DNA from: Verrucomicrobiota bacterium
Lineage (GTDB): Bacteria; Verrucomicrobiota; Verrucomicrobiia; Limisphaerales; UBA11358
NCBI GenBank assembly: GCA_050013895.1
Contig: JBEKEJ010000001.1
Span: forward strand, 1 to 42,311
Direction: 5' to 3'
Length of the DNA: 42,311 bases
The notes beneath the pieces are model-generated. The model ran no database searches, was not told where the DNA came from, and saw nothing but the letters and a program-made list of their open reading frames with translations. Positions 1-42,311 of this stretch are shown one piece after another. Every line of letters starts with the position of its first letter. Within the stretch, counting starts at the first letter, position 1. The position numbers and the translations under genes are program-made.

Positions 1-1
1 C

Positions 2-217
2 AAGCCGCGCGTGCAGGCTGGCGACAACATCTGGGTAAACGCCGATGTGCTCATGACGCACGACGTTTGCGGGCCGGGCACCATCGGCGTGTTCAAGCGC
101 GAATTCGGCCAGACCGCGAAGGGACCCTCAAGGTCGTGCGCAATCACCGGCATTTTGAAAAGCCGAGTGAAAAGCGACGCCGCAAGGAAAAGGCCGCGCG
201 TTTTTCCGCGATGCTGA
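2..217 (+). pseudogene. Truncated aconitase-family (LeuC/HacA-like dehydratase large subunit) N-terminal fragment, open at the left window edge
   Basis: The translation KPRVQAGDNIWVNADVLMTHDVCGPGTIGVFKREFGQTAK resembles the N-terminal motif of isopropylmalate/homoaconitate dehydratase large subunits. The similarity ends near nt 120. Traces of the expected following V-W-D-P-x-K-V-V motif appear only as DP and KVV in the other two frames. A stop lies at 215-217 and the next gene starts at 372. Confidence 0.35.
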
Positions 218-371
218 CCGCGCGTTACGCGGATTTGTAAAATTGATTTTTCAGGCCGGGTGCAGTCAAAAGGATTGTATCCGGCTTTTTTCAAGGGAGT
301 ATGGGAGCGATGGAGTTCTGGAATGATGCCAATTCCCAATGCTCCATTGCTCCAACACTCCAACCGGGACC

Positions 372-1286
372 ATGTATTCGTTTTCCACCTGCTGGAATTC
401 CCACCGTCACACGGACGGGCGCGCCCTGCTGCGCGAAATCCGCGACCTCGGTTTTGCATACGCCGAGTTGAGCCACAGCACCCGCCTCGGCCTCATGCCC
501 GGCATCCTCGAAGCGGTGGACGCGGGCGAAATCAAGATTTCCAGCCTGCACAATTTCTGTCCGCTGCCAATGGGCGTCACGCGCGCGTCGCCCAACCTCT
601 ACCAGTTTTCCGCCGAGAATGCGCGCGAACATGAACTGGCGGTGAAGCACACGCTCAAGACGCTGGAATTCGCCGGGCGCGTCAAAGCGCCGGTCGTGGT
701 GCTGCATCTCGGCAGCCTGGAATTGAAGGATTACACCGGCAAACTGTGCGAGCTGCTGAAGAACGGGGGGAAGGAATCGCCCCAATACCGGAAACTCCGC
801 GACGAAGCCGCCGCCCGGCGTGAGGCGAGGAAGAAGCCGTTCGTTGAACGGGTTTACGCCACGCTGCGGAAGGTCCTGCCCGAAGCCGAAAAACGCGGCC
901 TCAAGCTCGGCATCGAAAACCGACAGGCGCTCGAGGAAATTCCGCTCGACGGCGACTTCGAAGATTTCTTCCGCGACTTTGACAGCCCGAACGTCGTTTA
1001 CTGGCACGATACCGGCCATGCGCAAATCAAGGAAAACCTCGGTTTCATCCAACACGCGCAGCAGCTGCGGTCGCTGGCCGCCCGCCTGGCCGGCTTTCAT
1101 GTTCACGACGTGCAATATCCCGACGGCGACCACGCCGCGCCCGGCACCGGCACGATTGATTACGCGAAACTCAAGCCATTCGTGAAGCCGCAGCACGTCA
1201 AGGTGTTTGAACTCAGCCCGGCGCTACCCGTCGAAGCCGTGAAACGCGGCGTCGCGCACGTCAAGAAAATCTGGGGCAACGAATGA
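372..1286 (+). CDS. Sugar phosphate isomerase/epimerase (xylose isomerase-like TIM barrel)
   Basis: The ATG at 372 inside ORF 339..1286 gives MYSFSTCWNSHRHTDGRALLREIRDLGFAYAELSH. Family-typical segments follow: VVVLHLGS, GLKLGIENR, WHDTGHA, HVHD. Confidence 0.8.
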   Translation: MYSFSTCWNSHRHTDGRALLREIRDLGFAYAELSHSTRLGLMPGILEAVDAGEIKISSLHNFCPLPMGVTRASPNLYQFSAENAREHELAVKHTLKTLEFAGRVKAPVVVLHLGSLELKDYTGKLCELLKNGGKESPQYRKLRDEAAARREARKKPFVERVYATLRKVLPEAEKRGLKLGIENRQALEEIPLDGDFEDFFRDFDSPNVVYWHDTGHAQIKENLGFIQHAQQLRSLAARLAGFHVHDVQYPDGDHAAPGTGTIDYAKLKPFVKPQHVKVFELSPALPVEAVKRGVAHVKKIWGNE

Positions 1287-1375
1287 ATTTATGATTTACG
1301 ATTTATGATTTATGATTGGAGCGGAAATCGGCGACTGGATTGGAAATCATAAATCGTAAATCAAAAATCATAAAT
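1287..1375. repeat. AT-rich palindromic REP-like element (its translation gives the IINRKS-type peptide)
   Basis: Left arm AATTTATGATTTACGATTTATGATTTATGATT (1287-1317) pairs with right arm AATCATAAATCGTAAATCAAAAATCATAAAT (1345-1375) as an imperfect inverted repeat. The cca ATG (1374) lies in the right arm. A related CGTAAATCG-type copy occurs at about 41578-41645. Confidence 0.7.
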
Positions 1376-2816
1376 GACGAGCGCCCCGTCACGCGAGACT
1401 GCCGTAGAGATCGTCCGCCGGCTCCAGGCCGCCGGCTTCGCCGCGTTCTGGGTCGGCGGCTGCGTGCGCGATTTTCTGCTCGGACGCAAACCGCAGGATT
1501 ACGACATCGCCACGGACGCCAAGCCGGACCAGGTCGAGAAGCTTTTTCAACGCACTCTCGCCGTCGGACGCAAATTCGGCGTAATGATTGTGGCCGAAGC
1601 CAAACACCAGTTCCAGGTTGCCACGTTTCGCGCCGAGGCGGATTATCGGGACGGTCGCCGCCCGGCCAGGGTTGTTTTCGCCAGCGCCGACGCCGACGCG
1701 CAGCGCCGTGACTTCACCGTCAACGGGCTGTTTTACGATCCGGTTGCGAAAAAACTTCACGATTGGGTCGGCGGCGAAAAGGATTTGCGCGCGAAAATCA
1801 TCCGCACCATCGGCCCGCCGGAGGAACGCTTTGCCGAAGACCATTTGCGCCTGCTGCGCGCGGTGCGGTTTGCGGCGCAGTTGGATTTTGAAATCGAGCC
1901 GCAGACCTTCGCCGCCGTCAAATCGCTCGCGCCGAAAATCAAGCTCATCAGCGCCGAGCGGATTCGCGACGAACTCATCAAGCTGTTTGCGCCATCGCCG
2001 CTTGGAGTTCCGCCTTCAGGCGGCGCTCAAAGATTGCCGTCCAAACCGCTTGAAGGCGGAACTCCAAACCGCAGCCAGGCCGCTCGCGGATTGATTTTGC
2101 TGCGCGAAAGCGGACTGCTGGAACACATTTTGCCGGAACTGGCGGCGACAATCTCGTGCGGGCAATCGCCGGATTATCATCCCGAAGGCACCGTGTTCGA
2201 GCACATCCGGTTGATGCTGGAGCAGCTGCCGCCCCGGCCTCCGCTCAACCGCAGCTCCGGCGCGGCCAGGGCGCACGAATCCTTGCCGTGGGCGGTGATT
2301 TTGCATGACATCGGCAAGCCCGTGACGGCGGAGCGCGATGCCGTGACGGGCAATATCCATTTTTACGAGCACGAAAAAATCGGGGCGGCGATGGCGGAAA
2401 GGATTTTGCGGCGGCTGCGTTTTCCCAAAAAGCAGATCGAGGAGATTGTCGCGTGCGTGCGGCAGCACATGCAGTTCAAGGACGTAAAGCAGATGCGGAC
2501 GGCAACGCTGCGCCGGCTGTTATTGCGCGAGACCTTCCCGCTGGAACTGGAGTTGCACCGGCTCGACTGCCTCGGTTCTCACGGCGACCTGGGGCATTAT
2601 GATTTCCTGGTGGAACAGGCGGCCGAGTTAAGAAAAAAGCCGACCATCCGCCCGCCCCTGCTCACCGGAAAAGATTTGATCACACTCGGCATGAAACCCG
2701 GTCCGGCGATGGGCGCGTTGTTGAGTGAAATCCGCGAGCGGCAGTTGCAGGATGAATTGAAAACGCCCCTCCAGGCCCGCCGTTGGGCAAAGACCAGGAT
2801 CAAAAATGCGCGATGA
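1374..2816 (+). CDS. cca: CCA-adding tRNA nucleotidyltransferase (class II, with HD domain)
   Basis: 480-aa ORF. The N-terminus has FWVGGCVRDFLLGRKPQDYDIATDAKP and RDFTVNGLFYD (PolyA_pol head). The C-terminal half has the HD motif ILHDIGKP. Confidence 0.85.
   Translation: MTSAPSRETAVEIVRRLQAAGFAAFWVGGCVRDFLLGRKPQDYDIATDAKPDQVEKLFQRTLAVGRKFGVMIVAEAKHQFQVATFRAEADYRDGRRPARVVFASADADAQRRDFTVNGLFYDPVAKKLHDWVGGEKDLRAKIIRTIGPPEERFAEDHLRLLRAVRFAAQLDFEIEPQTFAAVKSLAPKIKLISAERIRDELIKLFAPSPLGVPPSGGAQRLPSKPLEGGTPNRSQAARGLILLRESGLLEHILPELAATISCGQSPDYHPEGTVFEHIRLMLEQLPPRPPLNRSSGAARAHESLPWAVILHDIGKPVTAERDAVTGNIHFYEHEKIGAAMAERILRRLRFPKKQIEEIVACVRQHMQFKDVKQMRTATLRRLLLRETFPLELELHRLDCLGSHGDLGHYDFLVEQAAELRKKPTIRPPLLTGKDLITLGMKPGPAMGALLSEIRERQLQDELKTPLQARRWAKTRIKNAR
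2002..2067. repeat. 66-nt palindromic REP/MITE-like element inserted in frame within cca
   Basis: TTGGAGTTCCGCCTTCAGGCGG (2002-2023) and CCGCTTGAAGGCGGAACTCCAA (2046-2067) are reverse complements at 21 of 22 positions, with a 22-nt loop. The element encodes LGVPPSGGAQRLPSKPLEGGTP (flanked by PSP and NRSQ in the likely insert) between LIKLFA and AARGLILLRESGLL. Confidence 0.75.
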
Positions 2817-2833
2817 GCCTGCCGAAATCTGCT

Positions 2834-2876
2834 GAAAAAAAGGGCGCGGATTTTGTCCGCGCCCTTTTGTTTGTTT
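2834..2876. terminator. Bidirectional rho-independent terminator between convergent cca and the sugar kinase gene
   Basis: The sequence reads AAAAAAA-GGGCGCGGA-ttttg-TCCGCGCCC-TTTTGTTTGTTT. It has a perfect 9-bp GC stem, an A-run upstream and a T-run downstream. Confidence 0.75.
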
Positions 2877-2885
2877 AAGAATGTT

Positions 2886-3968
2886 TTACCGCTGGATGCG
2901 GGCCGAACCGCCTTTGGCAAAGGCCTTCACCTGCTCCACGGTCGCCATCGTCGTGTCGCCGGGGAACGTCGTCAGCAACGCGCCGTGCGCCCAGCCCAGC
3001 TTCACCGCCTGTTCCGGTTCCTCGCCCGTCAGCAGGCCGTGGAAAAATCCCGACGCGAAGCCATCGCCGCCGCCCACGCGGTCATACACGTTCAGTTCGG
3101 CCGTCGGCGCGGTGTAGGTCTTCCCGTCAATCCACGCCACGGCGCTCCAGCTGTGATGGTTGGTCGAGTGGACTTCGCGCAGCGTGGTGGCCACAATCTT
3201 CGCCTTCGGATATTTCTTCACGACCTGGTCCATCATCCCGAAGAACACGCTCGGATCGAGCTTGGACTTGGCGACCACGTCCGGGCCTTTCAAGCCCAGG
3301 CCCTTTTGCAAATCCTCCTCGTTGCCGACGAGGACGTCGCAATGCTCGACGATGCGTTTCATCACCGACAACGCCTTTTCCTGTCCGCCCCAGATGTCCC
3401 AGAGCTTCTGGCGGAAGTTCAAATCGAACGACGTGATGGCGCCCGCCGCCTTCGCCGCCTTCATGCCTTCGATGATCAGCTCACCCGTGGTCTCGGACAG
3501 CGCCGCGAAGATGCCGCCGCTGTGGAACCAGCGCACGCCCTGGCCGAAGATTTCCTTCCAGTTAAAATCGCCCGGCTTGAGCAAGCCGCCCGCCTCGTTG
3601 CTGCGGTTGTAGAACACCACCGGCGCGCGCACGCCGTAGCCCCGGTCGCTATAGACCGTCGCGTGGTTCGGGCCGCGCACGCCGTCGTGCTTGAACCGCT
3701 TGTAGAACGGTCTCACGCCCATCGCCTTCACGCGCTCGGCAATCATGTCGCCGATGGGATAATCCACCATGGCGGTGGCGATGCCGGTGTTCATGCGGAA
3801 ACAATCGGCGAGGTTAGCGGCGCAGTTGAATTCGCCGCCGCTGACGTGGATTTTGCATTCCGTGGCCTTGCGGAAGGGGATGATGCCTGGATCGAGGCGG
3901 TGGACCAGAGCGCCGAGGGACAAAAAGTCCAGCGCGCCCTTTTCGGGGATGTTCAAACCATATTTCAT
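2886..3968 (-). CDS. PfkB-family carbohydrate kinase (2-dehydro-3-deoxygluconokinase-like)
   Basis: The ATG at 3968 within ORF 2886..4247 gives MKYGLNIPEKGALDFLSLGALVHRLDPG. The C-terminal PfkB signature is DRVGGGDGFASGFFHGLL. The 93 codons upstream in the ORF are REP-derived. Confidence 0.8.
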   Translation of the reverse strand: MKYGLNIPEKGALDFLSLGALVHRLDPGIIPFRKATECKIHVSGGEFNCAANLADCFRMNTGIATAMVDYPIGDMIAERVKAMGVRPFYKRFKHDGVRGPNHATVYSDRGYGVRAPVVFYNRSNEAGGLLKPGDFNWKEIFGQGVRWFHSGGIFAALSETTGELIIEGMKAAKAAGAITSFDLNFRQKLWDIWGGQEKALSVMKRIVEHCDVLVGNEEDLQKGLGLKGPDVVAKSKLDPSVFFGMMDQVVKKYPKAKIVATTLREVHSTNHHSWSAVAWIDGKTYTAPTAELNVYDRVGGGDGFASGFFHGLLTGEEPEQAVKLGWAHGALLTTFPGDTTMATVEQVKAFAKGGSARIQR

Positions 3969-4160
3969 TTTATATTCCTCACGATACAAGTTTTTCGCCG
4001 GCTCATTTTCGGATAAAGATCCCGAATGACCCGGGGTTTTGGTGCGCGACAGAACTAGCACGGCGGGCGCGGTTTGTCTGTAAAAAAGTGGGAATGTGGA
4101 GCGCCGATCTCCGATCCGGCGCATATTTGAGACCATCGCAACAGCGCCGAGCCGCCCGTC

Positions 4161-4168
4161 CTCCGTAG
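4161..4168. repeat. Target-site duplication, left copy (CTCCGTAG)
   Basis: This 8-mer abuts the left IR. The identical 8-mer abuts the right IR at 6469-6476. Confidence 0.85.
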
Positions 4169-4189
4169 GGCAATAATATACTTGACTCA
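4169..4189. repeat. Left terminal inverted repeat (IR-L)
   Basis: GGCAATAATATACTTGACTCA. Its exact reverse complement is at 6448-6468. Confidence 0.9.
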
Positions 4190-4426
4190 TTGGCTTTTCT
4201 TTAGTAGGAAAAATACCCCTGTGTAAATCACGCCTAGAACAAACCATTCAGACCAAAGTTTGAGCAGGTCTGGTCGGTAATGATTCTCCGGCTGGATAAA
4301 AAATAAGCTCAACCTTTGATGGTGTTGATGAATAATTGGGTCGTTGTAATACCACGGACACAATGTCAGCGTTGCCGCAAAAAGGACGAGACATACAGCC
4401 GTCAGATATTTTTGAGGTTTGTTCAT
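4187..4426 (-). CDS. Small two-TM membrane protein (IS passenger ORF, start uncertain)
   Basis: The ATG at 4426 gives MNKPQKYLTAVCLVLFAATLTLCPWYY...LWSEWFVLGVIYTGVFFLLKKSQ, with two hydrophobic helices. A longer version initiated at TTG 4597 would overlap the transposase stop. The stop codon (4187-4189) lies inside IR-L. No Shine-Dalgarno motif precedes 4426. Confidence 0.4.
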   Translation of the reverse strand: MNKPQKYLTAVCLVLFAATLTLCPWYYNDPIIHQHHQRLSLFFIQPENHYRPDLLKLWSEWFVLGVIYTGVFFLLKKSQ

Positions 4427-4574
4427 AAACTTTGTTTTGGATTTTGTTGTGATTTTCTTTTCACGCGCTCGTCCCTGATTTTCTTGTTCAACTCCGCCTT
4501 GGGAACCCGCATTAACCCCTTGGCAAGAGCTTGGAACTTTTGGAACGGAGTTTTCCCCGATATGGTTTTTTGAT

Positions 4575-5513
4575 TCATACTGGTCGAGGTTCTCCAATCA
4601 GTCGTGAATAGGTCAATCGTTTTCCAAAAATGCCTTTGACAGCTTCCAAAAAACGGTTTGAGTCGTTTTCTTCCCTCAAATTAAACCGAAACGCCTGTTC
4701 GTCGAGGTAGCGAAACAAATGAAATGGCTCGACGCTGACATAGGTGCCCTTGATGCCCCGTTTGAGCAGGCTCCAGTAATTTTCCATGCCGTTCGTATGC
4801 ACATTGCCGCGAACGTATTCTTTTGCATGGTCAATCACTTGATGGATGAAATCGCGCGCAAGCCCTTTGTATCCTACCCAATAGTCAGTGAAAATTTGTG
4901 CGCCTTTCTCGACGTTTTGATAAACCTCGTTTTGGAGCGTCTGTAATTTTGTATTGGGGATGTGTTTGGTTTTAACCTTACCATCCCGCTCCAAAATCCC
5001 CATGACGATTGCCTTGCCAACTCCGCCCGTGCCGCGTCCACGTCTGCGATTTCGGTCTTTGTGCATATTGCGGGAAAGCCCGCCAATCCAAGTTTCGTCA
5101 ATCTCGACCTCTCCGTTGAACTTTTCAAAGGTGCCAGTCTGCATGGCGAGTCTTATTCTTTGCAGCATGAACCAGGCTGTTTTTTGCGTGACTCCGATTG
5201 CCCGATGGACTTCATAGGAACTGACACCGTTTTTATCATTGGCAATCATCCAGATTGCCGTAAGCCATTTGTCCAACGGCAACGCACTATCTTCAATAAT
5301 CGTGCCGACGCGCACGGAGAACTGGCCTTTTTTTGTGCAGCGTTTGCATTTCCAGATTTTGCGCGTGGCGATGAATGAAACATCTTCGCATTGGCAGCGC
5401 GGGCATTTCACCTTTTCAGGCCAGCGCAGTTTAACCATGAAATCAAACGCCACTTGCTGATCTGCAAAATAGCGGACTGCTTCGACTAGGGTTTGTGGAA
5501 ATTCGTTATTCAT
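4575..5513 (-). CDS. IS1595-family transposase (zinc-ribbon N-terminus + ISXO2-like DDE domain)
   Basis: The ATG at 5513 gives MNNEFPQTLVEAVRYFADQQVAFDFMVKLRWPEKVKCPRCQCEDVSFIATRKIWKCKRCTKKGQFSVRVGTIIEDSALPLDKWL..VEIDETWIGG. This is the classic IS1595 transposase layout. Confidence 0.9.
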   Translation of the reverse strand: MNNEFPQTLVEAVRYFADQQVAFDFMVKLRWPEKVKCPRCQCEDVSFIATRKIWKCKRCTKKGQFSVRVGTIIEDSALPLDKWLTAIWMIANDKNGVSSYEVHRAIGVTQKTAWFMLQRIRLAMQTGTFEKFNGEVEIDETWIGGLSRNMHKDRNRRRGRGTGGVGKAIVMGILERDGKVKTKHIPNTKLQTLQNEVYQNVEKGAQIFTDYWVGYKGLARDFIHQVIDHAKEYVRGNVHTNGMENYWSLLKRGIKGTYVSVEPFHLFRYLDEQAFRFNLREENDSNRFLEAVKGIFGKRLTYSRLIGEPRPV

Positions 5514-6393
5514 TTTCTTTTTTTGATTTAGTTTTGTCGTCCTTGGACGCGGCTGCCATCGCGCGTGCAAACGCATTGTTCCTAACAGATTGGATTGACT
5601 CTCTTTCCCTTTGCGACTTGGCCACCAATTCCTTTAAGAAGTCACGGTTTCGGTAAGCTTTTCCAAGTTCGTCAACTCTTGCTGCTATATTGGAAAGTTC
5701 CTCGACTTCTTTTTGGGGGAACATTTGGACGTAAGCGTCTTTATTGTCTATTAATTGCTTCAAAATTTGTCCGGTCAGAGAGGTCATACTGTGAATAATT
5801 CCGAGTTTCGTTTTTCCCCCACAGTAAGCATCGTGTTTTTTAACTATTTCCACCACATAAACAGCGAGCACCGCAGCGTGATCGAAAACCATGTCCGGCG
5901 CAGAAAGTTCACTCAATAAATAAGCACCCAAATTTGCCCCGCATCCAATCGCTTCATAAAATGAATTCACTTTGTTTGCTATTCCAACAATCATGTCTAT
6001 TGTAAAAAGACAGGGCTTGCCGTCGAAAAAATAGGCAATCATCAGTTCGCATCCCAACTCATGTTTCCAAACAAATTCGCGCAGTTCTTCCACCGTGCAA
6101 TCGCCTTGTTGAAATCGAACCCTGTCTTTTAGTTGCCGCATGGCTCGTTCCGCAAGTTCTGCAACCATTCTGTAATCGGTAATTTCCTTGTCTTTTGCCA
6201 AGCTGTTAAAAATTTCAACCGCTTGTCCTGAAAATGGCGCATACCCAGCCTGCGCGACTAAAGCGGTAAGGTTGGCAAACTCGACACTGCTTATCTTTTC
6301 CGTATCGGTTCGCTTCGTCGTGCCAGATGTGGTCTGACTATCACTGGCCAATACGATTGCATTTTCACAAATTATTCCGACGATGATTGTCAC
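5506..6393 (-). CDS. Proteasome-beta/HslV-type Ntn (N-terminal threonine) hydrolase with a roughly 100-aa C-terminal extension
   Basis: The GTG start at 6393 is preceded by AAGGA. The N-terminus is (M)TIIVGIICENAIVLASDSQTTSGTTKRTDTEK, which places Thr at residue 1, Asp at 17 and Lys at 32. A G-x-G turn is present as AIGCGANLG. The stop overlaps the transposase ATG (ATGAATAA). Confidence 0.65.
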   Translation of the reverse strand: MTIIVGIICENAIVLASDSQTTSGTTKRTDTEKISSVEFANLTALVAQAGYAPFSGQAVEIFNSLAKDKEITDYRMVAELAERAMRQLKDRVRFQQGDCTVEELREFVWKHELGCELMIAYFFDGKPCLFTIDMIVGIANKVNSFYEAIGCGANLGAYLLSELSAPDMVFDHAAVLAVYVVEIVKKHDAYCGGKTKLGIIHSMTSLTGQILKQLIDNKDAYVQMFPQKEVEELSNIAARVDELGKAYRNRDFLKELVAKSQRERESIQSVRNNAFARAMAAASKDDKTKSKKENE

Positions 6394-6447
6394 TGGATTT
6401 TTCCTTTTCGTTAAGCGTTGCGGAAAAGGATGCCGAAGCTGACAGTG

Positions 6448-6468
6448 TGAGTCAAGTATATTATTGCC
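6448..6468. repeat. Right terminal inverted repeat (IR-R)
   Basis: TGAGTCAAGTATATTATTGCC is the exact reverse complement of 4169-4189. Confidence 0.9.
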
Positions 6469-6476
6469 CTCCGTAG
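6469..6476. repeat. Target-site duplication, right copy (CTCCGTAG)
   Basis: Identical to 4161-4168 and directly abutting IR-R. Confidence 0.85.
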
Positions 6477-6673
6477 CAGCACTACTGCGGAGGGTGGAGA
6501 GGCCGGCGCTCCGATGGCAGTGTCAGGTTACGCCAATTCCCGCTGCCGCTTTTTCTGGACAAACTTTTTGGCAGGGCGCAATGTCAAAAACATGAAATCG
6601 GACAGGCTGCATGGCACAAGAGACAGGCTGTACGATGCGGCGTCCAATATCGGTTAGGCTGACTTAGATTGTC

Positions 6674-6928
6674 GTGAAGCTTAGAAATCCAGTTTGGTGG
6701 CTCTTAACAGCGGGGTGTTTGGGTGCGGTTCTTAGCTGTTTAGGATTTTACGTCTTCCCTCCAGACCGAGTCGGTGTTGGCGATCCTGGATTTTGGACTG
6801 CCACTTGCCTTGCACTTCTCTTTTGGTTTGGGGTTATTTTGTTGGCCGTTTCATTGTTGGCGGGCATAGCGGGAGTGATTCGACATTCCTGTAGATGCGG
6901 CAAGCAGAAGAATGTGCCAAGCAGATGA
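6674..6928 (+). CDS. Hypothetical small membrane protein
   Basis: GTG-initiated 84-aa ORF with two hydrophobic segments (WWLLTAGCLGAVLSCLGFYVF and ATCLALLFWFGVILLAVSLLAGIAGVI). No recognisable family. Confidence 0.3.
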   Translation: MKLRNPVWWLLTAGCLGAVLSCLGFYVFPPDRVGVGDPGFWTATCLALLFWFGVILLAVSLLAGIAGVIRHSCRCGKQKNVPSR

Positions 6929-7091
6929 CATGAATCCTCAGCCTAATATGAGGATAGCTGTAAACTTCACCGATTGCTCGTTCGATTTTTTCCAAGAAAG
7001 TGAAAAGGCGGCTCTCTGCCGGGGAGCCGCTGCGAATCAGTTCCGAACGTTGCCACACCGGATGCGCGTGGTGTAAGTTGGGCCGGAATTT

Positions 7092-8366
7092 ATGCTTTAT
7101 TTCGCGCGCGGCTCCGCCAAGGACAATTTGTTGGTGGACGATTTGCGCGATGGCTTGTTCCAGGCGCTCGACCGTCTCGGCCGGCGCCGGCGGGTGCTGG
7201 CCGTTCCGCCGGATTTTACCCGGTTTCACTCGCAAGCGGGCGTGCTGACGAAGCTCATTTACGATTACTACGGGCCACATTTGACGGATGTTCTGCCCGC
7301 GCTGGGTACGCACACGCCGATGACGCCTGGGCAGATCGCCAAGATGTATGCTGGCGTGCCGCCGGAATTATTCCGCGTTCACAACTGGCGCACGGGCGTC
7401 GCCACGGTCGGCGAAGTGCCGGCCGATTTTGTGCGGCAGGCGACCGGCGGCGCGGTGGATTTCCCCTGGCAGGCGCAATTGGCCAATCTCATCTGGACGG
7501 GCAGACACGATCTAATCCTGTCCGTCGGCCAGGTCGTCCCGCATGAGGTCGCCGGCATGGCCAGTTACAACAAAAACATCTTCGTGGGCACGGGCGGCAC
7601 GGAAAGCATCAACCAAAGCCATTTCATCGGCGCGGCCTACGGCATGGAGCGGATGATGGGGCGCGCGGACACGCCGGTGCGGCGCATTCTCAACTACGCC
7701 GCCGAGCATTTCACGAAGCCTCTGCCTATCGTGTATGTCCACACGGTGGTGGGCAACGACGCCAGGGGCAAATTGTGCGTGCGCGGCTTGTTCGTGAGCG
7801 ACGACGGCTCCGGCTTCGACCGGGCCGCCGCGCTGTCGCTCAAGGTGAATTTCGATCTGCTCGATCAACCGCTCAAAAAAGTGGTCGTCCATCTGGATCC
7901 CGGCGAGTTCAAGAGCGCGTGGCTGGGCAACAAGAGCATTTATCGCACGCGCATGGCCATGGCGGACGGCGGCGAATTGATCATCCTCGCGCCCGGCTTG
8001 AAGGCATTTGGCGAGGACAAGGAGATTGACCGGCTGATTCGCAAATACGGGTATCGCGGCACGCCTGCGACGCTGGCGGCGGTCAAGGCCGACACCGGGT
8101 TGCGCGCCAACCTCGGCGCGGCGGCGCATCTCATCCACGGCTCGTCGGAAGACCGGTTCAGCATCACGTATTGTCCCGGCCATCTCACGCGGCAGGAAAT
8201 CGAGGGCGTCAATTACCGTTACGCCGACCTGAAGCAGATGACGGCGCGTTATAATCCCGCCAGGCTCAGGGAGGGCTGGAACATGATGCCGGATGGCGAT
8301 GGCATCTTTTACATTTCTAATCCGGCGCTCGGTTTGTGGGCGTATCGCGGGCGGTTCAAGGATTAA
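7092..8366 (+). CDS. LarA-like (lactate racemase N-terminal / DUF2088) domain protein, putative 2-hydroxyacid or sugar-acid epimerase
   Basis: 424-aa ORF. PPDFTRFHS, LPALGTHTPMTPGQIAKMY and DLILSVGQVVPHEVAGMASYNK line up, from memory, with the LarA blocks SSDHTRPVPS, LVATGFHRPSTHEEL and DLLISEGFIESHFFAGFSGGRK. Confidence 0.55.
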   Translation: MLYFARGSAKDNLLVDDLRDGLFQALDRLGRRRRVLAVPPDFTRFHSQAGVLTKLIYDYYGPHLTDVLPALGTHTPMTPGQIAKMYAGVPPELFRVHNWRTGVATVGEVPADFVRQATGGAVDFPWQAQLANLIWTGRHDLILSVGQVVPHEVAGMASYNKNIFVGTGGTESINQSHFIGAAYGMERMMGRADTPVRRILNYAAEHFTKPLPIVYVHTVVGNDARGKLCVRGLFVSDDGSGFDRAAALSLKVNFDLLDQPLKKVVVHLDPGEFKSAWLGNKSIYRTRMAMADGGELIILAPGLKAFGEDKEIDRLIRKYGYRGTPATLAAVKADTGLRANLGAAAHLIHGSSEDRFSITYCPGHLTRQEIEGVNYRYADLKQMTARYNPARLREGWNMMPDGDGIFYISNPALGLWAYRGRFKD

Positions 8367-8429
8367 ATCAACCCGGCAAGGACGGGCCATTACGGAAAGG
8401 CGACGGAGTGCGCCAATGGCAATGGGAAC

Positions 8430-8480
8430 CCCCACATCCGCCCTCACCCCGACCCTCTCCCCCAGGAGAGGGAGAATCGT
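8430..8480. repeat. GC-rich REP-like hairpin (PSPPGEGE-type junk translation)
   Basis: CCCTCTCC (8453-8460) pairs with GGAGAGGG (8465-8472) around a 4-nt loop. It lies in the intergenic region between convergent genes. Confidence 0.6.
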
Positions 8481-8558
8481 TCGCCGCTCCTTTGAAAATT
8501 TACATGACTGGATTGGCCGGACGTTCATCCGCAAAGCCGCTTTTTGTTCGCGGAATTT

Positions 8559-9932
8559 TTACACGGTCTGCGGTTCGTCAATCCCGGCCGGTTCCAGTTT
8601 TGGCGCGAGCAGGTGGACGATGAGCAGCGCGGTGGCATAAGCCAGGCTGGCCATGATGAACACGGGCAGATAATTGCCGGTCACCTTCAAGACCTTGCCC
8701 GTGACGAAAAACAAAATGATGCCGCCGGCCGCGCCCATCATGCCGCCGAGGCCGGTGACCGAGCCGACGACGCGTTTGGGGAACATGTCGCCGGCGAGGC
8801 TGAAGGCATTGGCCGACCAGCCCTGATGCGCCGAGGCCGCGATGGTAATCAACACGGCGGCAACCCATTTGTTGTCGGTGATGGCGGAATATGTGACAGG
8901 CAGCACGCAGGCCGCGCAGATGAACAGCGTGGTCTTGCGCGCGCGGTTGACCGTCCAGCCAATCTTCATGAATCTCCCGGCCAGCCAGCCGCCCGCGATG
9001 CTGCCGACGGAGGCGACGACGTAAATGAGCATGATCATGTATTTGCGGTCGTCCGGGCCGAGGCCGAATTTTTTGTTGAAGAAATCGGGCGAACCAAACA
9101 AATAAAACCACCAGAAACAATCGGTCATGCCTTTGGAAACACAGAACGCCCAGGTCTGCCGGTGCGGAAGCAATTTGCGCCACGGGATTTTCACCGTGGC
9201 CTCGACCGGCTCGTTTTGGATGATGGCCAGTTCGGCGGCGTTGACGCGCGGATGTTGGTCCGGCTTTTTGTAAATCGCCAGCCAGGCGATGATCCAGCAG
9301 AGGTCAATCAGCGCGGTAATGACGAATGCGCCGCGCCAGCCAATCACAATGCCGCCGATGGTGAGCGCGGAGAACTGGGCAACGACAAAGGGCAATGCCC
9401 ACGGCACCAGGAGTCCTCCGACATTCGAGCCGGAATTAAAAAGTCCGGTCGCCAGCGCGCGCTCGCACTTCGGAAACCACTCGGCGGTGGTTTTGATCGC
9501 GGCCGGGAAGTTGCCGCCTTCGCCCAAACCCAGCAGGATGCGGCAGACGAAAAAGCCCGTGACGGCGCTGCCAAACAGCCCGCCAATTTCCGGCGCGAAA
9601 GCGTGCGACAGCGAGGCCAGTCCCCAGAACGCGCAGGCCAGCACAAATCCCCACCGCAAGCCCAGTATGTCCATGACGCGCCCCATCACCAGCAGGCTGA
9701 CGGCATAGGCGGCATTGAAGGCGACCTGCATATTCCAGTATTCTTCATCCGTCCAGCCGATGGTGTTCTTGAGTTCCGGGGCAAGATTGCCGAAGACGCC
9801 GCGGTCAATGTAGTTGGCCGTTGTCACCCAGAAAAGCAGGGCGCAGATGACCCAGCGATAATGGCTCGAAACCGGCGTGGTTTGGTTTGCGGGATTCACG
9901 CGCCCGAAAATACCCGGAAAAAAACCCGCCAT
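8559..9932 (-). CDS. MFS transporter, ACS/hexuronate (ExuT-like) family
   Basis: 457 aa with 12 predicted TM segments. The N-terminus YRWVICALLFWVTTANYIDRGVFGNLAPELKNTIGWTDEEY is typical of ExuT-like transporters. Confidence 0.85.
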   Translation of the reverse strand: MAGFFPGIFGRVNPANQTTPVSSHYRWVICALLFWVTTANYIDRGVFGNLAPELKNTIGWTDEEYWNMQVAFNAAYAVSLLVMGRVMDILGLRWGFVLACAFWGLASLSHAFAPEIGGLFGSAVTGFFVCRILLGLGEGGNFPAAIKTTAEWFPKCERALATGLFNSGSNVGGLLVPWALPFVVAQFSALTIGGIVIGWRGAFVITALIDLCWIIAWLAIYKKPDQHPRVNAAELAIIQNEPVEATVKIPWRKLLPHRQTWAFCVSKGMTDCFWWFYLFGSPDFFNKKFGLGPDDRKYMIMLIYVVASVGSIAGGWLAGRFMKIGWTVNRARKTTLFICAACVLPVTYSAITDNKWVAAVLITIAASAHQGWSANAFSLAGDMFPKRVVGSVTGLGGMMGAAGGIILFFVTGKVLKVTGNYLPVFIMASLAYATALLIVHLLAPKLEPAGIDEPQTV

Positions 9933-9989
9933 TCAAGCGTTGAAATCCATCTTTACAAAGCGGCGGCGGTTATGCCACACTGTACGATT

Positions 9990-10367
9990 ATGTTGAAGAA
10001 ATTTCTGGCAGTTCTGCCGCTGCTGTTGCTGGCCGGCTGCGCCACCACGTTCACGCGTCTGACGCCGCTGGAACAGCCGCGCAATCCCAACAACCTTTAT
10101 CCGGTCGAAGTCGCCTTCAATTCCTCACAGCAATCGCTGCGCTGGGACAGCATCCAGCCCAGCGTGCTCGTCAATGGCGTGCTGTACCCGATGCGCCAGG
10201 TGCCGATGATGCAAAATCGCTGGGACGGTTTCGTGCCGGTGCCGCCAGGGGCAAATTCCGTCAGCTACCGTATCAAATTCGATTATCTCTACAACGTTTT
10301 CGGGCAACCACCCAAGCCCGACAGCGCCTTTTCGCCGGTGTACAAGCTGACCATCATTGACCAGTAA
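9990..10367 (+). CDS. Small lipoprotein, unknown function
   Basis: The ATG at 9990 gives MLKKFLAVLPLLLLAGCATT, a signal peptide plus lipobox. It is the only credible part of the 607-aa ORF 8544..10367. Confidence 0.6.
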   Translation: MLKKFLAVLPLLLLAGCATTFTRLTPLEQPRNPNNLYPVEVAFNSSQQSLRWDSIQPSVLVNGVLYPMRQVPMMQNRWDGFVPVPPGANSVSYRIKFDYLYNVFGQPPKPDSAFSPVYKLTIIDQ

Positions 10368-10373
10368 GGCAGG

Positions 10374-10823
10374 TCAATGCCGGGGCCGGAGCAGGATCGC
10401 TTTTTTGTCCGAGCCTTCCACTTCGACGCTGTGCGTTTCCACGTCGGGGTCGTCCTTCAACGCGTGATGCACGATGCGGCGGTCAAAGGCGTTCAAGGCC
10501 TCCAATTCCACCGCGTCGCCCCAGCGCCGGACTTTTTCGGCGGCGTCCTTCGCCTTTTTCACGAGCGCCTCGCGCGCCTGCGCGCGGTAGCCGCCCACGT
10601 CCACCATCGCCTTGGGCGAGTTGGGGTCCTGCTGGAAGAGCAGGCGGTTGGTGATGTATTGCAAATCGGCCAGGGTCTGGCCCTGGCGGCCGATGAGCCG
10701 GCCGGCGTCCTCGGTTTTCACGTCGAGCAAAAGGCCGTCTTCCAGCTGGTGTTCCTCGACGGCGGTTTGAAAGCCGAGCAACGCCAGAATTTTTTCCAGG
10801 GTTTCTTTGGGTTGGGCGGGCAT
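10374..10823 (-). CDS. jag: Jag/KhpB-type RNA-binding protein (KH + R3H domains)
   Basis: The ATG at 10823 gives MPAQPKETLEKIL. It has the KH-like segment GRLIGRQGQTLADLQYI and the R3H motif RRIVHHAL. It lies downstream of yidC as in the canonical cluster. Confidence 0.8.
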   Translation of the reverse strand: MPAQPKETLEKILALLGFQTAVEEHQLEDGLLLDVKTEDAGRLIGRQGQTLADLQYITNRLLFQQDPNSPKAMVDVGGYRAQAREALVKKAKDAAEKVRRWGDAVELEALNAFDRRIVHHALKDDPDVETHSVEVEGSDKKAILLRPRH

Positions 10824-10875
10824 AAGCAAGTTGAGGGTTGAAGGATGATGGTTGAGCGTCGCCAGTTACACGGGG

Positions 10876-12660
10876 TTATTTTTTCTTTTTTGACACAGGC
10901 GTCAATGCCGGATTTGCCGCCGGCGCCACCGGGTCGCGCAGATTTTTCGTCAGCTTGGTTTGCAGAATGGTCAGTAAATTGTTCACCGTCCAGTAGAGCG
11001 CCAGTCCCGCCGAGTAGTTGTAAAGAAACACCAAGAAGATCAACGGCAGGTAGCGCATGATTTTGGCCTGCGCCGGGTCCATGCCCGGCGAGGGCGGCGT
11101 CAGGTGCGACTGCCACAGCATCGCCCCGCCCATCAGCAGCGGCAGCAGGTTGAACGGGAAATCAATTCCCGGAATCATGAAGAGCGTGTCCGGCTTGGAC
11201 AAATCCTTGACCCACAGAAAACTGGCGCCGCGCAATTCAATGGCGCTGCGCAGCATGGTGAAAAAGCCGATGAACACCGGCGTCTGGATCAACATCGGCA
11301 AACAGCCGCTCACCGGGCTGACCTTGTGTTTCCGCCAAAGTTCCATTTGCTTCTGCGTGAATTTTTGCGGGTCGTCCTTGTACTTTTCCTTGAGGGCCTT
11401 GACTTCCGGCGCCAGCGCCTGCATCCGTTTCATCGAGCGCGTGCTCTTCGCCATCAACGGCCAGAACACCACCCGGATGATGATGGTGATTAACACGATC
11501 ACCCAACCGTAACCCAGCCGCGTCACGTCGTGCAGCCAGTTCATCGCCAGCAGCAGCGGCTTCGCGCAAAAACCAAAGAACCCGCCGAAGCCCATCACGT
11601 TGTCGGCGTGATTTTGAAACTGCGCGCCAATGGCCGCCAGCGTCCGATACTCCTTCGGCCCGGTGAAGAAAACGATTTGCCGCTCGATGGTCTGGTTGGT
11701 GGCCAGCGTCTGCGCCGGATAAAGCAGGGCCGTCTGGACGCCTTGCGGCGGCGGTGCGCCCGGAACCGGTTCGACATTCGGGAACAGCGGCAAGGTAACA
11801 GCCCGCGCGACGATTTGCTCCGCCGGCTGCTTGGGTATCGCCAGCAGCGTGAAGAACTGGTTGTGCGCCGCCGCCCAGACGACGTTGTTTGAACCGGCAA
11901 TATATTCCGGCCGCGGCGCGCCGCGAAAACAACCGAACCCGGAGCCGGAAAACCACGAGAACGGGGTGTCGTGCGAACTCGCGCCATTAAACCACATCAC
12001 GCCTTCGTACATGGAATAGTTGTTGTCGTCCGGCCCCATCGGCGTGGCCGTGCCCACAACCAGTTCCTGCGCCGGCAGCGCGAGCGGTTGGTCCGAGGTG
12101 TTCTCAAAGCGCACGCTGGCGTTCAACAGATAGTTCGACCCGAGATGAAACTCCTTTACGAGCCGCAAACCGTTGGTGAACGATTTCGCGGCGCGAATCC
12201 CATGGTCGGTTGTCGTCAAGGTGAAAACGCCGTCGCCGACGAAACCGGCATCGCCCAAAACCGCCAGCACCGGCGCGGGGGCGCGGGTGTTCAGCGTGGC
12301 CACCGCGTTGGTCGGGTTTTCTTTCCGGGTCTTCCAGCGCGCTGAAACCGTTTCGGGGTAATCCAGCAACTCAACCAGTTTCAGGCCGCCGCCGCGCGAG
12401 GTGAATGTGTAACGCGCGCTCTGGTTGGCCAGCACCATCGTCTTTTCTGCGACGTTGGTGTCGAAGGAATAAGCCGGGACCGCGGCGGGCGCGGGCAAAG
12501 CGGCGCCGGCACTGGCCGTTGTCGTTTGGGCCGCCGCGGGCGCGTTGGTGGCCGCTGGCGGCTGCGACAATCGCGAGTAATTATACTTTTGCTGCTCGTA
12601 GAAACACAGGCCGAGCAGAATGGCGCAGAGCGTGACAACGATGATGCCGGTGCGGTCCAT
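10876..12660 (-). CDS. yidC: Membrane protein insertase YidC
   Basis: 594 aa with an N-terminal TM segment, a large periplasmic domain and the conserved C-terminal core WPLMAKSTRSMKRMQALAPEVKALKEKYKDDPQK...VSPVSGCLPMLIQTPVFIGFF. Confidence 0.9.
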   Translation of the reverse strand: MDRTGIIVVTLCAILLGLCFYEQQKYNYSRLSQPPAATNAPAAAQTTTASAGAALPAPAAVPAYSFDTNVAEKTMVLANQSARYTFTSRGGGLKLVELLDYPETVSARWKTRKENPTNAVATLNTRAPAPVLAVLGDAGFVGDGVFTLTTTDHGIRAAKSFTNGLRLVKEFHLGSNYLLNASVRFENTSDQPLALPAQELVVGTATPMGPDDNNYSMYEGVMWFNGASSHDTPFSWFSGSGFGCFRGAPRPEYIAGSNNVVWAAAHNQFFTLLAIPKQPAEQIVARAVTLPLFPNVEPVPGAPPPQGVQTALLYPAQTLATNQTIERQIVFFTGPKEYRTLAAIGAQFQNHADNVMGFGGFFGFCAKPLLLAMNWLHDVTRLGYGWVIVLITIIIRVVFWPLMAKSTRSMKRMQALAPEVKALKEKYKDDPQKFTQKQMELWRKHKVSPVSGCLPMLIQTPVFIGFFTMLRSAIELRGASFLWVKDLSKPDTLFMIPGIDFPFNLLPLLMGGAMLWQSHLTPPSPGMDPAQAKIMRYLPLIFLVFLYNYSAGLALYWTVNNLLTILQTKLTKNLRDPVAPAANPALTPVSKKKK

Positions 12661-12666
12661 GAGAAA

Positions 12667-12945
12667 TTAGATTCCGAAATCCCAGCTTCGAACTCCGATC
12701 TCCTGCTGGGGAACCGGGTCGTGCCCGCCCCCGCCCCAGGGCTGACAGCGGCAGATCCGCTTCGTCGTCAGCCATCCGCCGGCGATGGCGCCGTGCATGC
12801 GCATCGCCTCCATCGCGTATTCGGAGCAGGTGGGTGTAAAGCGGCAGCCGCAGGCCGGCCCGAACAAAAAAGTCTGCGCCGGCGAAATCGTCCAGCGGTA
12901 AACGCGGATCAAAAGAATGAGAACGGATTTGGGAACATTCAACAT
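12667..12945 (-). CDS. yidD: Membrane protein insertion efficiency factor YidD
   Basis: The ATG at 12945 gives [22 protein letters not shown]...[46 protein letters not shown], the YidD signature. The longer ORF to 13035 is REP-derived. Confidence 0.85.
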
Positions 12946-13030
12946 CCAACATTCAACACTCAACGCCCGATGGCGACGCGCTCCAGTCGTCATTGGATGT
13001 TCGATGTTGAATGTTGAGCGTTGAATGTTC
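12933..13030. repeat. Palindromic REP-like element (TFNIEH / LNVEC-type junk translation)
   Basis: GAACATTCAACATCCAACATTCAACACTCAACG (12933-12965) pairs with CATTGGATGTTCGATGTTGAATGTTGAGCGTTGAATGTTC (12991-13030) as imperfect inverted arms. The element fills the rnpA-yidD spacer and contains the yidD ATG. Confidence 0.7.
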
Positions 13031-13036
13031 TTCATG

Positions 13037-13432
13037 TCATTTCAACAAGCCCGCGCGCCGCAACGTCACCAGAAAATCTTTCTCAACGTCGGCGAATTTC
13101 TTCCCGGCAATTGAATTTCGCGCCACGAGAACGAGTTCCACCGGCTGGGAGAATTCATGCTGGTGCTGGCGGAAACTTTCCCGGAGCAGCCGGCGCGCGC
13201 GGCTGCGTTCCACCGCGCCGCCGATTTTGCGGCCGGTGACGACCCCGAGCCTGGGCGCGGCGCCATCCGGCAACCGGTTCCAGTTGGCGATGAGACAGCC
13301 CTGGGCGAGCCGCTGGCCCTGCTGCCGCACCCGCGTGAAATCTCGGTTTTGACCCAGACGCGATTTGCGTCCCAACCGCAAGCGACTGGGGTCTGGCGTC
13401 TGGGGTCTGGCGTCTGGGGCCGGGGCGGGCAT
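13037..13432 (-). CDS. rnpA: Ribonuclease P protein component
   Basis: The C-terminal 115 aa, [27 protein letters not shown]...[26 protein letters not shown], match RnpA. The ATG at 13432 adds a Pro-rich leader encoded by a 14-nt tandem repeat. In-frame TTG codons at 13381 and 13375 are alternative starts. Confidence 0.75.
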
Positions 13433-13443
13433 GAGCGCGCGGG

Positions 13444-13581
13444 TTAAACCGGTGTCAGGCGGTAGCGGCCCTCGCGGCGGCGGTTGCGGAGCGTGGCGCG
13501 GCCGCTCTTGCTGGATTTGCGGGCAAGAAACCCGTGCTGCCGTCTGCGGCGGATTTTCGAAGGTTGATACTGGCGTTTCAT
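13444..13581 (-). CDS. rpmH: 50S ribosomal protein L34
   Basis: Hand translation of the minus strand gives [45 protein letters not shown] (45 aa), shorter than any entry in the ORF track. It lies immediately upstream of rnpA. Confidence 0.9.
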
Positions 13582-13699
13582 AAATTAATTCAGCTTCCTT
13601 CCGGGAGAAAAACCGGAGTGTCGAGAATAGCCGTGAAACGCCTCGTGTCAAGGCGGGGTTCGGCCGGACCGCTCCTTGTGCTTGATCATATTTTTCGGC

Positions 13700-13795
13700 T
13701 TAATCCCATTCCATCCTTCCGGCGATTACGATCAGGAACAGGATTAGGATCAGGACATTGCCAACGCCCGCCGCGTCCTGCGTTTGAGTTGCCAT
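13700..13795 (-). CDS. Possible 31-aa hydrophobic micropeptide
   Basis: Sequence MATQTQDAAGVGNVLILILFLIVIAGRMEWD, with one TM helix. It lies 26 nt downstream of the NtrC-like gene on the same strand. No family is recognised and it may be spurious. Confidence 0.2.
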   Translation of the reverse strand: MATQTQDAAGVGNVLILILFLIVIAGRMEWD

Positions 13796-13821
13796 TCTGG
13801 CCCTCCAGTTGATTGCCAAAT

Positions 13822-15267
<1,446 letters not shown>

Positions 15268-15344
15268 TTGGCCAAGGCCGAGGATAACCGATTTTTGCCT
15301 GGCGGACAGCGAATTTTGCGCAATGAAATACGGCATTTCACTGT

Positions 15345-15373
15345 TTGACCTTGCGCCATTCAACGCCTACACT
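15345..15373 (+). promoter_or_regulatory. Putative sigma-70-type promoter of serA
   Basis: TTGACC (15345-15350), a 17-nt spacer, then TACACT (15368-15373), 17 nt upstream of the serA ATG. This is pattern matching only. Confidence 0.4.
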
Positions 15374-15389
15374 CACAACCCATTTTGAT

Positions 15390-16988
15390 ATGAAAATCAT
15401 CGTATGCGATCCGGTCTCGCCCAAGGGCATTGCGCTCCTGCAGCAGCGGCCGGAATTCCAGGTGGTGGTGCTCCCGAAGCGGCTGGCGGAGGCGGAATTG
15501 CTCCCGGTGGTGGCCGACGCCACGGCGCTGGTCGTGCGTTCGGAAACCAAGGTCACGCGCAAGGTCATCGAGGCCGCCAAACAACTCCGCGTGGTCGGGC
15601 GCGCGGGCGTGGGTGTGGACAACGTGGACGTGGAAGCGGCCACGCAGCACGGCATCGTGGTGATGAACACGCCCGGCGGCAACACGGTGACGACGGCGGA
15701 ATTGAGCTTTGCCCTGTTGCTGGCGCTCGCGCGCAAGGTGCCGCAGGCCCATTCCTCGATGGCCGCGGGCAAGTGGGACCGCAAACTGTTTCAGGGCCTG
15801 GAACTGGCCGGCAAGTCCCTCGGCGTGCTCGGCATGGGCCGCATCGGCACCGAAGTCGCCAAACGTGCCGTCGCGTTCGGCATGCGCGTCATCGCCTACG
15901 ATCCTTATCTGACCGAAGACCGCGCCCGGGCCATCGGCGCGGAATTTGCCGACAGCGTGGACGATCTTTATCGCGCGGCGGATTTCATCACCGTCCACAT
16001 GCCGGTGACGCCGGAAACCAAACACATGCTGAACGCCGCCGCGTTCGCCAGGATGAAACCCGGCGTGCGCCTCGTGAATTGCGCGCGCGGCGAAATCGTC
16101 GTCGAGGCCGATCTCATCGCCGCGCTCGAATCCGGCAAGGTGGCCGGCGCGGCGCTGGATGTTTTCGCCGCCGAACCGCTGCCGGCCGACCATCCGTATC
16201 GCCGGCAGCCAAATTTGATTCTCACGCCGCACTTGGGCGCGAGCACGGCGGAGGCGCAGGAAAAATGCGGCATTGAAGTGGCCGAGGTCATCGCCGGTTA
16301 TCTGCTCACCGGCGAAGTCCGCAACGCGGTAAACCTGCCCTATCTCGACGCCAAGACCTACGAGCAGGTGAAGCCCTACCTGCCGCTGGGCGAGGCGCTC
16401 GGCAAATTGCTGGCGCAACTGGCGCCGGCGAACGCCGACCGGCTTTACATCACCTACGGCGGGCACGCGCGCCAGTTGCCGAACATTGATCCGGTCACGC
16501 GCGCGGTGTTGCGCGGCTTTCTGTCGGGCGGCCATTTGAAGGACGTGAACAACGTCAACGTCCGCAGTGTGGCCCAAAGCCTCGGCCTCACCGTCGAGGA
16601 AAAGAAATCCGACGAACCGGTGACTTTCAACGAATGGCTGCACGTGCAGGTGTTCAGCAACGGGCACAAGCTGATATCCGCCGGCGGAACCTTCTTCGGG
16701 TCGCCGAACAATCCGCGCATCGTGCGGTTGTTCAGCACGCCGGTGGAGATTCCCGTCAGCGGCACGCTCCTGCTGTTGAACAACAAGGACCGGCCGGGCA
16801 TCATCGGCTATCTGGGGACGTTGCTGGGCAAGCACAAAGTGAACATTGCCAACATGAGCTTGACGCGCGACACTGCGGGCGGGCTGGCGTTGACGGTGCT
16901 GAATCTCGACAGCGCGCCGCCACCGGCGGTGTTGGAAGAGCTTCAGAAAGACCCTGACATCAGCAATGTGAAAGTGGCAAGATTGTAA
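15390..16988 (+). CDS. serA: D-3-phosphoglycerate dehydrogenase (long form with ASB and ACT domains)
   Basis: The ATG at 15390 gives MKIIVCDPVSPKGIALL. It has the NAD-binding motif GVLGMGRIGTEVAKRA, the catalytic region NCARGEIV...LTPHLGAST, and a C-terminal ACT-like region LLLLNNKDRPGIIGYLGTLLGKHKVNIANMSL. Confidence 0.9.
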   Translation: MKIIVCDPVSPKGIALLQQRPEFQVVVLPKRLAEAELLPVVADATALVVRSETKVTRKVIEAAKQLRVVGRAGVGVDNVDVEAATQHGIVVMNTPGGNTVTTAELSFALLLALARKVPQAHSSMAAGKWDRKLFQGLELAGKSLGVLGMGRIGTEVAKRAVAFGMRVIAYDPYLTEDRARAIGAEFADSVDDLYRAADFITVHMPVTPETKHMLNAAAFARMKPGVRLVNCARGEIVVEADLIAALESGKVAGAALDVFAAEPLPADHPYRRQPNLILTPHLGASTAEAQEKCGIEVAEVIAGYLLTGEVRNAVNLPYLDAKTYEQVKPYLPLGEALGKLLAQLAPANADRLYITYGGHARQLPNIDPVTRAVLRGFLSGGHLKDVNNVNVRSVAQSLGLTVEEKKSDEPVTFNEWLHVQVFSNGHKLISAGGTFFGSPNNPRIVRLFSTPVEIPVSGTLLLLNNKDRPGIIGYLGTLLGKHKVNIANMSLTRDTAGGLALTVLNLDSAPPPAVLEELQKDPDISNVKVARL

Positions 16989-17010
16989 CCGTCGTCCAAC
17001 CAATTGAAAA

Positions 17011-18144
17011 ATGAAGACTGAAATGAAAATGATTGTCCCCGTCACCCTGGCCGCGCTCGTTTTTGGAGCGTGCTCCACCCCGGCCGCCACTGACCCTGCG
17101 TCCACGAATGCCGCACCGGCGGCGACCGCCACGAACTTCAATCCCGAAGCCGCGATGAGCGTGTTGTTCGGCGACCCCGTGATTGTCAAAGGCAACGGCC
17201 TTGAGATCAAGCGCAGCCAGTTGGATTCCGTGGCCAGCACCTTCAAAGAAATGCTCGCAGCCCGCGGATTGGCCGTGCCGCCCAATGTGGATGGGCAGGC
17301 GTTAAGGCAGTTGATTTTTCAACAATTGATACTCAGCAAAGCCACCGAGGCCGACAAGACCAAGGGCAAGGAGCAATTTAACGCTTTTTTGCAGAAGTTA
17401 AAAACCGCCCAGCACTTTACGGATGAACAGCTTAATCAAACGTTGGAAAAACAGTTGATACTGATGGGACAGACCCGAAGCCAGTGGGAGAAACAGCAAA
17501 TTGAACAAGCCACCATCCCGGTCGTGCTGGAACGTGAATTGAACATCACTGCGACCGACGCCGAAGCAAAAGATTACTACACCAACCATCCGGCGGATTT
17601 CGAGCAACCGGAAAAAGTCCATCTGGCTGACATTCTGCTTTTGACGCTGGACCCGAATACCGGATCACGACTGTCGGCGGATCAGCAGCAGGCCAAACGC
17701 AAAAAAATAGATGATCTGCTCAAGCGCGCGCGCGGCGGCGAGAATTTTACGAATCTCGCGGCGCAGTATTCCGAGGATCCAAACTCGAAGGACAATGGCG
17801 GTGAGCTGCCGCTTGTCTCACGGGACCAACTGCCGCCGGAACTGGCGGCGTCGGCGTTTTCACTCACTAACAACCAGGTCAGCGACGTCATCGAAATGTC
17901 TTCCGGTTATTGCATCATCAAGATGCTGGACAAAATCCCGGCCAAAAAAATGGATTACGCGACCGTGGCCGACGATTTGAAAGACGTATTGAAGGGGCAG
18001 AAAATCAATCGGCTGGCGCCGGCCTATCTGGAGAAATTGAAAACGGCATCCGGTGCGGAAATTCTGGATCCAAAACTGAAGGAGATGGAAATGGCTGCGG
18101 AAGCGGCCGCTTCCAACGCGCCTGCCATGACACCGGGGAAATGA
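17011..18144 (+). CDS. Peptidyl-prolyl cis-trans isomerase, parvulin/SurA-PrsA-like, probable lipoprotein
   Basis: It has a signal/lipobox LAALVFGAC. The PPIC-type rotamase domain reads KVHLADILLLT...LAAQYSEDPNSKDNGGELPLVSRDQLPPELAASAF..VSDVIEMSSGYCIIKM. Confidence 0.8.
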   Translation: MKTEMKMIVPVTLAALVFGACSTPAATDPASTNAAPAATATNFNPEAAMSVLFGDPVIVKGNGLEIKRSQLDSVASTFKEMLAARGLAVPPNVDGQALRQLIFQQLILSKATEADKTKGKEQFNAFLQKLKTAQHFTDEQLNQTLEKQLILMGQTRSQWEKQQIEQATIPVVLERELNITATDAEAKDYYTNHPADFEQPEKVHLADILLLTLDPNTGSRLSADQQQAKRKKIDDLLKRARGGENFTNLAAQYSEDPNSKDNGGELPLVSRDQLPPELAASAFSLTNNQVSDVIEMSSGYCIIKMLDKIPAKKMDYATVADDLKDVLKGQKINRLAPAYLEKLKTASGAEILDPKLKEMEMAAEAAASNAPAMTPGK

Positions 18145-18190
18145 CTCGGGCTTGCCAAAGGCACCGCGTCCAGCCATGTTCGAGAGCGTT

Positions 18191-18976
18191 ATGAAAACAA
18201 AAATGGCCATTGTCATACTCGCGGTGGTTTCTGCGGGATTGCTGGTCGCTTTGATTGCCGTGAACAAGACCACCAGCGACCAGTTGAAACACAACGCGGC
18301 CGTCATTCTGGCGTCTTCCAACCAGTTGATGGCCGCCAATGATCATGTCAACGACCTGCAGCAAGTCAATCTGGTGTTGACCAATAATTTTATCGCCAGT
18401 CAGCGACAGATCGCGGCGCTTTCCAATAGTTTGCACGAGACCTCCAGTGCGCTGGCCTCTGCCCGGGCGACGCTTCAGGGCGATCAGGACCAAATTACCA
18501 ACCTGAACGGCCGCATCGCCGACCTGGAAGCGCAGAACAAGGCGTTGGATGATCGTGCCACCGCGCTGACCAACACCATCGAAACGCTTAACGGGCAAAT
18601 CGCCGACACCGAACGAAAGCTCGCCGATTCCGAAACCAACAATGTATTCCTCGAAAAGCAATTGCAGCAGCAAATCGCGCAAAGGGCCGAATTGGAACGC
18701 AAGTTCGATGACCTCAATGAAGTCCGCGCCCAGGTCAAAAAGTTGCGCGACGAACTGTTTGTTGCCCGGCGGTTGCAGTGGATGCGCAGCGGCGTCACCG
18801 ACCAGAAGGGCGCCGAATTGCTGGTGCAGCCGCGCACCGCCGCCTCCGTCGCCGCCGCCGCCGCCGCGGTCAAGCAGCCGCCGCGTTACGATTTGAACGT
18901 TGAAGTCGGTTCCGACGGCTCCGTCCATGTCATTCCGCCGCCGACCAATGCGACGACGCATACACCGGCGCCCTAA
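18191..18976 (+). CDS. Membrane-anchored coiled-coil protein, unknown function
   Basis: The ATG at 18191 is preceded by GAGAG and gives MKTKMAIVILAVVSAGLLVALIAV (TM). About 180 aa of heptad-like Q/L/N/A-rich sequence follow. Alternative ATG at 18176. Confidence 0.55.
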   Translation: MKTKMAIVILAVVSAGLLVALIAVNKTTSDQLKHNAAVILASSNQLMAANDHVNDLQQVNLVLTNNFIASQRQIAALSNSLHETSSALASARATLQGDQDQITNLNGRIADLEAQNKALDDRATALTNTIETLNGQIADTERKLADSETNNVFLEKQLQQQIAQRAELERKFDDLNEVRAQVKKLRDELFVARRLQWMRSGVTDQKGAELLVQPRTAASVAAAAAAVKQPPRYDLNVEVGSDGSVHVIPPPTNATTHTPAP

Positions 18977-19013
18977 GCGGTTGGCGCCGCGGGGATCTGT
19001 TCGCAAATTGCCG

Positions 19014-19331
19014 ATGCCGACTTACGAATATATTTGCGAGAAATGCGGGTGCGAGTTTGAGGCCTTTCAGGCCATTTCCGCCAAACCGCTGCGAATTTGC
19101 CCGGAGGCATCCTGCGCCCGGAAAAAATGGGGGCGCGGGCGCGTGAAACGCAAAATCAGCGCCGGCGGCGGCCTGCTTTTCAAGGGCAGCGGCTTTTATA
19201 CCACCGATTATCGGAGCGAAGGCTACCAACAGGCGGCGAAAAAAGAATCCGCTCCGTCCAAACCCGAATCCAAACCCGCCGAGACCAAAACTGCTCCGGC
19301 AAAATCCGCGCCCAAGGCGGATAAAAAATGA
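19014..19331 (+). CDS. FmdB-family zinc-ribbon protein
   Basis: MPTYEYICEKCGCEFEAFQAISAKPLRICPEASC has the CxxC...CxxxxC layout and the M-P-x-Y-E-Y signature of the FmdB/CxxC_CxxC_SSSS family. Confidence 0.8.
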   Translation: MPTYEYICEKCGCEFEAFQAISAKPLRICPEASCARKKWGRGRVKRKISAGGGLLFKGSGFYTTDYRSEGYQQAAKKESAPSKPESKPAETKTAPAKSAPKADKK

Positions 19332-20734
19332 TCGGCCCGTTGAACCGGTTAATCGTTCAAGCGTTGAAACGGTTCAACGATCCTATGGTCCAACGATTGA
19401 ACGGACCGGCGCTTTTGGTCTGCGCGTTGTTTTGGCCGGTGTTTGCCGGCGGACAACCCTCCCCACCGGCTGTGAATTCCGTGCAAAGCGCTTCCGGCCA
19501 GTTCGTTGTGACCGGCCCGGCGCAATTTTCATCGCCCGTTCGTCCGCCCGGCCTGGCAATGAATACCAATCTGGTCCGGCTGGAACCGGCCCTGTTGTCG
19601 GTCTCCGCCGAGCGCATCAAAGAATCGCTCCGGCGCAAGCTCGGCATTGATCCCAACGCGCCCTGGCAGGGGAAAATTTTTCTGGTCCTGCATCCGGCGC
19701 AATTGCCCGACGAAGACGTTACGATTGTCTCCCAGCCTTTCCTCAACGGCTGGAATTATCGGGTGCAATTGCCGGACGTTCTGCCGCCATCCCGTTTCCT
19801 GCGCGCGATGACCAGCGTGTTGCTGCTGGAACTGGCCAATCGCAACGCCACGGGCGCGCGCGCCGCGGAAATCCCCGGCTGGCTGACCGACGGTCTGGCC
19901 CAACAATTGCCCGCCGCCGGTTCGCCGGAAATTATTCTGTCGGCGCCGGGCCGGCTCGTGGACGGCCTGCCGCAAAGCCGCACGGTCATAACGCAGCGCG
20001 GGGTGGACCCGCTCGCCGGCGCGCGCCGCGTGTTGCGCGACCATGCCGCGCTGACGTTCGACCAATTGAGCTGGCCGGCCGACGCCCAACTGACCGGCGA
20101 GGATGGCGGTGTGTATCTAGCCAGCGCACAATTGTTCGTGAGTGAATTGCTCGGCCTGCAAAACGGCCCGGCGCATTTGCGGACGATGCTCGCGGCTTTG
20201 CCGGGTTGTTATAACTGGCAGACCGCGTTTCAAAGCGCGTTCCGTGAATATTTTCCGCGGCCGCTCGACGTGGAAAAATGGTGGGCCCTGCAGGTCGTGA
20301 GCTTCGTGGCGCATGGCCCCGGGCCGCGGTGGACGCCCGCCGTCAGCCGCGAAGAACTGGATGAAATTTTGAGCGTGCCGGTGGAAGTTTGGACCGCGTC
20401 AAACACCCTGCCCGCGCACGCGGAAATTTCCCTGCAGGCCGTCATCCGCAATTTTGAGCCGCCGCGCCAGGTGGCGATTCTTGAATCCAAATTGCGCGAT
20501 CTCGAACTGGCACAACTCCGCGTGGCCGCGCCGCTGGCCGCCTTGACGGATGAATATCGCCGTACCGTTGCCAATTACCTCGGCCAGAACCGGGAAATCC
20601 GCCAGCCGCTTTGGAGCAAACATCCGTTGCCGCCGAAAACGGGCGCGCGCGCGACGTTGAAAAAACTGGACGCACTCGACACGCAACGGCAGACCATCGA
20701 ATCGTCCATCAAACCGGACGTGTTCACCCCATAA
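19328..20734 (+). CDS. Secreted hypothetical protein with a degenerate peptidase-MA-like motif pair
   Basis: Its ATG overlaps the upstream stop (ATGA at 19328-19331). A hydrophobic signal LLVCALFWPVFAG follows. LLLELANR...IPGWLTDGLAQQL resembles HExxH...PxWxxEGLA of MA-clan peptidase-like proteins, but both His positions are replaced. Confidence 0.5.
   Translation: MIGPLNRLIVQALKRFNDPMVQRLNGPALLVCALFWPVFAGGQPSPPAVNSVQSASGQFVVTGPAQFSSPVRPPGLAMNTNLVRLEPALLSVSAERIKESLRRKLGIDPNAPWQGKIFLVLHPAQLPDEDVTIVSQPFLNGWNYRVQLPDVLPPSRFLRAMTSVLLLELANRNATGARAAEIPGWLTDGLAQQLPAAGSPEIILSAPGRLVDGLPQSRTVITQRGVDPLAGARRVLRDHAALTFDQLSWPADAQLTGEDGGVYLASAQLFVSELLGLQNGPAHLRTMLAALPGCYNWQTAFQSAFREYFPRPLDVEKWWALQVVSFVAHGPGPRWTPAVSREELDEILSVPVEVWTASNTLPAHAEISLQAVIRNFEPPRQVAILESKLRDLELAQLRVAAPLAALTDEYRRTVANYLGQNREIRQPLWSKHPLPPKTGARATLKKLDALDTQRQTIESSIKPDVFTP
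19338..19404. repeat. REP-like element (RFND / QRLNG-type junk translation) at a gene junction
   Basis: GTTGAAC/GTTCAAC-type motifs recur here, with the palindromic core CGTTGAAACGGTTCAACG (19362-19379). The element overlaps the first codons of ORF 19328..20734. Confidence 0.5.
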
Positions 20735-20767
20735 AGCTTGAACGCGGCGATGCCGGCCATGGCCGAC

Positions 20768-20795
20768 TTGACAGGGCTCAATTCAAACTTATAGT
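20768..20795 (+). promoter_or_regulatory. Near-consensus sigma-70-type promoter upstream of the KamA-family gene
   Basis: TTGACA (20768-20773), a 16-nt spacer, then TATAGT (20790-20795). The only in-frame ATG before codon 62 is at 20807. Confidence 0.45.
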
Positions 20796-20806
20796 TTTCA
20801 TTTGAA

Positions 20807-22045
20807 ATGAAGGATGACAATTCGCAGGCAAATGGCGGGGAGCCGCCATCCGGCCGCCGATTCCGATTTTTGAAGGAATTTCACTCCGCCGGTCGTGGCT
20901 TCTGGCACGATGTTCCGGCGGCCGATTGGAACGACTGGCGCTGGCAGCTCAAGCACCGCATCGCCACACCAGAGCAATTGCAGCGGCTGATGCCCACGCT
21001 CACCCCGGAGGAATTCGCCGGCGCAAAACTGGCGAACCACAGGCTCGCGCTCGCCATCACGCCGTATTTCTTCAACTTGATTGATCCGGCGGATGAACAT
21101 TGCCCGATTCGCCGCCAGGTCATACCGCGCATTGAGGAAATCCACACCGCGCCGTGGGAAATGAGCGATCCCTGCGGCGAGGATTCGCACTCGCCCGTGC
21201 CCGGACTCGTGCATCGCTACCCCGACCGCGTGCTGTTCCTCGTCACCGACCGCTGCGCCGCGTATTGCCGCTATTGCACGCGCTCCCGGCTCGTCAGCAA
21301 CGCCAGCGGCTACGATTTCCATCCCGAATTCGACCGGCAAATCGCCTACATCGCGCAACACCCCGAAATCCGCGACGTGCTGTTGAGCGGCGGCGACCCG
21401 TTGTTGCTGAGCGATGAAAAACTGGATGGCCTTTTGGGCCGGCTGCGCGCCATTCCGCACGTTGAATTTTTGCGCGTCGGTTCGCGCATCCCGACCTTCC
21501 TGCCCCAGCGCATCACGCCCGGACTCTGCGCCATGTTGAAGAAATTCCATCCGCTGTTCATGAGCATTCACTCGAACCATCCGCGCGAACTGACCACGGA
21601 AGTCCGCGACGCGCTGGGCCGCCTCGCCGATGCCGGCATCCCGCTCGGCAACCAGTCCGTCCTCCTCAAACACGTCAACGACGATGCCGGCGTGATGCAG
21701 GCGCACGTCCAGAAACTTCTGATGTGCCGCGTGAAGCCGTATTATCTTTACCAGTGCGATTTGATTTCCGGCTCGGCGCACCTGCGCGCCAGCGTCCGCA
21801 AAGGCATTGAAATCATGACCCAACTGCGCGGCCACACGACCGGTTATGCCGTGCCGCAATACGTCATCGACGCGCCCGGCGGCGGCGGCAAGGTGCCCAT
21901 CAATCCGGACTACGTATTGAGCCACAACCCCGACCGCGTGGTGCTGCGCAATTACGAGGGCAAAATTTTCGAATATCCCGAAGCGCCCGACGGCACGCCG
22001 CTGGTCAACGCGCCAAAAGAAATTGAAGACCCGCAATTGGCCTGA
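20807..22045 (+). CDS. kamA: KamA-family radical SAM enzyme (lysine 2,3-aminomutase-like)
   Basis: 412 aa. It has DWNDWRWQLKHRI, the radical SAM cluster motif CAAYCRYCTRS (CxxxCxxC), SGGDPLLL and the C-terminal YVIDAPGGGGKVP. Confidence 0.8.
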   Translation: MKDDNSQANGGEPPSGRRFRFLKEFHSAGRGFWHDVPAADWNDWRWQLKHRIATPEQLQRLMPTLTPEEFAGAKLANHRLALAITPYFFNLIDPADEHCPIRRQVIPRIEEIHTAPWEMSDPCGEDSHSPVPGLVHRYPDRVLFLVTDRCAAYCRYCTRSRLVSNASGYDFHPEFDRQIAYIAQHPEIRDVLLSGGDPLLLSDEKLDGLLGRLRAIPHVEFLRVGSRIPTFLPQRITPGLCAMLKKFHPLFMSIHSNHPRELTTEVRDALGRLADAGIPLGNQSVLLKHVNDDAGVMQAHVQKLLMCRVKPYYLYQCDLISGSAHLRASVRKGIEIMTQLRGHTTGYAVPQYVIDAPGGGGKVPINPDYVLSHNPDRVVLRNYEGKIFEYPEAPDGTPLVNAPKEIEDPQLA

Positions 22046-22250
22046 TTCCCGGCCAAACCGCGGCTGCTAGGCGATCCGACATCTTTCGTTCTTTCGTGAT
22101 GTGGTAAAAATTTTGCTTGCGCCCAAAGTTCGCCTACTTATATTCGTTATCCCTTGTCTCAAAAAATGTTATTTTTTGGTGAAGCCGGGCGGTTTCACTG
22201 ATTGATGACCGGGAAACAAGGTGTGTGCAAAAACGAAGAAAGGAAGAAAT

Positions 22251-22733
22251 ATGAAACTCAAGATTATTGGTGCCGGTATCGCAACGTGTCTGGTTGCCGC
22301 CTCGCTCAGCGGGTGCGGAAACAAGGAAACCACGCCTCCTTCGACGGAAGTCCCAAAAGCTCCTGAAAGCGCAATGCCGAACGCACCGGCCGCTGCCCCC
22401 GCCGCGCCCGCCGCCGCGCCCGCCGCCGAAAAGGCCGCAGCCACGGCGGTCACGCAGGCCACCCAGGCGGTGCAACAGGCGACCACCGCCGCCGCCCCTC
22501 AAACTGATGCGGCCACGGCGCAGGCGCAGGGATTGATTGACAAGGCGAAGAACTTCGTCACCGAGAAGAAGTATCAGGACGCGCTGGATACTGTCAATCA
22601 GTTGAACAACATGAAATTGACACCGGACCAGCAAAAGCTGGTGGACGATCTGAAGGCGCAAATTCAAAAACTGATGGCTGCTCAGGCGACGTCCGAAGCC
22701 ACCAAAGCGGCCGGCGGCCTTTTAGGGAAATAG
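22251..22733 (+). CDS. Ala/Pro-rich lipoprotein, unknown function
   Basis: AGGAAG precedes the ATG at 22251. [25 protein letters not shown] carries a lipobox. A low-complexity [14 protein letters not shown] linker is followed by a helical C-terminus. Confidence 0.6.
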
Positions 22734-22801
22734 CGTCAGCTTCGCACTGGCTCGGAAAATTCAGCCGCTGACGAACGCCAGCGGCCCAAACAATTGCGAC
22801 C

Positions 22802-25114
22802 ATGAACCCGAAATCCTTTCACACCTGGAAATTCTTCCGCGCCGGCGGCTTCAACCAGGTTGTCCTCAACTCGGGAGCGGATCTCCTCGACCTCGACCAG
22901 TTAGACCAGAAGCTCTGGGTCGCCTTGGCCTGTCCCACCACGGGCGTCGAGTTCGATAAAACCACACTCGCGCTGATCGACACGGACAAGGACGGTCGCA
23001 TCCGCGCGCCGGAACTGATTGCCGCCGTCAAATGGGCCGTTGGCCTGCTCCATAACCCGGATGACTTGCTTAAGGGCAGCCCGACGCTGCGTCCGGCGGC
23101 GATCAACGACGCCAATCCGGAGGGTAAATTGATTGCCAATTTTGCCAGGCAGGTGCTGGGTAAGACGGATAACGCGGAAATCACCATTGACGAAGCCGCC
23201 ACCGCCGCGCAGACCTTCGCCGCCAAACCGTTCAACGGCGACGGCATCGTGCCCGCCGACTCCGCCGGTGACGACGCCACCAGGGCGGTTATCGCCGACA
23301 TCATCACCTCCCTCGGTGCGGACACCGATGCCAGCGGTAAACCCGGCGTCAGCCAAGCCAAAGTGGATCAGTTTTTTGCCGAGGCCGCAGCCTATTCTGA
23401 TTGGTGGAAAAAGGCCGAAGCTGACACCGCCGTGTTGCCGCTGGGCGTGAACACCGAAGCGGCCTCCGGCGCCGTCAAGGCTGTCAAAGCCAAGGTGGAC
23501 GACTATTTTGCGCGCGGACGGCTGGCCGCCTTCGATCCGCGCTCCGTCAATGCGCTGAACCGTGACGAGAAGGAATACGCCGCCTTGGGTGCCAAAGATT
23601 TGACCAACACGCACGCCGACATTGCCAGTCTGCCGCTGGCGAAAGTCGGAGCCACCGCGCCGCTGCCGCTGACGCAAGGCATTAACCCGGCGTGGGCCAA
23701 CGCCATTGCCGCGCTGCAAACCAACGCCATCGTCCCCTTGCTCGGCGCCCGAACCGTGCTGACCGAGGCCGATTGGAACGCGCTGGTCGGCAAACTCGCC
23801 GCTTTCGATGCCTGGAATGCGGTCAAGACCGGCGCCGCGGTCGAAAAAATCGGATTGAAACGCGCGCGGGAGATTCTCGCCACGAAAGCCAAAGACACCC
23901 TGACCGCTCTCATCGGCAAAGACAAGACTGAGGAAGGACATGCCCAAGCCGTAATTGGCCTGCACCGCCTGATCCACTACCACCGCGATCTGGCTAAACT
24001 TTGTCGTAACTTCGTCAATTTTGCCGATTTTTATGGCCGGAAGGACAAAGCCATTTTCCAGGCGGGCACGCTTTATCTCGACCAGCGCAGTTGCGATCTC
24101 TGCCTCATGGTGGATGACGCGGGCAAACATGCCGCGATGGCCGCGCTCGCGGGGACCTACCTCGCCTATTGTGACTGCACGCGCAAAGGCAGCGGGGAAA
24201 AACTGTCCATCGTCGCCGCGTTCACCGGCGGCGATTCGGACAATCTCATGGTGGGCCGCAACGGGATTTTCTACGACCGCAAAGGCCGCGACTGGGACGC
24301 CACCATAACCAAGCTCGTGGACAACCCCATCAGCATCCGGCAGGCGTTCTGGTCGCCTTATAAGAAGCTGGTGCGCCTGATTGAGGAACGCGCTGCCAAA
24401 CAGGCCGCGGCCGCGGAGGCCGGTGCCAACGCGCAATTGACTGCCGCTGCCAACGCTCCAGCTGCCCCGGTGGCGCCAGCGGCCCCAGCGGCCCCAGCCG
24501 CTCCGGCCAAACCCGCATTTGACCCCAGCGTCATCGCCCTGCTCAGTTTGGCGTTGGGCACTTTGGCAGCGGCGTTTGCGGGTCTTTTGGGTTTCCTTGG
24601 CAAATTTGAAACGTGGCAGGTGCCGCTGGTCATCGTCGGCATCATGCTGGTCATTTCCGCTCCGTCCATGGCCATTGCCTGGTTGAAGTTGCGCAAGCGC
24701 AACCTCGGGCCGATCCTCGACGCCAACGGCTGGGCCGTGAATGCCAAGGCCAAAATGAATGTTCCATTCGGCGGCGCGTTGACCGGGGTGGCGGCCCTGC
24801 CGCCAGGTTCCACCTTCGGCGCGGCGGATGCGTATGCCGAAAAACCCTCCATCTGGCCCAAACTGCTCCTCTTCGCCTTTGGCGTCTGGTTCATCTGGGC
24901 ATTCCTCAATGACAGCGAAGGCCGCTTGTGGCGCTGGACTGAAGGCAAAGACAGCCTCGCTGGTATTCATAAGATTGCCAAAGTTCCCGTGGCCATCCAG
25001 AAAGCCTTGGATGAACAAATCGAGAAGACTAAGACTCCGTCGACCCCGGCCGTTCCAGCCGCCCCGTCGGCCCCGGCTACTTCGACAACTTCCGCCGCGC
25101 CGGGTACGCCATAA
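22802..25114 (+). CDS. Large orphan protein: about 560-aa soluble region with one canonical EF-hand loop, Ala/Pro linker, C-terminal 3-TM module
   Basis: 770-aa ORF. DTDKDGRIRAPE (nt 22979-23014) fits the 12-residue EF-hand loop exactly. TM segments are VIALLSLALGTLAAAFAGLLGFL, PLVIVGIMLVISAPSMAIAWL and LLLFAFGVWFIWAFL. Confidence 0.7.
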   Translation: MNPKSFHTWKFFRAGGFNQVVLNSGADLLDLDQLDQKLWVALACPTTGVEFDKTTLALIDTDKDGRIRAPELIAAVKWAVGLLHNPDDLLKGSPTLRPAAINDANPEGKLIANFARQVLGKTDNAEITIDEAATAAQTFAAKPFNGDGIVPADSAGDDATRAVIADIITSLGADTDASGKPGVSQAKVDQFFAEAAAYSDWWKKAEADTAVLPLGVNTEAASGAVKAVKAKVDDYFARGRLAAFDPRSVNALNRDEKEYAALGAKDLTNTHADIASLPLAKVGATAPLPLTQGINPAWANAIAALQTNAIVPLLGARTVLTEADWNALVGKLAAFDAWNAVKTGAAVEKIGLKRAREILATKAKDTLTALIGKDKTEEGHAQAVIGLHRLIHYHRDLAKLCRNFVNFADFYGRKDKAIFQAGTLYLDQRSCDLCLMVDDAGKHAAMAALAGTYLAYCDCTRKGSGEKLSIVAAFTGGDSDNLMVGRNGIFYDRKGRDWDATITKLVDNPISIRQAFWSPYKKLVRLIEERAAKQAAAAEAGANAQLTAAANAPAAPVAPAAPAAPAAPAKPAFDPSVIALLSLALGTLAAAFAGLLGFLGKFETWQVPLVIVGIMLVISAPSMAIAWLKLRKRNLGPILDANGWAVNAKAKMNVPFGGALTGVAALPPGSTFGAADAYAEKPSIWPKLLLFAFGVWFIWAFLNDSEGRLWRWTEGKDSLAGIHKIAKVPVAIQKALDEQIEKTKTPSTPAVPAAPSAPATSTTSAAPGTP

Positions 25115-25210
25115 TCCATCGCCTCAATTCCATGCCCGGGTGTTCGCATCCGGGCTTCCTTATTTCCTGCGCGTGCAAATATCATTTTGATGGCCGCGAA
25201 TCCGCCGCTC

Positions 25211-25648
25211 TGGCAGATGCCGCTGGAATCGCAGGCATCCTCCTCGCGATCTTCCATCCCCTCAATGATCATCGCGTAGCTCAAACTGCGGAAACGCAAA
25301 CTCGGCCCCATCCTCGACGCCAAGGGTTGGGCTGTAAACAAGGCAAAAATCAATGTGCTCTTCGGCGGTTCGCTGACCGAAGTCGCCGTCCTGCCGCCCG
25401 GTTCGCAGCGCGACCTGGTGGATCCCTTCGCCGAGAAATGGAAGACGTGGGGATTGCAGGCAACGATTATCGTCATTCTGTTGCTTGCCGGCTATGGGTA
25501 CTTTGGCAAGCTCGACAACGTGCTGCCCGACACAATCAAGAGCACGACCGTCCTTGGCACCAATGCGCCGGCTTCCGGACGTCATTCTCCTGCCGATTCG
25601 GGCGTGACGAATACAAAGGCGACAGCAACTGGCTCGCTGGCAAAGTAG
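25211..25648 (+). pseudogene. Decayed paralogous copy of the C-terminal membrane module of the upstream 770-aa gene
   Basis: WQMPL..IAGILLAI..SIPSMIIA*LKLRKRKLGPILDAKGWAVNKAKINVLFGGSLTEVAVLPPGS aligns with parent WQVPLVIVGIMLVISAPSMAIAWLKLRKRNLGPILDANGWAVNAKAKMNVPFGGALTGVAALPPGS. It needs two compensating 1-nt frameshifts. A TAG (25277-25279) stands where the parent has TGG (24680-24682). Confidence 0.55.
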
Positions 25649-25668
25649 CGCGTCAATCCCTAAGCTTT

Positions 25669-25723
25669 TGCGCAAATTATGCGCAAAATTAGGTATTGAC
25701 AAATTGAATGATGTGGATAAACA
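25669..25723 (+). promoter_or_regulatory. Candidate operator (two TGCGCAAA boxes 11 bp apart) plus putative promoter of the OmcB-like gene
   Basis: TGCGCAAA occurs at 25669-25676 (inside the perfect palindrome TTTGCGCAAA) and again at 25680-25687. TTGACA at 25696-25701, a 16-nt spacer, then TAAACA at 25718-25723. Confidence 0.3.
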
Positions 25724-25827
25724 TTCAGCTAATCATTCTGGCGGGTATTCTCAAATTGTCTCACCGCGGAAACCCGCCACAATAATTGAAAGGCACAAAG
25801 TACCACAACTAACAACCAACTAGATCT

Positions 25828-27453
25828 ATGAAATCGAAAATCATATACGTTAGATACGGCTTGGCCGTGGCCGTAGCCGCCATCCTCGCCGGTTGTGCGT
25901 CAAACTCAACCTTAACCCAAACCGTCGATCACCCGTCCAATTATCGTTCAGGTTCCAGTTTGGACGAAGTGAATGCCGGGTATGACACCTTTGGCCGTAA
26001 ATTGGCCGAACCAGCCCCGACCCCGGCCCCGGCAGAATCCCAGGCCGCGCCCGCTCCGGCAGCACCCCAAGCCGCACCGGCCCCGGCTGCTCCACCCCCG
26101 GCCCAGCCTTGCACTGCCGAAATCAAAAGCGGCCTGGTTCACCTTGCCAAGAAGGCTCCCGCCGAAGTCGCCTTGGGCCAGGAATATATGACCGAACTGG
26201 ATGCGACCGCCGTTGTTTGTGCTGAAAACATTGTCATTACCGACCACGTTCCCGCCGGGGCCACTTATGTCCGCAGCGAACCCGCCGCCCAGGTGGACGG
26301 TGACAAGCTGGTTTGGAACATTTCCGACATGGAGGCCGGCGAGGCCCAGAGCATCAAAGTCTGGCTGCGCGCCGACAAGGAAGGCATACTGAACAACTGC
26401 GCCACAGTCAGGGCCGACCCCAAAGTTTGCGCCGCCACGCGCGTGGTCAAACCTAACATCGAATTGACCAAGAGTGAGCCGGCCGACGTGAGCATCTGCG
26501 ACCCGATTCCGGTGAAGCTGGTGGTCAAAAACACCGGCAGCAGCCGGTTGACGGGCGTGAAGGTGACCGAAAACCTGCCTGACGGATTGACCAGCGAAGG
26601 CAAGAACAGCCTCGCGTTTGACGCGGGCAGTCTCGCCCCCGGCGAAAGCAAGGAAATCAAATTCAACGCCACCGCCGCCACCACCGGCAAGTATCAGAAC
26701 TCGGCCCAAGCCACGTCCGACCAGGGCGTCAGCGCCAAGGCTTCCGCTTCGACTGCCGTTCATCAGGCCGTCCTGGCGCTGAGTTGCAAGGCGCCCGAAC
26801 AGCAATACATCGGACGTGCCTTTAACGTCCTATTCACGGTTTCAAACAGCGGCGACGTCCCGGCTGCCGGGGCGCAAGTCGTGGTGCCGGTTCCAGCCGG
26901 TTTGACAGTGAACTCGGCCACGGCTGGCGGTCATGTGTCCGGCAACAATCTCGTTTGGGATTTGGATTCGCTGAAGGTGAAAGCACCGCAGGATCTGTCC
27001 GCCACGTTTGTGAGTGCGAACGCCGGCACGTTTGATTTCAACGCCACGGCCAAGGGCACTTGCGTCGCGCCGGTTTCAACCTCATGCTCAACCAAAGTGG
27101 TGGGCATCGCCGCCATCCTGCTGGAAAAGGCGGATAATCCCGATCCGGTCGCGGTTGGCGAAACGACCACCTACACCGTCAAGGTCACAAACCAGGGCTC
27201 GGCCGACGATTCCAACGTGCGGATGGTCGTAACCATTGCGCCGGAGCTCGTTCCCATCAGCGCCTCGGAAGGCACGATTGACGGCCAGACCGTCACCATG
27301 CCGACTGTGCCACGCCTGGCGCCCAAAGCCGCCGTCACCTACACGATCGTGGCCAAGGGCGTGAAAGCCGGTGATGGACATACCAAGTTCACCCTGTCGT
27401 CCGACGTTTTGAAGTCGCCGATTGCGGCCGAGGAAAGCACCACGGTTTACTAA
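25828..27453 (+). CDS. OmcB-like DUF11-repeat lipoprotein (homologue of the chlamydial 60-kDa cysteine-rich envelope protein)
   Basis: It has the lipobox AILAGCAS and a Pro/Ala linker. Blocks such as ITDHVPAGATYVRSEPAAQVDGDKLVWNISDMEAGEAQSIKVWLRADKEG follow. The C-terminus GETTTYTVKVTNQGSADDSNVRMVV...VPRLAPKAAVTYTIVAKGVKAGDGHTKFTLSSD...TTVY is co-linear with chlamydial OmcB as I recall it. Confidence 0.75.
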   Translation: MKSKIIYVRYGLAVAVAAILAGCASNSTLTQTVDHPSNYRSGSSLDEVNAGYDTFGRKLAEPAPTPAPAESQAAPAPAAPQAAPAPAAPPPAQPCTAEIKSGLVHLAKKAPAEVALGQEYMTELDATAVVCAENIVITDHVPAGATYVRSEPAAQVDGDKLVWNISDMEAGEAQSIKVWLRADKEGILNNCATVRADPKVCAATRVVKPNIELTKSEPADVSICDPIPVKLVVKNTGSSRLTGVKVTENLPDGLTSEGKNSLAFDAGSLAPGESKEIKFNATAATTGKYQNSAQATSDQGVSAKASASTAVHQAVLALSCKAPEQQYIGRAFNVLFTVSNSGDVPAAGAQVVVPVPAGLTVNSATAGGHVSGNNLVWDLDSLKVKAPQDLSATFVSANAGTFDFNATAKGTCVAPVSTSCSTKVVGIAAILLEKADNPDPVAVGETTTYTVKVTNQGSADDSNVRMVVTIAPELVPISASEGTIDGQTVTMPTVPRLAPKAAVTYTIVAKGVKAGDGHTKFTLSSDVLKSPIAAEESTTVY

Positions 27454-27469
27454 ACCGTTTCTTGCCCAT

Positions 27470-27502
27470 AACCGGCGGGTCGAAAGGTCCGCCGGTTTTT
27501 TT
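27470..27502 (+). terminator. Rho-independent terminator after the OmcB-like gene
   Basis: AACCGGCGG-gtcgaaaggt-CCGCCGGTT followed by TTTTT. Confidence 0.7.
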
Positions 27503-27619
27503 ACGCTTTCAAATTGACTCGCCGGAAAACGCAAAGCGGGAAGGGGCGATAAACCCGGCATGGAAGTCGCTAAATTGGCGGCTGGCGGCGAAGGTCGCCG
27601 CCGGAAAGAGAGCAAAATT

Positions 27620-27883
27620 ATGAAGAAAATCATCATTGCCATGGTGAGTTCCCTGCTGTTCGCCGGTTCAATTGCGCTGGCGGAACCAAGCGCTGCGGAC
27701 CAGAAATGGCTCGAAGTTGTCCAAAAAATGGTCGAAAAGGGACAAACCAAATTGTCCACTCCCAGCCCGGAACGGGTCAAGCTGTTCCAAACCTGGGCGG
27801 GCCAGCATGGCCTCACGGTCGTGGTAACCCAGGCCGATTCAAATTACAAAATCGAGGTCACCAAGCCGGTCGCCAAGAATTAA
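27620..27883 (+). CDS. Small secreted protein, unknown function
   Basis: The ATG at 27620 gives MKKIIIAMVSSLLFAGSIALAEPSAADQKW, a signal peptide. 87 aa, no Cys. Confidence 0.5.
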   Translation: MKKIIIAMVSSLLFAGSIALAEPSAADQKWLEVVQKMVEKGQTKLSTPSPERVKLFQTWAGQHGLTVVVTQADSNYKIEVTKPVAKN

Positions 27884-27911
27884 GTCAGCGACCCGCTCAT
27901 TCCATTGAACC

Positions 27912-27940
27912 AAAGCCCGGACATCCTTCCGGGCTTTTGG
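27912..27940 (+). terminator. Rho-independent terminator
   Basis: AAAGCCCGGA-catcct-TCCGGGCTTT followed by TGG. The T-run is partly within the stem. Confidence 0.55.
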
Positions 27941-27989
27941 TGTTCCAACAGCTTGCCGCCGGGAGAAGCAACATTTAGCTTCGTGGGAA

Positions 27990-28661
27990 ATGCCTCGCGA
28001 GACATCTGAAGCCAAAGCCGCGCGCCTGAAAAGAATCATCGCCGCGCTGGACCGGGTTTATCCGGACGCGCACTGCGAACTGGGGCACGTAAACCCGCTG
28101 GAATTGCTCGTCGCCACGATTCTTTCGGCGCAATGCACCGACCAGCGCGTCAACATCGTCACGAAGGAGTTGTTCTATAAATACCGTTCGGCGGCGGATT
28201 ATGCGCAGGCGCCGCTTTCGGAACTCGAGCAAGCCATCAAGACCACCGGCCTTTTTCGCAACAAGGCGAAAAACATCCGGGCGTGTTGCCGCAAAATCGT
28301 CGTCCGCCACGGCGGCCAAATGCCGCGCACGATGGAGGAATTGACGCAGCTCGACGGCGTCGGCCGCAAAACCGCGAACGTCGTTTTGGGCAATGCCTTT
28401 GGCATCAACGCCGGCGTCGTCGTGGACACCCACGTTGCGCGGCTGTCGCAGCGGCTCGGATTGGCGAAGCAGAAAACGCCGGAGAGAATCGAGCAGGAAC
28501 TAATGACGCTCGTGCCGCAAAAACAATGGACGCTGTTCAGCCACTGGCTCATCTGGCACGGACGCCGCCGTTGTGACGCGCGCAAGCCGGACTGTGCGAA
28601 TTGTGAGTTGCTGAAATGGTGTCCGCGAACTGGCGTCAAGGAATCGCTAGCCACAGATTAA
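27990..28661 (+). CDS. nth: Endonuclease III
   Basis: ELLVATILSAQCTDQRVN, the HhH-GPD segment LTQLDGVGRKTANVVLG, VDTHVARLSQRLG and the C-terminal 4Fe-4S motif CDARKPDCANCELLKWC. Confidence 0.9.
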   Translation: MPRETSEAKAARLKRIIAALDRVYPDAHCELGHVNPLELLVATILSAQCTDQRVNIVTKELFYKYRSAADYAQAPLSELEQAIKTTGLFRNKAKNIRACCRKIVVRHGGQMPRTMEELTQLDGVGRKTANVVLGNAFGINAGVVVDTHVARLSQRLGLAKQKTPERIEQELMTLVPQKQWTLFSHWLIWHGRRRCDARKPDCANCELLKWCPRTGVKESLATD

Positions 28662-28684
28662 AGAGATGAACCCGGACTTTTTAT

Positions 28685-28749
28685 CCGCGAATTGCGCGAA
28701 TTCTCACGAATTCAAAAGATTTCTTCGCGCAAATTCGCGAAATTAGCGG
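28685..28749. repeat. REP-like palindrome (CGCGAATTGCGCGAA type)
   Basis: CCGCGAATTGCGCGAA (28685-28700) pairs with TTCGCGCAAATTCGCG (28724-28739) as inverted arms. The element ends at the ATG of the next gene. Confidence 0.6.
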
Positions 28750-29430
28750 ATGAATTTTCTGATTCTTAATTCCGGTCCCGGCGACCCGGCGTTCAACATG
28801 GCGCTGGACGAGGCGCTGCTGGAAGCGATGTCGCGTCTGGGCCGGCCGGTGTTGCGGTTTTACGGCTGGACGGAACCGGCGGCCACGTTCGGTTACTTTC
28901 AAAGATATGCGGACGTTGAACGGGCGACGCCGCTGCGACCGCTCATCCGCCGCCCCACCGGCGGCGGCCTCGTGCCGCACAAAGCCGACTGGACCTACTG
29001 CCTCGCCTTTCCGCCGGGCCATGAATGGCATATGCTCAAGGCCGGGGAGAGTTACCGCCGCGTTCACGCATGGATTCAATCCGCATTCACGAAGCTAAAA
29101 ATCGAAACAGAACTCGCGTCGTTCTGCAAAAAAACTGCGCCGGGACAATGTTTCGTCGGCCACGAAAAATCCGATGTGCTCTGGAACGGAAAAAAAATCG
29201 CCGGCGCGGCGCAACGGCGCAACCATTTTGGCCTTTTGATCCAAGGTTCATTGCAACCGCCGCCGGTTTCACTCGCGCGGGCCGATTGGCAAATGGCCAT
29301 GTGCGCCGTCGGGATCGAGGAGTTTGGGGTTGAATGGCAGGAGGTTGAGCTGGAGGACACGCTGCGGAACCGGGCGGAGGCCTTGGTCCGGAGCAAGTAT
29401 TCACAAATGGCATACATAAGAAAACGTTAA
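28750..29430 (+). CDS. Biotin/lipoate A/B protein ligase family protein (LplA/LipB-like)
   Basis: FNMALDEALLE, VLRFYGW..PAATFGYFQ, RRPTGGGLVPH and GKKIAGAAQRR are the BPL_LplA_LipB catalytic-domain motifs. Confidence 0.8.
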   Translation: MNFLILNSGPGDPAFNMALDEALLEAMSRLGRPVLRFYGWTEPAATFGYFQRYADVERATPLRPLIRRPTGGGLVPHKADWTYCLAFPPGHEWHMLKAGESYRRVHAWIQSAFTKLKIETELASFCKKTAPGQCFVGHEKSDVLWNGKKIAGAAQRRNHFGLLIQGSLQPPPVSLARADWQMAMCAVGIEEFGVEWQEVELEDTLRNRAEALVRSKYSQMAYIRKR

Positions 29431-29512
29431 GCATTTACAATATTTACAGAAATGGGATGATTGGCGCGAGTGGGCGGACGGGAGGGGTTGCACCGTCTGA
29501 CCCGGGGCCTTT

Positions 29513-31567
29513 GTGGGAAAAGTTGTATTTTGCATCGCGGCGTTTCTGCTTTCCGCCACTCCGACCGGAGCGGCGGTTTTGCTGGGTGATTCCTTCAATT
29601 ATCCGGAGGGTCCGCTGGTAACGGTGAGCGGCGGCGTGTGGGCGCATCATAGCGGTTCGGTTGCCGGGGAAGTGATGCTCCAGTCAGGCTGGGTGATGCT
29701 GAACGAAACCGACACCGAGGATGTCAACGCGCTCCTGGCCGGGCAGCCTTATCCCGCTTCCGGCGCAACGAACGTGTTCTACGCGAGTTTCACGTTTAGA
29801 TTCACCGTGCTGCCCGGCAGTGGCGGCGCTTACTTCGCGCATTTCAAAAATTCGTCCAGCGGTTTTCGGGCGCGCATCTGGGCGTTGACCGGCGGGGCGG
29901 CGCCGAACAAGTTCCGGCTGGGAATTTCTTCGACCGACGGCTCGGTCATCAGCGCCACGAACCCCACGGATTTGAGCCTCAACACGGATTACACCGTCGT
30001 GACCCGCCTCGTGAACAGCAACTCGAGGAGCACACTTTGGATCAATTCGGAATCGGAGAGTGATGCCGGCATTTCGACGGATGAAAGCGCTTCCTCTTGC
30101 ACCGTGGCCAGCTATGCGTTTCGTGAAAGTGCCGGCGAAGGAGCGCTGAATATTGACAATCTGCGGGTCGGCACGTCGTTTGCGGATGTGGCCCCCGATG
30201 GGTCGGGACTGCCGCCGGCCATCACATCCCAATCGCAGAACCAGACCGTCACGAACGGCGCAAACGTCACTTTCAGCGTAAGCGCCGGCGGCACACCGCC
30301 GCTCAGTTATCAATGGCAGTTCACCCCGACATCGGATGTCGGAATTCACGGCACGAATCTTCCCGGAGAGGTGAGTTCCAATCTCACGCTGACGGACGTG
30401 ACTTTCGACCAGGCAGGCTTTTATGCCGTCGTGGTCACCAACGCCGCCGGTTCGACCATCAGCGACCCCGTCGCCTTGAGCGTCTGGCGCGCCACAACTC
30501 CGGCATTTTCATATCTTACTTACAACGTGCACGGGAACGGCCTGACCAATTGGAGCACGAACCTGTGGCACGTGCAGGCCATCGGCCGGCAAATGCAATA
30601 CCTCGATCCCGATATCATCACCTTCAACGAAATCCCGGTCACCAACAATTGCACGGCGCAGATGTCGGATTTTGTCACGGCCTTCCGCCCAGGCTATCAT
30701 CTCGCCACCAACTCCGCGGACGACGGGTTCATTCACAGTGTCATCCTCAGCCGTTATCCCATCGTCTCGTCGGCCAGTTGGTTGCACGGTTCCGATCTCG
30801 CGCCTTACGGTTATACCGGGTCGGGGTTCACCCGCGATTTGTTCGAAGCGCAAATTTCCGTGCCCGGCTTTTCGCGGCCGTTGCACGTGTTCACGGCGCA
30901 TTTGAAATCGGGACAGGACGCTGATTCGGCAGCGAAACGGTCGGCGGAAGCGGGCGCCGTTTCCAATTTTTTCGCCACGATCTATCTGCCGGCCAATGGC
31001 GGGCAACCTTGCGTGTTGAGCGGCGACCTGAACGAAGACATTGTCCGGCCGCCGGCGGGCAACCGACAGGCCATCCAGCGCCTGGTCGGCGGGCCGACTG
31101 GATTGCGTCTGACCACCGCCGTCAATCCTTTCACCAGCAGCGAACTGACCTGGTCCATTCAGAACACCGACGGCCCGACCAGGCGTTACGATTACATCCT
31201 GCCCTGCGCGATGCTGTCGTCGAACATTGTCAGCAGCCAGGTTCTCCGGACGGACTGGCTGACTCCGATGCCGCCCGATTTGTATAGCAACGACGACAAA
31301 ACCGCGTCGGACCATCTGCCCGTGTTCATGACATTTGGCAATCCGTTCAACGTGCCATTTCGTCTGCTTGCCATCGGGATGACGAACCAGATCGTGTCGT
31401 TGAAATGGGAATCCGCCGGTAACCGCCTCTACGACGTCGAAGTCTCAACCGATCTCGTCGCTTGGACGCCGCTGGCCACCGGCCTCGTCGCCACTGGCGC
31501 CAATTTCACGTTCAGCACGAATGTGCCGGACGGCGCGAAATTCTTTCGCATCCGCCGCGCGCCGTGA
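29513..31567 (+). CDS. Secreted multidomain protein: lectin/LamG-like N-domain, Ig-like (I-set) domain, endonuclease/exonuclease/phosphatase (EEP) domain
   Basis: A GTG start with signal peptide. The Ig-like block reads ITSQSQNQTVTNGANVTFSVSAGGTPPLSYQWQF...AGFYAVVVTNAAGS. The EEP motifs are LTYNVHG, ITFNEIP and the terminal SDHLPVFMTF. Confidence 0.8.
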   Translation: MGKVVFCIAAFLLSATPTGAAVLLGDSFNYPEGPLVTVSGGVWAHHSGSVAGEVMLQSGWVMLNETDTEDVNALLAGQPYPASGATNVFYASFTFRFTVLPGSGGAYFAHFKNSSSGFRARIWALTGGAAPNKFRLGISSTDGSVISATNPTDLSLNTDYTVVTRLVNSNSRSTLWINSESESDAGISTDESASSCTVASYAFRESAGEGALNIDNLRVGTSFADVAPDGSGLPPAITSQSQNQTVTNGANVTFSVSAGGTPPLSYQWQFTPTSDVGIHGTNLPGEVSSNLTLTDVTFDQAGFYAVVVTNAAGSTISDPVALSVWRATTPAFSYLTYNVHGNGLTNWSTNLWHVQAIGRQMQYLDPDIITFNEIPVTNNCTAQMSDFVTAFRPGYHLATNSADDGFIHSVILSRYPIVSSASWLHGSDLAPYGYTGSGFTRDLFEAQISVPGFSRPLHVFTAHLKSGQDADSAAKRSAEAGAVSNFFATIYLPANGGQPCVLSGDLNEDIVRPPAGNRQAIQRLVGGPTGLRLTTAVNPFTSSELTWSIQNTDGPTRRYDYILPCAMLSSNIVSSQVLRTDWLTPMPPDLYSNDDKTASDHLPVFMTFGNPFNVPFRLLAIGMTNQIVSLKWESAGNRLYDVEVSTDLVAWTPLATGLVATGANFTFSTNVPDGAKFFRIRRAP

Positions 31568-31575
31568 TTGCGGTG

Positions 31576-32226
31576 TCAGGGGCACCAGACCAGTTCCGGA
31601 TTATTGGTGATTCCCTTGTTGGCGCTGAAATTCCAATACTCCGTGTTCCGGAAGCGCGCGACGTGCCCGTCGAGAAAGACAAACTGCGCACCTTGATTGT
31701 GCAGGTTCGTGTGAACATTGTTTTGTTGAGCGACCGCGGCGACTTGTCCATTGTCAAACAACCACACTGTGACTGCGGGCCGCCGGACATTTGAAAGCAG
31801 AATTTGATTGTCCGTGCCATTGCCGTTTACGTTTTTGTTAAGGCAATAGTGAAACAGCTCGGTGCCGTTGCTGCGTCGTGGATTTGAAGGGCAGATCCAA
31901 ATACAATACCCGGGATCAATGTCGGCATTCGTCCGCCACGGCATTTCGTGATACGTCGGCAGATTCAGCACGCGCGGCAAATCGATATACCATCCTGCCT
32001 CTGTCGAACTGCCACTAAAGGAGCCGTCTTGGGGGAGATAGTCATTGTTTTCGCCGGCAAAAAGCGCCGTCGCCACTCCCCACTGCCGGAGATTATTCCG
32101 GCACTCGGCGGCCTGGGCCGAACATTTGGCATGGTTGAGAGCCGGCAGCAGCAGGGCAGCCAGAATTGCGATGACCGCCATGGCCACCAGTAATTCAGTC
32201 AGCGTGAATGCCCGCGCCCTTTTCAT
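31576..32226 (-). CDS. Prepilin-type N-terminal cleavage/methylation protein of the H-X9-DG (DUF1559) family
   Basis: The ATG at 32226 gives [30 protein letters not shown]. The C-terminal [14 protein letters not shown] is the H-X9-DG signature. Confidence 0.85.
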
Positions 32227-32516
32227 CAACCCTGCCGATACTGAAACCCGGACGAGTTAACACCCTGGCCAGCCGATTGGCAAAGTGTTTTTTCACCGTT
32301 CAGTTCACTTGGACGCCTGTTTGGCGCTGCCGTCGGAGCGCAGACAGTCTTGTCCGCAAAAGGGTGATCCCGCGCCGACCCCGCGGGGTTTGCCCCGGTT
32401 GGAAACGCGGGGACTCGGCGGTCCGCACTCGGAGCCTTTGGTCAACACGCCATCTGAAGGTGCCCCTTTCGTCTCAAAAATCTCGCCTGGCATTCGGGTT
32501 TTGGTATTTTTCCCGC

Positions 32517-33215
32517 ATGGTTCGGCTGGTTCTGTTCGACGTTGACGGCACGCTCGTTCACACGGGACGCGCCGGCACCCAGGCCTTCGCCACGACCTTT
32601 GCCACCGGCTTCAACGCGCCCAACGGCGCCGAAAAAATCAACTTCGCCGGCCGCACCGACGTGAATCTCGTCCGCGAATTTTTCGGTCTCCACGGTATCC
32701 CGGCGACGCCGGAAAATTTCGAGCGGTTCTTCGAACGTTATGTTTTCTGGCTCGACCACATCATCGCGCAAAGCCACGGCGGGCCCTGTGAAGGCGTGCC
32801 GGAATTTCTCGACGGCCTGCGGGCGTTGCCCCGGCCGCCGTTGCTCGGCCTGCTCACCGGCAACATCCGCCTCGGCGCGGAAATCAAATTGCGCCGCTAC
32901 CAGCTCTGGGACGTTTTTGCGACCGGCGCGTTTGCCGACGACAGCGAGGACCGCAACCAAATTGCCGTCGCCGCGCTCAAACGCGGCCGCCGCGTGCTCG
33001 GAAAAGATTTGCGGCCGGACGAAATCCTCGTAGTCGGCGACACGCCGTATGACGTCCGCTGCGGAAGATTCATCGGCGCAAAAGTGCTGGCCGTGGCCAC
33101 CGGCGGCGCGACGCTGGATGAATTGAAACGGCACCAGCCGGATTGGGCGGTCGGGGAATTGACGCAGCTCAGCGCAAGGGAAGTTGTGGGAGGAACGGCG
33201 TGTCGCCGTCCTTGA
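32517..33215 (+). CDS. HAD-superfamily hydrolase (phosphoglycolate phosphatase-like)
   Basis: The ATG at 32517 gives MVRLVLFDVDGTLVHT (DxDGT motif I). It has LLTGN (motif II) and VVGDTPYDVRCG (motif IV). The upstream 103 codons of ORF 32208.. are non-coding-like. Confidence 0.8.
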   Translation: MVRLVLFDVDGTLVHTGRAGTQAFATTFATGFNAPNGAEKINFAGRTDVNLVREFFGLHGIPATPENFERFFERYVFWLDHIIAQSHGGPCEGVPEFLDGLRALPRPPLLGLLTGNIRLGAEIKLRRYQLWDVFATGAFADDSEDRNQIAVAALKRGRRVLGKDLRPDEILVVGDTPYDVRCGRFIGAKVLAVATGGATLDELKRHQPDWAVGELTQLSAREVVGGTACRRP

Positions 33216-33250
33216 TTTGGGGTCGGCAACACGCCAACCCTCCCAAAAAT

Positions 33251-33469
33251 TCAATGCCCCCCGTGGCAATGCCCGCCACAGCAACCGCCGCCGCCGTTTC
33301 CCGACGGTGCCTGATTGCCGCCGGCATTGGCGGAGGCAAACACGGAAAGCTTCTTTGCCATCTTTGTGGAACCGCAATGCGGGCATTTTGTCCCCCGCCA
33401 GTCACTGGAGCGGACGAGGATTTCGCTGTCGCGTTCGCACTTCTCGCAATGAAATTCGTAAATCGGCAT
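33251..33469 (-). CDS. FmdB-family zinc-ribbon protein with a Gly/Cys/His-rich tail
   Basis: MPIYEFHCEKCERDSEILVRSSDWRGTKCPHCGS, ending in NGGGGCCGGHCHGGH. Confidence 0.8.
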   Translation of the reverse strand: MPIYEFHCEKCERDSEILVRSSDWRGTKCPHCGSTKMAKKLSVFASANAGGNQAPSGNGGGGCCGGHCHGGH

Positions 33470-33537
33470 GAGGGTAAAATAATCTTTCGGCGCGGAAGCA
33501 CAAGCGGGAACAGATTCAACCCGAAAACCGATATCGG

Positions 33538-33667
33538 TAGGGACGGCGCGCAGCAGCGCGCCGTCACCGCGCCGTTCAGGCGCGGAATCGGTCCGAGCGT
33601 TCGCCCTTGCACAATTCGTTCCGCCCGCTGGACGCGGGCGGGGACAGCGCAGCGCGCCGTCCCAACC
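33538..33667. repeat. Cluster of GC-rich REP-like hairpins (AQRAVPT-type junk translation)
   Basis: Three hairpins are present. GACGGCGCGC-agca-GCGCGCCGTC spans 33542-33565. CCGCCCG...CGGGCGG spans 33621-33641. GGACAGCGC-agc-GCGCCGTCC spans about 33642-33662. Confidence 0.6.
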
Positions 33668-33754
33668 ACTCTTTTTCGCGCGTCCTGCTTCGAAGTTCGG
33701 GTTCAGCAGAAGGTGACGAAGCCGCTTCGTTTCCTTCTTGCGCTTTTGGCATTT

Positions 33755-34510
33755 TTACGGCGACAACTTTTCCCGGTGCGGCAGATGGTCGCGGTTCCAG
33801 CGGACCAAAGCCGCGTCGTTGGTGGCTCCAAAAAGAGATTCCAGCTTCGGCGAATCGACGTGGCCGTCACAAAAGACCACGTTGGCCTCTCCTTGATGCC
33901 GCGAATGCGCATTGACCGAGCCGGCCACCTTGACATCGCGCCAAAATGCGGCCTCGCCGTTGAACACGTCGCCAATCGCCATCATGTCACCCGGAGCCGT
34001 CACCTCTGATTCTTTGACCGGAGGGGCGAGCGTTTGCGCGAACGTTCCTGACCTGTGTCCGCCAAGTCCGAGTGACACGGGGTTTCCCACCATGTCCAGG
34101 CCATAGGCATTGTAGCCGTAAGACATAAAAGCCATATTCGTGGGATAATTGGAGGGACGCCGGGCCGACGGGCAACGCCACACGCCCATTTGAATAAAAT
34201 TTTTGCCGGGTTGGGAGGCGATCTTTTCGTGCTCCAGAGCTTCAATCCAGTTTCTATAATGCTCCGGATAGCCCCCCGTTGGAAAATCCACATTTTCAAA
34301 CAAAGGATAAGCATGGTTATCCGCGACGAATTCCTGCAAAGCGAGCCCCAGTTGCCGCAAGTTGCCGGCGCACTGGATGCGCTGCGCCGGGCCTTTGCCG
34401 TGCCTGATGGCCGCCAGCAGCAGCGCAACCAAAATTCCAACAAAGGCGGCGAGCGTCAGAAGTTCGATCATGGTGAACGCTGAATTTTCATTGCCGCGTC
34501 TTGAAGACAT
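33755..34510 (-). CDS. Prepilin-type N-terminal cleavage/methylation protein of the H-X9-DG (DUF1559) family
   Basis: The ATG at 34510 gives MSSRRGNENSAFTMIELLTLAAFVGILVALLLAAI. The C-terminal HQGEANVVFCDGHV is the H-X9-DG signature. Confidence 0.85.
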   Translation of the reverse strand: MSSRRGNENSAFTMIELLTLAAFVGILVALLLAAIRHGKGPAQRIQCAGNLRQLGLALQEFVADNHAYPLFENVDFPTGGYPEHYRNWIEALEHEKIASQPGKNFIQMGVWRCPSARRPSNYPTNMAFMSYGYNAYGLDMVGNPVSLGLGGHRSGTFAQTLAPPVKESEVTAPGDMMAIGDVFNGEAAFWRDVKVAGSVNAHSRHQGEANVVFCDGHVDSPKLESLFGATNDAALVRWNRDHLPHREKLSP

Positions 34511-34713
34511 ATTAAAGCCATACCAGATTCCACTTTCTCTTTCAATCGCCAACTATCGGGCTTTGGGCATGGCACATTTGCGAAAGGCGATTGACGGGGC
34601 CGTCGCAACCTTTCGCGGATTGGCGGCTTGGGAAACACCGCGGAATCGCGCGACAGAAATGGGTGCGATGCGAGATGGTCGAGGAAAAACTGCTGAAGAA
34701 TTGAATCGAAATT

Positions 34714-34998
34714 TCAGCCAGGCCCTTGAGCGATCATCCATGCGCGAATAATGACGAAGGCCAGAATGCCGCTCCCAAGAACCGCCCCCATCACCGCGCA
34801 GACGACGCCCCAAATCCGATAAGGCCGCGCCGCGTTCCAGAAATGTTTTTCTTGGATGCGAATCCGGCCTGAAATCCACAGCGCAGAGAACGCGAACGGC
34901 AGCCCAATCAGCGGGATCAGTCCCAACAGTCCGAACACAAAGCACAGCAGGGAACTTCTGAGCATCCGAATTTTGGCGCGGGGAATGTCGTCGTTCAT
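34714..34998 (-). CDS. Small 3-TM membrane protein, last gene of the coupled T2SS-like operon
   Basis: Its ATG overlaps the upstream stop (ATGA). Hydrophobic segments are LLCFVFGLLGLIPLIGLPFAFSALWI and IWGVVCAVMGAVLGSGILAFVII. Confidence 0.5.
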   Translation of the reverse strand: MNDDIPRAKIRMLRSSLLCFVFGLLGLIPLIGLPFAFSALWISGRIRIQEKHFWNAARPYRIWGVVCAVMGAVLGSGILAFVIIRAWMIAQGPG

Positions 34999-35231
34999 TT
35001 TGATTCCGTTTTCGCCGGCGATCCCACGATAGCATTGGTGTTGGTCTGCGATGTATTCAGCCGTTCGATCTGCCGATGTTCCAGCAATTTGGTTTCTTGG
35101 TGCAAATGGGAAAGGGCGTCACTGTTGGCGGCGACCAGAATCATCATGATCGCCAGCAACGAGATGAAAACGAAAACCGCCGAACCGTTTTGCCGGCCGC
35201 GTCGGGTGAAATTGGAATGGGAAATTTTCAT
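34995..35231 (-). CDS. Miniature pseudopilin-like protein (GspK-like N-terminus without Glu+5)
   Basis: MKISHSNFTRRGRQNGSAVFVFISLLAIMMILVAAN, only 78 aa. ATGA overlaps occur at both ends. Confidence 0.45.
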   Translation of the reverse strand: MKISHSNFTRRGRQNGSAVFVFISLLAIMMILVAANSDALSHLHQETKLLEHRQIERLNTSQTNTNAIVGSPAKTESK

Positions 35232-35734
35232 GGCGCGGTTTCGGCGGCCGCCTCAAACGTGAACAGCAGCGGCAAATGCGTTTCCTTGCGGCGCGATTTC
35301 AGTTCCAGCTCCCAGCGCCACGCGCTGACCGGTCCGCGCTTGTCCAGCACCATTTGCGACGCGTTGACGGTCGGCAGCAGCGACTCCGAAAAATCCGATG
35401 ACGCCAGTTGACGGTGGATTTCACCGGCACTAAAACTGTAGAGAATCGCATTCGTTCCATGGGGAATCCGCAAAAACTCTCCCTGCGACGTGGTCTCGAC
35501 GGTGATCTTTCCCGTAGCGCTGCGGACATCCGCGCGCCAGCGCTCGCCCGCGCGCAACGCGGCGGAAATATCGTCCGTGGCATAGAGCAGCGCCTTCGAG
35601 TTGTCCCAGCAAAGGAAGAACGTCGCCAGGCCCAGGCCTAGGATCAAAGCGAAGATGGCGATGTAAACGATGCACTCCAGCAAAAGGACGCCGGTTTGGT
35701 CGCGGGCGCCGGAGATGGACGGTGGCAGTTTCAT
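35228..35734 (-). CDS. Minor pseudopilin-like protein
   Basis: In DQTG/VLLLECIVYIAIFALILG, Gly precedes a hydrophobic helix with Glu at +5, the canonical prepilin peptidase context. 168 aa, with ATGA overlaps at both ends. Confidence 0.55.
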   Translation of the reverse strand: MKLPPSISGARDQTGVLLLECIVYIAIFALILGLGLATFFLCWDNSKALLYATDDISAALRAGERWRADVRSATGKITVETTSQGEFLRIPHGTNAILYSFSAGEIHRQLASSDFSESLLPTVNASQMVLDKRGPVSAWRWELELKSRRKETHLPLLFTFEAAAETAP

Positions 35735-36126
35735 TTGACGGTGATTTCACGGACGACCGGGCCGATGCCCCGCCGTTTGTCCGATTGCCATTCCAGGCGC
35801 AGATGTTTGCCGGTCCTGGTCAATTGAAAATGGCCGGACGGCAGGCGGGCGGCGGCATTGGCATGGACCGGGTAAACCTGCGCACCGTCCGGGACATCCC
35901 GCCATTCGCCGGCGGCCAAAACCTCCATTTCGCCGTCCACGATTTCCACGGCGACGGCGCGACAATATTCGGCGCGGAGCAATTGCTTTTCATGCGCAAA
36001 TGAAAACGCCACCGGCAAGATAGCCAGCGTCAAAATCGCCATGCCAACGATCAGATCGGTCATCAAAAAATAACCGCGCTCGCGGTGATGCCAGTGACGG
36101 AATGATTGCTCGATTTTTGTTTTCAC
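35731..36126 (-). CDS. Divergent pseudopilin-like protein
   Basis: The GTG at 36126 overlaps the upstream TGA (GTGA). HHRERGYFLMTDLIVGMAILTLAILPV has a Gly followed by a hydrophobic helix, but with Asp at +6 instead of Glu at +5. Confidence 0.45.
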   Translation of the reverse strand: MKTKIEQSFRHWHHRERGYFLMTDLIVGMAILTLAILPVAFSFAHEKQLLRAEYCRAVAVEIVDGEMEVLAAGEWRDVPDGAQVYPVHANAAARLPSGHFQLTRTGKHLRLEWQSDKRRGIGPVVREITVK

Positions 36127-37358
36127 ATGCTTGCCAGCATTGCATTTAAGATGCCCACAATAAGGCCAAACATGGCCGTAGTAATCAGTGCGACGACCAA
36201 ACCATTCCAAATCACCAGCCCGGTGGTGAGGGCGTGCGCGGTGGCTTCCTCCTGCTGGAAGGCCTTGGCATCAAGTGCTTCGTGCCAGCCGCGCAGTGCC
36301 CCCAAAAATCCGCCGCGGGTCCCGCTTTGCGTCACCGCGTTCGCCAGTCGCCAGTGAAATTCACCGCTGTCGTCGAACGCGCGGACGGCTTCGTCGAGCT
36401 TGACACCTTTTTCGAGCGCGGCGATGACGCACCTGGCACGACGGCGGCAGATTTCGTTGTCGGTGCAATCACCCGCCAGCCGGACAGCTTCGCTTTCCGG
36501 CACACCGCCATCAAGCAGCACGGTAAGCATGGCGGAGAATGTCCGTTGCAACCTTTTCTGTTTCCAGGGAATGTGCCACGCAGTCCAGTCCACGAACGGA
36601 AAACCTCGGAATTGGAACCAACGCGCCAATCGCGGCCCGCCGACGTACAGTAGGGTGGCCGATGTCAGCAGCAGGACGAGGACGATTTCAAAGCCAATCA
36701 ACCAGCCGACGTTAGCAAAGAGGAATTGTGCCAGCGGCCATGCCGGAGCATCCATGTCTTCGGCGACTTCCTTGAAGCGGGGAACAACAAAAATCATTGC
36801 AAACAAAATCCAGCCAACAGCGGCGGGTGAGAAGAACAGCGCGACGACCATCATGTAATGCACCGCGCTACGCACTGCCTCCGGCCGGTCCCGCAGGATT
36901 TCGCGGCAAGCCGACAGGCCCCGCCGAAAATCACCGAGCCTTTCGCCGGCACGGAGCATGGCGCAGATTTGTGGCGGCAGAAAACGCGGCACCTCTTCCA
37001 GTGCCGGGCCGAAACGCAGGCCGCTCTCGATATGTGCCGCGAGCAGGTAAAAACGCACGCCAACGGTACGGTCGTGAGTTTGCGCCAAGGAAAGAATCAT
37101 GGCCTCGACAGACTGGCCGCGATTCAGCGCCCCTTCCAGCAAATCGAGAAAAAGGCGGGCGCGTTCCGCCCGGCGCATTGGGAGGGTAAGCAGATAATGA
37201 ATTACAAAAATGCCACCCGACATAATCGCCAATCCAATGAGAAACGAAATCGCGACAACCACCAATCGGACCCATGTACTAACGGCCGAACTTGGGTCGC
37301 CAGAACTAAAAATCTGCCCAAAGACTGGCGTGAAGACGATGTTCGCATTCATTATCAT
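36123..37358 (-). CDS. Type II secretion system F-family platform protein, paralogue B (two T2SSF domains, extra N-terminal TM)
   Basis: The ATG at 37358 lies 8 nt after GGAGA; the alternative GTG at 37376 overlaps the upstream gene. Two GspF-like repeats are present (LLEGALNRGQSVEAMI...MLRAGERLGDF and LLDGGVPESEAVRLAG...), each followed by TM segments. Confidence 0.75.
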   Translation of the reverse strand: MIMNANIVFTPVFGQIFSSGDPSSAVSTWVRLVVVAISFLIGLAIMSGGIFVIHYLLTLPMRRAERARLFLDLLEGALNRGQSVEAMILSLAQTHDRTVGVRFYLLAAHIESGLRFGPALEEVPRFLPPQICAMLRAGERLGDFRRGLSACREILRDRPEAVRSAVHYMMVVALFFSPAAVGWILFAMIFVVPRFKEVAEDMDAPAWPLAQFLFANVGWLIGFEIVLVLLLTSATLLYVGGPRLARWFQFRGFPFVDWTAWHIPWKQKRLQRTFSAMLTVLLDGGVPESEAVRLAGDCTDNEICRRRARCVIAALEKGVKLDEAVRAFDDSGEFHWRLANAVTQSGTRGGFLGALRGWHEALDAKAFQQEEATAHALTTGLVIWNGLVVALITTAMFGLIVGILNAMLASM

Positions 37359-37362
37359 AGCC

Positions 37363-38349
37363 TTAATCTCCGACACCGCTCAATGACTGGATAAACGCCA
37401 TTAACGCCGCAAACACAGGTTGAATTTGGGATATGATCATCGCGGCCAGAGCCAAAATTGAACACGGCAGCGCCGAATAAAGCAGCAGTTCCGAGCGGTA
37501 CATGGCGCGAGCATGAAACAGTTCCGCCGCCCGCTGGAACCCGGCGGTCAAATCTTCACCGGACTGCGCCACCGTCCAGATGAAGAGCGGCGGAAACGCC
37601 CCGCCTGGGACCGCCATTTCGGAAAATTTTCCCCGCCCCGCCGCCAGCCGCTGACGCCACTGCGCGATTTCCCGTTCCGCGCACGTCCCGGTTTCCAGTT
37701 GCTCCACGAGCGCCAGGGCGTCGTCGAGAGCCACGCCATTCTTGAGCATCAGCCACAGGGCGGAGGCGACTTCCGCGAGACTCGCTTCCCTGAATGCCGG
37801 CAGCCGCCAGCGCAATATCCGGCGCGCGGGCGAAGCGGCAAGCGCGATCAAAATCGCCACCACGGACAAGCCGATAAACACCGGCGACATCCACAAACCG
37901 GCTGAAACCGCCGGCAGCGAAGAATTGCCCACGAGAGAAATCAGATTGTTCCAAATGAAGGTGCTCAGGATGAACGATAAAAAGCACGACAGCAAAAAGG
38001 CCGCCGACAAGACGATGAGAGGATAAACCATCAGACCCTTCAGTCGCGTCCCCAGCAAGTGACGGCGCTGGAAATAATCCGCGAGCATGGTCAGCGCGCC
38101 GGGCAGGTCGCCGCTTTTGACGCCGACAAGAACCATCCGCTTGTAAAGTTCGGGCAACTGGCGCGATTTCAACGCGTCGGCCATCGGCGCGCCTTTGGCG
38201 AGGTCGGCTTCGAGGATTTGCAATTCCCCGCGCAGCCTGCCGCGGCGCATTTCATCGCAGAGCCGCCGCAGCGCGCCTTCGAGCGGGATGCCGTCGCGCA
38301 GCATTGCCGCCAGTTGTTGGTTGAAGAAGGCCAGTTCGTCGTATTTCAT
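37363..38349 (-). CDS. gspF: Type II secretion system F-family platform protein, paralogue A
   Basis: MKYDELAFFNQQLAAMLRDGIPLEGALRRL...VLVGVKSGDLPGALTMLADYF and a second repeat LMLKNGVALDDALALV...WTVAQSGEDLTAGFQRAAELF. TM segments follow each repeat. Confidence 0.8.
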   Translation of the reverse strand: MKYDELAFFNQQLAAMLRDGIPLEGALRRLCDEMRRGRLRGELQILEADLAKGAPMADALKSRQLPELYKRMVLVGVKSGDLPGALTMLADYFQRRHLLGTRLKGLMVYPLIVLSAAFLLSCFLSFILSTFIWNNLISLVGNSSLPAVSAGLWMSPVFIGLSVVAILIALAASPARRILRWRLPAFREASLAEVASALWLMLKNGVALDDALALVEQLETGTCAEREIAQWRQRLAAGRGKFSEMAVPGGAFPPLFIWTVAQSGEDLTAGFQRAAELFHARAMYRSELLLYSALPCSILALAAMIISQIQPVFAALMAFIQSLSGVGD

Positions 38350-38355
38350 ATTCTT

Positions 38356-38439
38356 AGTGGCACGGGCGTCTCGCCCGTGAGTTGCTCCTGTTGCATATCG
38401 TTTTTTTCAGAAACGCACGGGCGGGACACCCGCGCCACT
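38356..38439. repeat. GC-rich REP-like element between gspE-like and gspF-like genes (HGRDTRAT-type junk translation)
   Basis: AGTGGCACGGGCGTCTCGCCCGTG (38356-38379) pairs with CACGGGCGGGACACCCGCGCCACT (38416-38439) as inverted arms matching at about 20 of 24 positions. The left arm is itself a hairpin (CACGGGCG-tct-CGCCCGTG). Confidence 0.7.
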
Positions 38440-38452
38440 ATGTTCGCCGTGT

Positions 38453-39583
38453 TCATAAGCCAAAAATTCGTTGGATTTCCGCCTCGTTCGTCACGCCCTG
38501 GTCCACGAGCGCGCGCGCCGAGGCCTCCAGCGTTTGCGCCGAAATGAGCGAGGACAATTCGCGCCGGCGGATTTTTTCGCGGATGGCTTCGTTCACCCGC
38601 AGCCATTCGACGAGCGGCACGCGGCCTTGGTAACCAGTGCGGAGACAGGTTTCGCAACCGTTGCCGTGGCACGCGGAACAAAGTTTGCGAATGAGCCGCT
38701 GGTTCAAAACCAATTCCACCGCGCTCGCCACGGCGGAATAATCGGCGCACATCACGAGCAGGCGTTCGAAAACACCGCGGCACGAGCCAGCGTGCAGCGT
38801 CGAAATCACGAGATGCCCGGTCAGCCCGGCGCGGACGGCGAGTTGTGCGGTGGCTTCGTCGCGGACCTCGCCGATGATGAGCACCTGCGGGTCCTGCCGC
38901 AGCAAATGCCTTGCGGCGCGGGCGAAATCGAGGCCAATGGCTTCATTGACCTCGGTCTGCATCGTGCCGGGAACAATTTGCTCCACCGGGTCCTCGACGG
39001 TGATGATGTGGCGTCCGCCGAGTTCGACGAGGTGGCGGAGGCAGGCGTAGATCGTGGTCGTCTTGCCGCTGCCCGCCGGGCCGGTGAGCAGCAGCAAGCC
39101 GGTGGTTTGCCGGAGAAAATGTTCGAGTTCGGCGCCGGTGGCGGCGGGCAGGGACAATTCCCGGAGCGATTTCGCCGAAGACGAATTGAAAAGCCGCAGG
39201 ACGATCTTTTCGCCGGTGACGGTTGGGTAAGTGGCGACGCGGATGTCGTTTTGGATTCCGAGTTCGTCGCGCGAAATGCGGCCATCTTGGGGCAGTGATT
39301 CCTGATACGTCTTGAGCCGCGCCAGAAATTTGATCCGGCCAAAAACGCGTTCGGCCACGTCGGCGGAGAGTTCGCGGCCGGGAACGATCAGGCCGTCAAG
39401 CCGGAAGCCGACCTCGGCGGATTTGCCGCGCATCTGCAGGTGGATGTCGCTGGCCCCGGCGCGTTCGGCCTGATGAACCAGTTGTTCCAGAACTTTCGGC
39501 GCCGAAGTTTCCGGTTCTTTTTCGCCGTTCATTTGTACCATCGCTGAAATCATAAACCAAAATCCATCTTCGCCGCGGCGCAT
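38453..39583 (-). CDS. gspE: GspE/PilB-family secretion ATPase (short form)
   Basis: The ATG at 39583 lies 7 nt after GGAGA. It has GASDIHL, Walker A LLLLTGPAGSGKTTT, Asp box VEDPVE, Walker B VLIIGEVRD, His box GHLVISTLH and the tetracysteine CSACHGNGCETC. Confidence 0.9.
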   Translation of the reverse strand: MRRGEDGFWFMISAMVQMNGEKEPETSAPKVLEQLVHQAERAGASDIHLQMRGKSAEVGFRLDGLIVPGRELSADVAERVFGRIKFLARLKTYQESLPQDGRISRDELGIQNDIRVATYPTVTGEKIVLRLFNSSSAKSLRELSLPAATGAELEHFLRQTTGLLLLTGPAGSGKTTTIYACLRHLVELGGRHIITVEDPVEQIVPGTMQTEVNEAIGLDFARAARHLLRQDPQVLIIGEVRDEATAQLAVRAGLTGHLVISTLHAGSCRGVFERLLVMCADYSAVASAVELVLNQRLIRKLCSACHGNGCETCLRTGYQGRVPLVEWLRVNEAIREKIRRRELSSLISAQTLEASARALVDQGVTNEAEIQRIFGL

Positions 39584-39621
39584 CGGCAATTCTCCGGCGG
39601 TTTGCCGCGGGCCATTTCAAT

Positions 39622-40500
39622 TCACTGGTCGGCGATCAAATGGTGCATTCCATGTTCGTCCGCCATAAACACGCGAAGATGATCCGGAAATTGCGCCAAT
39701 TCACGCCGGAGCACGCGGGCGTCCTGCAATACGGCCTGGGATGCCGGCCAAAGCGCCAGGGCAAACAACAAAACGGCAAGGGCCATTGCCCCACCCCGGA
39801 CCCAGCTCGGGAAAAATGCCGGCGGCGGCCGCCCGGCAAAGCCCGGGCGCAGTCGGGCGCGCACGTGTGGCGGAAAATGTTTCCAATACTCTTCCGTTCG
39901 CGCCGGCAGTGGAATGCTTTTCAGTCTCGATTCCAGATCAAAATCGTTCATCGTTTTTCTCCGGTGGCGGTCAGCCAGCGTTTTTAATTTCCGTTTGGCG
40001 GCGAACACGCGCCAGGAAACCGTCGTCTCCGAACAGCGCAGAATCTTTGCCGCCTCCGCGTGACTCAGGCCATCGTAAATCGTCAGGGCAACCGCCGCGC
40101 GCTGTTTGGCCGGCAATTTCATCAGCGCCGCCTGCGCCCGCTGGACCATTTCACTTTCAGCCGGCGACGTTCCCGTTTCGACCTGCCGGCCGGTCATTTC
40201 TCTGGCGCAGTTGGATTGGGCTCGAAAACGCCGCGCCTCGTCCCGGCGCCAGTTCAGACAGGCGTGGACGGCGATACTGCAAAGCCACGTGGAAAATTTC
40301 GAGCGGGCGTTGAAGGAGCCGATCTGTTCATAGGCGCGAAGGAACGTCTCCTGTGCCAAATCTTCCGCGTCGGCGGGCGATCCCGTCATCCGAAATGTCA
40401 GCGCATGAACCATTTGTTGATGATTTCGCACCAGCGCCTCAAAAGCCGACGTGTCGCCATTTTGACTTTGCAACACCAGATCGTCGTCGGCGTCGGCCAT
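39622..40500 (-). CDS. ECF-type sigma-70 factor fused in frame to an anti-sigma-like single-TM domain
   Basis: The ATG at 40500 gives MADADDDLVLQSQNGDTSAFEALVRNHQQMVHALTFRM..AEDLAQETFLRAY (region 2) and LSHAEAAKILRCSETTVSWRVFAAKRKL (region 4). With no stop it continues into MNDFDLESRLKSIPLP...GGAMALAVLLFALALWPA (ATG at 39951). Confidence 0.8.
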   Translation of the reverse strand: MADADDDLVLQSQNGDTSAFEALVRNHQQMVHALTFRMTGSPADAEDLAQETFLRAYEQIGSFNARSKFSTWLCSIAVHACLNWRRDEARRFRAQSNCAREMTGRQVETGTSPAESEMVQRAQAALMKLPAKQRAAVALTIYDGLSHAEAAKILRCSETTVSWRVFAAKRKLKTLADRHRRKTMNDFDLESRLKSIPLPARTEEYWKHFPPHVRARLRPGFAGRPPPAFFPSWVRGGAMALAVLLFALALWPASQAVLQDARVLRRELAQFPDHLRVFMADEHGMHHLIADQ

Positions 40501-40640
40501 GCAGGATGCGTTTGAAAACTTTGAACCCGAAGACCACCGAATCCTTTGAATTATTTGTCCGCCGCGACCGGAAGCGGGGGTTTCGACAGCGCTGCCCTTG
40601 GAAATTGACAGCGCAAATGTGTTCATGCAGTTGGTTATGA

Positions 40641-40756
40641 ACCACGAAACACACGAACTGCACGAAAAAGGGCATGAACAACACCCCTTCACTTCACCGC
40701 AAAAATAATTTTCTGTATTTTGCCTTTTCCTTCGGGTGGTTCGTGCATTTCGTGGT
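40641..40756. repeat. REP-like element with 18-nt inverted arms (HETHELHEK-type junk translation)
   Basis: ACCACGAAACACACGAAC (40641-40658) pairs with GTTCGTGCATTTCGTGGT (40739-40756), reverse complements with 2 mismatches and an 80-nt spacer. Confidence 0.65.
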
Positions 40757-40765
40757 CAAAGAATT

Positions 40766-41341
40766 TCAAAAATAATCCGGCTCGTTGCCGGCCTGCCATT
40801 TGATGTTGCAACCCATGCTGGCCTTCTGATTCGGTGAAACGGGTCTGCCGGCCAGCACGGCGTCCAGGGCGGCGCGCAAATCCTTTCCCGTCACCGGAAT
40901 GCCGTTGCCGGGACGGCTGTCATCAAGCTGGCCGCGATAGACGAGCCTGCGGCCCCGGTCAAAAAGGTAAATGTCCGGCGTGCAGGCGGCGCGGTAGGCC
41001 TTGGCGACGGCCTGCGATTCGTCGTAAAGATACGGGAACAAATAGCCGGCGGACTTCACTTCGCCTTTCATCTTCGCCGGACTGTCGTCGGGATAATTCG
41101 TCACGTCATTGGAATTGATGCCAACCATGGCGACGCGCCTCGGCAGGTAATCACGCGCGAGCTGCGCGAGCCCGGCGCGGATGTGTTTCACGTAGGGACA
41201 ATGGTTGCAAATGAACAAGACCAGCAGCGCGGGCTGGTCCGGGAAGTCCGCCAGCGAGACGGTTTTTCCGTTCGTGTCCGGCAATTTGAAATCAGGCGCC
41301 GCCGTGCCAAGCGGCAGCATGGTGGAGGGTGTCAAGGCCAT
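40766..41341 (-). CDS. Thioredoxin-fold thiol-disulfide oxidoreductase (AhpC/TSA-redoxin family)
   Basis: GTAAPDFKLPDTNGKTVSLADF..ALLVLFICNHCPYVKH carries a CxxC motif, followed by TPDIYLFD. Confidence 0.8.
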   Translation of the reverse strand: MALTPSTMLPLGTAAPDFKLPDTNGKTVSLADFPDQPALLVLFICNHCPYVKHIRAGLAQLARDYLPRRVAMVGINSNDVTNYPDDSPAKMKGEVKSAGYLFPYLYDESQAVAKAYRAACTPDIYLFDRGRRLVYRGQLDDSRPGNGIPVTGKDLRAALDAVLAGRPVSPNQKASMGCNIKWQAGNEPDYF

Positions 41342-41426
41342 GCCTCAAATATAGGTTCAAAGTCCAAAGTTCAAAGTCCAAAGTCTCCTCTTGAATCTCG
41401 CGCCGGTGAGTAACGAATTTGCGCTG

Positions 41427-41535
41427 GACACGGAGCGCGGCGTTCACGCCGCTTCCACGTGCGAAACGATATCGGGCGGGCATTTTCAGCGCTCCGTCAC
41501 TGCAGAAGGTCAAGCGGGCTGAAGCCCGCGCCCCG
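41427..41535. repeat. REP-like GC-rich element (RAEARAP-type junk translation)
   Basis: ACGGAGCGC (about 41430-41438) pairs with GCGCTCCGT (about 41490-41498). A second hairpin GCGGGC-tgaa-GCCCGC spans 41514-41529. Confidence 0.55.
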
Positions 41536-41571
41536 TTACCCATTTTCGCGAGCCTCAATAATTAACGATCG

Positions 41572-42186
41572 TTGATTCGCGATTTACGCGACCGGCGTGA
41601 ACGGTGGAAATGGCTCGTAAATCGTAAATCGCATATCGTAAATTTGAACGCCTTGAAGAACATCGTCTATTTCGATCTCGAAACACAGAAGTCCGCCGAG
41701 GAGGTGGGTGGCTGGAACCACATTGCCCGCATGGGCATGAGCATCGGCGTGACCTTCGGCACTGCGCGCGGCGATTACAAAATTTACGGCGAGAAACAGG
41801 TTAATGATTTGCTGACGGACCTGCAACGGGCCGATCTCATCGTGGGCTTCAACATTTTGCGGTTCGACTACGAGGTATTGCACGGCTACACGCCGTTCGA
41901 TCTGCGCCAGCTCCCGACGTTGGACATGATGGTTGAACTGCACAACAAATTGCAGCACCGGCTCTCGCTGGATGCCATCGCCACGGCGACGTTCGGCGTG
42001 GAAAAGACGGCGGAAGGCATGCAGGCGATTCGCTGGTTCAAGGACGGCAAACTCGCGGAAATCGCGGAGTATTGCTGTTACGACGTGAAAATCACCAAAC
42101 TCGTCCACGAATACGGCCAGCGGCACAAACAACTGCACTACCACAATCGTTTCGGCAAGAAGATGACCGTCCCGGTAAGCTGGTGA
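41572..42186 (+). CDS. DEDDy-type 3'-5' exonuclease / RNase H-like domain protein (start uncertain)
   Basis: IVYFDLETQ (Exo I), IVGFNILRFDYEVL (Exo II) and EYCCYDVKITKLV (Exo III, YxxxD). The TTG at 41572 lies in a REP-like element, so the in-frame TTG at 41644 is an equally plausible start. Confidence 0.7.
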   Translation: MIRDLRDRRERWKWLVNRKSHIVNLNALKNIVYFDLETQKSAEEVGGWNHIARMGMSIGVTFGTARGDYKIYGEKQVNDLLTDLQRADLIVGFNILRFDYEVLHGYTPFDLRQLPTLDMMVELHNKLQHRLSLDAIATATFGVEKTAEGMQAIRWFKDGKLAEIAEYCCYDVKITKLVHEYGQRHKQLHYHNRFGKKMTVPVSW

Positions 42187-42311
42187 GAAGTGAAACGTTG
42201 AATTGTGAACTGTTAAACCCGAAAACCGAGGTTGGGGAGCACACCCGCCCCCGCCTTCGCCTCCGGCTTCCGCGCGGTCGCGTCGAAGCGAAGCGCAGAC
42301 GGATCGGGTGT

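Follow-up and report, generated by a model that had tools for sequence, protein, structure and literature searches.

An IS1595-family insertion sequence with a proteasome-like peptidase gene as probable exchangeable cargo in a Verrucomicrobiota bacterium

The window analysed here is a stretch of 42,311 nucleotides of Verrucomicrobiota DNA (contig JBEKEJ010000001.1), and it contains an intact IS1595-family element at positions 4169-6468, with all genes on the minus strand. The element is bounded by perfect 21-bp terminal inverted repeats (TIRs). The repeat distal to the gene starts (IRR, GGCAATAATATACTTGACTCA, 4169..4189) is the exact reverse complement of the gene-proximal repeat (IRL, 6448..6468), which contains an inward-facing TTGACT. 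These two are the only matches to the 21-bp TIR in the window, even at ≤3 mismatches, and 100 shuffles of the window gave no match. The same 8-mer, CTCCGTAG on the plus strand, abuts both ends, at 4161..4168 (the element's downstream end) and at 6469..6476 (the gene-proximal end), and the two copies are identical; by our own arithmetic, the chance of two given 8-mers agreeing is 4^-8, or ~1.5e-5. IS1595-family members make 8-bp duplications. The GC content is 45.0% in the 2300-bp interior and 59.5% in the rest of the window. Thus, the perfect repeats, the shared 8-mer and the AT-richer interior reported in the initial annotation, which was made from the sequence alone, were all reproduced. Since the sibling elements described below have a similar GC content (45-49%), low GC characterises this IS lineage as a whole and provides no evidence of recency. 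The insertion site is intergenic, between a PfkB kinase gene and a Lar_N-like gene, and scans of the window for Rfam families and tRNAs returned no matches.

The element has four genes on the minus strand, each linked to the next by a start/stop overlap; they encode a 295-aa peptidase, a 312-aa transposase, a 51-aa protein (orf51) and a 79-aa membrane protein. The peptidase and transposase open reading frames (ORFs) share 8 nt, ATGAATAA, as had been noted before. The start of orf51 overlaps the transposase stop in an ATGA, its own stop overlaps the ATG (4426) of the 79-aa ORF in another, and the stop codon of the latter (4187-4189) lies inside the TIR. Three same-strand ORFs had originally been counted; the single strand, minus, stands and the number becomes four, the conserved orf51 having been overlooked. 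The suggestion that the third ORF might initiate at TTG 4597 is superseded by orf51 (4578..4423) and the 79-aa ORF (ATG 4426). The resulting 136-aa ORF, which is also present in the JGI annotation, is in all likelihood an artefact covering both of these, each of which has same-position homologues in sibling elements, and in the annotation of the contig it should give way to two genes. An IS1-type frameshift fusion of transposase and orf51 was also considered and rejected; a slippery sequence was not seen at CCAGTATGAATC, and the ATGA overlap fits translational coupling.

The second gene (4575..5513, minus strand) encodes an IS1595-family DDE transposase of 312 aa with an N-terminal zinc ribbon. 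It exceeded the curated cut-offs of all three relevant profiles: NF033547 (192.1 bits vs cut-off 75; E = 1.1e-56; profile positions 2-215 of 215), PF12762 (141.5 bits vs 27; E = 2.9e-41) and, for the zinc ribbon, PF12760 (48.3 bits vs 25.4; E = 9.6e-13), which confirms the family that had been proposed from the sequence. All residues invariant among 28 clade members are kept in the window transposase, including C37/C40/C56, D139, D210, N245, K251 and R252; C59 and E244 are nearly invariant in the same set, and K251 stands 7 residues after E244. D139, D210, N245 (E244) and K251/R252 are the putative catalytic DD + E/N with K/R of the family. The dN/dS of the transposase is 0.04-0.14. Its close relatives form roughly 8,000 clusters. 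On annotated plasmids, the closest transposase is ≤41% identical and is named at family level only. The transporter IS of the IS1595 family are the ISNwi1+ and ISPna2+ groups, and the ISNwi1 subgroup has ends reading ggnnatTAT and a DDEK motif. The end of the present element, GGCAATAAT, presumably differs from this consensus at one position.

Upstream of the transposase, the passenger gene (5506..6393, minus strand) encodes a 295-aa proteasome-like Thr1 Ntn peptidase, in agreement with the Ntn hydrolase called at first sight. The assignment to the proteasome type is made by PF00227 (41.1 bits vs gathering cut-off 22.4), by the conserved residues and by the predicted fold. Within the family, which comprises at least 406 clusters at 50% identity, T2 is nearly invariant and D18 and K33 are invariant (the equivalents of Thr1/Asp17/Lys33), and Asp166 has its equivalent in D188. 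The start is a GTG directly before the Thr. In 174 of the 176 family members, the Thr is preceded by V, M or L, so that the start codon appears to lie directly before it, with no propeptide. Many database homologues carry basic N-terminal extensions ending in 'PV' that might be read as a propeptide; we attribute them to over-called starts, V/M/L being start codons in those 174 proteins.

The AlphaFold monomer model of the peptidase has a pLDDT of 92 and a C-terminal helix of ~65 residues. Its best Foldseek matches are Anbu and proteasome β (probability 1.00, TM ~0.7 relative to the target, 14-20% identity). Against PDB sequences, the peptidase matched an archaeal β subunit at E = 3e-10 and Anbu chains at 3e-4 to 5e-3, the value of 3e-4 belonging to a designed Anbu, and it matched the PHROG 'peptidase HslV family' weakly (E = 4e-9). 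Ser129 is replaced by C151 ('GCG') and Ser169 by C191 ('HDAYCGG'), and these Cys residues are invariant or near-invariant in the family. Because of these replacements, peptidase activity cannot be assumed. The protein is nevertheless predicted to be catalytically competent, and it looks functional, judging from T2/D18/K33, the start before the Thr, the modelled fold and a dN/dS of ~0.10, indicative of purifying selection.

A leader (6394..6447, minus strand) separates the TIR from the start of the passenger gene and is conserved among the proteasome-bearing siblings. It contains a purine-rich Shine-Dalgarno-like sequence, GAAAAGGAAAAA, and a conserved block, GGCATCCTTTTCCG. In siblings that have different cargo or no cargo, other sequence takes its place right from the TIR onwards. 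The distance from the TIR start to the passenger start is 72 nt in siblings and 75 nt in the window. Neither the left end nor the leader gave a predicted sigma-70 consensus promoter, and the promoter/terminator scan stayed at background level, so a promoter can be assigned there only by inference.

Downstream of the transposase, orf51 (4423..4578, minus strand) encodes a basic two-helix protein of 51 aa, modelled by AlphaFold with helices at 11-23 and 27-45 (pLDDT 77). An orf51-type gene follows the transposase at the conserved position in nine sibling elements, its start overlapping the transposase stop in 8/9, and across elements its length is 45-52 aa. The family consists of 91 clusters, all hypothetical or unnamed and none with a Pfam domain, and the gene is absent from this genome's annotation. 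With a dN/dS of 0.11-0.43 and this conservation of position, orf51 is evidently a real gene. Most likely, if speculatively, it may act as an accessory factor for transposition or expression. The 79-aa ORF (4187..4426, minus strand, from ATG 4426) has two hydrophobic windows, predicted to be transmembrane segments, and occupies a variable 3' cargo slot. Its homologues in two siblings, L078 and L089, lie at the same position and are 51-52% identical (E = 2e-25 and 3e-26); searches of Pfam, NCBIfam, PADLOC and PHROG gave no match for it.

Nine siblings carry the same 21-mer ends (0-4 mismatches), and every one of them is flanked by a perfect 8-bp duplication of its own. The duplicated sequences are CTACGGAG in the window, GTAAAAAG in L006, TTGATTTG in L008, CTAATTTG in L009, CAAAAAAG in L057, GGAAGAAA in L066, CAAGTTAG in L071, CTGCGTTT in L076, CTAAATAG in L078 and CAAAATAG in L089. 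The same ends with independent duplications indicate that the whole unit transposes. The original interpretation was to fail if the same interior genes occurred at this locus without the repeats or the 8-mer, or if the transposase fell outside the IS1595 family; what we found were these nine siblings at different loci, with their own duplications, and a family assignment that held. A further copy, L018, is without a matching duplication. A reading of L018 and L089 as one site with different cargo was rejected, as the two share the 8-mer CAAAATAG but have unrelated flanks. On viral contigs, six TIR matches were recorded; two of them, L073 and L075, are without IS genes and may be due to chance.

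The siblings differ in what they carry. L076 shares the ends and carries an orf51-like gene, but its 5' slot is empty; in L066 and L089, this slot holds an unrelated gene of 260/269 aa. A HEPN identity for this cargo was not adopted; it shows a conserved Rx4H motif only, had no match in Pfam, PADLOC, NCBIfam or the PDB, and matched PHROG marginally. In the available part of L074, a RelA/SpoT gene comes straight after the shared TIR and an orf51-like gene after that, and no transposase intervenes. Among L057, L006 and L008, the transposases are 93-94% identical and the peptidases 32-57% identical, and DNA identity steps abruptly at the peptidase/transposase boundary. Synonymous divergence between L006 and L008 is 0.62 in the transposase gene and saturated in the peptidase gene. 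Some members of the peptidase family have no transposase nearby. Because siblings with the same ends lack the peptidase or carry an unrelated gene, and because the histories of the modules are incongruent, the peptidase is, on this comparative evidence, cargo and not transposition machinery. The copies together show a core of two ends, transposase and orf51, with a 5' slot (left end to transposase) and a 3' slot (orf51 to right end), the contents of both being exchangeable.

We therefore consider the element, with good though not full confidence, to be an intact IS1595-family transporter IS, that is, an IS with passenger genes, in which the peptidase is cargo unneeded for transposition. A different reading would make the proteasome-like protein an integral transposition accessory, for example a protease acting on the transposase or a host factor to process it or keep it in check, and the element a two-component IS. 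The tight 8-nt start/stop overlap with the transposase gene would fit such a functional link, as would the leader and the fixed TIR-to-start spacing (72/75 nt) kept among proteasome-bearing copies and the purifying selection on the peptidase. Moreover, the peptidase is found alongside transposases of 66% to 86% identity, and a TIR-like sequence occurs at the expected upstream offset in 11 of 42 testable distant peptidase-family members, compared with 0.8% in shuffles. However, perfect 8-bp duplications also surround L076, which has no 5' gene, and L066 and L089, which have an unrelated one; the incongruent module histories and the peptidase homologues without a nearby transposase point the same way, and typical IS1595 members need one ORF only. 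An accessory role is therefore quite unlikely. That the repeats and 8-mers arose by chance on either side of a small island gained by horizontal transfer, as a single copy in the window might suggest, has a negligible probability: the shuffles and a transposase family known for 8-bp duplications speak against it, and the nine further elements bounded by the same ends, with their own duplications, refute it for practical purposes.

It had also been proposed that the insertion is recent and probably still active. Intact ends, duplication, ORFs and invariant transposase residues make this plausible. An empty site was sought by exact-protein look-ups of both flanking genes and the two small ORFs beside the insertion, which returned the occupied locus only, or nothing; the empty-site junction, joining window positions 4100-4168 and 6477-6550, would read GCCGCCCGTCCTCCGTAGCAGCACTACTGCGG. 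No second copy of the exact element was found in the 42-kb window, and the exact peptidase and transposase occur at this locus only, in three assemblies. With neither an empty site nor a second copy found, recency and activity are no more than plausible. The insertion might instead be an old, fixed and immobile relic kept intact by selection on the cargo, a reading we hold to be rather improbable. It would account for the presence of the insertion in all three assemblies that hold the locus, for the one copy in the window, and for the finding of each sibling checked at a single site per population, across many metagenomes. It fits less well with perfect ends and duplication, with an intact transposase under selection (dN/dS as given above), and with ten different insertion sites across the clade. 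Many family members are found on contigs of 1-3 kb, the pattern that assembly-breaking repeats would produce, and the absence of a matching duplication in L018 would fit recombination between two copies.

Under the preferred transporter IS reading, the zinc-ribbon DDE transposase would recognise the 21-bp ends, GGYAATAATATACTTGACTCA, and the unit would be inserted whole at staggered cuts 8 bp apart, giving the duplication, both steps being modelled on the family. The anatomy suggests a single compact operon of four genes on the minus strand, presumably transcribed from the gene-proximal end, in which translation would be coupled through the ATGAATAA, ATGA and ATGA overlaps. In this copy, the 5' slot would supply a propeptide-less Thr1 peptidase of the proteasome-β/Anbu fold and the 3' slot the 79-aa membrane protein.

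As for the role of the peptidase, the leading candidate, put forward tentatively, is some selectable function in conflict or defence, which would favour persistence of the element. The RelA/SpoT protein of L074 matches the PADLOC candidate defence family PDC-S33 (E = 1e-111), and peptidase homologues outside IS adjoin methylase-Mrr fusions, a SocA/Panacea protein and a PIN protein; the basis of the defence idea is thus the neighbouring genes at a handful of loci. In PADLOC-DB 2.0, the peptidase, orf51 and the 79-aa protein had no match, and the transposase had a marginal one over the zinc ribbon (E = 0.0036). A broader and somewhat more doubtful proposal is that this IS1595 clade serves as a cassette platform. 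Its swapped 5' slot would be occupied most commonly by Cys-substituted, propeptide-less peptidases of an undescribed clade, as a mobile conflict/defence effector, alternating with PDC-S33-type RelA/SpoT and the Rx4H-motif protein; all units would have orf51 in common, as a new accessory protein encoded by the IS.

IS1595 elements with passenger genes are known, and as a transposon the element is ordinary. What appears to be new is a proteasome-like peptidase as exchangeable IS cargo, together with the putative accessory gene orf51; no earlier report was found in the searchable literature. A proteasome-family peptidase shuffled by an IS provides a way into the bacterial function of stand-alone Thr1 peptidases that lack a propeptide. 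The swapping of genes, cassette-like, at two defined slots beside near-identical transposases bears on the boundary between IS and transposon, and orf51 may represent an unrecognised IS accessory factor.

Among known systems, the peptidase resembles Anbu and proteasome β (PDB 5nyw, 5nyg, 1j2q, 3h4p) in its αββα Ntn fold, in Thr1/Asp17/Lys33 and in the absence of a propeptide. It shares with Anbu a C-terminal helical extension, the helix of the peptidase being much longer. It differs from both in having Cys for Ser129/Ser169, in its low identity and in its IS context with no 20S α/β pair. Anbu has a conserved operon context, and we do not assign the peptidase to Anbu, as the matches to Anbu chains are no stronger than the E-values given above and the gene lies inside an IS beside a transposase. 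Like HslV, it is a propeptide-less bacterial Thr1 peptidase; unlike HslV, it has a large C-terminal extension and is adjoined by IS genes only, with no HslU gene. No HslV chain was among its PDB sequence matches at E ≤ 0.01, and it was not classed as HslV.

Proteasome homologues carried by phages, PPH (~140 residues) and AAH, have been described (Fuchs, Alva and Lupas 2021, PMC8665760). The peptidase gene resembles them in being spread by a mobile genetic element, and differs in that PPH and AAH are phage-borne; the survey, covering 22 groups, contains no word beginning 'transpos', and the mobile members it reports are phage-borne only. Transporter IS (tIS) are IS1595-family copies with passenger genes (Siguier, Gagnevin and Chandler 2009, as cited in PMC3129680). 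The element shares with tIS a zinc-ribbon DDE transposase, short TIRs starting with GG, the 8-bp duplication and extra genes outside transposition. It is unlike them in its proteasome-like cargo, in the conserved 45-52-aa gene after the transposase, and in a 5' slot that is exchanged and translationally coupled to the transposase. In the searchable literature, which does not extend to the 2009 tIS paper or ISfinder, no paper was found with 'proteasome' and 'IS1595' together. Mobile insertion cassettes (MICs) contain non-transposase genes between IS ends, according to PMC3129680. L074, with its TIR followed by the PDC-S33 gene and no transposase between, is similar to MICs, whereas the window element is set apart from them by encoding its own transposase.

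The perfect 21-bp ends and the flanking 8-mer claimed in the initial annotation were borne out. The terminal inverted repeat (TIR), GGCAATAATATACTTGACTCA, occupies 4169-4189, and positions 6448-6468 carry its perfect reverse complement; with up to three mismatches allowed, the window has no further match, and 100 shuffles gave none. The 8-mer CTCCGTAG directly flanks the element on both sides (4161-4168 and 6469-6476), and the 2300-bp interior is, as had also been claimed, AT-richer, with 45.0% GC vs 59.5% in the remainder of the window. The same occupied locus was seen in one JGI metagenome contig and one Logan contig. An imperfect hairpin, CTCCGTAG-CAGCACTA-CTGCGGAG, can be drawn in the reconstructed target (6469-6492), with the duplicated 8-mer as one of its arms.

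Every gene of the element lies on the minus strand and is read from the 6468 end. A 54-nt leader (6447-6394) containing purine-rich GAAAAGGAAAAA precedes the passenger peptidase gene (6393-5506; 295 aa, GTG start), whose stop shares ATGAATAA with the start of the transposase gene (5513-4575; 312 aa). This is followed by orf51 (4578-4423; 51 aa), with its ATG overlapping the stop of the transposase gene (ATGA), and by a membrane ORF (4426-4187; 79 aa), which overlaps the orf51 stop through another ATGA and has its own stop codon within the TIR. The ORFs do share one strand, as proposed earlier, but their count of three was too low, as orf51 had been missed and there are four genes. The 136-aa TTG ORF called by annotators was rejected as most likely an artefact that spans two genes, orf51 and the 79-aa ORF; homologues of the latter, 51-52% identical, occupy the same position in two sibling elements. 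orf51 is kept in the same position, with the core GKTPFQKFQALAKGLMKVPKAELDKKI, in nine siblings, eight of which also have the start/stop overlap with the transposase gene. Its family comprises 91 clusters, all hypothetical or unnamed and none with a Pfam domain. The dN/dS of orf51 was 0.11-0.43, and the predicted structure consists of two helices folded as a hairpin, plus a basic tail.

All tests of IS1595 membership run on the element were positive. The transposase matched NF033547 with 192 bits (cut-off, 75) across the full profile, and also PF12762 and zinc-ribbon PF12760. It retains all residues invariant among 28 clade members, namely the CxxC…CxxC cysteines, D139, D210 and the HTNGMENYWSLLKR block with E244/N245 and K251/R252. 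Judging by the end consensus of that group, the element may belong to the ISNwi1 subgroup. The best transposase match on an annotated plasmid was 41% identical. Loci gathered with four queries (passenger, transposase, orf51 and the TIR itself) yielded nine more complete elements, the siblings, which have the same 21-bp ends with 0-4 mismatches. Their perfect 8-bp duplications all differ (GTAAAAAG, TTGATTTG, CTAATTTG, CAAAAAAG, GGAAGAAA, CAAGTTAG, CTGCGTTT, CTAAATAG and CAAAATAG); that of the window, in gene orientation, is CTACGGAG. These are ten independent insertions. Both points on which the initial annotation had said its claim could fail were thus answered in its favor, by the correct HMM family and by nine siblings with the same ends and each with its own duplication.

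The flanking 8-mers of 11 elements follow the loose pattern C-(A/T)-A-A-A-(A/T)-A-G, and CAAAATAG is shared by L018 and sibling L089, whose sites are unrelated, which suggests a target preference, although 11 elements are too few for statistics. At L018 (4929-7405) both TIRs are flanked by unequal 8-mers (CAAAATAG vs GTTTCGTT), as would be expected if two copies had recombined or a rearrangement had occurred next to the element. In two Verrucomicrobiota genomes, related elements with different duplications lie within a few kb of orthologous genes for the CCA-adding enzyme (PolyA_pol) and rpsU (window, 2886-4160; locus L058, 756-4507), which could reflect coincidence or regional preference. The element operon is directed at a PfkB kinase gene on the same strand, which starts ~200 bp past the right end (3968-4168), and IS read-through could change its expression. 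On the other side, the intergenic region at 6477-7090 is also reduced in GC (49-54%) and contains an uncalled 84-aa ORF with hydrophobic segments (6674-6928); database look-ups of the exact protein returned no record.

The element is intact in all respects. Look-ups of the proteins beside the insertion found no empty site, and neither the TIR scan of the window nor exact-protein database look-ups found a second copy. The siblings examined each occupied one site across many metagenomes. Since sibling GC was 45-49% irrespective of the flanks, low GC is a lineage trait and does not date the insertion.

The Ntn hydrolase assignment of the passenger also held: the peptidase matched PF00227 above the gathering score, and its AlphaFold model (pLDDT 92) showed a proteasome-type αββα core followed by an ~65-residue helix. 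Against PDB, the family profile matched archaeal β subunits best (E = 3e-10) and Anbu only weakly, with no match to HslV; Foldseek ranked Anbu and β subunits at the top, at 14-20% identity. T2, D18, K33 and D188 are conserved and correspond to proteasome Thr1, Asp17, Lys33 and Asp166, whereas Cys takes the place of proteasome Ser129 and Ser169. In 174 of 176 family members the Thr is preceded by V, M or L; therefore, translation begins directly before it, and the predicted nucleophile requires removal of Met only. The dN/dS was ~0.10, with the C-terminal tail evolving fastest.

An exhaustive profile search placed 406 clusters (50% identity, E ≤ 1e-30) in the peptidase family, vs just 58 returned by a word-indexed search. 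Six of seven genome hits carried the label Verrucomicrobiota or that of a lineage within it, and the seventh and weakest (24% identity) was an unclassified MAG. Public gene calls were over-extended upstream in P0004, P0025, P0026, P0053, P0305, P0359 and other database proteins, and translate the IS end, GGCAATAATATACTTGACTCA being read as 'GNNILDS'. Such over-calling is a systematic artefact of annotation and can serve as a marker of this IS clade. A TIR-like motif was translated at the expected offset in 11 of the 42 distant members with an over-called N terminus long enough to reach it, vs 0.8% in shuffles, indicating that the association with IS ends reaches distant family members.

All elements share only the 21-23 bp ends. 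Sibling L076 combines the ends with a transposase of 56% identity and an orf51-like gene, and its 5' slot, between the gene-proximal end and the transposase, is empty. The same slot in L066 (2217-2999) and L089 (2183-2992) holds an unrelated family of 260/269-aa proteins that conserve an Rx4H motif (RNNVMH, RNPIAH); searches of Pfam, PADLOC, NCBIfam and PDB gave no match, and from the motif it may be a HEPN-type nuclease. In L074 (11338-12602; IMG/VR contig IMGVR_UViG_3300034236_000061), the same TIR, GGTAATAATATACTTGACTCA, is directly followed by the gene of a 354-aa protein with a RelA/SpoT domain, which matches the PADLOC candidate defence family PDC-S33 over its full length (E = 1e-111), and then by an overlapping 59-aa orf51-like ORF with no transposase between the two; the sequence examined ends ahead of any possible right end. 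The 3' slot, from orf51 to the right end, is empty in L008 and L009 and contains varied small ORFs, several of which encode membrane proteins, in the other siblings. Module histories also conflict: L057, L006 and L008 have transposases 93-94% identical and peptidases 32-57% identical, and the window's closest transposase (L009, 85%) comes with a 41% identical peptidase, its closest peptidase (L057, 70%) with a 76% identical transposase. There is a jump in DNA identity at the peptidase/transposase boundary, and between L006 and L008 dS was 0.62 in the transposase gene and saturated in the peptidase gene. The sharing of ends only, the alternative slot contents and these conflicting histories indicate that the peptidase is exchangeable cargo, outside the transposition machinery.

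What the cargo does can be proposed tentatively. A conflict or defence-type role is the most likely single reading, though still a doubtful one; the circumstantial evidence is the PDC-S33 gene that follows the shared TIR in L074, the methylase-Mrr fusions, SocA/Panacea and PIN proteins near homologues outside the IS architecture, and the diversifying C-terminal tail. PADLOC gave no hit to the peptidase itself. That the peptidase assists transposition is improbable, and we retain this explanation because of its tight coupling to the transposase and the conserved leader. Distant passenger homologues at L010 (5001-8373) and L046 (5001-8873) adjoin a fused N6/N4 DNA methylase and Mrr-type endonuclease, and L046 also has a SocA/Panacea antitoxin-domain protein. 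At L010, an IS1595 transposase (37% identical) lies between the homologue and the fusion, and this locus may be another cargo-carrying IS.

No paper in the literature searched mentioned 'proteasome' together with 'IS1595'. The 2021 survey of proteasome homologues (Fuchs, Alva and Lupas, PMC8665760) described phage-borne members and contains no word starting with 'transpos'. IS copies with passenger genes were defined for the IS1595 family as 'transporter IS' (Siguier et al. 2009, as cited in PMC3129680).

Follow-up and report, generated by a model that had tools for sequence, protein, structure and literature searches.

The window analysed here, a stretch of 42,311 nucleotides from a Verrucomicrobiota bacterium, contains at positions 4169-6468 a 'transporter IS' of the IS1595 family that is intact and was inserted recently. 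Its first gene encodes a proteasome-beta/Anbu-like N-terminal-threonine hydrolase that is, judged from its sequence, apparently functional. We propose that this protein is a cargo protease that needs no partner and is expressed along with the transposase, and that it might serve in conflict or persistence, and we would give this reading a probability of roughly 0.6; such a role is favoured over one in the control of transposition. In the literature searched, there was no account of a proteasome relative as cargo of an insertion sequence (IS) or in such a genomic setting, in agreement with the original prediction, which knew of no such cargo.

The element is complete, comprises 2,300 bp with its genes on the minus strand, and is delimited by perfect 21-bp terminal inverted repeats (TIRs) together with a perfect 8-bp target-site duplication. 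The protease-distal end (4169-4189) reads GGCAATAATATACTTGACTCA inward and is the perfect complement of the protease-proximal end (6448-6468), and the duplication, CTCCGTAG on the plus strand, lies directly outside these ends at 4161-4168 and 6469-6476. A 29-nt inverted repeat had been claimed for this site; the inverted ends are real and amount to 21 bp, whereas the remaining 8 bp are the direct target duplication. The G+C content of the element (42-49%) is set off from that of its flanks (60-64%), which encode a PfkB kinase, a LarA-like protein, an MFS transporter and YidC. The same ends and the same gene order were found at unrelated sites on other contigs, with perfect 8-bp duplications, each of them different, in 10 independent insertions (the window and nine related elements), and the distal inverted end is kept in at least 20 related loci. 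As summarised in a later article, transporter IS of the IS1595 family carry passengers that have no part in transposition (Siguier, Gagnevin and Chandler, 2009, via PMC3129680). The window element shares with them the IS1595-type DDE transposase with its zinc ribbon, the short TIRs, the 8-bp duplication and passengers inside the ends, and differs in that its passenger is a proteasome-family protease that lies 5' of the transposase gene, whose start it overlaps, in a slot which is exchangeable.

The transposase (4575-5513, minus strand, 312 aa) is of the IS1595/ISXO2 DDE type with an N-terminal zinc ribbon (PF12762, E 2.6e-41; PF12760, E 9.4e-13) and is matched by NF033547 over the full profile length (E 9.3e-57). 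Comparison with relatives sets its start at 5513 (MNNEFPQTL), and the stop codon of the protease overlaps this ATG, as had been noticed from the sequence (ATGAATAA, 5513 to 5506 on the minus strand). The protease is probably translationally coupled to the transposase, and such coupling would mean that both proteins are made together. The leader that separates the inverted end from the first codon of the protease (6394-6447, minus strand) contains a purine-rich ribosome-binding region, AAAAGGAAAAA, and a GGCATCCTTT block that is conserved among related elements. In most of the 10 tabulated protease-carrying elements of the window's own transposase lineage (lineage A), the distance from the left end to the protease start is 73-76 nt, the exceptions being L059 with 67 nt and L064 with 22 nt, where the start is possibly over-called. 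A scan of the left end for a consensus sigma-70 promoter returned no full promoter and only the hexamer TTGACT, a possible -35 element, within the protease-proximal inverted end; we assume that the protease would be transcribed from this end of the element.

The start of a basic 51-aa ORF (4423-4578, minus strand) overlaps the transposase stop. This ORF is a conserved gene of the backbone, since it directly follows the transposase in all full-length lineage-A elements (60-87% identity, tblastn) and is found also in the related element that carries a HEPN-like gene; its size across the family is 45-52 aa. The next ORF (4187-4426, minus strand), of 79 aa with two hydrophobic segments, belongs to a variable 3' cargo region that is elsewhere empty or occupied by unrelated small genes, for example a PEGA lipoprotein in L018. 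The small membrane ORF had been suspected to be a linked partner of the protease, and this was not borne out, the conserved partner being the basic ORF. Profile searches gave no family match for either the 51-aa or the 79-aa ORF, and the PADLOC defence models matched neither the protease nor the small ORFs. A fusion of protease and transposase by frameshifting at an A7 run (TCAAAAAAAG) 10 nt before the transposase ATG was also considered and ruled out, as the transposase lies in the +1 frame, the -1 frame meets a TGA immediately and the run is not conserved elsewhere.

The protease gene (5506-6393, minus strand) encodes 295 aa from a GTG start, and its assignment rests on PF00227, AlphaFold, Foldseek and the conserved catalytic residues. 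The 43 codons that precede the GTG are open in this frame but include no ATG, GTG or TTG, so that the GTG-ACA start which had been proposed, with Thr as residue 2, is the sole possible one. The protein has no propeptide, and since this GTG directly precedes the Thr codon, removal of the Met would expose the Thr1 nucleophile. This arrangement recurs in the family: the residue preceding Thr1 is V, M or L, that is, a start-type codon, in 184 of 187 relatives, and among 194 relatives the Thr1 position holds T in 174 and S in 5, with 15 gapped (179 aligned there). The proposed triad of Thr1, Asp17 and Lys32 after Met removal was likewise recovered, with Lys32 aligning to the proteasomal Lys33 through a one-residue gap, and proved near-invariant across the 194 relatives (D in 185 at the Asp17 position, K in 190/190 at the Lys33 position), as is the oxyanion glycine at the Gly47 position (G in 188). 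With the Met counted, the equivalents of Asp17, Lys33 and Gly47 in the window protein are D18, K33 and G50. The AIGCGANLG turn is present as described, at residues 148-156, and the Ser129 motif within it reads G-C151-G, a position that varies among relatives (C 114, I 28, S 22, T 18). The Asp166/Ser169 motif is found in register as D188-A-Y-C191-G-G, with Cys at the Ser169 position in 190 of 192 relatives and Asp at the Asp166 position in 136 of 194. Catalytic details may differ from those of the proteasome, because Cys takes the place of both Ser129 and Ser169 and Asp166 is not invariant. Against its closest relative the protease shows a dN/dS of about 0.10 (dN 0.11 in the core and 0.44 in the C-terminal helix), values that are rough because dS is near saturation, and the gene is under purifying selection.

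Both sequence and structure support the proteasome fold that had been proposed for this ORF. Pfam PF00227 (Proteasome; MEROPS family T1) matches with 41.1 bits (cut-off 22.4, E 1.9e-10), well above what chance would give, and spans residues 3-200 of the protein as well as positions 6-189 of the 189 in the profile; the same annotation was precomputed for 55 of 58 homologues. In the AlphaFold monomer model (pLDDT 93.4, pTM 0.86) an alpha-beta-beta-alpha Ntn sandwich with helices H1-H4 is present, and Foldseek matches this model with probability 1.0 to the 20S beta subunits 1pma and 1j2q and to Anbu 5nyg/5nyw (target TM-scores 0.68-0.79), with 1,172 PDB chains at E <=1e-3. The Ntn-hydrolase core, annotated from the AlphaFold secondary structure, the conserved columns and an alignment to the Methanocaldococcus jannaschii beta subunit, comprises residues 1-225 (5719-6393, minus strand) with Thr2 (the mature Thr1), Asp18, Lys33, Gly50, G150-C151-G152 and the D188-A-Y-C191-G-G motif. 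An extra helix, residues 101-110, is modelled at the pore-loop site. The core is followed by a C-terminal helix of 68 residues (227-294; 5512-5715, minus strand), an elongated H5 that is modelled as a single continuous helix and ends in the tail KDDKTKSKKENE. Of all parts of the protein this helix varies most between elements (6-46% identity), and a simple heptad count was not convincing for a coiled coil. Of the probably helical extension of about 100 residues that had been noted, only about 50 lie beyond the canonical fold, the rest corresponding to the S12 strand and H5.

It might be argued that the protein is catalytically dead, a non-proteolytic scaffold that acts by binding, or that it is a ligase like connectase. 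The exchange of Ser129 and Ser169 for Cys and the variable Asp166 position would suit such a reading, and connectase demonstrates that the fold is able to support ligation (Fuchs et al., 2021, PMC8665760). The near-invariance of Thr1, Asp17, Lys33 and Gly47, however, would be unexpected in a dead enzyme, the model retains H1 and H2 and has no connectase-type insertion between S3 and S4, and the structures it matches best are those of active beta subunits, so that we regard this explanation as highly improbable.

Among known systems, the archaeal 20S beta subunits (M. jannaschii 3h4p, Thermoplasma acidophilum 1pma, Archaeoglobus fulgidus 1j2q) give the best profile match (2.7e-11) as well as the best fold match. 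They share with the IS protease Thr1, Asp17, Lys33, Gly47, S12 and H5, and the G-x-G and D-x-x-x-G-G motifs are in register. The IS protease differs in its lack of a propeptide, the absence of an alpha-subunit partner, the Cys residues in place of Ser129 and Ser169, the additional short pore-loop helix, the H5 of 68 residues and its location on an IS, and the identity is 13-20%. The highest query-normalised TM-scores (0.59-0.60, about 258 aligned columns including the long C-terminal helix) are those to Anbu (5nyg, 5nyw), although the sequence match of Anbu to the family profile is weak (4.6e-4, to a designed Anbu). The Anbu operon contains ATP-grasp, alpha-E and transglutaminase-like genes, unlike the neighbourhoods examined here, in which none of these was found. 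According to Fuchs et al. (2021, PMC8665760), Anbu lacks a propeptide and its subunits are joined by a coiled coil of their H5 helices; the IS protease resembles it in both the long H5 and the absence of a propeptide, its helix being much longer.

The protein had been described as of 'proteasome-beta/HslV type', of which the proteasome-beta fold stands, whereas the closer relationship is to 20S beta and Anbu rather than to HslV. HslV and the IS protease are both Ntn threonine proteases starting with Met-Thr, and the PHROG profile 'peptidase HslV family' matches the IS protease at 4e-9; in searches with the family profile, no HslV chain was matched at 1e-3 or better. Fuchs et al. (2021, PMC8665760) describe HslV as lacking S12 and H5. 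The extension had been said to have no known counterpart in HslV; the C-terminal helix does have a counterpart in the H5 of the beta subunits and of Anbu. Unlike HslV, the IS protease has no HslU partner: an HslU-like unfoldase gene was found neither in the element, nor in its flanks, nor in any related neighbourhood examined, and reading of the flanking genes confirms the absence of an AAA+ partner in or beside the element that had been noted. The one AAA+ protein in the vicinity, an NtrC-type sigma-54 activator, lies at a distance of about 7 kb.

Many stand-alone proteasome homologues are likewise without AAA+ partners (Fuchs, Alva and Lupas, 2021, PMC8665760). The novel prokaryotic homologues described there include WPH (cluster representative WP_040339656.1), PHI (WP_012956871.1) and ACC, as well as PPH and AAH, which are borne by phages and hence by mobile elements; C-terminal coiled coils were predicted for WPH, ACC and some PHI, and PHI has a helical insertion after H1/H2 (PMC8665760). 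By description, WPH and PHI resemble the IS protease in their occurrence in the PVC group, the predicted C-terminal coiled coil and the insertion after H2. Foldseek also found 30 phage proteins with the same fold as the IS protease. Fuchs et al. found no genomic context suggestive of function, and transposases are unmentioned (PMC8665760).

The link between protease and IS is a recurrent one. Protease loci were located with a 16-sequence alignment, and about 26 of 36 distinct loci proved to be IS-linked. The arrangement TIR, protease, transposase, small basic ORF, variable cargo and TIR recurs at different sites, and the flanking genes are different at every independent locus. The proposed bracketing of homologues by IS1595 ends was confirmed, with IS1595-type ends, 8-bp duplications and the transposase directly downstream. 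The protease accompanies not only lineage A, in which 3 of 5 randomly sampled transposases 66-77% identical to that of the window carry it, but also the transposases of a lineage B that are about 35% identical. In lineage A and in the same-strand lineage-B elements (L036, L047) it lies immediately 5' of the transposase, with a stop/start overlap or a gap of 1-15 nt. In the genome collection the protease occurs almost only in Verrucomicrobiota MAGs, a profile search against the representatives of 50%-identity protein clusters returned 411 at E <=1e-30, and a tblastn search of 72,556 plasmid and 50,697 phage records gave no match to the protease. All the family members known here come from uncultured genomes and metagenomes.

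The conserved place directly upstream of the transposase start, together with the large share of IS-linked loci and the frequency of the protease among the sampled transposases, would suit an accessory factor of transposition. According to this explanation, a protease made in fixed ratio with the transposase would degrade free transposase and thereby favour action in cis and limit copy number, or else would remove a host protein that blocks transposition. Some transposases are under the control of host proteases, for example that of IS903 by Lon, which also speaks for this possibility. The position of the protease, abutting or overlapping the transposase start in two deeply diverged lineages, is a point against its reading as cargo and fits a role in the life cycle of the IS equally well, and the shuffling of modules is compatible with such a role. 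TnpB is likewise shuffled among transposases.

Several observations weigh against an accessory factor. Over 45 element pairs the proteases are 22-61% and the transposases 66-95% identical, with no co-divergence (r = 0.26), and L003 and L059 have transposases that are 95% identical and proteases that are only 33% identical. Nucleotide identity between elements, too, marks the gene as a cargo module, since it jumps from about 40% to about 88% precisely where the two genes meet. In one sister element, which has the same ends and a target duplication of its own, the slot is occupied by a non-homologous HEPN-like gene, and in another sister element it is without cargo. The HEPN assignment is based on a PF05168 match in 3 of 20 homologues and an invariant R-N-x3-H motif; the model of this cargo is confident (pLDDT 90.7) but has no significant Foldseek match in the PDB. 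As the slot can hold a HEPN-like gene or nothing, with the same ends and fresh duplications, the protease is dispensable for transposition. It is a swappable module in a 5' cargo slot on a backbone of transposase, basic ORF and inverted ends. Catalytically intact family members also occur outside insertion sequences, beside housekeeping genes and far from any transposase. We therefore consider an accessory role in transposition rather unlikely.

These non-IS copies next to housekeeping genes might instead point to an ordinary gene of host proteostasis, a hitch-hiking Anbu/BPH-like protease of mild benefit under stress that has no tie to either conflict or the IS. Such a gene, too, would be expected to have its core under purifying selection, and the many stand-alone homologues lacking AAA+ partners (PMC8665760) provide a precedent. 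Yet the IS-borne loci are the majority, the proteases diverge strongly compared with their transposases, the family is almost confined to Verrucomicrobiota MAGs, and the exchange of the cassette with a HEPN-like gene indicates an accessory rather than a housekeeping function, which makes a proteostasis gene improbable.

We therefore prefer the reading of a self-sufficient cargo protease with a role in conflict or persistence. By analogy with H5 of Anbu, the 68-residue C-terminal helix may mediate oligomerisation, and the assembled particle would act as an ATP-independent peptidase without a dedicated unfoldase. Its targets would be proteins of the host or of competitors rather than the chemistry of transposition, and by a role in defence, counter-defence or addiction the protease might favour the persistence of the element or of its host. 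Addiction, abortive infection and control of the transposase had earlier been suggested as possible roles. More tentatively, and with considerable doubt, the 5' slot as a whole could be a swappable bay for single-gene conflict effectors, filled either by an ATP-independent threonine protease or by a HEPN-type RNase. If true, plain insertion sequences would be minimal vehicles for defence, counter-defence and addiction functions, the protease, which diverges fast and has a variable C-terminal helix, would be engaged in an arms race with its protein targets, and a stand-alone bacterial proteasome homologue would for the first time have a functional context.

Anbu, BPH and the 22 families of Fuchs et al. 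are stand-alone bacterial homologues that are still without known function. The IS protease family has a clear and repeated context, as the first gene of a mobile IS with probable co-expression with the transposase and with cassette exchange, and this makes the question of function for stand-alone homologues amenable to simple experiments. The concept of the transporter IS is widened in that its cargo can be a protease of the self-compartmentalising type, and a simple IS can hold a modular cargo slot with alternative effectors. As a minor observation on the ends of these elements, a second end-like copy adjoins the right end of the lineage-B element L047.

The protease gene (5506..6393, minus strand) encodes 295 amino acids and opens with the codons GTG-ACA. 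Upstream of the GTG, 43 codons are open in frame, and in the upstream translation of this stretch ATG, GTG and TTG are all absent, so that the GTG is the sole possible start. The product begins (M)TIIVGIICENAIVLASDSQTTSGTTKRTDTEK..., and removal of the Met leaves Thr1, Asp17 and Lys32, the last of which corresponds to the proteasomal Lys33 in an alignment with a one-residue gap. The motif AIGCGANLG occupies residues 148-156, the C-terminal tail reads KDDKTKSKKENE, and the stop codon overlaps the transposase ATG (ATGAATAA, 5513..5506). The sequence statements that the original prediction had made about the ORF all proved correct. An A7 run (TCAAAAAAAG; 5514-5530, minus strand), located 10 nt before the transposase ATG, looks like a slippery heptamer; it was rejected as a frameshift site, since a TGA follows at once in the -1 frame, the +1 frame is the one that encodes the transposase, and other elements do not conserve the run.

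The Pfam model Proteasome (PF00227) matches residues 3-200 with 41.1 bits (cut-off 22.4), TIGR03634, the model for archaeal beta subunits, reaches 4e-10 but falls far short of its equivalog cut-off, and the PHROG "HslV family" profile gives 4e-9. A profile of 57 homologues found its best match in archaeal 20S beta (3h4p, 2.7e-11), followed by further subunits of the beta and alpha types and by a designed Anbu (4.6e-4), and retrieved no HslV chain at 1e-3. AlphaFold gave a confident model (pLDDT 93.4, pTM 0.86), and Foldseek against the PDB returned probability 1.0 for 1pma, 1j2q, eukaryotic beta subunits and Anbu, with the top query-normalised TM-score for Anbu (0.59-0.60 over ~258 columns). 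These results argue for a 20S-beta/Anbu-like rather than an HslV-like protease; the predicted "proteasome-beta/HslV-type" hydrolase thus stands as to family, but its type has to be refined. In the model, the canonical strands and helices H1-H4 are present, a short additional helix (101-110) is placed at the pore-loop site, an insertion (203-219) precedes the S12 equivalent (220-224), and residues 227-294 are predicted to form a single 68-residue helix, an elongated H5. A helical C-terminal extension of ~100 residues had been proposed; the long helix is indeed modelled, but the canonical fold is exceeded only by roughly the last 50 residues. A proteasome-like fold was also found in phage proteins (30 BFVD entries at E <= 1e-3).

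Relatives of the protease were collected by a word-indexed search (58 found) and by an exhaustive profile search of representatives from 50%-identity clusters (2,940 at E <= 1e-3; 411 at <= 1e-30). Among 194 aligned family members, the Thr1 position is occupied by T in 174 and S in 5, the other 15 being gaps in fragments, the Asp17 position by D in 185 and E in 4, and the Gly47 position by G in 188, while Lys33 is K in 190/190; the Thr1/Asp17/Lys constellation is thus conserved among homologues, as anticipated. The Ser169 position carries C in 190 of 192, the Ser129 position C (114), I (28), S (22) or T (18), and the Asp166 position D in 136 of the 194. Judged by its sequence, the protein is an Ntn threonine hydrolase of the proteasome family, predicted to be catalytically equipped. 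Immediately 5' of Thr1, 184 of 187 members have V, M or L, the residues of GTG, ATG and TTG/CTG start codons, a pattern that persists where gene callers added an N-terminal extension and which indicates that the family generally lacks a propeptide.

The protease gene is carried by an IS1595-family element of 2,300 bp (4169-6468) with perfect 21-bp inverted ends (GGCAATAATATACTTGACTCA) and a perfect 8-bp direct duplication (CTCCGTAG, plus strand; 4161-4168 and 6469-6476). Read in the protease orientation, it comprises a 54-nt leader, the protease, the IS1595/ISXO2 transposase (PF12762, 2.6e-41; zinc ribbon PF12760, 9.4e-13; NF033547, 9.3e-57), a small basic ORF of 51 aa overlapping the transposase stop (4423-4578, minus strand), and a hydrophobic 79-aa ORF with two segments (4187-4426, minus strand) that ends within the right inverted end. 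The G+C content of the element is 42-49% versus 60-64% in the flanks. The flanking genes are housekeeping genes and, as originally noted, no HslU-like partner was found in the element or its flanks. The insertion site is a near-perfect hairpin (6469-6496; minus-strand reading CCCTCCGCAGTAGTGCTGCTACGGAGGG) in the intergenic region between a PfkB kinase and a LarA-like gene. Because the 3' arm of this hairpin's stem is made up of the duplicated 8 bp, the repeat finder fused the direct duplication with the 21-bp inverted end into a "29-nt, 93%" inverted repeat.

Protein look-up, together with pattern scans in collections of genomes and metagenomes, yielded the related loci. Identical ends and gene order recur at unrelated chromosomal sites, and ten independent elements have perfect 8-bp duplications, different in sequence in each. 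Homologues are repeatedly bracketed by IS1595-type ends. Of 36 distinct loci reached via the protease, about 26 are IS1595-linked; clear exceptions are L019 (Sel1-repeat gene next), L020 and L021-28 (beside an IS1-type transposase). Starting from the transposase gives a less biased sample. Of five that were looked up, each sharing 66-77% identity with that of the window, three have a proteasome-family gene directly 5', one has a different 260-aa gene in the protease position (L060), and one is without passenger. Hosts in the genome collection are almost all Verrucomicrobiota MAGs, and the protease gene was absent from the plasmid and phage records searched.

Among ten elements with transposases akin to that of the window (lineage A), transposases are 66-95% identical (mean 80%) and proteases 22-61% (mean 39%), and the two identities are barely correlated (Pearson r = 0.26, p = 0.08, 45 pairs; r = -0.17 in an earlier set of seven elements). 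Elements L003 and L059, for example, share 95% transposase identity and only 33% protease identity, and in a sliding window nucleotide identity rises from ~40% to ~88% precisely at the protease/transposase junction. Element L060 (2642-5090), with a transposase 74% identical, shares the inverted ends and the small basic ORF and is flanked by a perfect duplication of its own (GGAAGAAA). Its 260-aa gene (2717-3499; also in L061-L063) is non-homologous to the protease (hhalign probability 0.1); the protein is all-helical, belongs to a family with an invariant R-N-x3-H motif, gave no significant Foldseek match, and 3/20 of its homologues matched Pfam HEPN (best E 3.3e-7). The identity jump at the junction, the non-correlation and the occurrence of a HEPN-like or no passenger identify the 5' position as a slot for exchangeable cargo; the conserved backbone that carries it is formed by the transposase, the small basic ORF and the ends. 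All full-length lineage-A elements (besides the window, L001, L003, L004, L008, L018, L034, L059, L060, L065 and L070) have the small basic ORF (45-52 aa, GKTPFQKFQALAKGLMxVPKxEL), which overlaps the stop codon of the transposase, is 60-87% identical between elements and had no family match. A second variable cargo region, between this ORF and the right inverted end, is empty in 2,006-bp elements, holds the two-segment membrane ORF in the window, and elsewhere contains a PEGA-domain lipoprotein gene together with an ORF of 107 aa, or different small ORFs (L018, 7187-7884; L008, 6943-7215; L065, 4091-4717; L070, 4992-6025); element lengths range from 2,006 to 3,090 bp.

In comparison with L070, the closest relative (70% identity), the protease has dN 0.20 (core 0.11, C-terminal helix 0.44), dS ~2 and dN/dS ~0.10, and the transposase dN/dS ~0.07, values that are rough because dS is near saturation; the substitution pattern clearly points to maintenance of the protease gene by selection. 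Decayed copies were seen as well: the protease is frameshifted in L040 (5001-5893) and L049 (1392-2013), where the transposase is intact, and the transposase is broken or frameshifted in L013 (1061-2226) and L016 (1831-2762), where the protease is intact.

The protease, without propeptide, is the first gene of a mobile IS, overlaps the transposase start and is exchanged as a cassette. It is probably translationally coupled to the transposase and co-expressed with it from the left end. A TTGACT hexamer is present in that end, and a scan detected no complete consensus promoter. By analogy with Anbu, the protease might oligomerise through the long H5, and it would presumably work as an ATP-independent peptidase. 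The main rival reading is that the protease controls transposition by proteolysis; the overlapping 5' position, kept in two deep transposase lineages, speaks for such a role, which we consider less likely. We favour an autonomous cargo that aids persistence of the element or host via conflict, defence or addiction, because the slot can instead hold an unrelated HEPN-like effector or be empty, protease and transposase do not co-diverge, and intact protease copies occur without transposases.

Stand-alone proteasome homologues are known already: 22 new families, including the phage-borne PPH and AAH, have been described, with predicted C-terminal coiled coils in WPH, ACC and some PHI (Fuchs, Alva and Lupas, 2021; PMC8665760). 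That survey reported no genomic context that hinted at function. "Transporter ISs" with passengers have been defined within the IS1595 family (Siguier et al., 2009, as cited in PMC3129680). Full-text literature searches combining proteasome terms with IS1595, ISXO2, transposase or passenger genes returned nothing relevant. The core interpretation, a proteasome-family protease carried by an IS1595-type element, is supported; our work adds that the cargo slot is modular, and it places a proteasome homologue in a clear genomic setting of which the literature searched yielded no description.

In the second transposase lineage (B), ~35% identical and with ends GGGATTATATAGTTG, the protease lies just inside the left end. 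Lineage-B protease genes (L036, 934-1926; L047, 4914-5834; L050; L053) have an in-frame ATG 15-17 codons 5' of the conserved V-T, which would give a basic leader (MNxLRK...); lineage B may thus have a genuine propeptide, in contrast to lineage A, or the leader may be an artefact of gene calling. In lineage A, translation of the leader yields a comparable basic string (TKRKNPVT), but a start codon is absent. In L030, L036, L047, L048 and L053, a palindrome (GTCACCAGTACTGGTGAC) occurs just outside the lineage-B end, ~20-45 nt upstream of the left end; either the true lineage-B end lies further out, or lineage B targets a repeated palindromic sequence. In the lineage-B loci L032 (1371-5107), L033 and L056, protease and transposase are encoded on opposite strands; the transposase gene follows 2 kb downstream, and the three intervening ORFs code for membrane or unknown proteins. 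All of these genes lie within lineage-B-type ends. In the window itself, the region between the IS and the LarA-like gene (6500-7090) has a G+C content of ~0.50-0.52 versus 0.62 in the flanks, contains an 84-aa hydrophobic ORF (6674-6928, plus strand) with no family match, and may represent older foreign DNA.

Follow-up and report, generated by a model that had tools for sequence, protein, structure and literature searches.

The window, a stretch of 42,311 nucleotides of verrucomicrobial DNA, carries a gene for an exported envelope lipoprotein that is rather likely to be the cysteine-poor counterpart, from a free-living lineage, of chlamydial OmcB, with a rod that would be stapled within itself and a low cysteine content that would be the ancestral state. 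OmcB has a central part in the disulfide-cross-linked envelope, which makes up for the scarcity of peptidoglycan in elementary bodies. Intermolecular disulfides join it into a detergent-insoluble envelope complex, and its expression comes late in development. It is generally regarded as an envelope protein specific to Chlamydiales (PMC1403754). The gene and the parts of its product are as follows.

25828..27453, + strand: OmcB-like lipoprotein gene (ATG start, 541 residues plus stop codon; Chlam_OMP6 and four DUF11 stretches)
25828..25896, + strand: predicted signal peptide, residues 1–23, with lipobox LAGC, from reading of the sequence; Cys23 is the predicted lipidated residue
25897..26127, + strand: Pro/Ala-rich disordered tether, residues 24–100, from pLDDT below 60 and composition
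26128..26448, + strand: domain 1, residues 101–207, a Chlam_OMP6-type β-sandwich (PF03504 match at residues 104–181)
26449..26766, + strand: domain 2, residues 208–313, DUF11/CLIPPER (best DUF11 stretch at residues 213–299)
26767..27099, + strand: domain 3, residues 314–424, DUF11/CLIPPER-like, with C320/V353/F404 in the triad columns, and Cys412 and Cys420
27100..27450, + strand: domain 4, residues 425–541, ending in ESTTVY, the most conserved domain, with invariant columns

Architecture of the Window Protein

The N terminus, MKSKIIYVRYGLAVAVAAILAG followed by Cys23, has the makeup of a bacterial lipoprotein signal, with a Lys/Arg-containing n-region, a hydrophobic h-region, and then Leu-Ala-Gly-Cys, and the protein is predicted to be lipidated. 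The lipobox Cys is kept in 74 of the 80 clade members that have an N terminus, and a lipobox-like Cys column is common to the window protein, environmental chlamydial OmcB, and the OmcB of Chlamydia pneumoniae, itself a predicted lipoprotein (Heinz 2009 supplement). The AF2 model has a mean pLDDT of 86.6; residues 1–93 are disordered, and residues 95–541 are all-β and comprise four domains. Domain 1 contains Cys131, Cys191, and Cys201 together with the candidate triad K108/D139/N190; Cys95, in the tether, closely precedes it. Domain 2 contains Cys224 and the candidate triad K215/E248/N291, and domain 3 has lost a Cys pair at columns 335 and 391.

The PF01345 (DUF11/CLIPPER) profile matches in four stretches with 136.1 bits against a cutoff of 24.6. 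The NCBIfam search returned the generic repeat TIGR01451 (58.8 bits) and no OmcB-specific model match; this library cannot test OmcB membership because it also lacks an OmcB-specific match when queried with an authentic Chlamydia OmcB or with P0012, the relative named by NCBI. A sequence search of the PDB with the single protein gave no match, and the family profile gave weak, generic Ig-like matches only; an OmcB-family structure was not found in the PDB. Foldseek comparison of the model with the PDB retrieved generic tandem β-sandwich arrays (HYDIN, integrin α legs, PrgB, and α-2-macroglobulin; TM-scores of 0.16–0.36) and no functional lead.

Relationship to Chlamydial OmcB

The first-pass annotation had described the product as co-linear with OmcB along its length. 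This holds for the four folded domains, from approximately residue 104 to the last residue, but not for the first ~100 residues (signal peptide and linker), which are unalignable. BLASTP aligned residues 104–541 with residues 103–548 of a Chlamydia sp. OmcB (P0122) at 32% identity with 8 gap positions (E = 1e-65), and the comparison with C. pneumoniae OmcB (P0126) gave 31% identity (E = 6e-63). The two sequence blocks that had been singled out as resembling OmcB are present in the window protein, and BLASTP pairs them with the matching blocks of the database chlamydial OmcB. Profile-profile alignment (hhalign) with OmcB gave a probability of 100% and an E value of 2.5e-64 over 434 columns, reaching the C-terminal Tyr. 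Residues 104–181 match positions 12–90 of the 91 in PF03504 (Chlam_OMP6) with 41.1 bits, above the gathering cutoff of 34.1, and the best match of each of the four domains is the OmcB domain of the same position, with domain 4 reaching 42% identity (E = 1.8e-31).

All 18 OmcB-type proteins tested, which were those from the chlamydial search (16 of the chlamydial-type clade and two of the Cys-rich P0230/P0236 lineage), align to the window protein end to end with 179–234 bits, whereas non-PVC DUF11 controls give 40–125 bits with partial coverage. Because the non-PVC DUF11 proteins score far lower, the similarity extends beyond the generic DUF11 repeats to which, as the annotation had allowed, it might have been limited. 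The Chlam_OMP6 domain, the four-domain co-linearity, and a closeness greater than that of unrelated DUF11 proteins place the protein, on sequence grounds, in the OmcB family, and the proposal of a full-length, cysteine-poor OmcB homologue in a non-chlamydial PVC genome stands. The two proteins are of one length class (541 residues as compared with 548–558 in chlamydial OmcB) and share four β-sandwich domains in the same order with Chlam_OMP6 first, a signal peptide with a lipobox-type Cys column (in C. pneumoniae and environmental chlamydiae), 31–35% identity over ~440 residues, and a C-terminal E-S/N-T-x-V/I-Y.

The N-terminal linkers differ. Residues 25–99 of the window protein are 41% Pro plus Ala, have three Lys/Arg as compared with seven Asp/Glu, and lack the basic XBBXBX motif; Chlamydiaceae linkers have 12–18 Lys/Arg, and the motif is present in three of the four examined. 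OmcB has been reported as a surface-exposed, heparin-binding adhesin with a basic N terminus, and the relevance to that role that had been suggested for the window protein is weak in view of its acidic, Pro/Ala-rich linker.

Cysteine Content and Pairing

The nine Cys of the window protein (residues 23, 95, 131, 191, 201, 224, 320, 412, and 420) make up 1.7% of its residues, as compared with 4–6.6% for the Chlamydiaceae and roughly 10% for environmental chlamydiae (chlamydial range, 4–11%), in keeping with its first description as cysteine-poor. The counts are 6–14 in the window's clade, 22–37 in Chlamydiaceae, and about 50–65 in environmental chlamydiae. Besides the lipobox, the Cys columns shared with chlamydial OmcB are Cys420, found in all chlamydial clades and conserved family-wide, and Cys201, found in environmental chlamydiae only; Cys224 and Cys412 are specific to the window's clade, designated clade A.

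The mature window protein has eight Cys, an even number. Positions 191, 201, 224, 320, 412, and 420 are Cys in 119–120 of 120 clade representatives. Of the 120, 80 have Cys at both columns 335 and 391 and the other 40 at neither, a single one never being present, and Cys95/96 is always accompanied by Cys131 (57 of 57). With each Cys either invariant or covarying with a partner, this pattern points to intramolecular disulfides, and in this apparent internal pairing the window protein differs from chlamydial OmcB. The count in the aligned region is odd in 36 of 120 relatives, some of which are truncated sequences, and with such counts some relatives may carry unpaired thiols.

Putative Isopeptide Triads

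DUF11 corresponds to the CLIPPER domain, in which a Lys-Asn bond with a catalytic Asp has been seen crystallographically (9IFR; PMC12617251). These domains usually form the stalks of surface adhesins, and disulfides alongside the isopeptide bonds are common in them (PMC12617251). The window protein resembles them in its DUF11 match of 136 bits, in its predicted Ig-like all-β fold, and in the candidate triads of Lys, Asp/Glu, and Asn at the motif positions of domains 1 (K108/D139/N190) and 2 (K215/E248/N291); it differs in that domains 3 (C320/V353/F404) and 4 (K434/E473/T519) have no triad, the isopeptide bonds themselves being putative here. It also has only four domains, lacks an adhesive head, and carries the lipobox as its sole sorting signal, unlike CLIPPER fibrillar adhesins. 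The triads were mapped by motif, spacing, and strand position, since 9IFR is too divergent to be aligned, also by way of a generic CLIPPER repeat. The Lys-to-acid spacing of 33 in domain 2 is equal to that from K715 to D748 in 9IFR. The domain 2 triad is complete in 48 of 50 clade A proteins, 8 of 8 of a second verrucomicrobial clade (clade B), and 18 of 18 from environmental chlamydiae; just half of the window's clade has Asn at column 190, in domain 1. Lys-Asn isopeptide bonds would probably form in domains 1 and 2 of the window protein.

The predicted Lys/Asp/Asn triads, a new observation for this family, differ among clades. (i) Clade B has complete triads in domains 1–3. (ii) The chlamydial-type clades have two at most, and environmental chlamydial OmcB has complete triads in domains 2 and 3. 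(iii) Clade A has C320/V353/F404 in place of the domain 3 triad. One possible reading, which we advance tentatively and hold to be more doubtful than the homology itself, is that the covalent chemistry of the OmcB scaffold switched in the course of PVC evolution. The ancestor would have carried Lys-Asn staples, kept in domains 1–3 of clade B and domains 2 and 3 of environmental chlamydial OmcB; in domain 3 of clade A the staple would have been exchanged site for site for a disulfide, with the invariant Cys320 in the Lys column, the acid changed to Val, Leu, or Met, and the Asn to Phe; and the pathogenic Chlamydiaceae would have dropped all triads as OmcB came to be cross-linked through intermolecular disulfides. 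If so, environmental chlamydial OmcB would contain isopeptide bonds, a report of which was not found in the literature searched, and the verrucomicrobial proteins would offer a soluble, cysteine-poor path to the first structure of an OmcB-family protein.

Phylogeny and Polarity of the Cysteine-poor State

A neighbor-joining (distance-based) tree was rooted with a single distant outgroup, the module of which has no Cys, and supported by 200 bootstrap replicates. The Cys-rich proteins, from Chlamydiota and one unknown lineage, form a nested clade in 195 of 200 replicates and leave the cysteine-poor proteins paraphyletic; clade B joins the Cys-rich clade in 181. With Cys-containing columns removed, these values are 175 and 148, respectively. 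Monophyly of all cysteine-poor PVC proteins is found in 0–6 of 200 replicates. Because the Cys-rich state is confined to one nested clade, the cysteine-poor state looks ancestral, with Cys gained later in the chlamydial lineage.

The suggestion that the window protein resembles a pre-cross-linking form fits the rooted tree in this respect, but the closest sister of the Cys-rich clade is clade B rather than the window's clade A, which has derived features of its own. Clade B proteins (P0232, P0237, and P0239) have the same architecture, 40–44% identity to the window protein, and 8–10 Cys, and they also occur in Verrucomicrobiota. They differ in their grouping with the Cys-rich clade and in their complete triads in domains 1–3, as compared with C320/V353/F404 in domain 3 and the clade-specific Cys224 and Cys412 of clade A.

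A further Cys-rich protein, P0144, is labeled "Victivallaceae" and was rejected as a Cys-rich OmcB of Lentisphaerota. Because the gene order at its locus, gltX-omcA-omcB-tsp-rpsL-rpsG-fusA-rpsJ, is chlamydial and matches the CT445–CT435 order of C. trachomatis, the label is probably wrong.

Distribution and Earlier Reports

The nearest relatives are labeled Verrucomicrobiota, Limisphaerales, or Pedosphaera. In a genome scan, the family was widespread in Verrucomicrobiota, with two copies in some genomes; the query represented the non-chlamydial clades and the taxon list was biased to Verrucomicrobiota, so that the scan says little on other PVC phyla. The novelty is less than the first-pass annotation implied. 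A relative with 72% identity is already named "OmcB family cysteine-rich outer membrane protein" by NCBI, and proteins nearly identical to an NCBI-named one are called "hypothetical." A Cys-free planctomycete homologue of CT443, Rhodopirellula baltica CAD72259, was reported in 2006 (Griffiths & Gupta 2006, PMC1403754). Like the window protein, CAD72259 is an OmcB homologue of a non-chlamydial PVC organism without the cysteines of OmcB, but it has 907 residues with similarity mainly in the C-terminal region (E = 3e-25), whereas the window protein has the length and domain count of OmcB and an end-to-end match to it. A Dehalococcoidia control (L066; 881 residues, no Cys, 125 bits, match confined to the C-terminal module) resembles the R. 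baltica case. In a full-text literature search, a paper specifically on verrucomicrobial OmcB homologues was not found.

Gene Neighborhood

Two further features flank the gene.

22802..25114, + strand: gene for a 770-residue membrane protein, a recurrent neighbor and candidate functional partner
27470..27497, + strand: intrinsic-terminator-like hairpin (12-bp stem with 8 GC pairs, then TTTTT), 17 nucleotides past the stop codon, a consensus match of a kind no more numerous in the region than expected from shuffled sequence

The 770-residue protein has an EF-hand loop at residues 60–71 and three hydrophobic helices near its C terminus, and it is highly conserved, its top 120 relatives being 81–91% identical. 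Its recurrence beside OmcB-like genes is a new observation: the two genes adjoin in 15 related loci, in 14 on the same strand, with the partner on either side and a spacing of 65–363 bp in 12. The pairing occurs in clades A and B, often with the 770-residue gene following the clade B gene, and is found in only 10 of the 33 loci with 3 kb or more of flanking sequence on each side; many clade A loci have a gene for a ~190-residue lipoprotein in its place. In the window, a terminator-like hairpin and about 700 bp with a pseudogene remnant lie between the two genes. No neighbor of this type is present at the chlamydial omcB locus L075. Pfam, NCBIfam, and PDB searches with the 770-, 107-, 412-, and 468-residue neighbor proteins gave no functional clue.

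In a scan of open reading frames filtered for lipoprotein signal peptides, no gene for an OmcA-type small Cys-rich lipoprotein was found within 3 kb in the window or at 68 other related loci; such a gene was present only at L075 (82 residues, 12 Cys, lipobox). Without the filter, the scan for small Cys-rich reading frames gave out-of-frame, GC-rich noise. The window locus thus differs from the chlamydial one in having no omcA neighbor, and the host is a free-living-type verrucomicrobium to which a role in the cross-linked envelope of elementary bodies is inapplicable. With its low Cys content, no omcA-like neighbor, and no basic motif, the window protein does not look like a functional OmcB of chlamydial type.

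Alternative Interpretations

Two alternatives concern ancestry. DUF11 is very widespread and typical of adhesin stalks, so that the window protein might be a generic DUF11/CLIPPER repeat protein, such as a fibrillar-adhesin stalk, whose resemblance to OmcB reflects common repeats and not whole-protein ancestry, and the TIGR01451 match given alone by NCBIfam and the generic Ig arrays from Foldseek would agree with this. It is nonetheless refuted by the positional domain matches, the gap between 179–234 and 40–125 bits, the Chlam_OMP6 match above its curated cutoff, and the hhalign result (100%, 434 columns); a single co-linear alignment with 8 gap positions from domain 1 to the last residue, and a build that, in contrast to fibrillar adhesins, has only four domains and a lipobox and lacks any adhesion or sorting domain, also speak against it, and we regard it as extremely improbable. 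It is improbable, to a lesser degree, that the verrucomicrobial genes descend from a horizontally acquired chlamydial omcB that then lost Cys, which would make the cysteine-poor state secondary. The use of one distant outgroup for the root, the drop in support for clade B plus the Cys-rich clade to 148 of 200 without Cys columns, the family-wide Cys420, and the Cys201 common with environmental chlamydiae leave room for such a transfer. Against it stand the depth, diversity, and paraphyly of the two verrucomicrobial clades (monophyly of cysteine-poor PVC proteins in 0–6 of 200), the wide occurrence of the family in Verrucomicrobiota, at times with two copies per genome, and the lack of Cys in more distant homologous modules of Dehalococcoidia and Rhodopirellula alike; three complete triads in clade B as compared with at most two in chlamydial-type clades fit loss in the chlamydial direction.

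The other two concern function. An outer-membrane-anchored, outward-facing adhesin that binds polysaccharide or a host or particle surface would suit the reported heparin binding of OmcB, the usual place of CLIPPER domains in adhesin stalks, and the adhesin-like design of a long flexible tether with an Ig-like rod. This is unlikely: the region of the glycosaminoglycan-binding basic motif at the OmcB N terminus is not conserved, no adhesive tip domain was recognized with Pfam, and the C-terminal domain is the most conserved one rather than a variable tip. We give about the same small weight to a two-gene envelope module in which the protein would form, for example, a periplasmic layer or tether that needs the 770-residue inner-membrane protein for assembly or attachment. 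The 15 adjacent loci (14 same-strand, 12 with short spacing), the partner's position upstream or downstream by locus, the presence of the pairing in both clades, and the extreme conservation of the partner all favor a link, but the pairing is seen at just 10 of 33 loci, many clade A loci have the ~190-residue lipoprotein instead, the hairpin and pseudogene remnant separate the genes in the window, no known domain was found in the partner (Pfam, NCBIfam, and PDB), and L075 has no such neighbor.

Proposed Role and Significance

As a free-living counterpart of OmcB, the window protein would begin with a LAGC signal peptide and a disordered tether of ~75 residues rich in Pro and Ala, continue as a rod in which four Ig-like β-sandwiches stand in tandem (one Chlam_OMP6 followed by three DUF11/CLIPPER), and end in the ESTxVY C terminus that the family conserves. 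The lipid anchor would fix the protein to an envelope membrane, most likely the outer membrane, and the tether would hold the rod at a distance from it. Four intramolecular disulfides formed from the eight mature Cys and probably the Lys-Asn isopeptides in domains 1 and 2 would act as staples, and because it would be stapled covalently within itself, the rod may serve as a structural or surface module that withstands mechanical stress and proteolysis. Whereas OmcB in the elementary bodies of Chlamydia is a node in a lattice of intermolecular disulfides, such a protein would not be. The cysteine-poor state would have come first, and the chlamydial lineage would later have loaded the same scaffold with Cys.

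The existence in free-living Verrucomicrobiota of a large family whose members are full-length, cysteine-poor, and orthologue-like would mean that the scaffold is older than its cross-linking function, and it would give a direction to the change, a gain of Cys in the chlamydial lineage. It also exposes an annotation problem, in that proteins without a high cysteine content are receiving the name "OmcB family cysteine-rich outer membrane protein." The putative clade-specific isopeptide triads, if real, would be a new element of OmcB biochemistry, and the cysteine-poor relatives may be tractable proteins with which to solve the fold and to ask what the scaffold does without cross-linking.

Gene, Protein, and Predicted Structure

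The OmcB-like gene is closed by a terminator-like hairpin at 27470-27497.

25828..27453, + strand, OmcB-like ORF with an ATG start and 541 codons

The N terminus read from the sequence, MKSKIIYVRYGLAVAVAAILAG followed by Cys, is a lipoprotein signal peptide with the lipobox LAGC. In Pfam the protein matches DUF11 (PF01345; 136.1 bits, four stretches) and, over residues 104-181, positions 12-90 of the 91 in Chlam_OMP6 (PF03504), a family named after chlamydia, at 41.1 bits and above the curated cutoff of 34.1 bits. The sole NCBIfam match is the generic repeat TIGR01451, and a sequence search of solved structures gave no match. The AlphaFold2 model, made from an 89-sequence alignment, has a mean pLDDT of 86.6; residues 1-93 are disordered, and residues 95-541 are all-beta and form four β-sandwich domains (D1-D4) with pLDDT mostly >90. 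A Foldseek search of the PDB with this model returned only generic tandem Ig-like arrays with low TM-scores.

Co-linearity with Chlamydial OmcB

A C. trachomatis OmcB bait sequence served only for retrieving real database entries, among them numerous OmcBs of environmental chlamydiae as well as P0126 (C. pneumoniae) and P0122 (Chlamydia sp., named OmcB in NCBI/UniRef). BLASTP aligned residues 104-541 of the window protein with 103-548 of P0122 in a single alignment (32% identity, E 1e-65) that has eight gap positions and stops at the C-terminal Tyr of both proteins; identity to P0126 is 31% (E 6e-63). Comparison by hhalign of profiles from 16 verrucomicrobial relatives and 18 chlamydial OmcBs gave a probability of 100% and an E value of 2.5e-64 over 434 columns reaching the C terminus. 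The co-linearity proposed in the first-pass annotation is thus borne out for residues 104-541, and both sequence blocks it quoted occur in the protein; the first ~100 residues could not be aligned with chlamydial OmcB.

All 18 OmcB-type proteins tested from the chlamydial search (16 of the chlamydial-type clade and two of the Cys-rich P0230/P0236 lineage) align end to end with the window protein at 179-234 bits, whereas DUF11 controls from Dehalococcoidia (125 bits), Gemmatimonadales (54), Chloroflexia (40), and Thermoleophilia (40) align with partial coverage. When the window protein and OmcB were each cut into four domains and compared pairwise, the best OmcB match of every window domain was the domain at the same position (O1-O4), and off-diagonal pairs were weaker.

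Scores of same-position domain pairs
D1-O1, 58.5 bits
D2-O2, 45.1 bits
D3-O3, 42.7 bits
D4-O4, 96.3 bits

The resemblance is thus specific and follows domain position. The alternative raised with the original claim, that the likeness comes from generic DUF11 repeats cross-matching and that OmcB scores no better than other DUF11 members, was rejected because the scores separate and the domains match by position. Homology and architecture place the window protein in the OmcB sequence family.

Organism and Distribution

The nearest relatives are labeled Verrucomicrobiota, Limisphaerales, Pedosphaera, or "subdivision 3", and an identical protein lies in the same gene order on a JGI metagenome contig. 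The rest of the window includes ordinary chromosomal genes (YidC, sigma-54 response regulator, CCA-adding enzyme, Nth, and lipoate ligase). Among the candidates scored in the protein search, 386 are relatives at E <= 0.001. Scanning one genome per species with sequence patterns gave 70 loci, nearly all of them verrucomicrobial and one labeled Planctomycetota, with two copies of the gene in some genomes; the patterns were built from non-chlamydial clades only, and the resulting taxon list says little on other phyla. Within its large verrucomicrobial clade (clade A), the window protein is an ordinary member.

Several records look mislabeled (L003, L012, L023, L043-L045, L048, L053, and L062): these assembled MAG contigs, most of them third-party TPA records, bear OmcB-like and partner genes of verrucomicrobial type under the labels "uncultured Klebsiella sp.", "Klebsiella pneumoniae", "Bifidobacteriaceae", and "Bifidobacterium sp.".

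Cysteine Content and Phylogeny

The first-pass annotation was correct in calling the protein Cys-poor, as it has nine Cys (residues 23, 95, 131, 191, 201, 224, 320, 412, and 420) versus 22-37 (4-6.6%) in Chlamydiaceae OmcB and about 50-65 (about 10%) in environmental chlamydial OmcB; 120 relatives have 6-14 (about 2%). Of 120 cluster representatives, 119-120 have Cys at positions 191, 201, 224, 320, 412, and 420. The columns at Leu335 and Ser391 are both Cys in 80 of the 120 and neither in 40, never singly (phi = 1.0), and the window copy, without either, represents a joint loss. Cys95/96 is always accompanied by Cys131 (57/57 clade representatives). By this pattern, the Cys of the window clade are not random leftovers; being conserved and paired, they carry the signature of predicted intramolecular disulfide pairs, and the eight mature Cys of the window protein would make four such disulfides possible. 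Besides the lipobox, the only Cys columns common with chlamydial OmcB are Cys420 (all clades) and Cys201 (environmental chlamydiae); several chlamydial Cys columns do come close to 224, 320, and 412, a few residues away, so that small register shifts are possible.

A neighbor-joining tree of 44 sequences and 438 columns was rooted with the homologous C-terminal module of one Cys-free Dehalococcoidia protein. Clade B is a second verrucomicrobial Cys-poor clade.

Groupings in the neighbor-joining tree (all columns; Cys-containing columns removed)
Window clade A monophyletic: 199/200; 200/200
Chlamydiota-type clade monophyletic: 200/200; 200/200
Cys-rich clade (Chlamydiota + P0230/P0236): 195/200; 175/200
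Clade B + Cys-rich clade: 181/200; 148/200
All Cys-poor PVC proteins monophyletic: 6/200; 0/200

These splits place Cys-richness on one nested clade, so that on this distance tree with its single outgroup a Cys-poor state would be the parsimonious ancestral one. The general idea of a "pre-crosslinking form" fits the nesting of the Cys-rich clade, but the window clade is not the nearest sister of chlamydial OmcB.

P0230 (L071:57-1712) and P0236, with 52 and 29 Cys, form a deep Cys-rich lineage sister to all chlamydial-type OmcBs. This lineage, known from Logan assemblies only, has retained the K/D/N triads of D2 and D3, and the P0230 linker is a Cys-Pro repeat (…CPAPCPAPCKPACPPACPPVCKPVCPPACPPAC…).

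Putative Isopeptide Triads

DUF11 is now called "CLIPPER" in Pfam. The 2025 crystal structure 9IFR of a CLIPPER domain has an intramolecular isopeptide bond, Lys715-Asn806, with Asp748 as the apparent catalyst, and about 30% of CLIPPER domains also carry disulfides (PMC12617251). Because 9IFR gave no sequence alignment when one was attempted for triad mapping, the columns were set by conserved landmarks: the first-strand Lys, the acid that precedes the conserved D/E-x-L-P proline by three residues, and the Asn that follows a conserved Gly by four. A complete triad was scored as K/[DE]/[ND].

Complete triads (residues of the window protein; clade A, clade B, P0230 clade, environmental chlamydiae, Chlamydiaceae-like)
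D1 K108/D139/N190: 26/50, 8/8, 0/2, 0/18, 0/11
D2 K215/E248/N291: 48/50, 8/8, 2/2, 18/18, 0/11
D3 C320/V353/F404: 0/50, 8/8, 2/2, 18/18, 0/11
D4 K434/E473/T519: 0/50, 0/8, 0/2, 0/18, 0/11

In D2 and D3 the Lys and the acid are 33 residues apart, as are K715 and D748 in 9IFR, and motif and spacing together point to putative isopeptide triads in OmcB-like domains. In D2 of the Chlamydiaceae-like sequences, a Lys and a Glu align one residue ahead of the triad columns, so that the register may be shifted there. In Chlamydiaceae the D2 Lys and acid are both offset by exactly one residue (…ICVKQ…, …VVVENPVP…) as measured against flanking invariant prolines, with environmental chlamydiae in register; the offset may either abolish or preserve a putative triad. 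In D3 of clade A, the column of the isopeptide Lys is occupied by the invariant Cys320, hydrophobic residues stand at the two remaining triad positions, and the invariant Cys412 is specific to the clade, which suggests a possible isopeptide-to-disulfide swap.

Genomic Neighborhood

22802..25114, + strand, 770-aa protein gene, upstream of the OmcB-like gene
~25250..25648, + strand, pseudogenized partial duplicate of the 770-aa gene 3' end
27560..27883, + strand, 107-aa protein, directly downstream of the OmcB-like gene
29513..31567, + strand, 684-aa protein with an immunoglobulin (Ig_3/I-set) domain and an endonuclease/exonuclease/phosphatase domain
4187..6393, - strand, low-GC patch (46% versus about 60%)

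The 770-aa protein has a canonical EF-hand loop DTDKDGRIRAPE (residues 60-71) and three C-terminal hydrophobic helices, is without a signal peptide, and had no match in Pfam, NCBIfam, or the PDB. It is a highly conserved verrucomicrobial protein with >7,998 database relatives, the top 120 being 81-91% identical. In 15 related loci its gene adjoins the OmcB-like one, on the same strand in 14, with a spacing of 65-363 bp in 12 of those 14; depending on the locus it precedes or follows the OmcB-like gene, in clades A and B alike. Of 33 loci that extend at least 3 kb to either side, only 10 have it as a neighbor. These linkages make it a candidate functional partner. The reading frame of the remnant reproduces ...PSMxIAWLKLRKRxLGPILDAxGWAVN..., the true C terminus of the 770-aa gene in relatives such as L001; TAG at 25277-25279 replaces a Trp codon, and a JGI gene call (25355..25648, 97 aa) falls within it.

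The 107-aa protein, with an internal signal-peptide-like segment MKKIIIAMVSSLLFAGSIALA and no family match, is kept near the OmcB-like gene in six related loci. Many other clade-A OmcB-like genes have a different recurrent neighbor, a ~190-aa lipoprotein without a copy in the 42-kb window, in 27 loci (for example L010:3031-3603, …SGCATVRVPEAKQE…, and 26 others). In three clade-B loci (L072:7644-8813, L073:7151-8320, and L074:4617-5786), a second, shorter DUF11 protein (389 aa) is encoded directly downstream of the OmcB-like gene (P0239). The low-GC patch, containing an IS1595-family transposase (4575-5573) and a proteasome-subunit-like ORF (5506-6390), is probably an insertion.

Relation to Functional Chlamydial OmcB

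Chlamydial OmcB and the window protein share homology and architecture, but the latter lacks three defining features of the functional cysteine-rich protein: high Cys content, an omcA neighbor, and a basic N-terminal motif. No small Cys-rich (omcA-type) lipoprotein was found within 3 kb in the window or 68 other related loci scanned. At the chlamydial locus L075, gltX is followed by an omcA-type lipoprotein (82 aa, 12 Cys), omcB, tsp, and rpsL-rpsG-fusA-rpsJ, the Chlamydiaceae arrangement seen in C. trachomatis CT445-CT435, and its OmcB is 59% identical to the C. trachomatis OmcB bait sequence. L075 is a 424-kb MAG contig (JAVWIA010000001.1) labeled Victivallaceae (Lentisphaerota) at NCBI, a label that is probably wrong.

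Chlamydial OmcB reportedly acts as an adhesin that binds heparin, through its basic N-terminal region. The matching 75-residue linker of the window protein has three K/R, seven D/E, and 41% Pro+Ala, and the XBBXBX motif is absent from it; Chlamydiaceae linkers have 12-18 K/R and an XBBXBX-type motif in three of four examined.

CT443 has been treated as Chlamydiales-specific, with a Cys-free homologue in Rhodopirellula baltica alike mainly in the C-terminal region (Griffiths & Gupta 2006, PMC1403754), and Heinz et al. (2009, PMC2811131) reported, at cluster level, that the majority of the outer-membrane proteins predicted in chlamydiae have PVC orthologues. Our literature search found no paper on the verrucomicrobial OmcB-like proteins themselves. 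In databases, P0012 (72% identical to the window protein) is named "OmcB family cysteine-rich outer membrane protein" by NCBI and the closer P0003 "hypothetical protein"; the "cysteine-rich" annotation should not be applied to the window protein. The protein is moderately relevant to how the chlamydial envelope evolved and to its structural biology, and would be somewhat more so if the isopeptide/disulfide pattern is true.
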